From contig OZ241877.1 in assembly GCA_965203095.1 (NCBI GenBank), positions 160,001 to 224,000 of the forward strand: a DNA stretch of 64,000 nt. Reading direction: 5' to 3'. The stretch is from Bdellovibrionales bacterium (GTDB taxonomy: Bacteria; Bdellovibrionota; Bdellovibrionia; Bdellovibrionales; UBA1609). This document shows positions 1 to 64,000 of this stretch, piece by piece; position 1 is the stretch's first letter, and each line of letters begins with the position of its first letter. A program made the position numbers and the translations under genes. The notes under the pieces were generated by a model. That model was given only the letters and a program-made list of their open reading frames with translations, was not told the origin of the DNA and ran no database searches.

Positions 1-2173
1 GACGGATCTGTGCTGTGGAACTTCTGGCCCCCGAGTCCGCCATAATAAAAATGGGATTAAAACTGGCCGCTGATATTTTTTTGTCGTTCACCTCAAAAGT
101 TTCTTTCTCTAAATAGTCCATCATTTCACTGGCCACTTTGTCGCCACAGTGAGTCCAGGTATCAATCACCTTATTGTATCTCTCCCCCTCAGTGATTAAA
201 CCCTCATCATATTGGTTGCGGATCTCATCGACTTGGGCACGGGCGGATTTTAGCAGTTCCTCTTTTCGGGAGGGGATCTGCAAGTCGTTAATACCGATAG
301 AAATCCCCGCTTCTGTAGAATATTTAAAACCCGCATTCATCAGTTTATCGGCTAAAATCACAGTTTTTTTACCTCCACATAAACGAAAAGTCTTATTGAT
401 CAGATCGGCTAAGGAGCTTTTGTTCATCACCCGGTTGTAATATTTAAAAGGGACTTCCTTAGGGACAATCGCACTGAGCAAAACCCGCCCTACGGAACTT
501 TCCTCTAATTTTCCAGCCACACGGCATTTGATGCCAGCTTGCAAATCTACTCTCCCTGTCTCAAAGGCGTAAATCAGCTCAGACACATTGGCAAAAACCT
601 TATCAGAACCTTTGGCCCCAGGCCGTATTCGGGTCATCCAATACACTCCAAGGACGACATCCTGAGTAGGGGCAATTATGGGCTGACCACTGGCAGGGCT
701 TAAAATATTATTTGTAGACATCATTAAAACACGAGCCTCTGTTTGAGCCTCTACAGAAAGGGGCAAGTGCACGGCCATTTGATCGCCGTCAAAATCCGCA
801 TTAAAGGCTGTGCAAACTAAAGGGTGAAGTTGGATGGCTCTTCCCTCATGCAACACCGGCTCAAAAGCCTGAATACCCAAACGATGCAAAGTGGGAGCAC
901 GGTTAAGTAAAACAGGGTGCTCTTTTACCACTTCAGATAAAATGCTCCAAACTTCGTCTGTTTTTTCCTCCACTAAAGCTCTCGCCTGTTTGACTGTCAG
1001 GGCCAAGCCTCTTCTTTCCAACTTATGGTATATAAAAGGCTTAAAAAGCTCTAAAGCCATAGTCTTAGGCAAACCGCATTCATGAAGACGCAAGTGAGGC
1101 CCCACAACAATTACCGATCGCCCGGAGTAATCTACCCTTTTCCCTAAAAGATTGGATCGAAAACGTCCTTGCTTCCCTTTTAAAACATCACTTAAAGAGC
1201 GAAGGGGTCTTTTATTGGGGCCAGTAAAAACCTTGCCCCCCCGACCGTTGTCTAAAAGGGCGTCCACAGCCTCTTGCAACATACGTTTTTCATTCCGAAT
1301 GATAATTTCCGGAGCATTCAATTCTTTAAGTTTTCTTAAACGGTTGTTCCGGTTGATCACACGGCGGTAAAGATCGTTGAGATCAGAAGTGGCAAAACGA
1401 CCCCCATCTAAAGGCACTAAAGGTCTTAAGTCCGGAGGGATTACAGGAAGAACCTCCAGAATCATCCATTCGGGTTTGTTGATGGATTTTTGGAGATCCT
1501 CCATCACTTTAATTCGCTTTCTCATTTTTTTAATTAAAGCTTCAGAAGAGCTTTCTTCTATATTTTTCCTCAATTTTTTTGTCATCCAATCCACATCAAC
1601 AGATTTAATCAGATTTCTAATAGCCGATCCTCCCATATCCACTGTGAAATGAGGGCCATACTCCTCTCTCGCCTTTTCATAATCATCTTCTGAAAGAAGT
1701 TGTCCTTTTTTTAAGCCTGTATCCATAGGGTCCATAACTAAATAATATTCGCAGTAAAGCACTTTTTGGACATCTTTGACGGACATGCCTAAAAAACTCC
1801 CTATTCGGCTGGAGGCCGTGCCAAGGAACCATATATGAGCCACTGGACTTGTCAGCTCAATATGCCCCATCCTCTCCCTTCGCACTTTAGAGCGAGTGAT
1901 CTCGGTCCCGCATTTTTCGCAAATCACAGCCCGATATTTCATCCCTTTGTATTTCCCGCAAAGGCATTCATAATCTTTGTTGGGTCCAAAAATTTTACAG
2001 CAAAAAAGACCTTCCCTTTCGGGCTTAAAAGTCCGGTAGTTGATAGTCTCTGGCTTTTTTACCTCCCCATAACTCCATTTTCGAATAAGCTCTGGAGAGG
2101 CTATAGATATTCTAATGGATTCTAAAGCTAAAGGATCTTTGGGCTTGTCAAAAAAATTTAAAAGATCTCTCAT
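1..2173 (-). CDS. rpoC: RNA polymerase beta' subunit, 5' part (runs off the window start)
   Basis: ATG at 2173-2171 overlaps the rpoB stop; reads [14 protein letters not shown]...; catalytic NADFDGD encoded near 780-810; lies directly downstream of rpoB. Confidence 0.97.
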
Positions 2174-5100
2174 TATTTTTTCTCCTTTTTCTTGTGGGGA
2201 TCATCTGTCAAAACATCCGATTCAAACATTTCTATATTTAAGCCTAAGCTTTTCATCTCGTTGACTAATACATTAAAAGACTCTGGGATTCCCGGCTCTA
2301 AAATATTTTCCCCTTTGACAATGCTCTCATACATACGCACTCGTCCGGCCATATCGTCTGATTTCACTGTCAAAAACTCCTGCAAACAGTAAGCCGCCCC
2401 ATAAGCCTCGATAGCCCAAACCTCCATTTCCCCCAATTTTTGCCCTCCAAATTGGGATTTTCCTCCCAGTGGTTGTTGAGAGACTAAAGAATAAGGGCCG
2501 ATGGATCGGGCGTGAATCTTCTCATCCACTAAGTGATGCAATTTTAAAACATACATTATTCCCACAGTGACTGGCATTTCAAAAGGCTCGCCAGTTCGCC
2601 CATCAAATAAAACTGTTTGGCCTGTCTCTGGGAGCCCAGCATGTTTTAAAGCCTCTTTAATGTCCTCCTCTCCAGCACCGTCAAAAACCGGTGTGGCCAC
2701 ATGGGCCCCCTCCCGTGCCTCTTCCAAAAGATTTTTGATAGAGTTCACAGAGGCGGAGTCAATCGCTTTGCCTATTTGAGAGTCATTAAAATAAACATTT
2801 TTTAAGGCTTTGCGAGCCTCTGCTTCTTTAAAATGATCAATATATTTTTGAAGTTGCTCTCCAAGGCTCACCGCCGCCCAACCTAAGTGGGTTTCTAAAA
2901 TTTGCCCAATATTCATACGAGAGGGCACCCCCAGAGGATTTAAAACCATATCCACTGGCCGGCCATCCGCCATATAGGGCATATCCTCCTCAGGAAGGAT
3001 TTTAGAGACAACCACTTTGTTCCCGTGGCGACCGGCAAACTTATCGCCCACCTCTACCTTTCTCTTCATAGCTACATAAACTTTAATTATTTTGACCACA
3101 CCAGGGAGAAGCTCATCTCCGGCATAAAGGCGATTGATCCTCTCTTTATATAGAGTTTCCAGTGCCTCGGACCGGTGCTGATAATCATCAATCAGTTGGC
3201 CCAATTCCCTGGACATGTCTTCTTTTTTTAAAGGGATATAGGGCAAAAGCTCAAAAGGTATCCGCTTAATGTCCTCTTCTGTAATCTGATGATCTTTTTG
3301 CAAAAGCTCCTTGGAACCGTCGTCGTTGAGGAGAATTTCTGCACTTTTTTCTCCCACAATCAGATCCTTAATTTGATCTAAGGTGTTGCTTTTGAGAGCA
3401 TTTTTTTGAATTTCCATGTCTTTTCTCAGGCGATTTTCTTTCCCCTTAATGATTTTTTCCAACCTTTGGCTTTTCTCAATGCCCTCTCTTGTGTAAATTT
3501 GTGTATCAATCACTGTTCCGGAAACACCGGAAGAGACCCTAAGGGAGCTATCCTTTACATCCCCAGCCTTTTCACCAAAGATGGCCAGCACTAACTTTTT
3601 TTCAGGAGAGATTTGATTTTCTGCCTTAGGTGTGACCCGGCCCACAAGAATATCCCCTGTCTTAACCTTAGCTCCTATTCGAACAATGCCGGAGGAGTCC
3701 AAATTTTTAAGAGCTGACTCCCCCACATTGGGAATGTCCGCTGTAATCTCCTCCCGACCCAACTTGGTGTCCCTGGCTAAACACTCAAACTCCTCAATAT
3801 GAACGGAGGTATAGACATCTTTTTTTATTAACTGCTCCGAAATCAATATGGAATCCTCAAAATTATAACCCGCCCAAGGAGTAAAAGCCACTAAAACATT
3901 TCTGCCCAAGGCCAATTCCCCTCGATCTGTGGCCAAGCCATCGGCTATAATGTCCCCCTTGCCCAACCGATCCCCTTTTTTAACTATGGGCTTTTGGTTA
4001 AAGCAGGTGTTTTGATTAGTCCTCTGATATTTGATCAGGTCATAAATATCCACACTGGCCCCCGTCTGACCTTTTTTATTTAACCGGCGAACCATAATCC
4101 TGCTGGCAGAAACATCCTCCACAACACCTGCAAACTTGCTCACTACACTATTGCCGGAGTCTTGTGCTACAAGCTTTTCCATACCTGTTCCCACAAGAGG
4201 AGCTTTAGATATCATTAAAGGGACCGCCTGCCTTTGCATATTGGATCCCATAAGAGCACGGTTCGCGTCGTCATGTTCTAAAAAGGGGATGAGAGCCGCG
4301 GCTATGGACACTAACTGGCCCGGAGAGACATCCATTAGATCCACATCGGATTTTCTCACCGATTTGTATTCGCCATTGATTCGAGCAGTGAGGAAGTTGC
4401 TCTTCTCAATCCCATCAAAGTTAAAACGAGCCTGACTAATGACATGGGACCGCTCCTCTAAAGCAGAAAAATATTTCACTTTGTTAGTGACAGAACCATT
4501 TTTTACTAAACGGTAAGGAGTTTCAATAAAGCCATTTTCATTTATGCGAGCATAAGTGGCCATAGAGGCAATAAGCCCAATGTTAGGCCCTTCAGGAGTT
4601 TCAATAGGGCAGATCCGCCCGTAGTGGGTGGGGTGCACATCACGCACCTCAAAACCCGCTCGCTCTCGGGTCAGCCCTCCTGGCCCAAAAGCAGAAAGCC
4701 TCCGCTTATGAGTGATCTCGGCTAAAGGATTGGTTTGATCCATAAACTGAGACAGCTGGCTGGATCCAAAAAACTCTTTGACAACGGAACTTACAGATTT
4801 GGCATTGATAAGATCTTGGGGCATCATAGTCTCTATATCTTGAAGGCTCATCCTCTCCCGGATCACCCGCTCCATACGCACTAAGCCCACTCGGTATTGA
4901 TTTTCTAAAAGCTCTCCCACAGATCGAACTCTCCTATTGCCCAAGTGATCAATATCGTCTACTTGACCTTTGCCATTTTTCAAATCAATCAAATGTTGCA
5001 AAACCTGGGAAATATCCCTTATAGTTAAAGCCCCTTGATCTTCTGGAATGTCTTTCCAACCAAAACGATGATTGATTTTGACTCGGCCCACTCGGCCCAA

Positions 5101-6348
5101 ACTGTAAGTCGAATCATTAAAAAACAAGTTTTCAAAATAATGTTTCGCGGCCTCTAAAACCAAAGGCTCACCGGGTTTCATCCGCCGGTAAATATCTAAA
5201 AGAGCCTCCTCTTGACTATGGACCGAATCCATCAAAAGAGTTTTAGACAAATAGGGGCCTGAGGCCAAACTTTCAAAAAAGATTATATCTATCTTTTTAA
5301 TTCCCAAAGAGATGGCTTGATTTACAGTTTCCATAGTGGGAGCTTGGTTGGACTCATAGAGAACTTCACCCGTTTGGGGATGAACAAGGGGCCGGGCCAA
5401 AACCCCACTTTCCAAATCCTCCTCTTCCAACTCCATTTCTTTTATGCCAGCTCCTTTAACTTTTCTCAAAACCGATCGAGTCAATCGCCTTCCCGCTCGG
5501 GCCAAAATATTCCCCTTTTTATCTTTAATGTCCCTTTGTGGGCTTTGCCCCTCCATCTGCTCAATGTCAAAAGTTCTGACAAGCTTTCCCTTTTTCAAAA
5601 ACAATTGATCGATATGGTGAAAGCTTTCCAATATGTCATCTTGGTTTAAACCCAAGGCTTTTAAGAAGATAGTCACCGGAAACTTCCTTTTCCGGTCAAT
5701 ACGGGCATTGACAATATCTTTTTGATCAAATTCAAAATCCAACCAAGAACCTCTATAAGGGATAAAACGGGCAGAATAAATGTATTTCCCACTGGTGCTA
5801 CTTTTCCCCCCATCGTGATCAAAAAAGACCCCCGGTGATCGGTGGATTTGAGAAACCACCACTCGCTCTGTCCCGTTAAAAATAAAGGAGGCATGATTGG
5901 TCATCAATGGAATGTCACTCAAATACACCTCCTGCTCTTTAACATCGCGGATGGCTCGCTTTTTTCCCTCTTCTTTGGGTTCAAAAATGATAAGCCGAAA
6001 GGTGACCCTCAAAGGAGAAGCATAAGTCATCCCTCTTTTTTGCAGGCATTCCCGAACATCATACTTAGGATGAGACAAACTATAATGCACAAACTCCAAA
6101 CTGACCGTGTTGTTGTAATCCGAAACGGGAAAAACAGACTTAAAAATGGCTTGCAGACCAATGTTTTTTCGCTTTTCCGGAGGAACATCCTTTTGCAAAA
6201 ACTTTTTATAAGAGTGGCTTTGCAGATGAATCAGATTGGGAACATCTACAAATTTTCTCGTAGAGCCAAAGCTCTTTCGAAAACGCAGATGAGATCCAGT
6301 GAGAAAGCGTTTTTTCATTCCTTTAGAACCAGGATTAGCTTTTTTCAA
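2173..6348 (-). CDS. rpoB: RNA polymerase beta subunit (start may be ATG at 6318)
   Basis: 1391 aa with [43 protein letters not shown] and GEMEVWA motifs. Confidence 0.99.
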
Positions 6349-6436
6349 TAGTGCCTTTGGCTGAAATATTCAGCTCCGCTAAAAAACTCCGGCTTAAAAA
6401 AACCAAAGAGAGATGAAAACCACATTTTTTGGAAGT

Positions 6437-6811
6437 TTATTTAATTTCCACTTTGGCTCCTGACTTTTCCAAAGTGGCCTTTATCTTTTCTGCCTCTTCC
6501 TTAGGCAAAGCTTTTTTAATGGGCTTAGGGGCACTTTCCACCAATTCTTTTGCCTCTTTTAAACCCAAACCCGTCACTGATCGAACCTCTTTAATTACCG
6601 CGATTTTATTAGAACCAAAACTGACCAAAGTCACATCAAACTCTGTTTTTTCCTCAACTGTGGCCTCCGCAGAAGGGCCAGCCACCGGTGAAACAGGAAC
6701 AGATGAGGAGACACCCCATTTTTCCTCCAAATCTTTGATGAGGCCCGCCAGCTCTATCACCGGCATCTTAGAAAGGTATTCCATTACCTGCTCTTTATTG
6801 ATTTGCGACAT
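6437..6811 (-). CDS. rplL: 50S ribosomal protein L7/L12
   Basis: EEKTEFDV...[22 protein letters not shown]...GAKVEIK. Confidence 0.98.
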
Positions 6812-6971
6812 TGTCCCCTCCTCAAAGTCTTGTTTTTAAACTATATCTTGTGACTTTTACCATAAAAGATAATAAAATCAAACATAAAAAAGCATTTTTT
6901 TTAAATATTTCCGGATTAAATTTCCGGCTTAAGCCTTAGAAAGCCCGGATGGCAAAAAAAGGCTTTCCCCA

Positions 6972-7496
6972 TCAAGCTTTCTCTCCTTTTTTGGCCGATA
7001 AGAGCCGGACAAAGCCCCCCGGAACCTCTTGAACTGTAAATAAAAATCGAGACAAAGGGGAAGCCAAAGTTCTCAAAAAAGAAGATCTCAAAACCTCAAT
7101 CGAAGGGAGCTTAGCTAAAGTTTTCACTTCTGCAGGGCTGAGTGCTGAGCCATCTAAAACCGCACTTTTGATTTGAAAGGCCGGATAATCTTCAGAAAAC
7201 TGATCAATGAGCTTGGCCACTTGAGCTGGATCTTCGAAAGCCAAAACAAAACTATTAGGCCCTTCCATAAAAGGGGTATAAGTTTTTTTTAAAATTTCAC
7301 TCCCCGACATGGCCAGTAGGGAAAGAGAGTTTCGTATCACTTGAAGATCCCCTTGGCTTTTTTTTAAGCTCTTCCTCAATTCTGTGATTTGCTGGACTTC
7401 CAAGCCAATGCAATTCACCAAAAAGGAAGCTTTGGCACGAGAAAAATGAGTTTTTAGCCTTTCCACCTGGGCCTTTTTTTTAGCAAGATTCAACAT
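6972..7496 (-). CDS. rplJ: 50S ribosomal protein L10
   Basis: ITELRKSL, VIRNSL, LAKLPS motifs; lies between rplA and rplL; ATG 7496 chosen as start. Confidence 0.93.
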   Translation of the reverse strand: MLNLAKKKAQVERLKTHFSRAKASFLVNCIGLEVQQITELRKSLKKSQGDLQVIRNSLSLLAMSGSEILKKTYTPFMEGPNSFVLAFEDPAQVAKLIDQFSEDYPAFQIKSAVLDGSALSPAEVKTLAKLPSIEVLRSSFLRTLASPLSRFLFTVQEVPGGFVRLLSAKKGEKA

Positions 7497-7497
7497 T

Positions 7498-8193
7498 TTA
7501 AATGGCCTCCTGCTCTGTTTGAGAGGACTTGACACGAAGGCCAGGGCTCATGGTGGAAGAAAGGGAAATGGACTTCAAATAAAGCCCTTTGCTGGATTTG
7601 GGCTTGAGCTTAATCAGCTCCCCCATTAAGGCGAGATAGTTTTGTTTTAGCTTTTCAAAACCCATGGATTTTTTGCCAAAAGAGCTTTGGAGAATGCCAT
7701 TCTTATCCGAACGAAAAATAGCCTTCCCTCTTTTTTCATCCTGAACTGCTGGCCCTATCCGGACAGTGACTGAGCCTGTTTTAGGAGAGGGCATCAAGGC
7801 CTTAGGCCCTAAAATTTTAGCCACTGAGGCCACAATGGGCATCATGTCCGGCAAGGCCAAAACACGATCAAAAGCCAACCAGCCCGATTTGATTTTTTTC
7901 ACCATATCCTCCGCACCCACAAAATCGGCTCCCGCCTTCCGGGCCTCTTCCTCTTTTTCCCCTTTGGCAAAAACCAAAACCTTAACTGTTCGGCCCAAAC
8001 CTTGTGGTAAAATCACAGCCCCTCGGACCTGCTCCTCTGGTTTTTTAGGATCAATGCCCAACCGGACAGCAACATCCATGGACTCATCAAAAGAGGCACT
8101 ATTCCAATCCAAAATCAGTTGGAGGGCCTGATCAATGTCATAAATTTGATCTTTTATTTCACTTAAATTTTTTTTATATCTTTTTCCTGCCAT
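7498..8193 (-). CDS. rplA: 50S ribosomal protein L1
   Basis: FDESMDVAVRLGIDP, QVRGAVILPQGLG, GADFVG, LSSTMSPG. Confidence 0.97.
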   Translation of the reverse strand: MAGKRYKKNLSEIKDQIYDIDQALQLILDWNSASFDESMDVAVRLGIDPKKPEEQVRGAVILPQGLGRTVKVLVFAKGEKEEEARKAGADFVGAEDMVKKIKSGWLAFDRVLALPDMMPIVASVAKILGPKALMPSPKTGSVTVRIGPAVQDEKRGKAIFRSDKNGILQSSFGKKSMGFEKLKQNYLALMGELIKLKPKSSKGLYLKSISLSSTMSPGLRVKSSQTEQEAI

Positions 8194-8235
8194 TTTTCCT
8201 CCCAATCCAAAATGTTCTCTTTTCCTGAAAAGGCT

Positions 8236-8670
8236 TTATTTTTTAGCCTCCGCAATCTCTAAACCCATACTGCGGGCTGTCCCACGAACTTGAGCCTTAG
8301 CCGACTCTAAACTCAAACAGTTCAGATCGGGCAGTTTGAGTTTAGCAATCTCCTCAATTTGAGCGGGGAGGATTTCTCCCACTTTGTCTTTTTGAGGCAT
8401 TTTAGAACCACTTTTTAAGTTTAAAAGCTTTTTTAAAAGGATAGAGACCGGTGGCGTTTTTGTGATAAAAGAAAAAGACCGATCTGTATAAACAGTGATG
8501 ATCACAGGGACCACAGTATCCCCCAGCTTTTGTGTTTTGGCATTAAACTGCTTGCAAAAATCCATAATGTTCAGGCCATGTTGGCCTAAAGCAGGACCTA
8601 CTGGAGGGGAGGGATTAGCCTTCCCGGCAGGAATTTGAAGTTTAATATAAGCTTGGATCTTTTTAGCCAC
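8236..8670 (-). CDS. rplK: 50S ribosomal protein L11 (GTG start)
   Basis: [36 protein letters not shown]. Confidence 0.99.
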
Positions 8671-9052
8671 TTTTATCTCCTTTTTTAATAGGAGGATCTT
8701 CCACTAATTCACAACCTATTATATAATATTGAAATAAAGACAACAGGCCACTGAGAATACAACACATTATAACAAGTGACAATATATATCCATAGCCATA
8801 AGCCCAAAACCTAAAAAAAGAGTTCTCATTTCTGACCCCAAAATTAAAAAACAACAAATAAAGACATATTACAGAGATGAAAGATACTGCCATAAAGATT
8901 TGCTTTTTTTTAGGGCTCTCTCTCAGCCCTTTGAATCTCAAAAAAACAGGACAGGACTTGCATTTATACTCGTATCGCCTCAACATGAAAAACCATTTCC
9001 AAAAAGAAATAGAGCTTTTTTGACAAGATGGGCATTTCATTACATTATTCAT
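8663..9052 (-). CDS. hypothetical membrane protein with N-terminal CxxC..CxxC motif, inserted between nusG and rplK
   Basis: 129 aa; CPSC...CKSC followed by hydrophobic helices; abuts the nusG stop and overlaps the rplK start. Confidence 0.7.
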
Positions 9053-9592
9053 TTAACTCTCCCTATGAACCTCAGCAAAGTCAAACTCCACAGGAGTAGG
9101 ACGACCAAAAATACTCACGGAAACTTTTACACGGCCCTTCTCCTGATTCACTTCCTCCACGGTGCCATTAAAGTTTTTAAAAGGGCCATCAATCACCAAA
9201 ACAGCCTCTCCAGTAGAAAAGGATATCTGGGCCTGCGGGCGGGTAGAGCTTTCCTCCATTTTCTGCTCAATGACATTTAACTGCTCTTCAGGCACTTCCA
9301 TAGGCTTAAAACGAGCCCCAACAAAATGACTGATATTAGATACATTTTTAATAACATGGGATAACTGCTCACTCAACTTCAGCTGGATAAAAATATAGCC
9401 GGGATAGATCTTTTTTGCCCGAGTCACTTTTTTACCCTTCACTATCTGAATCACATCTTTTTGAGGGATAAGCACTTCGCCAATTTGGCTTTTAAGCTCT
9501 TTTCTCCTCTCCAATAACTCTTCAATCATTTTTTTAGCCCTCCCCTCACAACTGGTTTTCGTTTTTAAAATATACCATTTAAGATCTGGCAT
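9053..9592 (-). CDS. nusG: transcription termination/antitermination factor NusG
   Basis: KWYILKT, KIYPGYIFI, KOW motif GEAVLVIDGPFKNFNGTVEEV, SIFGRPTPVE. Confidence 0.98.
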   Translation of the reverse strand: MPDLKWYILKTKTSCEGRAKKMIEELLERRKELKSQIGEVLIPQKDVIQIVKGKKVTRAKKIYPGYIFIQLKLSEQLSHVIKNVSNISHFVGARFKPMEVPEEQLNVIEQKMEESSTRPQAQISFSTGEAVLVIDGPFKNFNGTVEEVNQEKGRVKVSVSIFGRPTPVEFDFAEVHRES

Positions 9593-9611
9593 TGTAGCCT
9601 CCTCAAAAAAA

Positions 9612-9992
9612 TCAATCCATAAAAAAACGAATACTGGAACCGGCCACTAAATCAAAAAGACCCAAAACCAGGCCGGAAACAATCAATATTACACAAACTA
9701 AAATAGTCATAGAGTAAAGCTCTTTTTTACCCGCCCAAACCACTTTTCGCACCTCTGTGACGACCTCATCAGCCAGCTTTTGATAAGGTTTATTCAGCTG
9801 AAAAACAGAAAAAGCCAACAGGCCAAAAAACAAAGGCACGCCATGGCGAAAAATGTCTTTACTGTAAAAATTGGCAAAAAAGCCAAAGGCTACAGAGAGA
9901 GTTTCAAAAATCACCCTGGCCACAAAAGCTGTCAAAAACGACAGCAAAATAAAGCTGACTGTGACAATTTTTACATTTTCCGACTTAACCAA
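9612..9992 (-). CDS. secE: preprotein translocase subunit SecE
   Basis: three TM segments, EVRKVVW motif, upstream of nusG. Confidence 0.9.
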   Translation of the reverse strand: MVKSENVKIVTVSFILLSFLTAFVARVIFETLSVAFGFFANFYSKDIFRHGVPLFFGLLAFSVFQLNKPYQKLADEVVTEVRKVVWAGKKELYSMTILVCVILIVSGLVLGLFDLVAGSSIRFFMD

Positions 9993-10301
9993 AACAAACC
10001 CCTCGTGCTTTATCCAGTGCTTATATTAAAGTTTTTTTATAAAATCAACAGAAAGTTTAAGGCCCAGCCATTCTTGACCGAGAACCGGGACTCTATTACA
10101 TCACCCTGCAAATCACAAAACTTAACATATAGCGTCAAAAACCTCAAAGCCTATTTTTTTCAACCTAAAGTTTTTTTGAGCTTTTTACCCGCTATAGTGC
10201 CGGAATACGGATTTCTTGCCAGTTGGGTTTTTTTAAGGCTAAAAAAGCTGGAAAAAACTTTTGCCCTGCCATAAAATCAGCCCCAATCCAATAAGGTTTT
10301 T

Positions 10302-11582
10302 ATGCTCACAAAAAAAATAAGAGAAAAAGCCGGCCCCACTGCCCAAGCCTTTTTGTATTGGGGGCAAAAAGGCTCTATCCATCAAAAGGAGGTGAATGGT
10401 TTTTTGAGCATTGGAAGGGAAAACCAAAACCTTTTGATTCTCAATGACGGTTTTGTCTCCCGCCACCATGCCCGGATTGAAAAACGAGAGAGCCAAGGAA
10501 TGTATTTCTTGAAAGATATGAATAGCCAAAATGGGGTTTTTCTCAATGGTTCTCGTGTAAAAGAGGCTATCCTGAACCACAATGACAATATTCAAATTGG
10601 GAAAACCCTGTTCACCTTTTCCTGTGAGAGATACAACTATAAACAAAAAATGATATCTCAAAGCCAGAACTCCAAATGGAATGAAATTTTAAGCCGGATC
10701 CCTCATATTTCCCTCAGCTCAGCCCCTATCCTGATATTGGGCCCTTCAGGAAGTGGAAAAGAGTTGATAGCCCAGAAGATTCACAACTGCTCTAAGCGGA
10801 ACAAGGGGCCTTTAGTTAGTATCAACTGCGGTGCTTTAACTGAAAGCCTTATAGAGAGTGAGCTTTTTGGGCATAAAAAAGGGAGTTATACCGGTTCCAT
10901 GGATCATCGGAAGGGGGCTTTTTTAACGGCCTCTAACGGTAGCCTCTTTATGGACGAGATTGGGGATCTCCCCTTACAACAACAAGCCAAACTCCTAAGA
11001 GCTATTGAATATAAAGAAATTAAACCTTTAGGAAGTGATTTGCCCTTAAAAACAGATGTGCGAATCATCTCAGCCACACATCAGGATTTAAAATCTCGAA
11101 TAGAAAGGCAAGAATTTAGAAAAGATCTCTATTTCCGGTTAAATGTAATCAGCATTACTGTTCCTGCATTGAAGGACAGAATGGAGGATTTTGAACCTCT
11201 ATTCCGATATTTTTGTTTGATTTATGGAGTCACCTTTTCCTCTCAAGCTCTTGCACTCTTTAAAAATTACCATTGGCCGGGGAATATTAGAGAGCTTAAA
11301 AACACTGTGGAGAGGGCTAAGGCTTTGTTTGCAGGTGAGATTTTAGATAAAGAAAAGGCTTTAAGCCTTATAGACAACTTAGAGGAAGATAACAAAAAAA
11401 GGCGAGAACCCCTTTGGCTTTTAGAAAAAAAGACTATCACCAGAGCCTTATCCCTTTACCGGGGCAATCAAACCAAAGCTTCTCAGTTTTTAGACATCCC
11501 CCGAAGTTCTCTTAACGACAAAATCAAGGTTTACCAAATTAAAGTCTCTCAGTTTAAAAAGAGCAAAGCCAAAAAAACATAG
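10302..11582 (+). CDS. FHA-domain sigma54-dependent transcriptional activator (Fis-type HTH)
   Basis: FHA (IGR..VSRHHA..NGVFLNG), Walker A GPSGSGKE, ESELFGHKKGSYTGS, FMDEIG, WPGNIREL, C-terminal HTH. Confidence 0.93.
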   Translation: MLTKKIREKAGPTAQAFLYWGQKGSIHQKEVNGFLSIGRENQNLLILNDGFVSRHHARIEKRESQGMYFLKDMNSQNGVFLNGSRVKEAILNHNDNIQIGKTLFTFSCERYNYKQKMISQSQNSKWNEILSRIPHISLSSAPILILGPSGSGKELIAQKIHNCSKRNKGPLVSINCGALTESLIESELFGHKKGSYTGSMDHRKGAFLTASNGSLFMDEIGDLPLQQQAKLLRAIEYKEIKPLGSDLPLKTDVRIISATHQDLKSRIERQEFRKDLYFRLNVISITVPALKDRMEDFEPLFRYFCLIYGVTFSSQALALFKNYHWPGNIRELKNTVERAKALFAGEILDKEKALSLIDNLEEDNKKRREPLWLLEKKTITRALSLYRGNQTKASQFLDIPRSSLNDKIKVYQIKVSQFKKSKAKKT

Positions 11583-11631
11583 AGGAAACTCAGTAATCAC
11601 CCCTGCAAAAACTTACGGATTTACATTGGAT

Positions 11632-12516
11632 TTATCTACGGCTAATTTTAGTCCATATATGGGAAAAATCTTTATCCGCATGGCCCTCTTCAAAATGCTT
11701 TTTATACATTTCAAAAGCCTGAGGGCCCAACTGAAAAGTGCAAGTGCTTTGTTCTATAGATTTTTTTGCCAGCTCCAGATCTTTTAACATGAGCCGGACA
11801 GTAAAACCCCCTTTATAACCTTGGGAAGAGGGAGCTGATTCCATAAGGCCAGGGCAAGGGTTATATTTTTCCAAAGACCAATTATTTCCGGAACTGACTT
11901 TCATAATCTGACTTAAAAGTTCCGGTGAGAGACCCATAGCCTGACCCAAAGCCAAAGCCTCACAAGTGCCTATCATGTGAATAGCTAAAAGCATGTTATT
12001 GCAAATTTTAACAGCTTGTCCGGCCCCTGGGCCCCCAACATAAAAAATAGTTTTCCCCATGGCTTTTAAAAAAGGCTCGGCCTCTTTTAAATCCTCTTTA
12101 TCCCCACCGGCCATAAAGGTTAAAGTCCCCTCTTGAGCACCCTTTGTTCCGCCAGAAACAGGAATGGACAAAAAACGAAGCCCCCTTTCCCTGGCTTCTT
12201 CATAAATACTGAGCACATCCTGCGGATAAGCTGTGGAACAGTCCACAATCAAAGTCCCTTTTTTTAAAAAAGAAAAGAGCTTTTGTTGCTCCAAATAAAG
12301 TTGCCGGATCTCCTCCCCTCCCCTCAGCATGGAGAACACTATATCCGGCTGAGCCGAACGGAGATCACTCAACCACTTTCCCCCAGCTTTTTGAAAAGGC
12401 TCGCGAACCTCAGGCCGAATGTCAAAACCATACAGCTTATAACCCTGGCTCAAAAGCCGGCGGGCCATATTCCCTCCCATATTTCCTAAACCAACAAACA
12501 GAAGTTGTTTTTCCAT
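11632..12516 (-). CDS. mmsB: 3-hydroxyisobutyrate dehydrogenase
   Basis: FVGLGNMGGNMA, PVSGG..GA..GTLTFMAGG, KICNNMLLAI, YNPCPG. Confidence 0.92.
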   Translation of the reverse strand: MEKQLLFVGLGNMGGNMARRLLSQGYKLYGFDIRPEVREPFQKAGGKWLSDLRSAQPDIVFSMLRGGEEIRQLYLEQQKLFSFLKKGTLIVDCSTAYPQDVLSIYEEARERGLRFLSIPVSGGTKGAQEGTLTFMAGGDKEDLKEAEPFLKAMGKTIFYVGGPGAGQAVKICNNMLLAIHMIGTCEALALGQAMGLSPELLSQIMKVSSGNNWSLEKYNPCPGLMESAPSSQGYKGGFTVRLMLKDLELAKKSIEQSTCTFQLGPQAFEMYKKHFEEGHADKDFSHIWTKISRR

Positions 12517-12627
12517 ATTCTTTTAAAGCTATGCCGAATGAGCGGGCTTTTTGTCAATATTTTTAAGTCAAGACTGAACTATTCACCCAAGAAAAAGCCT
12601 TTCCCAAAAACCGAGAAGGGGGCTAAG

Positions 12628-13785
12628 CTAAACTTTTAAACGGCAGTCCCAAGCCTTATCCGCTACAAAATATTTATCCACTTCTGACCAACTTAACTCT
12701 TCCACATGATGGGGTTGCCACTGAGGATTTTTTGTTTTCTCAATTAAAAGGGCACGGACCCCTTCTAAAAAATCCGGCCGGCGGGCCATCTGCATAGATA
12801 GCACAGTCTCCATTTCAAAAAGGGATTTTTGAAGTTTTTGCTTTTGTGAGGAGGATAAAAAAAGCTTTTCCATCTGTTTTGCCCTTTTCAACTGCTCTAA
12901 CAAAACAGCTAAAGAGGAGGGGGAAGCTTTTAAAAAATTCTGCCGGTTCCGCTCCCATTTTTTGTCCTCCCGCTCGGCTTTAGAAAAATAATCATAAAGG
13001 GCGGGCAAGCTTTTACAGCTCATAGCTTTAATAATGTCCGGTTTAAACTTCTCTATCCAACAGGCTGAACCATCTAAAAACGAAGGTTTTTTATAAAAAT
13101 CTTTAAGTTTATCATCCAACTCCTCTTTATTTTTGAAGGAAGAGCTGAGCAAAAAATCCAAAACATTTTGTTTCTCTTTTTGCGGGAAGGCCCACTCACT
13201 CAAATTTAAAAAAAGAGCCTCTTTAACATCCAAGGGGCAAGCTGTTAAAGCCATATACTTGCCCATATCATTTTGAATTTGATTTAAAAAATAAGAGGCC
13301 CCCACATCGGGAAAAAAACCAATCCCTGCTTCTGGCATAGCGAGCCGGCTGTTTTCCGTCAAAATAGGATGAGAGGCCGACATAAAAAGCCCCATCCCCC
13401 CTCCCATGACTATTCCATTACCCCACAAAATAACCGGTTTATGGAATTGACAAAGCCTGTAATCCGTCTCATACTCTGTTTGAAAAAAATGTTGAACCGC
13501 CAGGGCCGGATCCCTTCCCTGTTTTTGGCTTTCCTCAATGATCCGATACACCTGAACCACATCCCCACCGGCACAAAAAGCCCTCTCCCCTGTAGAATGA
13601 ATAAATAGGGCGGAAAGCTCTTTTCTATTCTCCCACTCCCTGACTTTCCTGTTTAAAGCAGAGATCATCTCCCAGTTTAAAACATTTAATTTTTCCGGAT
13701 AATTGAGTTTTATATCCAACAAAACAGATCCATCGCTTTTTACCCGTTCTTTAAACTCAATAAAATCTCTTGGAGTTTTAGACAT
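12628..13785 (-). CDS. 3-hydroxyisobutyryl-CoA hydrolase-like (enoyl-CoA hydratase/isomerase family)
   Basis: RAFCAGGDV, GIVMGGGMG, AMPE.GIGFFPDVG, DFLEGVRALLI.K...PQW. Confidence 0.9.
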   Translation of the reverse strand: MSKTPRDFIEFKERVKSDGSVLLDIKLNYPEKLNVLNWEMISALNRKVREWENRKELSALFIHSTGERAFCAGGDVVQVYRIIEESQKQGRDPALAVQHFFQTEYETDYRLCQFHKPVILWGNGIVMGGGMGLFMSASHPILTENSRLAMPEAGIGFFPDVGASYFLNQIQNDMGKYMALTACPLDVKEALFLNLSEWAFPQKEKQNVLDFLLSSSFKNKEELDDKLKDFYKKPSFLDGSACWIEKFKPDIIKAMSCKSLPALYDYFSKAEREDKKWERNRQNFLKASPSSLAVLLEQLKRAKQMEKLFLSSSQKQKLQKSLFEMETVLSMQMARRPDFLEGVRALLIEKTKNPQWQPHHVEELSWSEVDKYFVADKAWDCRLKV

Positions 13786-14030
13786 GTTTTTATTTTATCT
13801 CTTTTGAGCTTATTATGTCCAATAAGAAAGTTAAGAGCAGGACAAAACACAGTATTTAATCGCCTGTGAAAAGGCTAAAAAATGATTCTGTCAGCGAAAT
13901 AATGAACATTTACAATCCCGTGAAAACGGGAATCCAAAAAAGCCTGATAGAATAGGCTTTTATAGGCTTTCTGCACAAAAATTTAAAAAATATTAAAGTT
14001 TTCCGGCCATCAGCCGATAAGATTGTTGAG

Positions 14031-14990
14031 ATGTTTTATTTACTATTTCCATTGTTCTTAATTTTTAATGCTCATTCTATGGGCCCTGATAGTCATGATC
14101 ATCATGATCACTCCAGCCATCATCCCAATGTTCAAAAAATAAAACTCACTAAACAAATTAAACAAGGGAAAAGAGTGGATTTGCGAGGGAAAAAATTGCA
14201 GGGAGTGAACTGGCAAAATTTGGACTTACGAAAAGTGAACTTGCGGGGGGCGATATTAACAAAAGCCAACTTACAAGGGGCAAATTTGCAAGGAGTGGAC
14301 TTAAGCCATACCAACATAGAACATGCGAATTTATCTCAAGCCAACTTGCAAAAAGCCAATTTGCGAGGGGCAAACTTAATGAAGACCAATTTGCAAGAGG
14401 CAAACTTACAGAATGCGATCCTCTATAGAGCGGATTTGCGATTAGCAAAAATGCGAGAAGCGAATTTAGATAAGGCGGACCTCCGGGAAGCAAAATTGCT
14501 GAAAACAGATTTGATGGAAGCCAACTTAAGCCATGCTGACTTGCGGAAAGCAAAATTATTTAAAGTGAATTTGCCGGGGGCGAAATTGACAGAGGCGGAT
14601 TTGCAGGGGGCGAACTTACAAAAAGCTGACTTGCGATATGCTAATCTGACAAGGACGGGCTTAATGTTTGCAGACCTGAGGCATGCCCAATTGAAGAATG
14701 CGAAATTGATAGAGGCAGTTTTGACGGGGGCGGACTTGCAAAATGCCAACTTGTATGCAAGTGTATTGTATAAAGCCGACTTGAAGTCAGCACTGTTGAA
14801 TAATGCTAACTTGCAGTATGCCAACTTGGAGGAAGCAAAAAACTTGCTGTCTGCGAGCTTTAATACTGCCGACTTGAACCATGCAATTATAAATAAAAGT
14901 TATAAAGATCAATTGCATGGAGCTAAAAACATAGAGCATGTTCAATGGATAGAAGGATTCTGTTATGATTGCGAAGGCCAGAATCCATAA
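14031..14990 (+). CDS. secreted pentapeptide-repeat protein with His-rich N-terminus and C-terminal CxxC (copy 1)
   Basis: signal peptide, DSHDHHDHSSHHP, long A(N/D)Lxx repeat tract, C-terminal WIEGFCYDC. Confidence 0.92.
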   Translation: MFYLLFPLFLIFNAHSMGPDSHDHHDHSSHHPNVQKIKLTKQIKQGKRVDLRGKKLQGVNWQNLDLRKVNLRGAILTKANLQGANLQGVDLSHTNIEHANLSQANLQKANLRGANLMKTNLQEANLQNAILYRADLRLAKMREANLDKADLREAKLLKTDLMEANLSHADLRKAKLFKVNLPGAKLTEADLQGANLQKADLRYANLTRTGLMFADLRHAQLKNAKLIEAVLTGADLQNANLYASVLYKADLKSALLNNANLQYANLEEAKNLLSASFNTADLNHAIINKSYKDQLHGAKNIEHVQWIEGFCYDCEGQNP

Positions 14991-15060
14991 AAGCCGGCTC
15001 CTGTGAAAATTCGTCTTTCCCCCCTATAAGCAAGAAGCCACTTCATAAAGCAAAACTATT

Positions 15061-15252
15061 TAGTCATCTGCGAAAAAGCCTCAGTTAGTCCTTCTCATTC
15101 TCTGCTTTTACAGGGGTAGACTTTTCAATCACTTTTGCCTAAAGGCCGTCCCATGAGGGTCCAAGGTATTGCCGTCCCGAAATGGGACGGACCTTTAGGC
15201 AAAGAAACTGAAGAATCCCCTGTGAATTATAGAGGTTTTTCACGAGCGACTA
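15061..15252. repeat. long imperfect-palindrome MITE/REPIN-like element (duplicated at 18352-18543)
   Basis: ends TAGTCATCTGCGAAAAAGC / GGTTTTTCACGAGCGACTA; nested stems around core GAGGGTCCAAGGTATTGCCGTCCCGAA (15155-15181). Confidence 0.8.
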
Positions 15253-15258
15253 TTTAGT

Positions 15259-17179
15259 CCCGACTTCCGCATTTTGTGATCAGGAATCCAGTATTATCAA
15301 GGGTTTGCGAGGAGGCTTGGGTCACTACATTCAAGACTTTAGTTTGTGATATTAGGACATAAATTTAATAGTTCGTGGGAAGGTTTTGTTAAAGGCTTTG
15401 TAGATATTCTTTTGTGTTTCGTTGATTGTAGAAGGCAGGAAGAATTTCTTTCCTGTGGATGTGTCCTCTATATAACTGATTTGGACAAGACTTAATTCTT
15501 GTTTAATGACTTCAAAACTAAGGTTTATATTTTTAGATTTCAAAACATGCCTCACAAAAACCGTCAGACCATAAGCTATAAAACATATTAACACATGAGC
15601 CTTTATCCTTCTCGGTGTCCAATGATAGATAGGTCTCATCTTCAAATCATGTTTGTTCATACGAAAAGCAGATTCTATTTGCCAAAGATTTTTGTATTTT
15701 TCCAATATGTTATGGGCCGTCTCTTTTTTGTTGTTTACAGCTACAGCACTGAATCCGTCCCATAAACGCTCCGCTTGTATCTTGTCTTCATTTAAAACAG
15801 CCCAACCCTTCTGTTTTAACTCCAAATACTTCTTAAGTCCTGTGTTTTTAACCAAATCCTTCACACGAACCCGACCACCTTTCATCTTTTCTTTTATCTT
15901 AACTAAAAGCTTTTCTCTTTCTTTTCTATCCTTATCCGCTCTGGCCCGATCATAACGGACAATGAGACGAAAACCCTCCCACTCATATTCCCTCGTCCAG
16001 CCTCGAACCTTTCTAAAATCCCCTCTTTTAGAAAAAGCAGGAGCTTCCGACAACACCCTCTCCTTCAAAGACTTCTTCATTGACTTCAGCCGGGCCCCAG
16101 CTATAAACTGAACTTTCCTTTTATCCATCTCAAAAAGATTTTTCTTGGAAAACATCCCACGATCAGCAACTAAAAACACATCCCGAATATCATAACTCTT
16201 TGATATATTATCTATCGTCTGGAGCAAAGTATTGCCCTCAAAAGTATTACCAGAAAAAAGCTCATAACCTATAGGCAAACCCCCTTTAGTCGTCATCAAA
16301 GACAGAACAACCTGTGTCTCTTTGATCTTATTGTCCTTGCTAAAACCACAACTCCTCAAATCATCCTCCATAAAACTCTCAAAATACAATGTCGTCACAT
16401 CAAAAAACACAACATCAATACGCTCTTTAAACAAACTCAATGTCCTCTCGGTTAGCTTGCCTTTTAAAATCTCACTATTCTTATAAACCTTGTCCATCAT
16501 CCGATAAACACGATCCAAAGGTATAGAATGAACACCAGCAGACCTTCTGCTTATGTCCAAAACACTACCCCGCTTACTCATTGGACTTTTTAACCGATGT
16601 AAAACCATATCCTTCAACAATTGACTGGCCTCTCTATGCTTATATCCCTCATTAAAACAGGACGATAAACCCAGCTCATCGTAAACCTTGCCAAATATGT
16701 CTGAAATCCCCACAACTTGACGACTCTCCTCTTTCAGACTTGGTGCATGAACCATATCTCCAGGATAAAAACTCCTCGCCTTCTCTCTTGCAGGGTCCTC
16801 CTTGGACTCCTCCTTAAAAAGTGGGGACTGATCTTTTTCTTTTAAGTCCCGAATAACTTTTCTGCCGATCTTGTAAAATAAAGCAATTTTCTCTTTATCG
16901 CTTTGATGGCAATGTCCTACACAGCCAATAGTCTCTTGTCTGACTTTTTTGCCTTCTCTACGGCTTCTGACCACACGGATGGAAACATGGCCATTGGCTT
17001 TTTTAACTTCACGAATAAACATACTGGCAGAATAAGAGAAGACAGAAGGCTTGTCAAGTAAATAAATTAAAAATATTGCTTTATTTTTATCAAGGGCCAC
17101 TACACCCCAACACAACAATAAAAAGCCCATAAACTGGGCCTTTTAAACCCTTACAACCCTACAAAATGCGGAAGTCGGG
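15259..17179 (-). mobile_element. IS1634-family insertion sequence, 1921 bp
   Basis: perfect 19-bp terminal inverted repeats CCCGACTTCCGCATTTTGT (15259-15277) and ACAAAATGCGGAAGTCGGG (17161-17179) enclosing a DDE transposase. Confidence 0.93.
15352..17022 (-). CDS. IS1634-family DDE transposase (start at ATG 17022)
   Basis: MFIREVKK.., VFFDVTTLYFES, GFSKD, VADRGM, YKNLWQIESAFR..K.DL..RPIYHW...RIKAHVLICF. Confidence 0.93.
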   Translation of the reverse strand: MFIREVKKANGHVSIRVVRSRREGKKVRQETIGCVGHCHQSDKEKIALFYKIGRKVIRDLKEKDQSPLFKEESKEDPAREKARSFYPGDMVHAPSLKEESRQVVGISDIFGKVYDELGLSSCFNEGYKHREASQLLKDMVLHRLKSPMSKRGSVLDISRRSAGVHSIPLDRVYRMMDKVYKNSEILKGKLTERTLSLFKERIDVVFFDVTTLYFESFMEDDLRSCGFSKDNKIKETQVVLSLMTTKGGLPIGYELFSGNTFEGNTLLQTIDNISKSYDIRDVFLVADRGMFSKKNLFEMDKRKVQFIAGARLKSMKKSLKERVLSEAPAFSKRGDFRKVRGWTREYEWEGFRLIVRYDRARADKDRKEREKLLVKIKEKMKGGRVRVKDLVKNTGLKKYLELKQKGWAVLNEDKIQAERLWDGFSAVAVNNKKETAHNILEKYKNLWQIESAFRMNKHDLKMRPIYHWTPRRIKAHVLICFIAYGLTVFVRHVLKSKNINLSFEVIKQELSLVQISYIEDTSTGKKFFLPSTINETQKNIYKAFNKTFPRTIKFMS

Positions 17180-18549
17180 TGTCAGCGAAATAATGAACAT
17201 TTACAATCCCGTGAAAACGGGAATCCAAAAAAGCCTGATAGAATAGGCTTTTATAGGCTTTCTGCACAAAAATTTAAAAAATATTAAAGTTTTCCGGCCA
17301 TCAGCCGATAAGATTGTTGAGATGTTTTATTTACTATTTCCATTGTTCTTAATTTTTAATGCTCATTCTATGGGCAATGATAGTCATGATCATCATGATC
17401 ACTCCAGCCATCATCCCAATGTTCAAAAAATAAAACTCACTAAACAAATTAAACAAGGGAAAAGAGTGGATTTGCGAGGGAAAAAATTGCAGGGAGTGAA
17501 CTGGCAAAATTTGGACTTACGAAAAGTGAACTTGCGGGGGGCGATATTAACAAAAGCCAACTTACAAGGGGCAAATTTGCAAGGAGTGGACTTAAGCCAT
17601 ACCAACATAGAACATGCGAATTTATCTCAAGCCAACTTGCAAAAAGCCAATTTGCGAGGGGCAAACTTAATGAAGACCAATTTGCAAGAGGCAAACTTAC
17701 AGAATGCGATCCTCTATAGAGCGGATTTGCGATTAGCAAAAATGCGAGAAGCGAATTTAGATAAGGCGGACCTCCGGGAAGCAAAATTGCTGAAAACAGA
17801 TTTGATGGAAGCCAACTTAAGCCATGCTGACTTGCGGAAAGCAAAATTATTTAAAGTGAATTTGCCGGGGGCGAAATTGACAGAGGCGGATTTGCAGGGG
17901 GCGAACTTACAAAAAGCTGACTTGCGATATGCTAATCTGACAAGGACGGGCTTAATGTTTGCAGACCTGAGGCATGCCCAATTGAAGAATGCGAAATTGA
18001 TAGAGGCAGTTTTGACGGGGGCGGACTTGCAAAATGCCAACTTGTATGCAAGTGTATTGTATAAAGCCGACTTGAAGTCAGCACTGTTGAATAATGCTAA
18101 CTTGCAGTATGCCAACTTGGAGGAAGCAAAAAACTTGCTGTCTGCGAGCTTTAATACTGCCGACTTGAACCATGCAATTATAAATAAAAGTTATAAAGAT
18201 CAATTGCATGGAGCTAAAAACATAGAGCATGTTCAATGGATAGAAGGATTCTGTTATGATTGCGAAGGCCAGGATCCATAAAAGCCGGCTCCTGTGAAAA
18301 TTCGTCTTTCCCCCCTATAAGCAAGAAGCCACTTCATAAAGCAAAACTATTTAGTCATCTGCGAAAAAGCCTCAGTTAGTCCTTCTCATTCTCTGCTTTT
18401 ACAGGGGTAGACTTTTCAATCACTTTTGCCTAAAGGCCGTCCCATGAGGGTCCAAGGTATTGCCGTCCCGAAATGAGACGGACCTTTAGGCAAAGAAACT
18501 GAAGAATCCCCTGTGAATTATAGAGGTTTTTCACGAGCGACTATTTAGT
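17180..18549. repeat. 1370-bp direct repeat, copy 2 (right flank of IS)
   Basis: begins on the base immediately after the right TIR; matches 13889-15258. Confidence 0.95.
17322..18281 (+). CDS. secreted pentapeptide-repeat protein (copy 2)
   Basis: identical to 14031-14990 except P->N near the N-terminus and N->D at the penultimate residue. Confidence 0.92.
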   Translation: MFYLLFPLFLIFNAHSMGNDSHDHHDHSSHHPNVQKIKLTKQIKQGKRVDLRGKKLQGVNWQNLDLRKVNLRGAILTKANLQGANLQGVDLSHTNIEHANLSQANLQKANLRGANLMKTNLQEANLQNAILYRADLRLAKMREANLDKADLREAKLLKTDLMEANLSHADLRKAKLFKVNLPGAKLTEADLQGANLQKADLRYANLTRTGLMFADLRHAQLKNAKLIEAVLTGADLQNANLYASVLYKADLKSALLNNANLQYANLEEAKNLLSASFNTADLNHAIINKSYKDQLHGAKNIEHVQWIEGFCYDCEGQDP

Positions 18550-18702
18550 CATCTGCGAAAAAGCTGGCCAAAAAACCTCGTCCTCTTTTTCCTGCTTTTG
18601 TCCAAAGGCCATTCCATGAGGGTCCAAGGTATTGCCGTCCCGAAATGGAATGGTCCTTTGGACAAAAAAAGTTAAAAAACAAAGGTTTTTCACGGACAAC
18701 TA
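18546..18702 (+). repeat. 157-bp MITE/REPIN-like hairpin element
   Basis: same terminal motifs and 27-nt core (18618-18644); near-perfect inverted copy at 21735-21891. Confidence 0.82.
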
Positions 18703-18754
18703 AATAGCAAAAACAGACTTGAAAATCTTTTTTTTATTGATAATACTGCCCCTT

Positions 18755-21586
18755 ATGACTCCCCTTTTTATAAAAAGACATATCGGCCCTTCAAAAAAGG
18801 AGATGAGGGATATTTTAAAAAGCCTTAAAGTCTCTTCTATGGAAGAGCTGATGGCGGAGGTCCTCCCCAGTGAAATCCATCCTCTTGAAAAAATCTCCCT
18901 CCCCCCTCCCCTCACCGAATCTGAACTTTTAAAAACAGCTCAAGCTCAGGCTGGCAAAAACAAAATTTTTAAATCCTATATTGGCGAATCTTATAAAGCC
19001 TCTTTCCTGCCCGCAGTCATTCAAAGGAATATTTTTGAAAATCCAGCCTGGTATAGCCCTTACACGCCCTATCAGGCCGAGTTGGCACAAGGTCGTTTAG
19101 AGGCCCTTTTGAATTTTCAAACCATGACAGCCGATCTGACAGGGATGGAAATAGCCAATGGTTCCCTTTTAGACGAAGGTAGTGCTTTAGTAGAGGCTCT
19201 GGCTATGGCCAAAAACATCAGTGAGAAAAACACAAAAAAATTTTTTGTGTCTGCCAATATTTTCCCGCATAATCAGGAGGTCTTAAAAACCTACAGCTCA
19301 GCAGTGGGCTGGGATATGATCTTAGGGGAATGGGAGACATTTAAAAAATGGGACGAATGCTTTGCTCTGATTCTCCAATACCCCTCGGCAGATGGTTCTG
19401 TTTTAAATATAGAGCCTCTTTTAAAAAACACAGCTAAAAAACACTGCCTGAGCATTGTCTCCACTGATCTTTTAAGCCTAACACTACTCAAACCGCCAGG
19501 GGAGATGGGGGCTGATATTGTGGTGGGATCCTCTCAAAACTTTGGAATAGCTCATTTTTTTGGAGGGCCTCATGCCGCTTTTTTTGCAACCAGAAAAAAA
19601 TGGATCCGACAGATCCCTGGTCGGCTTGTGGGAGTATCTAAAGACAGGCATGAAAAGCCCGCCTTAAGGCTAACATTGCAAACCAGAGAACAACATATAC
19701 GAAGGGAGAGAGCGACCAGCAATATATGCACCTCTCAAACCCTTTTAGCGGTAATGGCCAGCTTTTATGCCATATATCATGGCCCTAAAGCTTTAAGAGA
19801 AATTGCCTTAAAAATCAACAATTTAACAAAAAAACTTTATAAATTTTTCCAAGGTTTTGAAGGGGTAAAAATCCTCAACAAAAGTTTTTATGATAGCCTC
19901 AGTCTCCAGCTGTCATCTCAAGAACTGACTGTAAAAATTTATAAGGCTTTTCAAAAAAGAGGAATTAATTTGGGCTGTCCAAGGGAGGCTTGCCTGTCCC
20001 TGACCTTAGACGAAACCACAGAGGAAAAAGATCTTCTTGAAATTCAAAGCCTTTTTAAGCAATTTTGCCCTCTTTCGTCAAATTCTAAGGCAAAAAATCA
20101 AAGGGCTTTTGATTCTTTTCCAAAAAATTGCTTGAGGCAAAGCCTTTTTCTCAAACATCCGGTGTTCAACTCCTATCATTCAGAAACAGAGCTTTTGCGA
20201 TATATTCAAAGGCTTGAGGATAAAGAGCTTTCGCTTAATCGCTCTATGATCCCTTTGGGATCTTGCACTATGAAACTCAACTCCTCTGCGGAGTTAGGCC
20301 CTGTGAGCTTTCCCGCCTTCTCACATATCCATCCTTTTGCCCCTTCAAATCAAACTCAAGGTTGGTTAGAGCTACTTAAAGAGTTAGAAGATCAACTTTG
20401 CGAACTCACTGGTTTTAAGGCTTTTTCTTTTCAGCCTAAGGCGGGTTCCCAAGGGGAATATGCTGGGCTTTTGGCTATTAAAAAATATCATGAATCTCAA
20501 GCTGAGGGGCATAGGAATATTTGCCTTATCCCCTCCTCTGCTCATGGAACCAATCCGGCCAGTGCCCTTATGGCGGGTTTAAAAGTTGTGCCTATTGCTT
20601 GCTCTAAAGATGGCCTGATGGACCGGGAGGATTTGGAACAAAAATTAAAAAAACATGCTTCTCATTTATCAGCTTTGATGATCACTTACCCCTCAACTTA
20701 TGGTTTTTTTGAAGAGGCTATTGGGGAAGTTTGCGATAAAGTTCACAAAAGTGGGGGTTTAGTTTATTGGGACGGGGCCAATATGAATGCCCTTTTGGGG
20801 CTTTCAAAGCCTGCAAATTTGGGCTTTGATATTGGTCACTTAAATCTTCATAAAAGTTTTTGTATTCCCCATGGGGGGGGAGGTCCTGGGGCGGGGCCTA
20901 TAGGAGCGAGTGAAAAGCTTACGAATTTTTTGCCGGGTCATATCCAGCTCAAAAAAAAATCAGGAGCCATAAGCACTTCCCCTTATGGAAATGCTGGCAT
21001 ATTGATTATTTCCTGGGCTTATATCAAGCTCATGGGTTTAGAAGGTTTAAAGCAATCGGCTATGACAGCTATTGCCAATGCCAATTATATGGCTGAGCAA
21101 TTAAAAAAGGGCTATTCTATCCTTTTCAAAGGGAAAAATAATCGCGTGGCCCATGAGTGCATTATCGATTTAAGGAAATTTAAGTTTTCTGCCAATATTA
21201 CAGTGGATGATGTGGCCAAACGGCTTATGGATTACAGTTTTCATGCCCCTACTGTATCTTGGCCTACAGCAGGAACTTTGATGATTGAACCTACAGAAAG
21301 CGAAAGCAAAAAAGAGATGGATCGCTTTTGCTCTGCCCTGCTCAGCATTAGAAAAGAAATTGAGGATATTGAAAAAGGCGGAAGTCCTACACTTTTAAAA
21401 TCGGCCCCACACAATATAGAAGATGCTATGTCTGATTGGCCCTTCCCCTACTCCAAACAAAAAGCTTTTTATCCTCTGCCTTGGCTCAAAGGGAGAAAAT
21501 TTTGGCCACCAGTTTCACGAATAGAAAATGCTTTTGGGGATATTCAACCTTTTTGCTCCTGCCCTCCTCTTTTAGATGAGTCATAA
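18755..21586 (+). CDS. gcvP: glycine dehydrogenase (glycine cleavage P protein); start ATG 18755
   Basis: FIKRHIGP, YTPYQAELAQGRLEALLNFQT, REQHIRRERATSNICT, MIPLGSCTMKLN, HLNLHKSFCIPHGGGGPG. Confidence 0.97.
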   Translation: MTPLFIKRHIGPSKKEMRDILKSLKVSSMEELMAEVLPSEIHPLEKISLPPPLTESELLKTAQAQAGKNKIFKSYIGESYKASFLPAVIQRNIFENPAWYSPYTPYQAELAQGRLEALLNFQTMTADLTGMEIANGSLLDEGSALVEALAMAKNISEKNTKKFFVSANIFPHNQEVLKTYSSAVGWDMILGEWETFKKWDECFALILQYPSADGSVLNIEPLLKNTAKKHCLSIVSTDLLSLTLLKPPGEMGADIVVGSSQNFGIAHFFGGPHAAFFATRKKWIRQIPGRLVGVSKDRHEKPALRLTLQTREQHIRRERATSNICTSQTLLAVMASFYAIYHGPKALREIALKINNLTKKLYKFFQGFEGVKILNKSFYDSLSLQLSSQELTVKIYKAFQKRGINLGCPREACLSLTLDETTEEKDLLEIQSLFKQFCPLSSNSKAKNQRAFDSFPKNCLRQSLFLKHPVFNSYHSETELLRYIQRLEDKELSLNRSMIPLGSCTMKLNSSAELGPVSFPAFSHIHPFAPSNQTQGWLELLKELEDQLCELTGFKAFSFQPKAGSQGEYAGLLAIKKYHESQAEGHRNICLIPSSAHGTNPASALMAGLKVVPIACSKDGLMDREDLEQKLKKHASHLSALMITYPSTYGFFEEAIGEVCDKVHKSGGLVYWDGANMNALLGLSKPANLGFDIGHLNLHKSFCIPHGGGGPGAGPIGASEKLTNFLPGHIQLKKKSGAISTSPYGNAGILIISWAYIKLMGLEGLKQSAMTAIANANYMAEQLKKGYSILFKGKNNRVAHECIIDLRKFKFSANITVDDVAKRLMDYSFHAPTVSWPTAGTLMIEPTESESKKEMDRFCSALLSIRKEIEDIEKGGSPTLLKSAPHNIEDAMSDWPFPYSKQKAFYPLPWLKGRKFWPPVSRIENAFGDIQPFCSCPPLLDES

Positions 21587-21734
21587 CATTAAGTTATACT
21601 GATTTTGTTTGAAAATTATGCTTTCTGGACTCTGTTTTGACCGGAAATCTCAAATGTAATCAGTATATTTCCGCTAAGATATCAACCAAAAAACTTAGGA
21701 AACCTGTGGATCATAATAAAAACCCACAAGTAAT

Positions 21735-21891
21735 TAGTCGTCTGTGAAAAACCTTTGTTTTTTAACTTTTTTTGTCCAAAGGACCATTCCATTTCGGGAC
21801 GGCAATACCTTGGACCCTCATGGAATGGCCTTTGGACAAAAGCGGGAAAAAGAGGACGAGGCTTTTTGTCCAGCTTTTTCACGAGCGACTA
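21735..21891 (-). repeat. 157-bp MITE/REPIN-like hairpin element, inverted relative to 18546-18702
   Basis: TAGTCGTCTGTGAAAAAC...GCTTTTTCACGAGCGACTA; core reverse-complemented at 21793-21819. Confidence 0.82.
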
Positions 21892-22090
21892 ATTATTGAA
21901 AATAACTGGTTTATGCACAGCGTAAAACTACCTGTTTCCTCTAAAGACGATGAACTTTTGGCTTAATTTTCCAACTTGCAATCAAAAGCTTTTTGTAGTT
22001 AAATCTATAGTGGCTAAGGCCATGCTTAAAGGAGATATAACCCATAGTTTGAGCCAATAGTCCAACTCGTATGCACTTGAGAAAAATAAC

Positions 22091-23362
22091 ATGCAAATCA
22101 TAAAATTAAAAACGATAAGTTTTGACAAAATGGCAGTTTCACAAAACAAACTGAATATCACTCATAAAGAACGATCCAATCTGTTGCCTTGGAAGGGGCA
22201 ATTTTCACCCCAGTTAATACAATCTTTATTAGAAACCTATTCTAAAAAATCTGACAAGATACTTGACCCCTTTATGGGAAGTGGAACAGTTTTACATGAA
22301 GCCTCTTTAATGAATCTGGACGCCATTGGCCTTGAATTGAATCCCGCGGCAGTAAAAATGGCCCAAATTTATCTGCTCAGTCATATTACTGTAGCAGAGA
22401 GGAAAAAACATATAAAAAATATTGAAAAGAAAATTGATCCTATTATCTTAGAAGATTTGCCTTTGTTTAAAAACTCTCACAAAGATTTTAACAAAACTTT
22501 AAGCTCTTACGATCTGTTTTACAGCATAAAAAAAATAATGAATAAAACAATACAACAGGAAAGCCGTTTAATTTTAGAGACCTATCTTATTTTGATTGAT
22601 CCAAAAGAGAGACAACTGACTAAAAAGAAAGCAAGAACTATTTGGCAAAAATTAAAGCTCTTAATTATCAGCTTGCCTTGCACAAAATCCAAACTGAGAA
22701 TAATCCATGGCGATTGCCGTAAAACACCTCTTAAAAAAAATTCTATTGATTTGGTAATCACATCCCCGCCATATATAAATGTATTCAACTATCATCAACA
22801 AAAAAGAACCTCTATAGAGGCGATGGGATGGAATATTTTATCAGTCGCAAAATCTGAAATAGGCTCAAACCGAAAACACAGAGGAAATAGATACCTTACA
22901 GTCATTCAATATTGCTTAGATATGGCAATGGTGCTTTATGAGTTAGGCAGGGTTTGTAAGCCCAAAGCCAAGCTAATTTTTGTAATTGGTCGCGAATCCC
23001 AAGTTAAAAAAACAAGTTTTTTTAACAGTGAAATTATAGCCAATATCGCCAAACAAGTTTTTAGTTTTAACATTGATCACCGGCACGAAAGATTTTTTAA
23101 AAATCGCTATGGCCAAATGATAAAAGAGGATATACTGCTATTGGCAAATCCAATAGAATCTTTAAAATACAATACTGCTCCCAATCAAATCGCTTATCAT
23201 GTTTTGACAGAGGCGAGTCACCGTGCACCGCAAGAGGAAAAAGAAGCTCTTACCCTTGCTATTGAATCAATAAACTCAGTAAATCATTCACCAATATATG
23301 AGTCCAAAAGAACTTTAGAAGAGTCTTTGTTCTATAATACTAAAGGGAAAAACAATGATTAA
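22091..23362 (+). CDS. site-specific DNA methyltransferase (N4-cytosine type)
   Basis: motif I LDPFMGSGT and motif IV ITSPPY. Confidence 0.88.
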   Translation: MQIIKLKTISFDKMAVSQNKLNITHKERSNLLPWKGQFSPQLIQSLLETYSKKSDKILDPFMGSGTVLHEASLMNLDAIGLELNPAAVKMAQIYLLSHITVAERKKHIKNIEKKIDPIILEDLPLFKNSHKDFNKTLSSYDLFYSIKKIMNKTIQQESRLILETYLILIDPKERQLTKKKARTIWQKLKLLIISLPCTKSKLRIIHGDCRKTPLKKNSIDLVITSPPYINVFNYHQQKRTSIEAMGWNILSVAKSEIGSNRKHRGNRYLTVIQYCLDMAMVLYELGRVCKPKAKLIFVIGRESQVKKTSFFNSEIIANIAKQVFSFNIDHRHERFFKNRYGQMIKEDILLLANPIESLKYNTAPNQIAYHVLTEASHRAPQEEKEALTLAIESINSVNHSPIYESKRTLEESLFYNTKGKNND

Positions 23363-23566
23363 ATACCCAACTGCCCACAAAGACAAATTAATCGCCGCTA
23401 TAAATAACAGCAAACTGCCTGAGTCTGAAATACAACCCTTAAAAAAAGCTTACACACAATATAAAAAATGGATTATGGAAATTGAAAAAATCTATAGCAT
23501 TGAAAAAAAATCCTCTGATCAAAAAATATGTCTTTTGGTTAAAGAGCTTAATAAATACAAAAACTA
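23355..23566 (+). pseudogene. truncated restriction endonuclease (N-terminus resembles the Bpu10I family), interrupted by IS3
   Basis: overlaps the MTase stop; YPTAHKDKL....N.KLP...YKKWI; reading frame runs into the IS3 TIR at 23567. Confidence 0.65.
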
Positions 23567-23594
23567 TGGACTGAGGGAAAAAAGTGGACCAAAG

Positions 23595-24458
23595 TTAAGG
23601 TGTATTTTCCGTCATTTTCTCAAACTCCAGAGGGCTTTTATAGCCCAAAGCGGAATGGAGGCGGTGAGTATTATACCAACCTTCAATCCACTCAAAAATC
23701 TCTTCCTGTGCTGTATTCATACAGGAGTATACCTTGTTCCCTAATTCTTTTTTTAACAAGGAAAACCAACTTTCGCAATAGGCATTATCATAACAATTCC
23801 CTTTCCTTGACATAGATTGAATAAAGCCATATTTTCTAAGGTTTTCTCTGAACTCCTTGGCCATATATTGAACCCCACGATCAGAATGAACTATCAAGCC
23901 CTTTTTCACAGACCTTGTTTCAATAGCTCTATTGAAAGCTCTCAAAACAAGCTCTGAATACAAGCTGTAGCCCAAATTCCACCCCACTACCCGACGAGAG
24001 TAAAAATCCAAAAAAATAGCCAAATAAAGGAATTTTCCACCATAAGCTTTAAGATAAGTGATATCACTCCCCCAAACCTGATTGATAGCTGTCACAGCCA
24101 TTTCCTCTACTTTAAACACTCTTTGGCTAAAAGGGTGTTTGTCCATTGTGCTTGTCGTTTGGGGTTTGAAGGAAGGAGCAGACCTTGCTTTTAGACCCCA
24201 TTGGTTCATAATATAGCGGGCTTGATCCACAGAACAGGAAATGCCAGCATTTGTCAGATGGTGACTGACTTTTCTGTATCCATATAAGCCTTTATGAATA
24301 CGAAAAGCGGACTGAACTGTCTCTTCTCTCAGGTCCAAATTTGCAGGACGCCTTTTAAGGCTTTTGAAATAACCAGAGGGACTAACACCAATAGCTTGAC
24401 AAGCTCTTTTAACAGCTAGATATTTTGGCTTATGTTTAAAGATAAATTTGTGTTTCAT
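23595..24458 (-). CDS. IS3 transposase OrfB (integrase core)
   Basis: YGYRKV, WGSDITY, HSDRGVQY, SRKGNCYDNA..ES.F..LKKE, YNTHRLHSALGY.SP. Confidence 0.95.
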   Translation of the reverse strand: MKHKFIFKHKPKYLAVKRACQAIGVSPSGYFKSLKRRPANLDLREETVQSAFRIHKGLYGYRKVSHHLTNAGISCSVDQARYIMNQWGLKARSAPSFKPQTTSTMDKHPFSQRVFKVEEMAVTAINQVWGSDITYLKAYGGKFLYLAIFLDFYSRRVVGWNLGYSLYSELVLRAFNRAIETRSVKKGLIVHSDRGVQYMAKEFRENLRKYGFIQSMSRKGNCYDNAYCESWFSLLKKELGNKVYSCMNTAQEEIFEWIEGWYNTHRLHSALGYKSPLEFEKMTENTP

Positions 24459-24745
24459 TTTGCATTTTCCTTTGAAAAAAAAGCCGTGGCTTTTTTTAAA
24501 AACTCCACTACGGCCTTTTCCTCAGCCAAAGCTTTTTTGAGCCTTTTGACTTCCATTTGAAGACGAAAAACATCTTGTGACTTTTCAACGGGGAAGTTCT
24601 TTTTCGCTTTCCACCGATGAAGACTATTCACATGAATGCCTAATTTTTCGGATGCCGGACCTGCTCCTATCTTCTCCGCTAATTTAACAGCATCAGCCTT
24701 AAAATCCGGGGCAAACCGTCTCCTCCTTATCGTTTTTTTCATCAT
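24455..24745 (-). CDS. IS3 transposase OrfA (HTH)
   Basis: RRRFAPDFKADAVKL...LGIHVNSLHRW...LKKATAFF; slippery A-AAA-AAG near its end; ATGA overlap with orfB. Confidence 0.93.
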   Translation of the reverse strand: MMKKTIRRRRFAPDFKADAVKLAEKIGAGPASEKLGIHVNSLHRWKAKKNFPVEKSQDVFRLQMEVKRLKKALAEEKAVVEFLKKATAFFSKENAK

Positions 24746-24849
24746 TCCTCCTTTTTAAAGTTAGTGTTAAATCACACCTTAAAAAGAGTCCACTTTTTTC
24801 CCTCAGTCCACTTTGATATAGATAAAGATTAGATAGAAAAAAAGAGGGT

Positions 24850-25275
24850 TTAGAGCGTATTCACCCATCTAACTAAGTGCAGGCCATTAGCTCCCTTAAA
24901 CAGTTCTCCTCTCCTTTTTTCATTTCTGATCCTATATTTTATACTAATAATAGCCCCCGCCAAGTCCGCTCCAGTAAAGTCTGTCCGCCAAAAATCTGCA
25001 AGTCTCAAGTCCGCCCCTTCTAAATCTGCTTCTGACAAGTTAGCTGATGTAAAATCCGCCCCTATCAAGGTTGCCCCTGTTAAGTCTGCTCTTGTCAAGT
25101 CTGCCCAACACAAGTTCGCCCCTGCTAAGTCTTTTTTTCCTTGTCTGATTTGTTCGATTAGGTCTGCCTGTGTGGGATCACTCTCACAGGGTTTTTGTTC
25201 AGTCTCATAGGATGTTGGACAGTGAGCAAACCCCGGCAAGCTCATTAAAAGGATAATGCTTAATAGTATTTTCAT
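24850..25275 (-). CDS. secreted pentapeptide-repeat protein
   Basis: signal MKILLSIILLMSLPGFA, LIEQIRQGKKDL cap, ADLxx repeats. Confidence 0.88.
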   Translation of the reverse strand: MKILLSIILLMSLPGFAHCPTSYETEQKPCESDPTQADLIEQIRQGKKDLAGANLCWADLTRADLTGATLIGADFTSANLSEADLEGADLRLADFWRTDFTGADLAGAIISIKYRIRNEKRRGELFKGANGLHLVRWVNTL

Positions 25276-25356
25276 TGGTTGTCTTATAGCAGGATTGTCC
25301 GGGAAAGTAAAGAATTAGAGAGTCTTTTGTAAATTTTTCACAAAAAGGGCAAAAGC

Positions 25357-25692
25357 TTAATCCACCCAGTTAATCTTGTCTGTGTTCAATGCTCCCTTCC
25401 ATTTCAGTTTTTGGGGTTTTATCTTTGAGCTTATGTAAGCCCCTGCCAAGTTTGCTCCCTTTAATTTTGTATGTTTCAAGTTTATGATATGCATTCTTGC
25501 CCCTTGCAAGTTTGCCCCCTGGAGATCAAGCCCTTGAAGGTTGGCAAAAGCAAGATTGACCCCTACAAGGTCTTTTTTTCCTTTCTTTATTTGTTTAATA
25601 AGCTTGGCTTGTTTTATTGGATCAAATGGGTTTAGTAAATTCCCCTGGGTTGGGATTGCCATACATAAAAGGATTAAAATCAGAGTTTTCAT
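25357..25692 (-). CDS. secreted pentapeptide-repeat protein
   Basis: signal peptide, LIKQIKKGKKDL cap, ANLQG repeats, C-terminus GALNTDKINWVD. Confidence 0.87.
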   Translation of the reverse strand: MKTLILILLCMAIPTQGNLLNPFDPIKQAKLIKQIKKGKKDLVGVNLAFANLQGLDLQGANLQGARMHIINLKHTKLKGANLAGAYISSKIKPQKLKWKGALNTDKINWVD

Positions 25693-25875
25693 ACTTAAAT
25701 TATACCGGCCGGCGACTCCCGAACCTAATTTTTTATGAATTTTGAGTCAAAACTGGCGGGAATGAGACACTTTTGGCCCTTATTTGCTATCAAAACCTAC
25801 CTTTTCATTGCATATTCGGGGAAATAAAGAGTCGGCAACTGTGGCCAGCGGATAAAGTCAAAGGAAATAAAGAGA

Positions 25876-26046
25876 CTATTGCTTTGCTAAAAGTCTATCC
25901 AGCTTAGACTCTATGCTGTCCATTCTTATTTCAAGCTTATCTATTCTCTTAATGATTGGCTTAATCATATATCCAAAGCCAGTCAATAAAAGAGCTAAGA
26001 AACTAATAAGGAATATCCCAGCGGTAAATAAAACTGATAAGTCCAT
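25876..26046 (-). CDS. 56-aa small membrane protein (TM helix plus coiled coil), below the ORF-track size cutoff
   Basis: MDLSVLFTAGIFLISFLALLLTGFGYMIKPIIKRIDKLEIRMDSIESKLDRLLAKQ*; preceded by TTGACT-17bp-GATAAT. Confidence 0.7.
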   Translation of the reverse strand: MDLSVLFTAGIFLISFLALLLTGFGYMIKPIIKRIDKLEIRMDSIESKLDRLLAKQ

Positions 26047-26186
26047 ACATCCATTATCAGTTCATTGTCCGGGAAAGTCAAGCCTTTGTTTAAAGTGCTC
26101 AAACATCAGCCAGAATAGAGCTTATTTGATAGCTGAGGCTTTGGATATAGATAGAGATTAGAGAGAAAAATAGAGGGTTCTGAGGC

Positions 26187-26852
26187 TTAATCAAAAATAT
26201 CTTCAAAAAAATGGATTATATTAAAATTAGCTTTATTGCACACCATAACTCCTACAACTCCCCCCCCCAGAGCACCCTGTGTCCAATAATTAGTAGAATA
26301 ATACAACCACCTTGCTTTTCCTCCAGTTAAAACTCCGGTCGCCACGGTAGTGAAAAACAATGCAAAGTAGGTTGATAGGAAAGCCAGCTTTGGGATCTCG
26401 TCTCCTTTTGTAAGGTTTCCTATAAGACAACCAATGACTCCGCCACCTAAAATCGATCCTCCCAAGCCAGTAAAAAAGGGAATTAAGGCAGGAATGATGG
26501 CAGTTTGAGTTCCTTCCAAGATAAAATGATCTTTTAAGTAAGAGTAGTTTTCTAATTCTATTCCATTACAGGCCCGGAGATTATGAATAGAGATAGAAGA
26601 CTTAAAGTTTTCTGGGATGGGTTTTGAAAAAGAGGGGAGCAGGTCTGTTTGATTTTCTTTATCAGTAAAATCAATATAACAAACAGCTTGGCCATCTTGA
26701 ATAATAACTGCTTTGCTAATGATAGCTTTTTTTGGATCAAGCTGTTCTATTAGCTCTGTGTTCTGAGATTGAACAATGGGATCAGTGGAGTCTGGCAAGC
26801 TGGCAAAAGCCGGCAAGTTCATTAAAAGAATAAGGCTTAATAGTATTTTCAT
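26187..26852 (-). CDS. secreted hypothetical protein with C-terminal Gly-rich hydrophobic helices
   Basis: same signal peptide as neighbours (MKILLSLILLMNLPAFA); GxxxG-rich segments GLGGSILGGGVIG and GALGGGVVG. Confidence 0.8.
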   Translation of the reverse strand: MKILLSLILLMNLPAFASLPDSTDPIVQSQNTELIEQLDPKKAIISKAVIIQDGQAVCYIDFTDKENQTDLLPSFSKPIPENFKSSISIHNLRACNGIELENYSYLKDHFILEGTQTAIIPALIPFFTGLGGSILGGGVIGCLIGNLTKGDEIPKLAFLSTYFALFFTTVATGVLTGGKARWLYYSTNYWTQGALGGGVVGVMVCNKANFNIIHFFEDIFD

Positions 26853-26924
26853 AGAGTTTGGTTATAGCAGGATTGTCCGGGAAAGTAAAGTCTTTTGTAA
26901 ATTTTTCACACAAAGGGCAAAAGC

Positions 26925-27437
26925 TTAATCCACCCAGTTAATCTTGTCTGTGTTCAATGCTCCGCTGTCCATAATCAGGTCACGATATATTGAGTCTATA
27001 AAAGCATACTTCAAGCTTGTCCCTCTCAAGTCTGCTTTTGTCAAGTCTGTCCCTCTCAAGTCTGCAAATATCAAGTCTGCCCCTCTCAAGTCTGCCTTTG
27101 TCAAGTCTATCTCTCTCAAGTCTATCCCTATCAAGTCTGTCCCTCTTAAGTCTGCCTCTCTCAAGTTCGCCCCTCTAAAGTCTGCAAATATCAAGTCTGT
27201 CCCTCTCAAGTCTGCCTCCCACAAGTTCGCCCCTCTCAAGTCTGCTTTTGTCAAGTCTGTCCCTCTCAAGTCTGTCCCTCTCAAGTCTGCCCCTCTAAAA
27301 TCTCTCCCTCTCAAATCTTTTTTCCCTTGTCTGATTTGTTCGATCAGTTCTGCTTGTTTTGTGGGATCAACTGGCTCTGTGTTTTCAGAAAAAGCCGGCA
27401 AGCTCATTAAAAGGATAAGGCTCAATAGCATTTTCAT
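26925..27437 (-). CDS. secreted pentapeptide-repeat protein
   Basis: ADLRG/TDLRG repeats encoded by 15-nt DNA repeats; C-terminus GALNTDKINWVD. Confidence 0.9.
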   Translation of the reverse strand: MKMLLSLILLMSLPAFSENTEPVDPTKQAELIEQIRQGKKDLRGRDFRGADLRGTDLRGTDLTKADLRGANLWEADLRGTDLIFADFRGANLREADLRGTDLIGIDLREIDLTKADLRGADLIFADLRGTDLTKADLRGTSLKYAFIDSIYRDLIMDSGALNTDKINWVD

Positions 27438-27518
27438 TGTGTTTGTTATAGCAGGATTGTCCGGGAAAGTAAAGAATTAGAGGGTCTATTGTAATTTTTT
27501 CACAAAAAGGGCAAAAGC

Positions 27519-28121
27519 TTAATCCACCCATTTAATCTTGTCTGTGTTCAATGCTCCGCTGTGCATAATCATGTCACGATATTTTGATTTTATAAAAGCC
27601 CCTTCTAAGTCCGCTCTGTGCAATCTTGTCCCTGTTAAAATCGCCCCCTTCATATTCGCTCCCTGCAAGATCGCCCCTTTCAAGTCTGCCCCTGTTAAAT
27701 TCGCCCGCCCAAAGTCCGCTCTTGTTAGGGTTGCCTCTTGTAAGTTTGCCTCTGTCAGGTTCGCTTTCCATAATTTTGCCTCTGTCAGAATTGCCCGTCT
27801 CATTTTTGCCCGGAATAAGTTTGCCTTTATTAGTTTTGCCCACTTTAAGTTTGCCCACACTAAGATTGCCCCCTCCAAGTCTGCCCCTGACAAAAAAGCA
27901 CTCCTTAAATTCGCCCTTGTCAAGTCTATCCCCTTTAAGTTTCTCTCGCTTAAGTCCACACTCACTAAGTCTTTTTTTCCCTGTTTTATTTTTTCAATGA
28001 GTTGGGTCTTTAAAGTTTCTTTTTTTAAGACAATATCCACCCTTTCAGAGTCTGTTGTCACTGTCAAGTCTGCCTGAGAAGGGATTGCAAAAAATAAAAG
28101 AATTAAAATAATTTGTTTCAT
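27519..28121 (-). CDS. secreted pentapeptide-repeat protein
   Basis: signal peptide, LIEKIKQGKKDL cap, repeats, GALNTDKIKWVD. Confidence 0.9.
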   Translation of the reverse strand: MKQIILILLFFAIPSQADLTVTTDSERVDIVLKKETLKTQLIEKIKQGKKDLVSVDLSERNLKGIDLTRANLRSAFLSGADLEGAILVWANLKWAKLIKANLFRAKMRRAILTEAKLWKANLTEANLQEATLTRADFGRANLTGADLKGAILQGANMKGAILTGTRLHRADLEGAFIKSKYRDMIMHSGALNTDKIKWVD

Positions 28122-28273
28122 AGTCCCTCCGTTTTAGGTTTCCTGTTTATCTTATCGGCTGATTGTCTATTTTTGTTTAGTCCTTTTTTCTCAAAGCTGG
28201 ACTTTAGTTCTTTTAATTCTGCTGAGGGTTTTTTAGGTATAGAGATTAGAGAAAAAGTAGAAGGTTCTGAGGC

Positions 28274-28801
28274 TTAATCCACCCAGTTAATCTTGTCTGT
28301 GTTCAATGCTCCGCTTTTCATAATCATGTCACGATATTTTGAGTCTATATAAGCAAAACTTAGGTTTGTTCCTTTAAACTTTGCCCCTCTCAAGTCCGCC
28401 TCTCTCAAGTTCGCCCCTGCCATTTTTGCCCCTCTCAAGTCTGCCCCTATTAAAATCGCCGCTTCCAAGTCCGCCCTTAATAAGATCGCTTTATACAAGT
28501 TCGCAAAAGCCAGATTCCCCCCTTCCAAGTCCGTAGCAGTCAAGTCCGCATACTTCAAGTCTGCCCTTCTTAAGTCCGCCTCTCTCAAGTTCGCCCCCGA
28601 TAAGTTCCCCCCTATCAAGTTTACCTTTTGCAAGCTTTTTCTCCCTTGTTTTATTTGTTCAATCAGTTCGCTCGCCCCTCGATAGGCCAACCCTACTTGG
28701 GATTGAGGAGTCCTTTCCCCTTGAGTTTCTTTTTTGGCAAACTTAAGAGACTGGCAAGATAAAATAAAAGACGATATAAAAATATAAAACAGGATTTTCA
28801 T
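28274..28801 (-). CDS. pentapeptide-repeat lipoprotein
   Basis: lipobox-like ILSC, LIEQIKQGRK cap, repeats, GALNTDKINWVD. Confidence 0.88.
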   Translation of the reverse strand: MKILFYIFISSFILSCQSLKFAKKETQGERTPQSQVGLAYRGASELIEQIKQGRKSLQKVNLIGGNLSGANLREADLRRADLKYADLTATDLEGGNLAFANLYKAILLRADLEAAILIGADLRGAKMAGANLREADLRGAKFKGTNLSFAYIDSKYRDMIMKSGALNTDKINWVD

Positions 28802-28826
28802 AGTCCCTCCGTTTAAGGTTTCCTGT

Positions 28827-31358
28827 TTATCTTATCGGTTGTTTGTCCGGATCTCTTAGTCCTGTTTTCTCAAAACTGGACTTTAATTCTTTAAGTTCTT
28901 TTGAGAGGCTGTCTATTTTTTCATTGGCTGATTTTAGTTCCTGTTTAGTATTGGCCAACTCTTTATTTGTTCCTGCCAGCTCTTTTTTAAACTGATCGTC
29001 TGTTTTGCTGAGGGCTTTAAATTTTGCCTCTATTGTGGAATTGAGAGTTTTGAATTTTGAATGAAGGGCTTTTATCCCGGCCCACAATGTCCCATAGATA
29101 GAGGGCCAGTCCGGGGCAATAGGCTTTCCTTTAAGCTGTAAGTTTTTTGGCAAGTCCTCCGCTATCACTCCCATTCTTTTCTTTTTAGGAAAATTATTTT
29201 TATCCTTAAAATAATAAGTGAAAAGGGGAGTCTCTAAAATATCCTTCAAAGCCTTTTCCATATCATTAAAGGGACGAATATTCTTTTTATAAACTTTAGA
29301 TGATGCACCAGAAGACGGGACATTCTTTTCATAATAAACCCTAAAATCTCCCCGACATCCCTTCCAAGTTGTGATATTAGAGCTATCGAATTTCCATGAG
29401 ACAAAATCTTCGCAAAGCCCCTGATGGCCGTTCCTGTCATGGGGTGATTCTTGTTTTGTAAGCCTAACTCCCACCACAGTATAACCTGCCCTGCTAATAC
29501 TTGTCCTGACTGTAGTAGTCGATCGCCAATTCGTATGTCCTACATCATCATAATCAGTATAAGTAGCCCCAAAACCGGTTGCTGTATATCCGGAGCAAAT
29601 CCTATTCCCGCTGGAATCAAAACCTCTAAGATATTTCCCGGCAGGACAATAGCCAGAAGATGGCCCAGCCGTCACACAAACTTTATGTCCATCGGGACGG
29701 AAACCTTGAAGGACTTGGCCAGCAGGGCATAACCATCCTTGAGCTTTTATTTTTACATCGGGAGCTTTGATTTCTATCTTCTTATCCGCATTAAGAAAAA
29801 TCCCGTCATGTGTTTGAGAGCGGGGAGATCTGAGATTGATCTGATTGCCCCGGATATAAGTTCCACCACTCCTTGAAAAGGACTGATTGCTCCCCGCATA
29901 ACTCCCTAAAAAAGTATTACCATTTCCTGAGATTGTCGCCCCCTCCCCGGTAGCTGTTCCTAATAAAGTATTGTGGGATCCGGAAACCGTTGCCCTTCTG
30001 CCAGAGGCATGTCCTAAAATAACATTCACATCCCCTGAGATATTCCCGTTTTGAGTTTGGCCAGTCGCTTTCTTTATTCCTGAATGATGCCCTATAAAAA
30101 CATTGCCATCGGCCCCGCTCTGAATATCAGCCTCTTTACCCGCCTCTTTACCAATAAAAGTGTTGCCAGTCCCGGCCACCGTGGCACTATCCCCCGCATG
30201 ATAACCAACAAAATGATTTTGCCCTCCGCTCACTGTGGCTTTATGTCCGGCATTGTCCCCAAAAAAATGATTGCCCCCAGCTGAGATTGTGGCTTCTCTA
30301 CCAGCATTAGTGCCAACAAAAGTGTTGCTTGAGCCTGAAGTCACCGTTGTTTTATATCCCGCTTGATTACCAAAAAAATGACTGGCACTCCCGGCCAAAG
30401 TGGCTTGATGGCCTGTTTGTCTGCCAACAAAATGATTGCCATCCCCGCTAACTGTAGCCTTATTCCCTGCATAATACCCAATAAAAAGATTGTGCCCGCC
30501 TGCCACTGTGGACTCTCTGCCAGCCTGGTTCCCATAAAAATTATTATATGTCCCGTCCACTTTGGCCCTATATCCAGCAAATCCTAAAAAAGTATTGTAG
30601 TGCCCAGCCACTGTGGCACTTCCACCAACTCCTTTACCAAAAAAATTATTTTCAGACCCCGTGATAGTAGCCGACAGGCCCGCATCATTACCAAAAGCCG
30701 TTGTGCCTGTGCCACCAAGTGATTGCGTGCTACCACAACCAGCAAGGGTTCTTTTGCTCCCAGTAGCCTCCGCTTTATAACAGCGGTTTTTCCCGCCGGA
30801 TATTCCTATCTTAGAGCAAGTAAAATTGTCATAAGCACTATTAGGAGCGGCCGGCCAGCTAATATCCAAAGTCAAAAGTTTTCCCCTAATAAAAGTCATC
30901 CCCCTTTGAACCCCAGGGATAAGCATCCAAGTCTTTTTGCAGGGATAAGTCGTCCCGCTGGCCTTGCAATCACAACTCCCGCCATTGTCTGCTGGATTAC
31001 ATCTCAAAACAAAAAAGCGGGGAGTAAAACCATATCGCCTAAAAATGTTTGTAGTGTCATGAACATCTAAAAGATTAGAGCTGGCTGACTTCTTTATGAT
31101 TTTGATTTCTATCTCATTGCCTTCAGTCCCCTCTGCTAACTTAGCTTTTTGAGCACTTGTAGGGGCCGGATAGTTAGGAGCTGTATTCTGATTAAGCCAG
31201 CCTTTTATTGTTTCCTTACAATTAGTTTCAGTCCCAAACTGTTCCCAAAAAGCATTCAATTCCCTTTCTTTATTTATTTGCCTTTGCTGTTGGGCTATCA
31301 AAGCCGCATGTTTAGCCATGCCCGTCATGGCTATAACCCCAATAGTGGAGGCCACCAT
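28827..31358 (-). CDS. tail-fibre-like adhesin: pilin-like N-terminus, Gly-rich N(T/H)F(F/V/I)GxxAG repeats, C-terminal peptidase S74 chaperone and coiled coil; true 5' end lies upstream across a poly-C tract
   Basis: frame stays open upstream to ~31475 giving LLNNKG/FSITGVMVA; CPAGxxLxGF..G..C motifs; SSKVYKKNI...TYYFK...MGVIAED. Confidence 0.82.
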   Translation of the reverse strand: MVASTIGVIAMTGMAKHAALIAQQQRQINKERELNAFWEQFGTETNCKETIKGWLNQNTAPNYPAPTSAQKAKLAEGTEGNEIEIKIIKKSASSNLLDVHDTTNIFRRYGFTPRFFVLRCNPADNGGSCDCKASGTTYPCKKTWMLIPGVQRGMTFIRGKLLTLDISWPAAPNSAYDNFTCSKIGISGGKNRCYKAEATGSKRTLAGCGSTQSLGGTGTTAFGNDAGLSATITGSENNFFGKGVGGSATVAGHYNTFLGFAGYRAKVDGTYNNFYGNQAGRESTVAGGHNLFIGYYAGNKATVSGDGNHFVGRQTGHQATLAGSASHFFGNQAGYKTTVTSGSSNTFVGTNAGREATISAGGNHFFGDNAGHKATVSGGQNHFVGYHAGDSATVAGTGNTFIGKEAGKEADIQSGADGNVFIGHHSGIKKATGQTQNGNISGDVNVILGHASGRRATVSGSHNTLLGTATGEGATISGNGNTFLGSYAGSNQSFSRSGGTYIRGNQINLRSPRSQTHDGIFLNADKKIEIKAPDVKIKAQGWLCPAGQVLQGFRPDGHKVCVTAGPSSGYCPAGKYLRGFDSSGNRICSGYTATGFGATYTDYDDVGHTNWRSTTTVRTSISRAGYTVVGVRLTKQESPHDRNGHQGLCEDFVSWKFDSSNITTWKGCRGDFRVYYEKNVPSSGASSKVYKKNIRPFNDMEKALKDILETPLFTYYFKDKNNFPKKKRMGVIAEDLPKNLQLKGKPIAPDWPSIYGTLWAGIKALHSKFKTLNSTIEAKFKALSKTDDQFKKELAGTNKELANTKQELKSANEKIDSLSKELKELKSSFEKTGLRDPDKQPIR

Positions 31359-31448
31359 AACACCGGTAATAGAAAAGCCTTTATTATTTAAAAGAAAAGC
31401 TTTTTTGTGTTTAAAATGCTTTAAACTATTGAATTTACAGCGTTTTTC

Positions 31449-31470
31449 GGGGGGGGGGGGGGGGGGGGGG
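31449..31470. repeat. 22-nt G homopolymer (poly-C on the coding strand)
   Basis: directly visible; separates ORF 31421-31660 from the frame of the fibre gene. Confidence 0.9.
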
Positions 31471-31479
31471 TAAATTTAC

Positions 31480-32000
31480 CGTCCCGAAATGAAATGGCCT
31501 TTGGGCAAAAAGCTAAGGAATAAGACTTTTCAATAAGTTTTTGCGGAAAAGATTTCTGGATTCCCGTTTTCACGGGAATGACTGGTTTTGCGGGAGCTAA
31601 AAAGCTTGGGGAGCTTTTTGGCAAACTTTCCAAAGGTCTATTTTTAATATTTTTCTTCATTATAAAGACCTATCGGTTTTTTGTTTAAAAAACTTTAGAA
31701 AAAAAGCCAGATCAGGCAAAAAAACTAAAAAATTGCCTATAAAAAATCTCTGTTCTTTATCGCACAAGCAAAAGCCAGCGGTGAGGGTCCAAGGTATTGC
31801 CGTCCCGAACAAGCTGGACTTTTTGCTTGTGCGATCCATTAAATGTAGATTTTTTGCGAGAAAAACCCCTGTTTTTACGAGGACAGGCTTTTCTGGATTC
31901 CCGTTTTCACGGGAGCCAGAAAGCCTGAGGAGCTTTCTGGCAAGGTTCGGCTGGAATGACTGAGTTGTCTGGAATGACAGAGCTTTTTCACGGGCGATTA
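31480..32000. repeat. mosaic cluster of palindromic repeats (RPE/dRS3-like GTCATTCCCGTGAAAACGGGAATCCAG plus 27-nt-core hairpin)
   Basis: units at 31556-31582 and 31893-31917; core at 31783-31809; several blocks match 43670-43875 in inverted orientation. Confidence 0.78.
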
Positions 32001-32207
32001 AATAAGTTGCCAAAGCTATTTTAAAAAAAACTTAGGGTGGCTTCTCTGGGATGAGAAGGCGAGCCTTCCTCTCCAGTAATTTTGTAGGCTGGGCTCTCTC
32101 TTTTAGTTGGCCCCGGACCCACAAAACAGCAATAAGGCTCACAATCAGAAAGTGGACATGAACTATCAATATTATTAGATCTTTTTTGTTTTTTCTTTTA
32201 GTAGGAG

Positions 32208-32690
32208 TTATAGATTTTTTGCTTTGCATGAAAAAAGCTCCAATTTTTTGATAAGCCATTTCTTTTCTTTTATCCATTCAAAAAGTGCTTTGCAAACAAC
32301 AGGGGTAGAGCCTCTTTCAAAATGAGCGTCAAAATAAGTTCTCCCTTGTGTTTTCCCCTCCATTTGAATGGTTAAATTCTCGTAATCCACCTTTCCCGTT
32401 TGGCCATGTTTAAAATAAGACAACAACAAAGAGCGAAACTCATTTAAAGATCGAGCGGAATAAACAGAACCCTCATACTCTGCCCTCACTTGCACATCAA
32501 AATGAATGTATTTGGCCATTTTTGAAACTTTTGAAATGAGATTCATTTCTGATTGTGGGCCCCCTCCTACAGAGGCTAAGGCGATAAGCTTTTGACTTTT
32601 CTTTTTTAAACGAGACTCTGGGCTTTGGATCACTTTCCAAAAAGCCATAAGGGCCAAGCCTAAGGCTATAAATCCTACAATAAACTTCAT
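32208..32690 (-). CDS. hypothetical protein with N-terminal membrane anchor (possibly NTF2-like fold)
   Basis: 160 aa; hydrophobic N-terminus; follows the WG-repeat gene. Confidence 0.65.
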   Translation of the reverse strand: MKFIVGFIALGLALMAFWKVIQSPESRLKKKSQKLIALASVGGGPQSEMNLISKVSKMAKYIHFDVQVRAEYEGSVYSARSLNEFRSLLLSYFKHGQTGKVDYENLTIQMEGKTQGRTYFDAHFERGSTPVVCKALFEWIKEKKWLIKKLELFSCKAKNL

Positions 32691-32706
32691 TTTTAGAGGG
32701 GACTAA

Positions 32707-33768
32707 TCAGCCCAACCATTTGATGAAAAGCCATTCACTACCCTGTTGAACCACAGCCAAACCTTCGGAAAAAGGCATGGCAGAATCAAATTGAGGGCTT
32801 ATGACAAACTCCCCCTTCTTATTGATAAAGCCGTATTTCCCGTTTTGCTCCACAACGGCTAAACCTTCGGAAAAGGACATGGCACTATCAAACTCCAGAT
32901 CTATAATTTCTCTCCCTGCTCTATTGATAAAGCCATATTTCCCGTTTTGCTCCACCACAGCCAGCCCTTCGGAAAAGGACATGGCACTATCAAACTCCAG
33001 ATCTATAATTTCCCTTCCTGCTCTATTGATAAAGCCATATTTCCCGTTTTGCTCCACCACAGCCAAACCTTCGGAAAAAGATGCAGCCTGATCAAAATGA
33101 AAATCCGTGATTTTTTTACCCGATTTGTTAATAAAGCCATACTTACCATCCTGATAGATTAAGGCCAGATTTTCAAAAAAAGGCAGGGCATAATCAAATT
33201 CCAGATCTATAATTTCTCTTCCTGCTCTATTGATAAAGCCGTATTTCCCATTTCTCTCCACAACGGCTAGCCCTTCGGAAAAGGCTCCGGCATAGCCAAA
33301 CTGAGGGCTTATTACCCACTCCCCATCTTGGTTGATAAAGCCTCGTAGGCCATCCCTTTCCACCACAGCCAGCCCTTCGGAAAAGGACATAGCATAATCA
33401 AATTCCAGATCTATAATTTCTCTCCCTACTCTATTGATAAAGCCGTATTTCCCGTTTTGCTCCACCACGGCCAAGCCTTCGGAAAAAGCTCCGGCAGAGT
33501 CAAATCTCATATCTATAACCTCATTCCAATTCAAATCCACAAAGCCGTATTTCCCGTTATTTCCCACTACAGATAGACCCTCAGAGAAAGGCAAAACGCT
33601 TTCTAAATGACTGTAAAAAGGCCAAGACTTTTCATAATCTATTGGGTTAAAAGGCAATTCTAAATAAGCACAGGAATAATTTTTCCCACATTTAAAAAGC
33701 TTTGTAGGCTCCAGCCCAAAAGCTTGTGAAAAGATAAAAAACAATGCCAAAAAAATAAAATTCCCCAT
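32707..33768 (-). CDS. secreted WG-repeat (KWG) protein
   Basis: about eight 35-aa repeats FSEGLAVVEQNGKYGFIN..G..II...FD; signal peptide from ATG 33768. Confidence 0.92.
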   Translation of the reverse strand: MGNFIFLALFFIFSQAFGLEPTKLFKCGKNYSCAYLELPFNPIDYEKSWPFYSHLESVLPFSEGLSVVGNNGKYGFVDLNWNEVIDMRFDSAGAFSEGLAVVEQNGKYGFINRVGREIIDLEFDYAMSFSEGLAVVERDGLRGFINQDGEWVISPQFGYAGAFSEGLAVVERNGKYGFINRAGREIIDLEFDYALPFFENLALIYQDGKYGFINKSGKKITDFHFDQAASFSEGLAVVEQNGKYGFINRAGREIIDLEFDSAMSFSEGLAVVEQNGKYGFINRAGREIIDLEFDSAMSFSEGLAVVEQNGKYGFINKKGEFVISPQFDSAMPFSEGLAVVQQGSEWLFIKWLG

Positions 33769-33998
33769 AAAAAACCTCAAGTGAGGGGACCAAGCTATCA
33801 AAACCAAAAAGTAAAGTCAAATAAGAATTTTAAAAAATAGGGATTTTCCCCCTCATAAAATGCCTTCTGTTTGACTTTTTTCCTGTTCCTCAGCTATGAT
33901 AAATCTGTTTGGAGATGAACTGAAACTTTTTTCAAAAACAAAGGGGGCTTGCCATCCAATTCAAAATCGAGAAACTGGCCTTTTTTATCAACTTATTT

Positions 33999-35465
33999 TT
34001 GCCCATTTCTTTTGTTTTGAGCTGGTATTTTCTGTCCCTCAACTCCTTAGTCAGCATTTTTCTGATGGGGCTGTTGGGCTTAAATATTTACTGTCGCTAT
34101 ATCCAAAAAACACACACTTTGCTCACTAATTTTGGAATATTGGCTTTTCTCCGTTATTTTTTAGAAAGCCTGGGGCCTGAGTTTCGCCAATACCTTTACT
34201 CCAGCGATATAGAGGAAAGGCCCTTTAACCGTGTGGAGCGAAGGGATGTTTATGTGAAGGCTAAAAATCAAGACAAAGCCTCTGCCTTTGGCTCTTTGTT
34301 AAACTTTGACGGTAGCGAATGGAAACTCAAACACTCCCTTTACCCTGAAAGCCAAAAAGGGATTCAAGCTTTTTCTCTCACTTTTGGAGAAGAGCGAGGT
34401 TTAAAAAACACCTATTCTATCAACAAACCCCTTTTAATTGGAGGGATGAGTTATGGTTCTTTAGGGAAAAGAGCTGTGCAGGCTTTGGCCCGCGGGGCAA
34501 AAAAAGCAGGTATCCCTATGAACACAGGTGAAGGGGGCTATCCCGAATACCACTTAATGGAAGATTGTGATCTGATCTTTCAGATGGGAACAGCCAAGTT
34601 TGGTGTGAGGAAGGAGAACGGGGATTTGGACCCCGATCGTTTAGCAAAACTTTGCGAAAAGCCCAAAATTAAAATGCTGGAAATCAAGTTTTCCCAAGGA
34701 GGGAAACCCGGCAAAGGGGGCCTTCTTCCAAAAGAAAAGATCTCTGAGGAAATTGCTCGTTTAAGAAATATTCCCTTAGGCCAAGATCTCTTCTCCCCAC
34801 CAAGGCATAAAGAGTGCCTATCGGCCCTATCCACAGTCAGATTTGTCCGGCAAATTCAAGACATAAGTCAAATTCCTGTGGGTATTAAATTTTGCCTCGG
34901 AAGGGAAAAAGAGCTTTATGAGCTTTTTTCCGTTATGAAAAAAGAAAATCTTTTTCCAGATTACATTGCTTTAGACGGATCTGAGGGGGGGACTGGGGCC
35001 GCCCCAAAAACTTTTATGGATGATTTGGGCTGGCCTTTAAACTCGGCTCTTCAAATTCTCCGCAAAATTTTAAGCGAACTCAATATGGAAAATCGTTTTC
35101 AAATCCTTTGCTCTGGGAAACTCATCAATTCTGGAAAACAGATGATGGCTTTGGCCTTAGGTGCAAACGCTGTTTATACTGCCAGAGGTTTTTTGTTGGC
35201 CTTAGGTTGCATTCAGGCTTTGCGATGCCACAGCAATACTTGCCCTACGGGGATCACAACCCACAATCCTCGTTTAATGAGAGGCTTGAATATTGAAGAA
35301 AAGTCAGAACGAGTTAAAAATTATGCCAATGGCTTAATCAAAAACAATTATGAGCTTTTAGGGGCTTTGGGTTTAAAAAACTTTTCTGAACTGAAACCAG
35401 AACATGTGATCTCGCCAGGCCTTTGGCATCGTAAGGGGTCTAATGGCGTGCCCGAGAGGATTTGA
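33999..35465 (+). CDS. FMN-binding glutamate synthase family protein (start uncertain)
   Basis: GMSYGSLG, NTGEGG, FQMGTAKFGVR, EIKFSQGGKPGKGG, DGSEGGTGAAP, GCIQALRCHSNTCPTGITT. Confidence 0.92.
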   Translation: MPISFVLSWYFLSLNSLVSIFLMGLLGLNIYCRYIQKTHTLLTNFGILAFLRYFLESLGPEFRQYLYSSDIEERPFNRVERRDVYVKAKNQDKASAFGSLLNFDGSEWKLKHSLYPESQKGIQAFSLTFGEERGLKNTYSINKPLLIGGMSYGSLGKRAVQALARGAKKAGIPMNTGEGGYPEYHLMEDCDLIFQMGTAKFGVRKENGDLDPDRLAKLCEKPKIKMLEIKFSQGGKPGKGGLLPKEKISEEIARLRNIPLGQDLFSPPRHKECLSALSTVRFVRQIQDISQIPVGIKFCLGREKELYELFSVMKKENLFPDYIALDGSEGGTGAAPKTFMDDLGWPLNSALQILRKILSELNMENRFQILCSGKLINSGKQMMALALGANAVYTARGFLLALGCIQALRCHSNTCPTGITTHNPRLMRGLNIEEKSERVKNYANGLIKNNYELLGALGLKNFSELKPEHVISPGLWHRKGSNGVPERI

Positions 35466-35520
35466 ACCCCTAACCTTCTGATCCGTAGTCAGATGCTCTA
35501 TCCAGTTGAGCTACGGGCAC
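35444..35520 (-). tRNA. tRNA-Arg (ACG)
   Basis: GTGCCCGTAGCTCAACTGGATAGAGCATCTGACT-ACG-GATCAGAAGGTTAGGGGTTCAAATCCTCTCGGGCACGCCA. Confidence 0.96.
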
Positions 35521-35719
35521 AGGCGGATTTTATTTTTTTAAATCCAAACAGCTCACTTGTCCAACATATTTTTTATAGGCGACTAATCCTCCGTGAAAAA
35601 CCTGTTAAAAGGCTTTATTTTAGGAGGAAAATCAATGCACTTGAAATTGAGACCATCTATGATATAGATACAAAATGAACCTTGATATACTGTTGGCTTT
35701 TTAATAAACAATGGCCCCA

Positions 35720-35814
<95 letters not shown>

Positions 35815-35833
35815 TTTTAAGGAGAAACAAATC

Positions 35834-37009
35834 ATGCCCGTTTATATTATTTCTGCTAAAAGAACTCCTATCGGAAAATTTAAAGGAGCTTTGGCCGGCC
35901 TCTCTGCCGTCCAGTTAGGAGCTATAGTCATTAAAGCCATTTTAGAAGAGCAAAAAGGCCTTTTTGATCCCAAAGAAATTTCTGAATGCATTGTGGGCCA
36001 AGTGCTCAGTGCCGGTGCGGGGCAAGCCCCAGCCCGACAAACCGCCTTAAAAGCGGGCTTAGCTCCCTCTTCAGCTTGCACCACAGTAAATAAAGTTTGT
36101 GGCTCTGGTTTAAAGGCTGTAATGATGGCCTGCGACAGTATTGAATTGGGCCGTGCTCATCTTATAATAGCAGGAGGGCAAGAGAGTATGAGCCAGGCCC
36201 CGCATATTTTACCTAAGGCTCGTTTTGGCTTTTCCCTTGGGGAAACTTCTCTTGTAGATAGCCTTTTAGAGGACGGACTTATCAACCCTTATGATAAAAA
36301 ACACATGGGGCAAATAGGAGAACTTTGTGCTCAAAAATACAACTTAAACCTTGAACAACAAAATGTTTATGCAAAAAATAGTTTTGAAAAAGCCTTTAAG
36401 GCCCAAAAAAATCATTGGTTTAAAGAGGAGAGTGTGCCTATCTCAATCAATGGGACAACAGTTTTGGAGCAAGATGAACTGCTCTCTCAAAAAAATTATG
36501 AAAGGATAGACAGTGCCCGCCCTGTTTTTGAAAAAGAGGGCACTGTGACCGCCGGAAACGCCAGCAAAATTAACGATGGGGCGGCCTTCTTACTGCTGGC
36601 CAGCGAAAAGGCCGTTCAGCAATTTAAACTTAAACCTTTGGCTCGAGTTTTGGGTTATAGTGGCTTTGCCCAAGAGCCTCATTGGTTTACAACTGCACCC
36701 ATTCATTCCATAAAAAAACTTTTAAAACTCATGAGGCTCAAAACAGAAGATGTGGATTTGTTTGAAGTGAATGAAGCCTTTAGTGCTGTGGCTTTGGCTG
36801 TGGCTCAAAATGTTCCCATCCCCTCAGATCGGCTGAATGTGCATGGCGGAGCTGTAGCCTTAGGGCATCCCATTGGGGCCAGCGGGGCACGGATTTTAAG
36901 CACCTTAGTTCATGCTTTAAAAACCCATCAGAAAAAAATAGGAATGGCCTCCATCTGCCTGGGTGGTGGCGAGGCCCTATCCCTGTCTGTTGAAAGGCTC
37001 AAATCATAA
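35834..37009 (+). CDS. acetyl-CoA C-acetyltransferase (thiolase)
   Basis: NKVCGSGLKA, AGGQESMS, EVNEAF, NVHGGAVALGHPIGASGARI, ICLGGG. Confidence 0.95.
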   Translation: MPVYIISAKRTPIGKFKGALAGLSAVQLGAIVIKAILEEQKGLFDPKEISECIVGQVLSAGAGQAPARQTALKAGLAPSSACTTVNKVCGSGLKAVMMACDSIELGRAHLIIAGGQESMSQAPHILPKARFGFSLGETSLVDSLLEDGLINPYDKKHMGQIGELCAQKYNLNLEQQNVYAKNSFEKAFKAQKNHWFKEESVPISINGTTVLEQDELLSQKNYERIDSARPVFEKEGTVTAGNASKINDGAAFLLLASEKAVQQFKLKPLARVLGYSGFAQEPHWFTTAPIHSIKKLLKLMRLKTEDVDLFEVNEAFSAVALAVAQNVPIPSDRLNVHGGAVALGHPIGASGARILSTLVHALKTHQKKIGMASICLGGGEALSLSVERLKS

Positions 37010-37150
37010 TTTTTTTGTAAAAAATTATAAAATTTTTGTAAAAAAAGAGGATTGAGACATCATTGAGACATCAAAAAATGGGCTGAAAGGCCCAAAAAAC
37101 AGGGATTTTATGCGGTGTGTTAAAAAAACAAAAAAAAATTAAAAAAAAGC

Positions 37151-37178
37151 TTGACAAAAATCAGGACTATGGTATTGT
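37151..37178 (+). promoter_or_regulatory. sigma70-type promoter
   Basis: TTGACA-16bp-TATTGT. Confidence 0.55.
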
Positions 37179-37313
37179 GAGTATTGCTCTAAGACGGTCC
37201 ACCAAGGTTTTATGAGGTGTCAAAGCTGAATGAGGCTGAGGGGGCTATCTTGGGCGTTTTTTTTGCCTTTTTTCAATAAAAAGAGTCCCTCCCAATTAGT
37301 TAGACTGTCAAAT

Positions 37314-37610
37314 ATGAAGAAAAAGATATTCAACAAAAAAGACATTGCTCAAGTGGTCTATAATAAAATAGGCTATCACAAAGCCGTCAGTAAGGAATTA
37401 GTGGATTCACTTTTTCATATTATAAAACAGAATTTGATACTGGGTCGAGGGGTCAAAATCCATGGTTTTGGAACATTCTTTCTTAAAGATAAAAAAGCCA
37501 GAAAAGGGAGAAATCCCCAAACGGGAAAAGCTTTAACCATTTCTGCGAGAAGGATTCTTCGTTTTCGAATCAGCTCTCTTTTGAAAAAGCAAATTATATC
37601 TAATAAATGA
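37314..37610 (+). CDS. ihfA: integration host factor alpha / HU family protein
   Basis: VKIHGFGTF..KDKKARKGRNPQTG...ISARR; followed by a MerR gene as in ihfA loci. Confidence 0.85.
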   Translation: MKKKIFNKKDIAQVVYNKIGYHKAVSKELVDSLFHIIKQNLILGRGVKIHGFGTFFLKDKKARKGRNPQTGKALTISARRILRFRISSLLKKQIISNK

Positions 37611-38029
37611 TCCCGCTGGACCATCATTTTAAAACCATTTCCGATCAAATGGATCGGCTACCCGATAAACCCAACTTTAAAATTGGAGAGGTGGGAAATA
37701 TTGTAGGAGTATCCCACAGTATCTTGCGGTATTGGGAAAAAAAACTCCCCACCCTAAAGCCACAAAAATTTGCCAATAAACAGAGAATATACTTTAAAAA
37801 AGACATAAAAACATTGTTTTTAATTAAAGCCTTATTTTATAAAGAAAATCTCTCTATTAGGGCTTTGCAAAAAAGCTTGCCTTATTGCTATCGAAAACTC
37901 CAACAAAGGGAAAATTATTTAAAAACCAAAAACTCGGCTAAAAAAAAGGTCTATCAGTTATTGGATTCTATAGAACAAATGCGTCGCTTAACCAAAGAAG
38001 ATATACCCCATCAATCAAAACTTCTTTAA
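37607..38029 (+). CDS. MerR-family transcriptional regulator
   Basis: LPDKPNFKIGEV..IVGV..SILRYWE...LKPQK....R.Y. Confidence 0.85.
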   Translation: MIPLDHHFKTISDQMDRLPDKPNFKIGEVGNIVGVSHSILRYWEKKLPTLKPQKFANKQRIYFKKDIKTLFLIKALFYKENLSIRALQKSLPYCYRKLQQRENYLKTKNSAKKKVYQLLDSIEQMRRLTKEDIPHQSKLL

Positions 38030-38050
38030 GATTTCAATTTTCGCAGGAAG

Positions 38051-38947
38051 TTAAAGCCTTTCTAAACGAGCGATTCTCTCTTGAAGAGGAGGATGAGTGG
38101 AAAATACACTCCCCTTGGCCTTTTTTCCTGAAATTTGAAGATAGTTGTAAGACTCCGTTTTTGTCCCTCGGCCCCCACTATGAGCAAAAGCCCTTGAAGA
38201 AGGCAAGAGCCTTTCTAAAGCTTTTAAGGCCGAGATCATGTTGTCTCGTCCGGCAAATCTGGCCCCGCCTTTATCTGCTCGAAATTCTCTTTTTTTGGAA
38301 AAATAATTCAAAACCAAAGAACCTAAAATTCCAAAAGCTATTTGAAGAGCTATAAAAATAAAATACTCCATAAAAAAGGAGCGACTTCTCATTCTACTGG
38401 CTATCAACTGTGCCACAAAACGAGCGGCCAACAAAACCATTGTGTTAATTAAACCCTGAAGAAGGGTCATTGTCACCATATCCCCATTAACTATATGAGC
38501 CACTTCATGAGCTATTACCCCCTCTAACTCATTTTTATTCATGGAGCGGAGGAGTCCTGATGAAACCGCTACAAGGGATTTTCTTTTACTGGGGCCGGTG
38601 GCAAAGGCATTGGGGCTTTCGCTTTCATAAACCCCCACCTCTGGTTTTTCTGGTAATTTTGCCCGCATGGCCATTTCATGAACTAAATTTACTAACTCCT
38701 TCTCCTCCCCTACAGCTGTTCGAGGATTAAGGACACGAACTCCCATAAATTTTTTGGCAAAAACACGGGACATAGCCAAAGAAAAAAAAGCCCCACCAAA
38801 ACCAATTAAAGAGTAAAAAACAAGATAAAAGCCCCATTCCCCTTTAATACCCAATGCCTGAACAATAATAGTCCCTAAAACACTGGCCATTAAAACAACC
38901 AGAATATTGATTAGGAAAAAAAAGAACATTCTCCTCATAAAGCCCAT
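38051..38947 (-). CDS. htpX: membrane zinc protease HtpX
   Basis: PNAFATG, HEVAHIVNGDMVTMTL, REFRAD, FSTHPPL.ERI. Confidence 0.95.
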   Translation of the reverse strand: MGFMRRMFFFFLINILVVLMASVLGTIIVQALGIKGEWGFYLVFYSLIGFGGAFFSLAMSRVFAKKFMGVRVLNPRTAVGEEKELVNLVHEMAMRAKLPEKPEVGVYESESPNAFATGPSKRKSLVAVSSGLLRSMNKNELEGVIAHEVAHIVNGDMVTMTLLQGLINTMVLLAARFVAQLIASRMRSRSFFMEYFIFIALQIAFGILGSLVLNYFSKKREFRADKGGARFAGRDNMISALKALERLLPSSRAFAHSGGRGTKTESYNYLQISGKKAKGSVFSTHPPLQERIARLERL

Positions 38948-39085
38948 GTGGCCTCCTCATGTTTTTGTTTGGGCAAAGCAAAAATTATTTTCTTAGGCTA
39001 TAATTTTTACAAAAAGCCATCCATATAAGGCCAGTATAATAAAAGCAAAAACAAAAGAGTCAATAAAAAAATCAAAAAAATCCCT

Positions 39086-39760
39086 TTACTTTTGAGAGAA
39101 AAGGGAAAAAACCACAAGCAGTAGGAGGAAGAGAAAAGCCAGCTTTTGCAACCTATTTTTTTTATGAAAATGATTAAATCCTTGGACAAAAGGGCGAGAC
39201 ATATAATCCACTTCAAAGTTGAGCTGGTCTCCTTTTTGAATGCGGGACAGGTTGGTCTCTTTTAATGTTTTAGGAATTAGGCTTATGTCCAACAAAGGGC
39301 CATTAGCTTTGTTGACTGTCAAACTCACTCCGTTTAAGGCAATATAAGCCTTGTCCCAAAAAAAGCTTTTAAATTTTTTAGGGACGGCTATTCGAATCCG
39401 CCGGCTCTCCCCCAACTTTTTAACATCTTTAACAAGGGCCAGGCCATCTCCATGGCCTGTCACATAGTGCCCGCCTATAGCACTTTGCAAAGTGAGAGAA
39501 GGCTCTAAATTCAAAGTAGAGTCTCTTAACTTTTCCGGAGTCCATCCTGTTATTTTTAAAGTCTCAGGTGATAAGGCAAAGCTGAGCCTTTGGCCCTCTA
39601 TCCCTTCTAAGGTCAAACAGATACCATTCACACATAAGCTGTCCCCCTCCTCAATAGATGATGGAAATGAGGGAGGTTTTTTTATTTTTAAGTGCAAAAT
39701 AGGAGCTTGAAGGCGAACTTCTAAAACGGGACTGACCCATTTCACTCTTCCGGAAAACAT
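39086..39760 (-). CDS. ribE: riboflavin synthase (alpha chain)
   Basis: MFSG, GDSLCVNGICLT, GGHYVTGH, IALNGVSLTV, LIPKTL..TNL. Confidence 0.92.
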   Translation of the reverse strand: MFSGRVKWVSPVLEVRLQAPILHLKIKKPPSFPSSIEEGDSLCVNGICLTLEGIEGQRLSFALSPETLKITGWTPEKLRDSTLNLEPSLTLQSAIGGHYVTGHGDGLALVKDVKKLGESRRIRIAVPKKFKSFFWDKAYIALNGVSLTVNKANGPLLDISLIPKTLKETNLSRIQKGDQLNFEVDYMSRPFVQGFNHFHKKNRLQKLAFLFLLLLVVFSLFSQK

Positions 39761-39778
39761 AAAATTCCCCTTGTCCTC

Positions 39779-40933
39779 TTAAAAATGCAACTGATTGTCC
39801 TCTAAAACACTTCGGGCAATAATAACCCGCATGATCTCATTAGTCCCTTCTAAAATTTGATGCACACGGGCCTCTCTCATCAAACGTTCCACAGGATATT
39901 CCTTCATGTAGCCATAGCCTCCAAAAATTTGAATGGCCTGATTGCAAATATCAAAGCACAAATCAGTGGCCAACCTTTTGGCCATAGCACAATAGACATG
40001 AGCTTGAGGATGGCCCTTATCCAATTGAAAAGCGGCCAAGCGAACCATCCCGCGAGAGGCGGTCAGATGGGTCATCATATCTGCTATTTTAAAACGAAGA
40101 GCTTGAAAAGAGCTGATGGATTTCCCAAACTGCTCCCTCTCTTTCATATATTTTTGAGAGTGATAGATGGCCCCGGCCCCGGCCCCTACAGAGCAAGAGG
40201 CAATGTTGATTCGGCCACCGTTTAAAGCCTTCATGGCTATTTTAAAACCCTCAGCCTCCTGACCAATAATGTGATCTTCCGGCACTTTCACATCATCTAA
40301 ATTTACAATTCGTGTGGGTTGGGAGTTCCAACCCATTTTGGACTCGTTTTTTCCATAAGAAATACCTTTGAGATCTGCTGGAACAACAAAGCTGGAAATG
40401 CCCTTAGGCCCAGGACCACCTGTTCGGGCCATTACAAGCAAAACCTCTGTAGAACCAGCACCGGAGACAAAAGTTTTTGTCCCCTTAAGCAACCACTTTC
40501 CCCCCTGTTTTTTGGCTGTGGTTTTAAGCCCGGCGGAATCGGAACCGGACCAAGGTTCTGTTAGGCAATAAGAACCCAAATATTCCCCTTGAATCATTTT
40601 AGGGACAAACTTTTTTCTTAAAGACTCTGTTCCATAAGTATCAATCGTCCAGGCCACCATGTTGTGAATGGAGATATAAGCTGTTGTGGAGGGGCAGGCT
40701 TTGGCCATCTCCTCAATAATGATGGAGCTGTCCAAACGGGAAAGGGCCATGCCTCCTAAATCTTCCTTCAAGCAAAGCCCCAGGAAGCCCATTTTAGCTG
40801 ATTTTTTAATGACTTCTTTAGGGAAGATCTTTTTTTCATCCCATTCCCCGGCTTTATCTTTCAGCTCCTTTTCAGCAAAATCTTTGGCCAGGGATTGAAA
40901 GGCCTTTTGCTCCTCATTCAAATTAAAGTCCAT
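39779..40933 (-). CDS. acyl-CoA dehydrogenase (isobutyryl-CoA dehydrogenase-like)
   Basis: SYCLTEP.SGSD, KMGWNSQPT, GGRINIASCS, FGGYGY, RVHQILEGTNEIMR. Confidence 0.93.
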   Translation of the reverse strand: MDFNLNEEQKAFQSLAKDFAEKELKDKAGEWDEKKIFPKEVIKKSAKMGFLGLCLKEDLGGMALSRLDSSIIIEEMAKACPSTTAYISIHNMVAWTIDTYGTESLRKKFVPKMIQGEYLGSYCLTEPWSGSDSAGLKTTAKKQGGKWLLKGTKTFVSGAGSTEVLLVMARTGGPGPKGISSFVVPADLKGISYGKNESKMGWNSQPTRIVNLDDVKVPEDHIIGQEAEGFKIAMKALNGGRINIASCSVGAGAGAIYHSQKYMKEREQFGKSISSFQALRFKIADMMTHLTASRGMVRLAAFQLDKGHPQAHVYCAMAKRLATDLCFDICNQAIQIFGGYGYMKEYPVERLMREARVHQILEGTNEIMRVIIARSVLEDNQLHF

Positions 40934-40973
40934 CTCTCCTCTCTGCTTAATGACTTAATCGCCCATAATAAAG

Positions 40974-43322
40974 TTATTCATCTTGAACAGGGTCGATAGA
41001 CATTCTATCCACATCTCTTAACTCCTCCTTGTAATTAGGACAACGGCGATCCGTAATCTTAAACGGAGTATGTTCCTTAAGCTTGCTTAAATCCAAACCT
41101 CTGGCCTCCCAATCCACCTCCGGCAAATCCTTCCTACACTCAACAAGCTTCCTCTTACAAACCACCTCCCTCACCAAATACTCATGTAATGTCAATATAT
41201 TCGCCTTTGGCTGAATGTTCATAGGAATACAATCCCTCAACCTCAAAGGTGGAGGAAAAGGAAACTCCTTACCACCGGTCACATCCTCATAAGTCCGATC
41301 CACAAACCTCCAAACATCATCACGACGCTCCACTGCCTTCTCCTTCGCCGCAGAAATCGCACTCTTAAAATCCTCAATCCTATCAGGAGCCTCATCTATC
41401 CACCTGTTAAACTTCTCCGATATATTCTCATTCGCTATCCTTCTCCTCCGCTCCTTCGCTTGCCTTTCAAGCCTCCGGGCCGTAGCCCCCTTAACCAAAG
41501 GATTCACACTCCTCGTCCCTTGAGCCCAACCACCTAAAGGATCAAACCTCTTAGCCCTCTGCTCACGAGCATACTCCTTAATATTCTTAATATCCTCCGG
41601 ATGATAAATCTTAAGTTGCTCCTCTGTTAAAACCCCTTCTTCCAACAACAAAGCAATCTCCTCATCATGCTCTTTGTTATTAGAACCCTCAACAGTATTC
41701 TGCTGAACAACAGGATCAGAAGACAAAGCACCAGCACCCGAAGCAGAAACTGAACTTAGATGTCTGCTATTAGAACTATCCGTTCCTGAAGAAGTATCCT
41801 CTCCTCCTGAAGAACCTGGAGTAGTAGAAGTAGGAAGATTATTGGCCTGAGTAAAAGAACCTCCCCCTAAGGCCGAACAAGATTGCTGGAATATACCACC
41901 CACCTTAGCTAACCTCATAGACTCTGAAGTTTTTAAATCATTATAGGGTTTATCACAAGCCGACAAAAAAGGACTTTTTGACGATGACAAAGCCTCTGAT
42001 GATAGGGCCAAGTTAATATCCTTCCTCTCAGACGAAGGCCAAACTTGTGCCACTGCCTTACTGAACTCAAGATTTAAATTTTTTAAAGGTTGTTCACATT
42101 GGGAGCTACTTTGTTGATAAGCTCTCCCAGAGCTACTTACAAGCTCTCCTTCGTGCATAGCCATAGCCTCCACACTATGAAGGGCAAAACAAGAGAGAAA
42201 ATCCCTGTTAAAATCTTCTAACTCGGACAAACAGTTTTCAGCACATTTATCGGTAGAATCCTTGCATATATCATTTAACTGAGACAAAATACCAGACTTT
42301 GACCTTTGAAATGCAGGGCTATTTGCTTGGCACATATTACCACTGCCAGCAGTGTTTCCCGCAGTATTGTTTCCAGCAGATAAAAAAGGTTGCACCTGGG
42401 AATTGTATTTACTCATCACTTCCTCATTGGAAAAATACTCACAACCCGCCCCAGCACAACAACTCTCCACCTCTTTTGTTTGAGATAGGCAGGTTTTAAA
42501 TAAAGAGTTTTCTGAGTTAAGATTTATTTTAGATGATAAAGTAGCAATACAAGATCCTTGAGGGTCCCGGCAGGATTGTTCTGCTTTTTTATACAAATCA
42601 TCTAAAGATTCAAAAAAGGATGTGAATTTTTCTTGCTGTTCAAAACAACCGGCTTGTTTTAACTCGGACAATTTGGAACCGAAGTCACTAAGTGAGGCTT
42701 GGCCTGGATAACGGCTTGTTCTTCCATACCCTGAAAAGGCTCCCTGGGCTTTTTCGACACATTCAGCATAAAATTTATCCCATTCTGAAAAAGGTGGCCA
42801 TAAATTTTGAAGAGCTGATGGAGCTGTCATATCTGCTCGCACTTCAGAAACAGATTTAAACCTTTGGATAGAGGGACTCATTGCCAACTGATAAATATTG
42901 TTGAAACTATCAAAAATAGTTCCAGCACAGCTGTTTCTGGAATTGCGGATGCTTTGCTCCGATGTTTTTCGGTTTTCCACAGATCTTGCCTTATTGTAAT
43001 TCAACATAGCTGTTCTAAAAGAATTGTAATTATTTGGGCAAGCTTTTTGAAAGGCCATACTTGCCGGAAGGTGAGCATTAAAATAATAACTGGATCGCCC
43101 TGCTCGAGGATGGGCCACTCGGCCAAAATGTTGGCTCAACTCATCATCCACAAAACTTTGGTATTGATTGCTTATGTGATGCCCACTTGTTGCGGGAACT
43201 TGCTCAGTGTCTCTATACGATTCAAAGGCATCGTTGGCATTGCTGCTCCAAAAAGAAAGGCCCCCAATACCTATCAAAATAAGGGGAAATAAAAATACGG
43301 TTTTTTTTATATTGAATTTCAT
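40974..43322 (-). CDS. large exported Cys-rich hypothetical protein with Ser/Gly-rich linker
   Basis: AGGGAGG RBS before ATG 43322; N-terminal hydrophobic segment; many Cys; low-complexity linker; charged C-terminus. Confidence 0.75.
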   Translation of the reverse strand: MKFNIKKTVFLFPLILIGIGGLSFWSSNANDAFESYRDTEQVPATSGHHISNQYQSFVDDELSQHFGRVAHPRAGRSSYYFNAHLPASMAFQKACPNNYNSFRTAMLNYNKARSVENRKTSEQSIRNSRNSCAGTIFDSFNNIYQLAMSPSIQRFKSVSEVRADMTAPSALQNLWPPFSEWDKFYAECVEKAQGAFSGYGRTSRYPGQASLSDFGSKLSELKQAGCFEQQEKFTSFFESLDDLYKKAEQSCRDPQGSCIATLSSKINLNSENSLFKTCLSQTKEVESCCAGAGCEYFSNEEVMSKYNSQVQPFLSAGNNTAGNTAGSGNMCQANSPAFQRSKSGILSQLNDICKDSTDKCAENCLSELEDFNRDFLSCFALHSVEAMAMHEGELVSSSGRAYQQSSSQCEQPLKNLNLEFSKAVAQVWPSSERKDINLALSSEALSSSKSPFLSACDKPYNDLKTSESMRLAKVGGIFQQSCSALGGGSFTQANNLPTSTTPGSSGGEDTSSGTDSSNSRHLSSVSASGAGALSSDPVVQQNTVEGSNNKEHDEEIALLLEEGVLTEEQLKIYHPEDIKNIKEYAREQRAKRFDPLGGWAQGTRSVNPLVKGATARRLERQAKERRRRIANENISEKFNRWIDEAPDRIEDFKSAISAAKEKAVERRDDVWRFVDRTYEDVTGGKEFPFPPPLRLRDCIPMNIQPKANILTLHEYLVREVVCKRKLVECRKDLPEVDWEARGLDLSKLKEHTPFKITDRRCPNYKEELRDVDRMSIDPVQDE

Positions 43323-43479
43323 GTTTTCCTCCCTGTTTTTATGTCTTGAAGTCATTTTCAACCACCTCTTGAGCTTAAACGGACTTACATCCTAACAATT
43401 TACAAAAAAAAATCAAAGCTTTTTTTAAGTTTTTTATCTAAAAACACTATTTTTTAGTTTCTTTATCTAAAGGCTATCC

Positions 43480-43880
43480 CATTTTGAGCAAAAAATACCT
43501 TGGCCCCTCACCAGGGATTTTGCTTGTGCAATAGTTTACAGAGGACTTTTTAGTTTATTTGCCCAAAGGCCACAGCATTTCGGGACGGCAATACCTTGGA
43601 CCCTCATGCTGTGGCTTTGGGCAAAAGCAATTGAAAAGCTTGCCTCTATGAAAAAGTCTACATTATGATAGATCGCACAAGCAAAAGTCCATCTTGTTCG
43701 CGGAAAAATACCTTGGACCCTCACCGCTGGCTTTTGCTTGTGCGATAAAGGACAGAGTTTTTTCACAGAGGATTATTTAATTTCTTTGTTAAAAAGCTCC
43801 CCAAGCTTTTTAGTTCTTACCGAGTTTGCCCGAAAGCCCCCTGGGCTTTCAGGCTCCCGTGAAAACGGAAATCCAGATAT
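43480..43880. repeat. mosaic cluster of palindromic repeats (three 27-nt-core hairpins and one RPE-like unit)
   Basis: exact core at 43579-43605 (minus); degenerate cores near 43491-43509 and 43697-43722; TCCCGTGAAAACGGAAATCCAG near 43855. Confidence 0.78.
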
Positions 43881-44000
43881 CCTGGATCTCAACACTAAAG
43901 TTTTGTTCATGCTATAATTTCAGGAAAAATATTTAATTAAAAAACTGTTCAATCTTTAAACAGTTTTTTTAAAAAAACAGGTTTTGTTTAAAGGTTCAGT

Positions 44001-44039
44001 AGGCTAAAACTTGACTTTTAGCCTGTTTTTAGTTATAAA
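44001..44039 (+). promoter_or_regulatory. sigma70 promoter with palindrome straddling -35, repeated before each array gene
   Basis: AGGCTAAAA-CTTGAC-TTTTAGCCT; TTGACT-17bp-TATAAA; AGGAGG RBS downstream. Confidence 0.72.
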
Positions 44040-44080
44040 TGTTTCATATTCATATTAAAGCATAAAAATAAGGAGGATTT

Positions 44081-45040
44081 ATGTTTTTAAAGCTTTTAAC
44101 TTTGATGATGATGATTTTTACTTTAAATGCTTATGCCAATCCATCTTGTTCGGTAGTAGAGCAAGCATATCATAACTATCCGGAAAATGATGCTAATTCT
44201 ATGAATTATGCTCATTGCCTTATCTTTAACGGGGATAAAGAAAAGGCTTTAGCTTTTATCCAACAGCTTGACAACCAAGGCTATATTCCTGGGGTTTTTT
44301 ATATGGCCAAATATATTCAGCACCAATGGAATTATGGAACAAGGGATTATGATCGTTTAGATGAAATTATAATGGCTTATCTCCGGGTAATATCTTTAAT
44401 TGAAGGGGCTTATGACTATCCCCAATTTAATGGGCCACGTTTTGATGGTGCTCTGCTCTGGTATGAGCAAACAGACCAGATGGAGCTGAACTCCCATTAT
44501 AATGTTCCTATGACTTACTTTCATAAGTTTAAAAAAGGAGCCGCAGGCATTTATAATTTATATTTAATGCAATCTTCTAATTACAGTGGGGAGAGGGATT
44601 TAAACACTTACCCCACTTACAATTTATATACTGAAGACAGTTTGGAAAAAACCATTGAGCATGCCAACCGTTGCCTTTCCCTACCGATGAAAGATTATTT
44701 TATAGAGGAGGTCTACCAGTTTTATCAATCAGCTTGTCAGGTATTAAAAGATTCTGCCCAAGCCCTTTTGCCATTAGAGAGGGAAAGGCTCTCCCTTTTA
44801 AACAAAAGGTCTTGCAGGGATACTTTGCCGAATTGTCAAGAGTATGATGAATTGGTTAAAGAGAAAATGTTTCCGATTATTGGAGAAACTCATGATGAAT
44901 TGGATATAATATTTGATGAGCTGAATCGCTTTTTAGAAAAGAAGGATGCTTGCTTAGAGGCAGAACTTGAAAGAAGACAAAGACTTTTTGATGAGCAGGG
45001 AATAATCCTAACTGATGAATTTACTTGTGATATATCATAG
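44081..45040 (+). CDS. secreted helical (Sel1/TPR-like) hypothetical protein, tandem paralog 1
   Basis: signal MFLKLLTLMMMIFTLNAYA; conserved Cys; highly similar to the next three ORFs; unique C-terminal tail. Confidence 0.85.
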   Translation: MFLKLLTLMMMIFTLNAYANPSCSVVEQAYHNYPENDANSMNYAHCLIFNGDKEKALAFIQQLDNQGYIPGVFYMAKYIQHQWNYGTRDYDRLDEIIMAYLRVISLIEGAYDYPQFNGPRFDGALLWYEQTDQMELNSHYNVPMTYFHKFKKGAAGIYNLYLMQSSNYSGERDLNTYPTYNLYTEDSLEKTIEHANRCLSLPMKDYFIEEVYQFYQSACQVLKDSAQALLPLERERLSLLNKRSCRDTLPNCQEYDELVKEKMFPIIGETHDELDIIFDELNRFLEKKDACLEAELERRQRLFDEQGIILTDEFTCDIS

Positions 45041-45160
45041 AAATTCGTTTTTTTAAAAAAACAAGTTTTGTTTAAAGGTTCAGTAGGTTAAAACTTGACT
45101 TTTAGCCTATTTTTAGTTATAAATGTTTCATATTGAAGTATAAAAAATTAAGGAGGATTT

Positions 45161-46132
45161 ATGTTTTTTAAGCTCTTAACTTTGATGATGATGATTTTTA
45201 CTTTAAATGCTTATGCCAATCCATCCTGTCGGGAATGGGAGGAAGAATATCATTATTCTCCAGATTATCTCCCGGATGTTATGGGTTATGCCCGTTGCCT
45301 TATCTTTAACGGGGATAAAGAAAAGGCTTTGGCTTTTATTCAAGACCTGGACAATCGAGGCTATATCCCTGGGGTTTTTTATATGGCCAAATATATTCAT
45401 GACAATTGGACTTTTAAGACAATGAATTATGATAAGTTAGATGAAACTATAGTGGCTTATCTCCGGGTAATATCTTTAATTGAAGGGACTTTTGACTACC
45501 CCCGATTTAATGGCCAAAATTTTGATACTGTCCTGCTCTGGCATGAGCAAACAGACCAGATGGAGCTGAACTCCCATTATAATGTTCCTATGACTTACTT
45601 TCATAAGTTTAAAAAAGGAGCGGCAGGTATTTATAATTTATATTTAATGCAATCTCCTAATTACAGTGGGGAGAGGGATTTAAACACTTACCCCACTTAC
45701 AATTTATATACTGAGGACAGTTTGGAAAAAACTATTGAGCATGCCAACCGTTGCCTTTCCCTACCGATGAAAGATTATTTTATAGAGGAGGTCTATAGGT
45801 TTTATCAATCGGCTTGTCAGGTATTAAAAGATTCTGCCCAAGCCCTTTTGCCATTAGAGGGGGAGAGGCTCTCCCTTTTAAACAAAAGATCTTGCAGGGA
45901 TACTTTGCCGGATTGTCAAGAGTATGATGAATTGGTTAAAGAGAAAATGTTTCCGATTATTGGAGAAACTCATGATGAATTGGAAGTGATATTTGATGAG
46001 TTGAGTCGCTTTGTAGAGGAGAAGGAAGCCCGTGATGCAGAGATAAGCAGAAAATTTCAGGAAGAACTGGACGCTGTCACTTCAGATGAGGAACACCTTG
46101 AACTTTTACGAAAATATAAACTGATTGATTAA
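45161..46132 (+). CDS. tandem paralog 2
   Basis: same leader; divergent N-terminal segment SCREWEEEYH... Confidence 0.85.
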   Translation: MFFKLLTLMMMIFTLNAYANPSCREWEEEYHYSPDYLPDVMGYARCLIFNGDKEKALAFIQDLDNRGYIPGVFYMAKYIHDNWTFKTMNYDKLDETIVAYLRVISLIEGTFDYPRFNGQNFDTVLLWHEQTDQMELNSHYNVPMTYFHKFKKGAAGIYNLYLMQSPNYSGERDLNTYPTYNLYTEDSLEKTIEHANRCLSLPMKDYFIEEVYRFYQSACQVLKDSAQALLPLEGERLSLLNKRSCRDTLPDCQEYDELVKEKMFPIIGETHDELEVIFDELSRFVEEKEARDAEISRKFQEELDAVTSDEEHLELLRKYKLID

Positions 46133-46277
46133 ATTATTTTGATATTGAGAATTCTGGCTTTAAACAGTTTTTTTAAAAAATAAGTTTTGTTTAAAGGTTC
46201 AGCAGGTTAAAACTTGACTTTTAGCCTGTTTTTAGTTATAAATGTCTCATATTAAAGCATAAAAATAAGGAGGATTT

Positions 46278-47249
46278 ATGTTTTTTAAGCTCTTAACTTT
46301 GATGATGATGATTTTTACTTTAAATGCTTATGCCAATCCATCTTGTTCGGTAGTAGAGCAAGCATATCATGCTCATCCGGAACATAATGCTACTTCTATG
46401 AATTATGCTCATTGCCTTATCTTTAACGGGGATAAAGAAAAGGCTTTGGCTTTTATCCAACAGCTTGACAGACAAGGTTATATTCCTGGGGTTTTTTATA
46501 TGGCCAAATACATTCAGCACCAATGGAATTATGGAACAAGGGATTATGATCGTTTAGATGAAATTATAATGGCTTATCTCCGGGCAATCTCTTTAATTGA
46601 AGGGACTTTTGACTACCCCCGATTTAATGGCCAAAATTTTGATGGTGCTCTGCTCTGGTATGAGCAAACAGACAGTATGGAGCTGAACTCCCATTATCAG
46701 GTTCCTATGACTTACTTTCATAAATTTACACAAGGAGCTATCGGCATTTATAATTTATATTTAATGCAATCTCCTAATTATAGTGGAGGGAGGGATTTAA
46801 ACACTTACCCCACTTACAATTTATATACTGAGGACAGTTTGGAAAAAACTATTGAGCATGCCAACCGTTGCCTTTCCCTACCAATGAAGATTTATTTTAT
46901 AGAGGAGGTCTATAGGTTTTATCAATCAGCCTGTCAGGTATTAAAAGATTCTGCCCAAGCCCTTTTGCCATTAGAGGGGGAAAGGCTGTCCCTTTTAAAC
47001 AAAAGATCTTGCAGGAGTGCTTTGCCGAATTGTCAAGAGTATAATGACTTGGCTGATAGGGAAATGATTCCAATTATTGATAAAGTTTTTGATGAGTTAG
47101 ATGTAATATTTGATGAGTTGAACCGCTTTTTAGAAGAGAAGGAAGCTCGTGATGCAGAGATAAGCAGAAAATTTCAGGAAGAACTGGACGCTGTCACTTC
47201 AGATGAGGAACACCTTGAACTTTTACGAAAATATGACCTGATTGATTAA
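46278..47249 (+). CDS. tandem paralog 3
   Basis: same leader and body; unique patch YNDLADREMIPIIDKVF. Confidence 0.85.
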   Translation: MFFKLLTLMMMIFTLNAYANPSCSVVEQAYHAHPEHNATSMNYAHCLIFNGDKEKALAFIQQLDRQGYIPGVFYMAKYIQHQWNYGTRDYDRLDEIIMAYLRAISLIEGTFDYPRFNGQNFDGALLWYEQTDSMELNSHYQVPMTYFHKFTQGAIGIYNLYLMQSPNYSGGRDLNTYPTYNLYTEDSLEKTIEHANRCLSLPMKIYFIEEVYRFYQSACQVLKDSAQALLPLEGERLSLLNKRSCRSALPNCQEYNDLADREMIPIIDKVFDELDVIFDELNRFLEEKEARDAEISRKFQEELDAVTSDEEHLELLRKYDLID

Positions 47250-47399
47250 ATTATTTTGATATTGAGAAACTTGGCTTTCCTGCCTCAACTTTTTTTTAAA
47301 AACAAGTTTTGTTTAAAGGTTCAGTAGGCTAAAACTTGACTTTTAGCTTGTTTTTAGTTATAAATGTTTCATATTGAGGCATAAAAATAAGGAGGATTT

Positions 47400-48371
47400 A
47401 TGTTTTTAAAGCTCTTAACCTTGATGATGATGATTTTTACTTTAAATGCTTATGCCAATCCATCTTGTTCGGTAGTAGAGCAAGCATATCATAACTATCC
47501 GGAAAATGATGCTAATTCTATGAATTATGCTCATTGCCTTATCTTTAACGGGGATAAAGAAAAGGCTTTAGCTTTTATCCAACAGCTTGACAGACAAGGT
47601 TATATTCCTGGGGCTTTTTATATGGCCAAACACATTCAGCACAGATGGAATTATGGAACAAGGGATTATGATCGTTTAGATGAAATTATAATGGCTTATC
47701 TCCGGGCAATCTCTTTAATTGAAGGGGCTTATGACTACCCCCGATTTAATGGCCAAAATTTTGATACTGTCCTGCTCTGGCATGAGCAAACAGACCAGAT
47801 GGAGCTGAGTTCTCATTATCGGGTCCCTATGACTTACTTTCATAAGTTTAAAAAAGGAGCGGCAGGTATTTATAATTTATATTTAATGCAATCTTCTAAT
47901 TACAGTGGGGAGAGGGATTTAAACACTTACCCCACTTACAATTTATATACTGAGGACAGTTTGGAAAAAACTATTGAGCATGCCAACCGTTGCCTTTCCC
48001 TACCGATGAAAGATTATTTTATAGAGGAGGTCTATAGGTTTTATCAATCGGCTTGTCAGGTATTAAAAGATTCTGCCCAAGCCCTTTTGCCATTAGAGGG
48101 GGAGAGGCTCTCCCTTTTAAACAAAAGATCTTGCAGGGATACTTTGCCGGATTGTCAAGAGTATGATGAATTGGTTAAAGAGAAAATGTTTCCGATTATT
48201 GGAGAAACTCATGATGAATTGGAAGTGATATTTGATGAGTTGAGTCGCTTTGTAGAGGAGAAGGAAGCCCGTGATGCAGAGATAAGCAGAAAATTTCAGG
48301 AAGAACTGGACGCTGTCACTTCAGATGAGGAACACCTTGAACTTTTACGAAAATATAAACTGATTGATTAA
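47400..48371 (+). CDS. tandem paralog 4
   Basis: N-terminus like copy 1, C-terminal half like copy 2. Confidence 0.85.
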   Translation: MFLKLLTLMMMIFTLNAYANPSCSVVEQAYHNYPENDANSMNYAHCLIFNGDKEKALAFIQQLDRQGYIPGAFYMAKHIQHRWNYGTRDYDRLDEIIMAYLRAISLIEGAYDYPRFNGQNFDTVLLWHEQTDQMELSSHYRVPMTYFHKFKKGAAGIYNLYLMQSSNYSGERDLNTYPTYNLYTEDSLEKTIEHANRCLSLPMKDYFIEEVYRFYQSACQVLKDSAQALLPLEGERLSLLNKRSCRDTLPDCQEYDELVKEKMFPIIGETHDELEVIFDELSRFVEEKEARDAEISRKFQEELDAVTSDEEHLELLRKYKLID

Positions 48372-48517
48372 ATTATTTTGATATTGAGAATTCTGGCTTT
48401 AAACAGTTTTTTTAAAAAAACAGGTTTTGTTTAAAGGTTCAGTAGGCTAAAACTTGACTTTTAGCCTGTTTTTAGTTATAAATGTTTCATATTAAAGCAT
48501 AAAAATAAGGAGGATTT

Positions 48518-48613
48518 ATGTTTTTTAAGCTCTTAACTTTGATGATGATGATTTTTACTTTAAATGCTTATGCCAACCCGGCTTGTCAGGAATGGAAGCA
48601 AACTCTCACATAG
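48518..48613 (+). pseudogene. truncated fifth paralog (promoter, RBS and signal peptide only)
   Basis: MFFKLLTLMMMIFTLNAYANPACQEWKQTLT*. Confidence 0.85.
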
Positions 48614-48641
48614 TTTTAAAATGAATTTTTAATTCAAACAA

Positions 48642-49475
48642 ATGACAGGTAATAAAATGAGTATAAAAGATTCAACAAAGGCCGATATTTTTTGGATTGA
48701 TTCTCATGCTCATATAGATAAATTGAGCGGTCCTGTTGAAGAGACATTAAAAAAGGCTCAAGAGGCGAAGGTTTTTCGGATTTTGACTATTGGCACAGAG
48801 CCAGAGGATTGGGAAAAGGTAATATCCCTTTGCCGGCAAAATTTTCCGGAAGTTTACGGTGCCTTGGGGATGCACCCCCACACTGCCAAGGACTTTAATG
48901 AGGACTGCGAAAAGTTTTTACAAAAACATTTGCCCTCAAAGCGAATTGTCGCTATGGGGGAAATTGGTTTAGATTATTATTATGAAAATTCAAAAAGGGA
49001 AACTCAAAAAGAGGTTTTTGAAAAACAACTCTCACTGGCTTATGATTTGAGAATGCCGGTGGAAATTCATACCCGACAAGCGGAAGAGGACACCAGCTTT
49101 TTTTTACAGCAATTCCGTGGGAAGTTAAGAGGGCTTTTGCACTGTTTTTCCAGTTCATACAGTTTAGCAAAACAAGCCTTAGACTATGGTTTTGATATTT
49201 CCTTTAGTGGGATTTTGACTTTTAAAAATGCGGAAAACTTAAGAGAAATTTGTAAAAAAATCCCTTTAGATCGCCTCCATATAGAAACTGATTCTCCTTT
49301 TTTATCCCCTGTGCCCTATCGTGGGAAGGAAAATCATCCCTCCCGCACTGCTCTTGTGGCCCAGCAGGTGGCGGAACTGCATTCTATAGATTTGCCATTG
49401 CTATCCGAACAGTTGAGGCAAAACACTTGGAATCTTTTCCCTAAAATCCAACAAGAAGAGAAAGAATCTTTTTGA
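48642..49475 (+). CDS. tatD: TatD-family deoxyribonuclease
   Basis: IDSHAH, GMHPH, GEIGLDYYY, IHTR, LHCFS, ETDSPFLSPVPYRGK.N. Confidence 0.93.
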   Translation: MTGNKMSIKDSTKADIFWIDSHAHIDKLSGPVEETLKKAQEAKVFRILTIGTEPEDWEKVISLCRQNFPEVYGALGMHPHTAKDFNEDCEKFLQKHLPSKRIVAMGEIGLDYYYENSKRETQKEVFEKQLSLAYDLRMPVEIHTRQAEEDTSFFLQQFRGKLRGLLHCFSSSYSLAKQALDYGFDISFSGILTFKNAENLREICKKIPLDRLHIETDSPFLSPVPYRGKENHPSRTALVAQQVAELHSIDLPLLSEQLRQNTWNLFPKIQQEEKESF

Positions 49476-49514
49476 CGAAGTTTGACGAAGTGAGTTTTTT
49501 ATTTTATAGATGAG

Positions 49515-50546
49515 TTGAAGGGAAAAATGACAAAAAGTAAAAAATCTCAATTAAGAGTGGCCCTCAACGGTTTTGGGCGAATCGGCCGGCGGATTTTTCG
49601 CCAAGGTTTTGACTCTTTAAATATAGTTTTAGTTAATGGGACCAGTTCGCCATCAGCTATGGCTCATCTTTTACAATACGATTCCATTTATGGGCAATGG
49701 GATCCCATGGTTTCAGTTAAAGGGCAAGATCTTATTGTGAAGGGTCGGCCTGTTTCTTGCCTACAGGAGAAAAATCCATCCCTTATAAATTGGGGCGATT
49801 ATCAAGTGGATGTCGTCTTGGAGTGTTCCGGTAAATTTAAAAAATCTTCAGATTGGCAAAAGGCATTTTCTAAAGGGGTGAAAAAAGTAGTTGTCTCTAC
49901 CGTAATGGAGGATCCGGATTTCACTTTAGTTTATGGAGTCAACCAAGGGGAATACCAAAAAGAGCAGAATCATTTTATCAGTAGTGCCTCTTGCACAAGC
50001 AACTGTCTTGCACCTATAATTAAAGTTCTAAAAGAGTCTTGTGGTGTCCGGCGGGTGTTTTTTTCAACCATTCACTCTTACACGAGGGATCAAAATCTTT
50101 TAGACAGTTCCCACAAAAAAGATTGGAGACGGGCCCGTTCTGCTGGGCTGAACATTATTCCCACAAGCACTGGAGCCAGCCAAGCTCTGTCCTCAATTTT
50201 CCCTGAATTAAAAAATAGCTTTCAAGGAATGGCTTTTCGTGTGCCCACTGCTAATGTCAGCCTGTTGGATTTAACTATAGAAATTAAAAAATCCTTTTCT
50301 TTAGATGAGATCCATCAGGCCTTCCGGAAGTCAGCCTCCACAGATCTTAAAGGGATTTTAGCTGTAGAAGAGCTACCTTTAGTCAGTTCAGATTTTATTG
50401 GGCGGAGGGAAAGTGCCATAATAGACTTCCCTCTATCTTTTTTGCAGGGGAAGGCATTGCGACTTGTCTCCTGGTATGATAACGAGGCGGGCTTTTCAGA
50501 AAGAATGATTGATTTTGTCCATTACATGGATTCTCAAGCTTGTTAA
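49515..50546 (+). CDS. gap: type I glyceraldehyde-3-phosphate dehydrogenase
   Basis: NGFGRIGR, ASCTSNCLAP, NIIPTSTGA, GMAFRVPT, SWYDNE. Confidence 0.92.
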   Translation: MKGKMTKSKKSQLRVALNGFGRIGRRIFRQGFDSLNIVLVNGTSSPSAMAHLLQYDSIYGQWDPMVSVKGQDLIVKGRPVSCLQEKNPSLINWGDYQVDVVLECSGKFKKSSDWQKAFSKGVKKVVVSTVMEDPDFTLVYGVNQGEYQKEQNHFISSASCTSNCLAPIIKVLKESCGVRRVFFSTIHSYTRDQNLLDSSHKKDWRRARSAGLNIIPTSTGASQALSSIFPELKNSFQGMAFRVPTANVSLLDLTIEIKKSFSLDEIHQAFRKSASTDLKGILAVEELPLVSSDFIGRRESAIIDFPLSFLQGKALRLVSWYDNEAGFSERMIDFVHYMDSQAC

Positions 50547-50573
50547 AAAGCCCAGGGGACTTTTTAACAAGCT
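50537..50573. terminator. bidirectional hairpin between convergent genes
   Basis: AGCTTGTTAAAAAG-9nt-CTTTTTAACAAGCT, perfect 14-bp stem. Confidence 0.65.
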
Positions 50574-50592
50574 GAGTTTTTGTCAGGAAGAA

Positions 50593-51336
50593 TTATTGGC
50601 AAATTTTAGTTGGTCTTTGTTTTAAATTCTGAATTTGAGCTCGTTTCCATATAGGCCAAAGCCATTTGAGTGACTGATCTCCTTCCAAAAAATCTCTTGG
50701 AAAAACACCTAAGGAGTTGAGTTTCTCAATCAAACTTTCCTCATGGGGTGACAGCAGTTGGAAGTAAATGTCTGTTCCCACTTCGTTCTTTTTGAACTTT
50801 TCTTGCAAGTTCATCAAGATCTCTTTTAGAGTATGGCTCACTTGCTTTTTTTTCAGGTTGGTCAAGCAAAAAGAACCGGTTTGATTGTTGTAATAAGAAC
50901 TGGCTTGATACAGTTGAAATTTTTCACTGTCCTGGCAGTAGCCATTGCTTAAAAGAAGAGCTTGTTCTTCAAAAGAGATTTCACCGGCAATCACTGAGAT
51001 TAGCGGATCTGAACCTACAATATAGCGAGGCCAACCATTTTTAGCTATATAGCGATCAAAAAGCCCCAGACTGATCAAAAAGTTCAAGACAAAAGACTGA
51101 GGGCTGGCCATAAGATTTTTGATATCTTGAGTGAGGCAATATACCCAAACAGGAATATGTATATCGTTTTCCCTTAGAATATCCTGATATTGCCTCAGGC
51201 GATTCAAAACCTCCGGGATGCGAAAAACCTCCACATAAAAGTGGTTGTTTGTTCTGGTATTGGGCCGGTTCAAGATAAGGACCGGTTTTGTTCCGTATTT
51301 GTTTTTGTGGCTTGTCACAGCGATCTCCTTTCTCAA
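50593..51336 (-). CDS. hypothetical protein
   Basis: 247-aa ORF divergent from the gliding operon; no recognised motif. Confidence 0.65.
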   Translation of the reverse strand: MRKEIAVTSHKNKYGTKPVLILNRPNTRTNNHFYVEVFRIPEVLNRLRQYQDILRENDIHIPVWVYCLTQDIKNLMASPQSFVLNFLISLGLFDRYIAKNGWPRYIVGSDPLISVIAGEISFEEQALLLSNGYCQDSEKFQLYQASSYYNNQTGSFCLTNLKKKQVSHTLKEILMNLQEKFKKNEVGTDIYFQLLSPHEESLIEKLNSLGVFPRDFLEGDQSLKWLWPIWKRAQIQNLKQRPTKICQ

Positions 51337-51908
51337 TCACTGAAAAAACATCCAGTGATTAAAGTCCGATGAGGCTTAAACTTTATAAAAAAGCTCAACC
51401 TGATCTGTATTAAATTGTTTAAGAAGTAGTGCTCATATTTTTGTTCTGGAGCACCCATAAAGCCTTTTCTTTAGCCTTTATTTAAAAAAGCTGTTGAAAA
51501 AGTGTGAAATAAGTAAAACTCTCTTTTAAAAAAATGTCTACAATAAATTTAATTTTTTTCATAATTTTTGGATTAAAAGCCATTTTTATTGATTTTATAG
51601 GCTTTTTGTTTTTTAAAAATGAGACACTTTTATAAAAAATTGCTTAATTTTTAGGCACAATCAAAAGCTCAGTTATGAGGATCCAAGGTATTTTTCTTGC
51701 GAAAAGAATGGATTTGGACAAAGAAATTAAAGAGTAATGCTTTATAGCACAATCTAAAGCCCAGTTATGAGGATCCAAGGTATTTTTCCAGCAAAAGGGG
51801 ATGAGTTTGGACTAATGTCTTGTATTGTGCCCTCTGCCCCCCCACATTCTTTGATAATTTTCAGGAGTTGTATATTATTATTGCTATCCTGGATATTGAG
51901 GGCAGGTT

Positions 51909-52700
51909 ATGGCTTTTTTTATTTTTTTTTCAATAAAGAGGTTTCTCCCCCTTTTTAACTTGAAATTTTTTTTTGTTTTCTTATTGGCTTTTTTTGCCAG
52001 CCCCTCTTTAGCTGTTAAAGTTCATTTTCCAAAAGATGAACTGGCTTCCGAGTCGGTTCTTCCCTTATTGGACAAATCGCAGATGGTTCTCAACCGGAAT
52101 GTGAGCTTGAAATGGAGTTTAGAGATAGGTGCTGGGGCCGGTTTTGGCATGGATGAACCTTATTACTTCCCCTATTATCCTTCTGGTTTTTTGGCCTTGC
52201 ATTGGACAGAGGTTCAGGCCATTAGCCTCACAGGGATTTATTTTATTTTTGATCTGTTTCAAACAGGGAAAAATCTATCTCCAACAGAGAGAAAGTTGTC
52301 TCAAGCAGGGAAAAAGCTTTATGAAGGGGTCGGAAAAAACCCTGATGAAATAAAAAAAATAGATTTTAGCAAAATTCCAAGTCCTCAATACAGTTTTTTT
52401 GTTAATTATCAATACACTCCCTTTTACGGGAAAATCAGTTTATCTAAAAGTTGGGTGATGAATCTCTCCATTTATGGTTTTGCCGGGCCGGGCCTTGTGA
52501 TCTCTAATAACAATGATCAATGGCCGGCAGGAAATGTGGGCATAGGTCAAAAGCTTTATTTTAATAAGTGGTTTGGACTAAGAGGAGATCTGTCTTTTTA
52601 TGGATATTATGGCCAAGTGGTGTCTAAAGAGGGAATGCCCGATGACCAAGGGACAGTCATCAATATTTTAGCCAACATAGGAGTTGTTTTTTTAATATGA
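51909..52700 (+). CDS. outer-membrane beta-barrel protein (GltA/GltB/GltH-like); start uncertain
   Basis: signal peptide, YQYTPFYGK, alternating beta strands, first gene of the Glt cluster. Confidence 0.75.
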   Translation: MAFFIFFSIKRFLPLFNLKFFFVFLLAFFASPSLAVKVHFPKDELASESVLPLLDKSQMVLNRNVSLKWSLEIGAGAGFGMDEPYYFPYYPSGFLALHWTEVQAISLTGIYFIFDLFQTGKNLSPTERKLSQAGKKLYEGVGKNPDEIKKIDFSKIPSPQYSFFVNYQYTPFYGKISLSKSWVMNLSIYGFAGPGLVISNNNDQWPAGNVGIGQKLYFNKWFGLRGDLSFYGYYGQVVSKEGMPDDQGTVINILANIGVVFLI

Positions 52701-53521
52701 TAAAACTTTTGTTAAAAAGGTTTAGCCTTTTAACTCTTCTTTTTCTGCATTGGCCTCTTTGGTCTCAAACTTCAAAAAGTTTGAAAAAGAGATCTGATCC
52801 TCATGGGCGAATCAAGCAACTTCAAATCAAAAATCTTTCTGATTTACAAAAGTTGACTCCTTATCAATCGGTTTCAGTAATTCAAAGGAGATATTTGCCT
52901 AAAACCTTTCGAAGTGAGGTCAATTTGTCCGTCTCCTCAGTGATCAATCACTCTTTTTTTTATTTTGCTGGTGCTTCTGCCAGGGCCGGATTTTTTATTC
53001 GGGAAGATCATGGTTTTGGTGTAGAGCTTTTTGTGTTTTCTCCTCCTTTTTTTAAAGGCTTGTCCGGGGATTTGACAGAAAAAGGTATTTTGCCTGTATC
53101 CTCCGCGTTTTCTCAACTCTATGGCGGAGTGTATTATAAATGGAGCCCTGTTTTTGGAAAGTTTGCTGTTTTAAACAGTCAAATTATTTATTTTGATATA
53201 TATATGACTGTCAGTTTAGGAATGGCTCGTATTTTGAGTGTTGAAGAAACTATCAAACAAAAATTAATTAGCTTGAATAAAAAAGCAGATGATATTGAGT
53301 TTGACAAATTAAGTAAAAATTTTTTTCCATCAGGAGCTTTAGGTTTAGGTCAAACTTTTGCCCTCAGTCAGGATTGGGCTTTAAATTGGGAAATAAAATG
53401 GATAGGTTCTTTATTTCAATATCAAAAACCCGGTTCTGATTCTCTTAGTTCTGGTCATTATTGGAATATTAACTTTTCTTTAGGTCTTAACTATTATTTT
53501 CCGGGAGCAGGTTATCGATGA
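52697..53521 (+). CDS. outer-membrane beta-barrel protein (GltA/GltB-like)
   Basis: VSVIQRRYLPKTFRSE, WSPVFGKFA...IIYFD, terminal GLNYYF. Confidence 0.8.
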   Translation: MIKLLLKRFSLLTLLFLHWPLWSQTSKSLKKRSDPHGRIKQLQIKNLSDLQKLTPYQSVSVIQRRYLPKTFRSEVNLSVSSVINHSFFYFAGASARAGFFIREDHGFGVELFVFSPPFFKGLSGDLTEKGILPVSSAFSQLYGGVYYKWSPVFGKFAVLNSQIIYFDIYMTVSLGMARILSVEETIKQKLISLNKKADDIEFDKLSKNFFPSGALGLGQTFALSQDWALNWEIKWIGSLFQYQKPGSDSLSSGHYWNINFSLGLNYYFPGAGYR

Positions 53522-55047
53522 TTAAAAAAGTTTTAGTTTTAAGCCTTTGCCTTTCCTTGAGCTTTGTGCCTTTGCCGGCTTTTTCAAAAAGGGTTTCTCC
53601 CAGGACCTATTTGAGAAAAGTCATAAATGTTATTGAAAGAGGGAACTTTCTCTTAGGATCACGGGAGCTTTACCGGTTGAGCCGAGGCTCAGCTTATAAA
53701 AGCAAAAGGCTAAAAATTAAATACACTTTAGGAATAGCTTTTTTAGAAATGAAGCTCTATCATTTGGCTTCTCTTCAGTTTGTCTATGTGATCAAAAAGG
53801 ATAAAAAGGGCAGTTATAAAGAAAAGTCTTTAGAAAAGCTGAGCCGGATCCTGGATTACTTTAGAGACGATCCTCTATTTTGCCCTCTCAGTTCTTATGT
53901 CAGAGAGAGCGAATTTCCCTCCCGCTCTCGTGACCAGTTGAATTTTTATTTTGGGAAGTGTGCTTATGCTCAAAAAAATTTTAAAAAAGCTCGCTATCAT
54001 TTTGCAAAGGTTCGGTCATCTTCTTCTATTTACAGCCAGGCCCTTTACTACATTGGCTTGGCTTATGCGGAGGAGAATAATGTCCGGCGCTCCGCCAGTA
54101 TTTTTAGGGATATGGCCTCTCTTCGTAAAGGGGTCACAGACACCCACCGTGTGGCCGCCCTCATGGGTCTGGCTCGTGTTTTGTATCAAGGGGGCCAGTT
54201 TCAAGATTCGATGAAGATTTATCTCTCCATCCCTAAGGACACCATCTATTTTCATTCCTCTCTTATGGAAAACAGCTGGAACTATTTGCGATCGGGTAAA
54301 TTTCGCTCGGCTCTTAGCAACTTCCAAAGCCTTCACTCTGTTTTTTATAAAGACCATTACCAGCCAGAATCTCTCATTTTAAGGGCTTATGTTTACCTGT
54401 ATATTTGTAAATACTATGAAATGGAAAAGGTGCTCAATCTCTTTAACGCTATTTATCTGCCTTTGCTTAAGAATGTGAATCGATCATTAAAGTGGGGGAA
54501 ATCTTATAGCTCTTATGTGAAACCAGCTTTAAACGCCCAGAGGAATAAAGAAAAAGGCTTGGAGCTTTCTGACGGGAGTGTGTTTCCTGAAGTGGTGATG
54601 AGCCGTGTGATGAAAAGTGCTAACTTTCGCTCCCTGGTGGATTACCTATCTAAACTCAAGGCGGAAAAGGCTCTGTTAGATAACTTCCCTGCTGAATGGC
54701 GAAGGGATCGTGTGGGGCGAAATGCAAATTATATTTTAAACCGCCGGATGGAATCCACAAAAAGGGCCGCGGGAAAGGAGATTCGAAACATTTTGCTTTC
54801 AGTTCAAAAGGAGTTGAAAGCTCTTTCCACTTCCGAACAGTTTTTGAGATATGATATGCTTAAGGGTAAGAGGGAATATTTGAAAAAGGCGATCAGCCGG
54901 AGGTATTTAGATAAAAAGCAAATTGACGAAAGAATCAGCCGGAGCTACTATATTCAAAATGGCTATGAATATTGGCCTTTTGATGGCGAGGCATGGTTAG
55001 ATGAATTGGGCAACTATCATTACTTAGGGAGACAAAGTTGTGAGTAA
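53518..55047 (+). CDS. TPR protein, GltC-like
   Basis: TPR helices; C-terminal YWPFDGEAWLDELGNY motif. Confidence 0.82.
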   Translation: MIKKVLVLSLCLSLSFVPLPAFSKRVSPRTYLRKVINVIERGNFLLGSRELYRLSRGSAYKSKRLKIKYTLGIAFLEMKLYHLASLQFVYVIKKDKKGSYKEKSLEKLSRILDYFRDDPLFCPLSSYVRESEFPSRSRDQLNFYFGKCAYAQKNFKKARYHFAKVRSSSSIYSQALYYIGLAYAEENNVRRSASIFRDMASLRKGVTDTHRVAALMGLARVLYQGGQFQDSMKIYLSIPKDTIYFHSSLMENSWNYLRSGKFRSALSNFQSLHSVFYKDHYQPESLILRAYVYLYICKYYEMEKVLNLFNAIYLPLLKNVNRSLKWGKSYSSYVKPALNAQRNKEKGLELSDGSVFPEVVMSRVMKSANFRSLVDYLSKLKAEKALLDNFPAEWRRDRVGRNANYILNRRMESTKRAAGKEIRNILLSVQKELKALSTSEQFLRYDMLKGKREYLKKAISRRYLDKKQIDERISRSYYIQNGYEYWPFDGEAWLDELGNYHYLGRQSCE

Positions 55048-58000
55048 AAAATATTGGCTTTTTTTGTTTTTCTGTTTGTGGGGGGGTGAGCTTAAGCCTT
55101 CTTTTTCAGAGGGCATAGACCTGCAAACTTCAGCTCCCGGTGAGAATAGCTCAGAGCTTAATGGAGAAAAGCAAATCCATCTTCTTCAAGAAACTGAGGA
55201 TAATAAGCAACTGGAGGGCGACAGGACCCCTTCTTCAAGGGCAATTAAAAAAACCACCATAAAAAGGGATCGAAGGTTTAAAATCCCCACCTCAAAAAAA
55301 CCGATCCGAAAGAAAAAACGAATGAGCCTCAGAAGTATTCAGCCACCTTCTACGGATAGGATTTATTACCAGGGAAATAGTGACGAAGCTGAATTAGAAA
55401 GAGTGATTAACGAGGAGATCCAGCAGTTATTCCGTCTGCTCAAAAAAAATAGAAGTGCCAATTTGACTTTGAGGTTAGGGAGTCTTTATGTGGAGAAGGC
55501 TCGTTTCATTTCCTTTAAAATTCAATTGGATCATGATCTCAAAATGGAGGCTTTTAAAGCCGGGCGACTCAAAACCAAACCTCGGCTCAACTTAAGGCCA
55601 GCTCAAGTTTATAATAAAAAATCTCTTAAACTGTTTGAAGACTTCCGGCAAAGCTACCCTCAGCACAAGCGAATGGATGAGGTTTTGTTTTTCTTAGGGT
55701 TTAACTTTTACCAGCTGGAAAATGAAGAGCGAGGCATCCAATATTTTTCTGAGTTAGAAAAGCTTTATCCTAAAAGCCTTTACCTTTACGAAGCCCGTTT
55801 CCAGCTTGGGGAGCATTACTTTCGTCTCAGGCAGTGGAAGCTCTCTTTTAATTATTATAGCAAAGTGGCTCGAAACAAAAGAGGCAAATTTTACTTTTTT
55901 GCACTCTATAAGATGGCTTGGTCATCTTATAAAATGGGTCAAACAGGGAAGGGGTTATCTCTTTTAGAAAAAATCATTAGGGAAGAGAGACAATTTAAAG
56001 CCCGATCTGATCGAGATGAGATATTCACTTTCAAAAATGAGGCCATTCAAGATTTGGTTTTATTTTACACCCATTCTAACCGATCGCCGGCGAGGGCTAA
56101 AACTTTTTTCCTCCAGCTAATAGGTGAGGATCAGGCTTGGCCTCTGTTAAAAAAACTGGCTCAAGCTTACCACGACATTGGCCACACCCAAGGGGTTTTT
56201 ATTTTGTTTGAAGAGTTGATTCAAAAAGATCCTTTAGGGGTTGAGGCTGTAAATTATAAATATCAAATTGTTGAAACCACCTATAATTTTGGGAAGACTT
56301 CTGAAATTGTCCGGCAAATTAGAGAATGGGTGAGGGGCTATGGGCCGGACAGTGCATGGTTTAAAACTCACAGAGATCGTGAGGATTTAATTAAGAAATC
56401 ACTTAATTTTCAAGAAGTAACAGTGAGTGGCTATGCTTTGAAAAATCACAACACCTTTAACAGGACCCAAAGCCCTAAGTCGAAAACATTGGCTCTCAGT
56501 ATTTATAAAATTTATTTTGATCACTTTAAAAGCTCTCCTTCTTCAGACAAAATGCATTACTTTTACGGAGATCTTCTTTTTGACGCTGGGAAATACAGCC
56601 GGGCCGCCCGTTCTTATGAAGAGGTGATTGCTCGATTCCCTAACAGTAAATACGCTAAACCGGCATTCACCAACCAGATACTGGCTTTAGAAAGGATTTT
56701 ACCCAAAGAAAAGCAAATACAGCTTTTGACAAAAAACAGCAAAAAGAGGGTGGAGTTTCCCAACTCTATTAAGGCTTTTGTTAAGGCCGCAGGGCGATAT
56801 GTTGTTCGTTGGCCAAAGGAGAAGAATGCCCCCTCTATCCTGTATAAAATATCAGCTTTGCATTACAAATTTCATCAGTTAACTATGGCGGCTAAGTTGT
56901 TTAAAAAGCTCTCTAATGAATATCCAAAATCTAAATTAGCGGGAGATGTTAATGGGATTTTATTAGATATTTATAATAAAAATAAAGACTATAAATCTTT
57001 AGAAGAGCTGGCCCGCAAGTTGGCCCAAAACAAAAACGCCAATAGAGAGTTGTTAAAAGAGGCTCAATCCATTTTAGAGCAGATCTCTTTTAAAAAAGCT
57101 CAAGACTTGGCTTTAATTAAAAAATATGAGGAAAGTGCTCGCCTTTATGAAAAGTTTGCCCGCACTTACCCCGGTTCTACTTTAACCAACACGGCTTTTT
57201 ATAATGCCGGTTTGAATTTTGAAAAAGGTGGAGATAGTTTGAAGGCTTTGTCCATGTATTCTGCTGTTTTATCAGACAGGAGCCGGAGAAGTGCTAAAAT
57301 CCGGAGAAAATCTCAAGAATTTTTAGCTGTTTTATCCGAGAAGTTGGCTTTTTATAGGAAGTCAGCTAAGGCTTATGTCTCTTTCGCTAAGAGTTATCCT
57401 TCAAGTTCTAAATCTTCTGATTTTTGGTATAACGCCGGAGTCATTTTTGACGGATTAAATGACAAGGCGAGTGCGGTTTACGCCTACAAACAGTATTTGT
57501 CTTTGAGCCGGAAGTCCGATCGCTATGAAGTTCTTTTTCTGATGGCTTTGATGTTTGAAAAAAGTCGCCGGTGGAATCAAGCCATAGAGTATTACCAATC
57601 TTATCTTAAAAGCCCTTCATCTAATAAACTCCGTTTAGTAAGGGCCAGTTTTGCTGTGGCGGATATTTATGAGAGAAGATTGAGGAATCCTACACAGGCT
57701 AAAGTCTGGCATGAAAAAACTTTATCTCTTTATAAAAGGTTGAGGGTAGGGGTGTCTTACGGGGCCCGATCTCACTTTTACATAGCTCAAAAATTTTACG
57801 ACCGCTTTGCTCAGGTGAGAGTGCCTGCCGATCCTAAAAAACAGTCTTTAGCTGTGGCAAAAAAACTGAAATTGCTGACCCGTTTAGAAAAGGCTTTTCA
57901 GCCCATTATCCGATATGATGATGGAGAGCAGATCATTTCGGCTTTGAGTTTGATAGGCCAGGCCAATCAAGAAATGGCTCAGGCCATTTACAAGGCCCCT

Positions 58001-59086
58001 ATTCCCAAAGGTTTAGATAAAAAGGGGCAGGCTCAATACAGGGAGGGAATTAAAAAGTTGGTAGATCCTTATATCAAAAAAGCCATTAAGCATTACCAGC
58101 TGTCTTTAAAAAAATCCGCTGAATTGCAGATTTACAGCAAAAGGTTGGGGAAGGCCTATAGCGGTTTGGCCAGTATTCAGCTGTCGGGGGGGAGCTTTCA
58201 ACAATTTCTTCCAAGCCCTCCCGCTCCAGAGATTTTATCTCTTCAACTTTTAGACAATGCCGGCACTGTGGAAAGGGGCTTTATTCAAAACTTGGAAACA
58301 TCTTTAAAGTATGGCTTGTCCCGATCGGATTTTGAAAATCTCTCTCAGGCTATAGCTCAAAAAAGAGAGGATCAGGTTTTAAAAGCGGTTTCCGGTATTT
58401 TAAATAAAGATTCCCGTAATGTGTTAGCCATAAACTCTTTAGCTTTCTTTTATTTGAGAAACAACCGTTGGGGCCTTGGCACTTTGGTTTTGAACCGTGT
58501 CGCCTCTAAAAAATCAAAAGCCCCTGTGATTATGAATAATTTGGCTATTGTCTCCCTAAAGTATGGACATGTTCGCGAGGCCGTCAATTATTTAAAAAAA
58601 GCTTTGGCTGTGTCTCAAGTTCAGCCTATAGCCCATGCAAACTTGGCCAATATTTTTTTACAGCAAAATGATTATAGGAATGCTTATATTCATTATAGGT
58701 CGGCTCATAAGCTTTTGATGAGGAAATGGCCCGCACAAGATCAAAGGCGAACGGCTTTTTTAAATAACTACGGAGTGGCTTTAACATGGGCTAAAAAATG
58801 GAGCACTGGCGAGCTTGTTTTTTCAAAACTGATGTCCTCTCCTTCTCCTTTGCCTGAAGTTTTATTTAATTATGCAGTTTTTTTAACCGAAAAAAGCAAA
58901 AGAGAGGATAGAGATTCCTCTAAGAAAAGCCTTTTACGGGCTAAAAGCTTGGTGGAAGAACTGCTTATGTCCTCCACCTCCAGCCAAAGGTTAAAAGGCA
59001 AGGCCAAAACGGTTTTAAAGTTGGTGAGTCAGAGGCTTAAACAGATCAAGACTCAATTAAAAACTCAACAAGGGAGGGAAAAATGA
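55040..59086 (+). CDS. large TPR protein, GltD(AgmU)-like with GltE(AglT)-like C-terminal region
   Basis: 1348 aa of TPRs (DEVLFFLGF, FALYKMAW, YNAG...); operon position. Confidence 0.8.
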   Translation: MSKKYWLFLFFCLWGGELKPSFSEGIDLQTSAPGENSSELNGEKQIHLLQETEDNKQLEGDRTPSSRAIKKTTIKRDRRFKIPTSKKPIRKKKRMSLRSIQPPSTDRIYYQGNSDEAELERVINEEIQQLFRLLKKNRSANLTLRLGSLYVEKARFISFKIQLDHDLKMEAFKAGRLKTKPRLNLRPAQVYNKKSLKLFEDFRQSYPQHKRMDEVLFFLGFNFYQLENEERGIQYFSELEKLYPKSLYLYEARFQLGEHYFRLRQWKLSFNYYSKVARNKRGKFYFFALYKMAWSSYKMGQTGKGLSLLEKIIREERQFKARSDRDEIFTFKNEAIQDLVLFYTHSNRSPARAKTFFLQLIGEDQAWPLLKKLAQAYHDIGHTQGVFILFEELIQKDPLGVEAVNYKYQIVETTYNFGKTSEIVRQIREWVRGYGPDSAWFKTHRDREDLIKKSLNFQEVTVSGYALKNHNTFNRTQSPKSKTLALSIYKIYFDHFKSSPSSDKMHYFYGDLLFDAGKYSRAARSYEEVIARFPNSKYAKPAFTNQILALERILPKEKQIQLLTKNSKKRVEFPNSIKAFVKAAGRYVVRWPKEKNAPSILYKISALHYKFHQLTMAAKLFKKLSNEYPKSKLAGDVNGILLDIYNKNKDYKSLEELARKLAQNKNANRELLKEAQSILEQISFKKAQDLALIKKYEESARLYEKFARTYPGSTLTNTAFYNAGLNFEKGGDSLKALSMYSAVLSDRSRRSAKIRRKSQEFLAVLSEKLAFYRKSAKAYVSFAKSYPSSSKSSDFWYNAGVIFDGLNDKASAVYAYKQYLSLSRKSDRYEVLFLMALMFEKSRRWNQAIEYYQSYLKSPSSNKLRLVRASFAVADIYERRLRNPTQAKVWHEKTLSLYKRLRVGVSYGARSHFYIAQKFYDRFAQVRVPADPKKQSLAVAKKLKLLTRLEKAFQPIIRYDDGEQIISALSLIGQANQEMAQAIYKAPIPKGLDKKGQAQYREGIKKLVDPYIKKAIKHYQLSLKKSAELQIYSKRLGKAYSGLASIQLSGGSFQQFLPSPPAPEILSLQLLDNAGTVERGFIQNLETSLKYGLSRSDFENLSQAIAQKREDQVLKAVSGILNKDSRNVLAINSLAFFYLRNNRWGLGTLVLNRVASKKSKAPVIMNNLAIVSLKYGHVREAVNYLKKALAVSQVQPIAHANLANIFLQQNDYRNAYIHYRSAHKLLMRKWPAQDQRRTAFLNNYGVALTWAKKWSTGELVFSKLMSSPSPLPEVLFNYAVFLTEKSKREDRDSSKKSLLRAKSLVEELLMSSTSSQRLKGKAKTVLKLVSQRLKQIKTQLKTQQGREK

Positions 59087-59331
59087 AAATAGCTATTTGT
59101 GCACTTTTCATATTTTTTGCAATGCCGGGTTTTTCTGCAAAAAAAAGACCAGGCAAAAAACCCAGAGTGGTTGAGGTGAACTTTGATGATGAGCTTTTGA
59201 TTAAAGGAAAACTTTTAGGCCCCAGCCTATTCACACTGTATCAAAAAAGGGATGTGGAGTTTGGAAAGCTCATTAAACCCAGGAAAAACTTTTTGCCGGA
59301 AATGAGAGCCACTGTAGGAGATATTGAATAA
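59083..59331 (+). CDS. small exported protein, GltF(AgmV)-like
   Basis: signal peptide, VNFDDELLIKG, FGKLIKPRKNFLPEM. Confidence 0.75.
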   Translation: MKIAICALFIFFAMPGFSAKKRPGKKPRVVEVNFDDELLIKGKLLGPSLFTLYQKRDVEFGKLIKPRKNFLPEMRATVGDIE

Positions 59332-59360
59332 CTATTCCAGTAGGGGATAGAGGAGGATTA

Positions 59361-61427
59361 TTGTCTTATTTATCGCTAAAAATTTTTAAACAGGGCCAAC
59401 TCCTGAAAACAAAAATTTTCACTGATGATCAGATCAGTATAGGGAGTAGTGAGGGTTTGAGCCTTCAGCTTGAAGGGATATCTCCTTGGCATGCTCTTAT
59501 AGAGAAAAAGCATGATATATTTTGTGTTTTGGATCTCCATTCAGAAACAGGGACTTGGTTGGCTGGCCAAAAAATCACAGAGGAAAGCCCTATCTCCTCT
59601 GGTGCTATGATAGGTATAGGCCCTTATGAAATTCAGTTTTTTATAGGCCCTCCGGTGGAAAAAAGCCCTCCTCCTGTTTCAGAAAAAAAGCCTTTAGAGG
59701 AAAAAGCTATTCCTCCAGAAAAGCCAGTGCCCTCTCCCCCGGATCTTCAAAAAACCGAAAAGCCAGCACAGGCTTTAAAAGAGGAGATTCCTAAAACTCC
59801 AACTGTTGAGGAAAAGCCTCCCTTATCCGCAGAAAAGGCACAGGCAAAAGCTCCTTTTTTTGACTCCTCTCAGGCTTTTCCTCCAAAAGAGAGGCCAACA
59901 AAGCCTTCGGGAAAAGGCTTTTGGAACTCCTATGCTCCACAAAGTGCTATTTCCAATTTAGACGAATTTATTACCCCCTCTATAGGCAACTTAATTGAGG
60001 TGACAGTGTGTTGGAAAGAGCGAATATTATCCTCCCACCACTTTTTTAAAAGTGGGGATATTTTTATGGGGCTTAAAAAAACCTGTCAGGTGAAATTTCC
60101 CAATATGATAAGTTCAGCCCCCTATAAACTGTTGAGCATTGCCTCTGGTGCAAAAATTTATTTGAGCCAAGGTGTCCGGGGGCTTCTCATTCAAGGGAAG
60201 AATAAATCCACCAGAACCTTTCACGAGTTGAAAGGCAATCAGACAGTGATTTTAAAGCCTTATGAAATGGTCAAATTAGAGTTCAACTCCTTTTTAAAAG
60301 TTTATGTCCGACTCATGGACAAATCTGCTAAACCTCCTTTGGCCGGGCTTTTGAATTTAAGGCTATCAGAGGCTATGGCTTTATTTTTGGCATTTCTGCT
60401 CACGGGTTTTTTGGTTTTTTACGGTGGCCTATACGCTCCTGCTTTTTTGAAAAAGGATACAGAATTTATTGAAAAAGATGTCCGAGTGGCTAAAGTGGTT
60501 TTTAAAAAAGCTCCTCAGCCTAAGGTTGTAAAATATGATTTGGCTGAGAAAACCAAAAAGGCCAGTAGTATTCAAAAAAAGAAACCTAAAGTCACAAAAA
60601 AGAAAGCTCAAATCAAAACGGTGAAAAGACCCAAAAAAAAGAGAAATCCAAAAAAACCGATAGCCACTCCCCGAAAGGGCAAACAAGGGAAAATGGCCGC
60701 ACAGGCTCCGGGCAAAAATCCTAAAAAGAAAAAAGTCACTGTGGGATCTGTTCGGCCAGGTGGTTCTTTAAAAACAGGAAAAAAAGGTTCTTCAGCTAAA
60801 ACTGTAGCACCAGACCCCAGCAAAGTGGGTTTGCTTGGCACTTTTGGTGGCGGAGGGAAACTGGCAAAATTAGACAAGGGAGCCAGTGGCAGTGGAGGGC
60901 TTTTGGGTTTAGCAGAACAGTCTACAGGTTATGCTGGAACCAAGGAATCTTATGGAGGGGAGGGTATCGGGACTAAGACAAAAGATTTAGGCTCAGGAGG
61001 GCGAGGGAGTTCTTTAGTGGGAATCAGCGGGATCAAGACTAAAGGTAAGGGTTTGGGCCGAGTGGGTTCTGGAGTAGGGGGCTTAGGTAAAAGGGGGCGG
61101 ATGAATATTGAATTTGGATCGGAGGATATTGATGTGACTGGTGAAATTGATAGAGAGGCGATCCGTCAAGTCCTTTTCAGGAACAGGATTAAATTTGATA
61201 GATGTTATAATATGAGTCTTAACCAAAAGTCCACTCAAGGGACTATGACCATGCAATGGCTGATCTCCTCTTCAGGAAGGGGGAGATCTGCAAAAGCGAT
61301 CAATAACAAATTAGGTAGTAAATCTTTAGCCAACTGTGTGTCTGGGGTTTTGGAGCGATTGAATTTCCCCCAACCTCCTGCTGGACAGTTGCCTAAAGTC
61401 ACATTCACTTTTAATTTTGCCTTATAG
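59361..61427 (+). CDS. FHA-domain / TonB-like C-terminal protein, GltG(PglI)/AgmX-like
   Basis: FHA, Pro-rich linker, TM helix, Lys/Gly-rich region, IDREAIRQV...RCY...ANCV...FPQP. Confidence 0.83.
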   Translation: MSYLSLKIFKQGQLLKTKIFTDDQISIGSSEGLSLQLEGISPWHALIEKKHDIFCVLDLHSETGTWLAGQKITEESPISSGAMIGIGPYEIQFFIGPPVEKSPPPVSEKKPLEEKAIPPEKPVPSPPDLQKTEKPAQALKEEIPKTPTVEEKPPLSAEKAQAKAPFFDSSQAFPPKERPTKPSGKGFWNSYAPQSAISNLDEFITPSIGNLIEVTVCWKERILSSHHFFKSGDIFMGLKKTCQVKFPNMISSAPYKLLSIASGAKIYLSQGVRGLLIQGKNKSTRTFHELKGNQTVILKPYEMVKLEFNSFLKVYVRLMDKSAKPPLAGLLNLRLSEAMALFLAFLLTGFLVFYGGLYAPAFLKKDTEFIEKDVRVAKVVFKKAPQPKVVKYDLAEKTKKASSIQKKKPKVTKKKAQIKTVKRPKKKRNPKKPIATPRKGKQGKMAAQAPGKNPKKKKVTVGSVRPGGSLKTGKKGSSAKTVAPDPSKVGLLGTFGGGGKLAKLDKGASGSGGLLGLAEQSTGYAGTKESYGGEGIGTKTKDLGSGGRGSSLVGISGIKTKGKGLGRVGSGVGGLGKRGRMNIEFGSEDIDVTGEIDREAIRQVLFRNRIKFDRCYNMSLNQKSTQGTMTMQWLISSSGRGRSAKAINNKLGSKSLANCVSGVLERLNFPQPPAGQLPKVTFTFNFAL

Positions 61428-61617
61428 TGGAGGTTTTTTTGAGAAAAGGAAAGGATAGATCATAAAAGGATTCAGGACATAAGTTAAAGAACTTAAAAAA
61501 TGTTTGCTTTAGAGAGGGCTTAGTGAAAAGATATAAAATTAGGAGGAAGTTTGAAAAGGTTTTTAATTTTTTCTTTTCAATTTTTGACAACAAACAACTC
61601 TTAAAAGGAGGTGCTCA

Positions 61618-62310
61618 ATGGATGCAGAAACAGTGGAAATGATGCACAAATGTGAGGCGGTGACGGGTTTGGCCAAGCCTTTTTGCGAAGGGGGCTTGGT
61701 AATGTATCTCATTGCTCTTGTGGGTTGTGCTACCCTCATGCTCATTTTAGAGAGAGCTTTAAGCTTAAAAAAAATGAGTATAAACAAAGACGCTTTGAGT
61801 GAAAACCTGTTTGGGATTATTTTGCGGGGGGATATTCAGCAAGCTATAGCTTACTGTGATAGTAAACCCGCACCTATTACCAACACCTTAAAGGCCGGCT
61901 TGGTTCAAGTTTTAAACAAAAGGCCAGATGAGGAGGTCCAGGTCGCTATGGACGCCTCTGTTTTGAGGGAGACCCCTAAAATTGAGGGTTGGACTTCTTT
62001 CTTAGCGGTTTTTGGTAATGTGAGTGTGTTAGTTGGCCTTTTGGGCACAATTATTGGGCTGATCAAATCCTTCAGCGGTGTGAGTGAAGCGGATGCGGCT
62101 ACTAAGGCGGCTATGCTTTCTAAGGGGATTTCAGAGGCTTTAAACTGCACGGCCTTTGGCCTGCTGGTGGCCATTATAGCCATTTTTGGATATGCGATCT
62201 TTCAAACTTTGATTGGAAGAGCACTTACAGAGATGACGGAAAGCTCTATGAACCTTATGAATGTAGTTGTTTCTAATAGAGAAAAAATTGAATCCAAAAT
62301 GGGGCAATAA
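61618..62310 (+). CDS. MotA/TolQ/ExbB proton channel, AglR-like
   Basis: VGLLGTIIGLIKSF, GISEALNCTAFGL. Confidence 0.92.
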   Translation: MDAETVEMMHKCEAVTGLAKPFCEGGLVMYLIALVGCATLMLILERALSLKKMSINKDALSENLFGIILRGDIQQAIAYCDSKPAPITNTLKAGLVQVLNKRPDEEVQVAMDASVLRETPKIEGWTSFLAVFGNVSVLVGLLGTIIGLIKSFSGVSEADAATKAAMLSKGISEALNCTAFGLLVAIIAIFGYAIFQTLIGRALTEMTESSMNLMNVVVSNREKIESKMGQ

Positions 62311-62356
62311 TGAAATGCTGTTGTTCTCATTATAAAAAGATCTTGAAGGAGGAGAT

Positions 62357-62836
62357 ATGGCTCATGTAGAGGAAATGGGAGGACAGGGAGGGAGAAAATC
62401 CAATGTGGATCTCAACCTGGTCCCTTTTATTGATTTGATGAGTGTATGCATTATCTTTTTGCTGATCACTGCGGTTTGGACTCAGGTTTCCATGATTCAG
62501 TTAGGGACTTCTATTTACTCTAAAAAAACTTCGGAAGAGCCTATCACTCCGCCAGCTTTTTCCGAAGTGATTTTAAGGGTGGATGTTTTGCCAGATGGTT
62601 TTCGTATATTGTTAGGGAAGGACTTAACTCCCATTCCCAAACTTCCTACCGGTGGATATGACAAAGATCGTTTAGTGGCACTGTTAAAAAAAGCTAAAGA
62701 GCAGTATCCGGACAAAGTGGACGGGGTGGCTTCTGTGAGGGATAATGTGTATTACAAACATTTGATCTCTGCTATGGATGCTCTTTTGATAGCGGGTTTT
62801 CCTCAAGTGTCCATTACCACAACGGGGGTAGAGTGA
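62357..62836 (+). CDS. ExbD/TolR family protein (AglQ/AglS-like)
   Basis: LNLVPFIDLMSVCIIFLLIT. Confidence 0.9.
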   Translation: MAHVEEMGGQGGRKSNVDLNLVPFIDLMSVCIIFLLITAVWTQVSMIQLGTSIYSKKTSEEPITPPAFSEVILRVDVLPDGFRILLGKDLTPIPKLPTGGYDKDRLVALLKKAKEQYPDKVDGVASVRDNVYYKHLISAMDALLIAGFPQVSITTTGVE

Positions 62837-62837
62837 T

Positions 62838-63413
62838 ATGCCTATTTATGCTCCGGGGATCCGTAGAGGCCGATATGTCCAAAGCATGAAAAGGGATGTT
62901 GTGGCGGTTTTGCAGTTGACGGCTATGGTGGATATGTTCACGGTTTTGGTGGTTTTTCTTTTACAAAATTATGCAGTCACCAATCAAATTTTACCTATTT
63001 CTGAAAAGATTGAATTGCCTCAAGCCAAAGAGGTTAAGGAGTTAAAGCCCTCTCATGTGGTTGTGCTATCCGATGGAGTCGTCACATTAAACGAAGATGT
63101 TTTAGGCCCTTTAAGTGAGCAGACTTCGGATAGTGATTGGATCTTTCCTCCACTGCAAGAGAAGATGAGAGAACTGCTGGAGATATCAGCAAAAGGTGGC
63201 AGTAATTTTTTGTTGGCACAATTGAGAAACATTCAAAAAGATTCAGAAGGTGAAAATACAGTAAAAAGTGCTCCTTTCCGTGTGACGATTCAAGCGGATG
63301 AGAAAACCAACTTTTTAGAAATAAAAAAGATAATGTATACTTTAACAGATGCCGGAGTGAAAGAGATGAACTTTGCTGTAATTAAAAAACCAGACATCCC
63401 CAAAAAAGACTAA
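62838..63413 (+). CDS. ExbD/TolR family protein (AglS/AglQ-like)
   Basis: LQLTAMVDMFTVLVVFLL, IQADE...IKKIMYT. Confidence 0.9.
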   Translation: MPIYAPGIRRGRYVQSMKRDVVAVLQLTAMVDMFTVLVVFLLQNYAVTNQILPISEKIELPQAKEVKELKPSHVVVLSDGVVTLNEDVLGPLSEQTSDSDWIFPPLQEKMRELLEISAKGGSNFLLAQLRNIQKDSEGENTVKSAPFRVTIQADEKTNFLEIKKIMYTLTDAGVKEMNFAVIKKPDIPKKD

Positions 63414-63418
63414 CTCCT

Positions 63419-63530
63419 CATAGTTTTTGTATTTATTAAGCTCTTTAACTAAAAGACATACTTTTTGATCAAGGGATTTTTTCTTAGTGCTATATATTTT
63501 CTCAATTTCCACAATCCATTTTTTATATTG
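63419..63530 (-). pseudogene. ~110-bp fragment homologous to the restriction-endonuclease stub at 23457-23568
   Basis: QYKKWIVEIEKIYSTKKKSLDQKVCLLVKELNKYKNY vs QYKKWIMEIEKIYSIEKKSSDQKICLLVKELNKYKNY. Confidence 0.8.
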
Positions 63531-63784
63531 AGGATTACAGTTAAATTCATTAAAATTATACTGATTTTGTTTGAAAATTCCTGCCTCCTCTACTCTGTTT
63601 TGGCCGGAAAATTCATAAGTGATCAGTATAACTTGGGTTTTCATAAGCTCTTCAGGTATAAATACCCTTCTGGCTTTTATCTTGTGGTTTTACTCCAAAT
63701 TATTCCTCTATTTTCCTCTCTTTTTTAAAAAAAATTAATAAATATATTGACAAATGTCCATACATTATGTTATTTTTTTATAAA

Positions 63785-64000
63785 ATGAAGTTTGAGGGGT
63801 TTAACTGGGATGAGGGAAATATAAATAAATGCCGGAAACATGGGTTAAGCAAATCAGAAATAGAGTGTTTTTTTCTTCAAGAAAAAGTGCACTTGGCACC
63901 AGACATTAAACATTCTGATTTTGAAACCCGTTTTTTAGCTATCGGCAAAGGGCCAAAAGGCAAATTGATGATTGTGGCATTTACTTTTAGAAACTGGAAT
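63785..64000 (+). CDS. BrnT-family ribonuclease toxin (runs off the window end)
   Basis: MKFEGFNWDEGNINKCRKHGLS..EIE.FF.......D..HS..ETRFLAIG.....L.VAFTFR; TTGACA at 63747. Confidence 0.85.
   Translation, partial: MKFEGFNWDEGNINKCRKHGLSKSEIECFFLQEKVHLAPDIKHSDFETRFLAIGKGPKGKLMIVAFTFRNWN

Follow-up and report, generated by a model that had tools for sequence, protein, structure and literature searches.

An insertion sequence lying exactly between two long direct repeats raises the question of whether its own transposase made the repeats and, if so, by what route. Such a locus occurs in the window analyzed here, a stretch of 64,000 nt from a Bdellovibrionales bacterium (contig OZ241877.1, positions 160,001 to 224,000), in which an IS1634-family element is bounded by two copies of a 1,370-bp sequence. 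The left copy (13889..15258, plus strand) ends flush with the left end of the element and the right copy (17180..18549, plus strand) starts flush with its right end, as an earlier sequence-only reading had described. These direct copies, at an offset of 3291, differ at four mismatches (14085, 14086, 14982, and 15185), and identity collapses outside them, apart from one further base that matches by chance (C at 15259 and C at 18550). Each copy contains a whole pentapeptide-repeat gene on the plus strand, the first at 14031..14990 (319 aa; PF00805, 192 bits) and the second at 17322..18281. The count of four mismatches agrees with the earlier reading, and both coding differences, P19N and N318D in the second copy relative to the first, are indeed non-synonymous. 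The duplicated gene is one of about 33 pentapeptide-matching stretches across the whole genome. A complete promoter had also been proposed within the repeat; this was not borne out, with three sigma-70-like sites found against 3.2 expected by chance. Inside the duplication, 15061..15258 comprises a dispersed, MITE-like hairpin element and, after it, the opening 4 nt of the following element; a second such element lies at 18546..18702, the right repeat boundary falling 4 nt inside its TAGT end, where it had been placed before. This hairpin element of about 160 bp has 16 near-full matches in the genome and a fold z of -7.0. The 1,370-bp repeat is best explained as a genuine target-site duplication that arose when the element inserted.

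The element itself (15259..17179, minus strand) is 1,921 bp long, has perfect inverted ends of 19 bp (15259..15277 and 17161..17179) and is identical to a second copy at C1:971122-973042; its limits were set by comparison with the three other full copies in the genome. The host genome comprises 1.80 Mb in two contigs. The transposase gene (15352..17022, minus strand) probably starts at M37 of a 592-aa ORF beginning at 17130; M37 and the DDE triad (D244, D323, and E486 in ORF numbering) are invariant in the 34 homologous sequences compared, and residues 1-34 of the structural model have a pLDDT below 50. A profile match to the IS1634 model NF033559 (349 bits, cut-off 100) assigns the protein to this family. 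In the available text of PMC2266710, typical IS1634-family elements measure 1.5-2.0 kb, have ends of the form C-----YT and encode a DDE transposase lacking the R of YREK; the present element is alike in its size, in its ends starting CCCGACTT and in its incomplete motif (Y479-x2-L482-x3-E486-x6-K493), where L replaces R. The best structural match of the predicted fold (pLDDT 74) is the Tn5 transposase (E 5e-7, TM 0.30, 12% identity), yet the duplication made by Tn5/IS50, of the IS4 family, is given as fixed at 8-9 bp in the same text (PMC2266710). At a TM of 0.30 the modeled match reflects a common catalytic fold, not a common mode of target binding.

That the arrangement is an assembly artefact around a repeated IS is, in our judgment, very improbable. 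The read evidence consists of assembled contigs only, of which none spans the window locus; the right junction is covered by just 30 bases on the IS side, and the genome contains another near-perfect tandem, of 2,197 bp, with no IS, all of which would favor an artefact. Against it stands a roughly twofold depth of the repeat in two runs. In run X7, possibly the source sample, the collapsed repeat has a depth of 45.8 against about 20-23 for the flanks and about 90-110 for the IS; in run X9, which comes from another sample, the depth is 14.8 for the repeat and 6-7 for the flanks, but one flank contig reaches 14.9. Contig depth is not copy number, and these values are compatible with two copies of the repeat. 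Moreover, the X7 contig carries the three distinguishing letters of the left copy and the X9 contig those of the right copy, the right junction of the copy at C1:971122 is likewise seen in X9, and the same geometry, with the half-site signature discussed below, recurs in many separately assembled genomes. The read data thus argue against misassembly, without being proof. Runs X4 and X1 cover parts of the stretch only, and the runs containing parts of it include sponge metagenomes. Two contig joints, 15209-13885 and 13915-18597, fall in dispersed repeats and were not taken as alleles.

All four full copies of the element in this genome have flush repeats, three of them exceeding 1 kb. The copy at C1:971122, whose IS is the one identical to the window's, has a repeat of 1,161 bp with 0 mismatches; the copies at C1:1227586 (3,343/3,350 bp, 0 substitutions, one 7-bp indel) and C1:1350952 (84 bp, 0 mismatches) belong to a 96%-identical IS variant. 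The repeats of three of the four are therefore free of substitutions. Short duplications at the other copies, which the sequence-only reading had named as the observation that would count against it, were absent, and the 5-6-bp AT-rich duplication that is the norm of typical IS1634 members was seen at none of the four. The longest case illustrates how the element can insert inside a gene and yet leave one complete copy. One cut of C1:1227586 lies in an 889-aa gene, which is left whole on the left with a stub on the right. The other lies in a murG-like gene immediately before murC: the left stub matches model positions 2-170, and the right side holds a full murG-like copy whose ORF reads through the outer boundary (368 aa; TIGR01133 positions 2-352, 215 bits, under the cut-off of 250, with both Pfam GT28 domains passing). 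The interval also contains a whole pentapeptide gene, which is now present twice. A search of 20 related genomes gave no empty allele; the closest of them are about 70% identical and non-syntenic at the locus.

To place these copies among related elements, we assembled 60 loci from eight same-family genomes, 158 from two collection scans and 20 more; the genome-collection scan had returned 0 loci with a single-protein query and 78 with an alignment query. From the 60 loci, three that did not have the two end motifs together and one tandem pair were excluded; 42 duplicates and 31 loci without a motif pair were removed from the 158, and of the remaining 85 only 16 had 2-kb flanks on both sides; three of the 20 added loci had no motif pair and were excluded as well. 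The titled records holding these elements are mostly Bdellovibrionales, and the ends, CC(C/T)GA(C/G)TT, are conserved down to about 31% protein identity. A flush repeat of at least 20 bp was present at 49 of 72 and 11 of 17 scorable copies (60/89 overall), one copy had a 4-bp match only, and 28 had no flush repeat, of which flank exchange between copies of the same genome accounts for just five. Together with the four copies at home, this bears out the claim that the transposase duplicates genes at kilobase scale. The usual 5-6-bp duplication alone was found at 0 of the 89 by a detector that had no positive control for 5-6 bp, because the intended controls, elements 31-34% identical, also made long repeats. 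Repeat lengths in the relatives (n = 64, four from short contigs) range from 30 to 1,701 bp with a median of 186; nine exceed 514 bp and three exceed 1 kb. Repeats over 1 kb are thus more frequent in this genome (3/4 against 3/64; Fisher p 0.0015, with n = 4 and relatives that are not independent, a few genomes supplying most copies). Length differences among seven genomes are borderline (Kruskal p 0.048, and 0.051 excluding this genome).

The junctions indicate how both ends are placed. The first target base outward from the IS end is A at 106 of 120 junctions against a background of 32%, and at 47/53 and 47/53 when each cut is taken separately. Both ends have the half-site consensus A-T-V^A-R-A-A-A, in which -3 is A, -2 is T, -1 is any base but T, and the bases from +2 to +4 are rich in A at either cut. 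A single 5-6-bp site cannot accommodate two overlapping half-sites of this kind, which suggests that each end selects a separate stretch of duplex; given the half-site common to both repeat ends, the transposase most likely makes both junctions. A rigid pre-formed loop is expected to show helical phasing. No 10-11-bp periodicity was detected in the repeat lengths (p about 0.99; 0.37-0.60), many of which are below 100 bp, and their distribution is described equally well by a shifted exponential (KS p 0.60) and by a log-normal (p 0.81). A 3.3-kb duplication far exceeds the reach of a single bent target site. Taken together, the common half-site and the length distribution, near-exponential and free of helical phasing, leave two testable models.

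With moderate confidence, we favor a strand transfer that is direct and widely staggered, in which one end is joined before the other and the host then copies the intervening DNA. A Tn5-like cut-and-paste transposase would join the two DNA ends to separate A-rich half-sites on opposite strands, with a spacing of tens to thousands of bases, rather than to a single bent site of 5-6 bp. One end would most likely be joined first; the resulting nick would remove helical phasing, and the second end, still tethered, would be captured at distances that follow a roughly exponential distribution. Copying of the two strands between the cuts would then fall to strand-displacement synthesis by the host or to a passing replication fork. 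Counting against this model are the 28/89 related copies with no flush repeat, the three places at which the window repeat copies differ, yet the IS is identical to another copy, and the lack of an empty allele among the 20 relatives. The 5'-A is present at only 5/8 half-sites of this genome, which also counts against it, the window's right junction beginning with T.

The second model, which we regard as unlikely, places the event behind the replication fork, where the IS ends would join different sister duplexes at offset positions, resolution giving a duplication, or a deletion if the offset is reversed. Such sister-chromatid bridging accounts for two independent half-sites, for the missing helical phasing and for perfect copies, and possibly covers some of the copies that have no repeat. 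It requires extra strand cleavage or recombination steps, and no orientation bias against local GC skew was seen (transposase on the G-rich strand in 31/56, p 0.50), local skew being a noisy proxy. An improbable third route consists of two steps, an ordinary short-duplication insertion and then an adjacent duplication through a second transposition or unequal recombination between nearby insertions. Recombination between copies is real, flanks with 26-, 524-, 800-, and 408-bp repeats having been exchanged in G007 and G102, and the three differences between the window copies could be allelic. The short-duplication starting state is missing, however: an exact flush repeat of 4-12 bp was found in 1/128 relatives and in 1/17 of a further set, both of 4 bp. 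In addition, none of 72 outer boundaries has a short tandem footprint, the T peak 4-6 bases into the repeat that a shared A...T short site would be expected to give is absent, and the two steps would need to have occurred at 4/4 copies.

Under staggered strand transfer, a gene cut at one boundary only stays whole on one side, hence surviving insertions would be mostly harmless and some would duplicate whole genes. In the data, a single predicted ORF takes both cuts in 7 of 52 events, whereas random placement with unchanged lengths would give 25.2, and 0 of 20,000 simulations were as low; ORF calling for these counts was mechanical. ORFs also contain fewer single cuts than expected (22 and 27, with about 37.5 expected), and thus part of the gene-sparing is a plain intergenic bias; survival cannot be told from targeting by this pattern. 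For the most part, surviving insertions leave every gene whole on one side, and whole ORFs are copied in 5/52 events. A preference for copying gene 3' ends was not significant (22 against 13, p 0.18), and -10-like boxes occur near 3-14 of 53 cuts per search window, counted with no shuffled control.

The position of the right boundary inside a hairpin had been read as structure-guided targeting, a proposal that is not supported, since folding is no stronger at cut sites than at randomly drawn ones (n = 53; mean quantiles 0.52 and 0.57). Nor do the other cuts in this genome support it, five of six lying outside dispersed repeats. Each of the two window cuts is in a dispersed repeat (11 and 18 spanning matches), the left one in a different repeat from the hairpin; one of the other six has 5 repeat matches and five have 1-3.

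Long duplications as such are known in this family. In the available text of PMC2266710 a 5-6-bp AT-rich duplication is the norm of the family and long-repeat members are exceptions, with long, variable direct repeats of 8-514 bp for IS1549/IS1634 and no mechanistic model as of 2008; no repeat lengths are stated for IS1634 in the available parts of PMC11004492 and PMC3053259. Our element resembles IS1634 of Mycoplasma mycoides subsp. mycoides SC and IS1549 of Mycobacterium smegmatis, members of the same family with long, variable direct repeats (PMC2266710). It differs from these exceptions in that its kilobase repeats of 1,161-3,343 bp reach up to 6.5x the upper figure given there and copy whole genes, and from typical members in that the 5-6-bp AT-rich tracts described for them (PMC2266710) were not seen in any case of the present subgroup; the two-sided half-site and the gene-sparing count were measured in the present analysis. 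Restriction-modification genes inserted with long target duplication are likewise long and variable in their repeats, but have no transposase or inverted ends, and the examples in the accessible text are about 46 bp (PMC2853133). Our literature searches, with most subscription journals outside their coverage, returned no report of kilobase-scale duplications by the IS1634 family and no mechanistic model for the IS1549/IS1634 duplications after the 2008 review. What is new is therefore the 3.3-kb scale, the two-sided half-site and the shortage of gene-breaking insertions, the basic long-duplication behavior being known already.

The process offers a direct route of gene duplication that needs no prior homology, and it lets an IS persist in a genome that is small and densely packed with genes. 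Tentatively, and with some doubt, we suggest that this lineage separates its two strand transfers almost completely, each end taking its own half-site at a distance that is an element-specific trait, here about 1 kb, which would make it a self-contained gene duplicator. If so, it could insert into an essential gene, murG for example, at no loss, and lasting paralogs would remain after decay of the IS; the large set of pentapeptide-repeat genes in this genome may owe something to it. The idea that the IS seeded other arrays in the window had also been put forward and is not supported: around the five-unit array at 44-48.7 kb, a sensitive search detected no IS end. A 412-bp repeat with a 2.1-kb gap at C1:765734 was set aside, the gap containing neither IS ends nor a transposase. 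Only two weak fossil candidates emerged, both elsewhere in the genome. A 135-bp remnant of the left IS end (C1:1039302-1039435) is flanked by two diverged copies of a two-gene unit (89% over 1.3 kb). The second copy begins 92 bp away from the remnant, beyond a small dispersed repeat; this may represent a decayed duplication, but the remnant is not flush. The weaker candidate is a motif resembling an IS end at C1:726936, with a paralog on either side.

Flanks were found to be swapped between copies of the related IS elements in two genomes, G007 (loci L038, L039 and L040) and G102 (L048 and L064), and because the copies have exchanged flanks in this way, the long repeats serve as tags recording recombination between them. 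Many of the related transposases carry one in-frame TGA inside the matched stretch (L029-L037 in genome G073 and L045-L048 in G102); this codon may precede the real start of the gene, be read through, or mark a decaying copy.

Within the genome under study, two solo left-end remnants of the IS1634-family element are present on the main contig, C1 (1039302-1039435 and 1359826-1359934; 93-94% identity). The first is flanked by two diverged copies of a two-gene unit, one of whose genes is pilin-like. Pentapeptide-repeat genes contain or adjoin three of the four full IS copies; about 33 pentapeptide-repeat stretches occur genome-wide, many of them clustered in tandem, such as those at 24944-28700 of the window. 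A MITE-like hairpin element of ~160-200 bp, with ends TAGTC...GAC and short AT-rich duplications at its flanks, is located at window positions 15061-15258, 18352-18702 and 21731-21895, and its matches, about 100 in number, make up about 0.5% of the genome. An IS3-family transposase (23595-24458; NF033516, 274 bits) appears to interrupt an ORF starting at 23355.

At C1:1728325-1732723, a 2,197-bp unit with no associated IS is doubled head-to-tail with 1 mismatch between the copies, which overlap by 5 bases at the junction. The unit takes in part of a tRNA-synthetase-like ORF, which is now present once in a long and once in a shortened form; this is either a real recent duplication or an assembly artefact. 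The array at window positions 43963-48700 comprises five units of about 1.1 kb, the last of them a stub. The encoded proteins are 322-326 aa long, begin with signal-peptide-like sequences and match TPR weakly, and a closely similar pair is found at C1:1593380-1595437. The entire second contig (C2:1-17191) is a tandem array in which a 1,109-bp unit, containing no ORFs but short ones, recurs about 15.5 times; it is possibly a concatemer of a small circular DNA, or does not belong to this genome.
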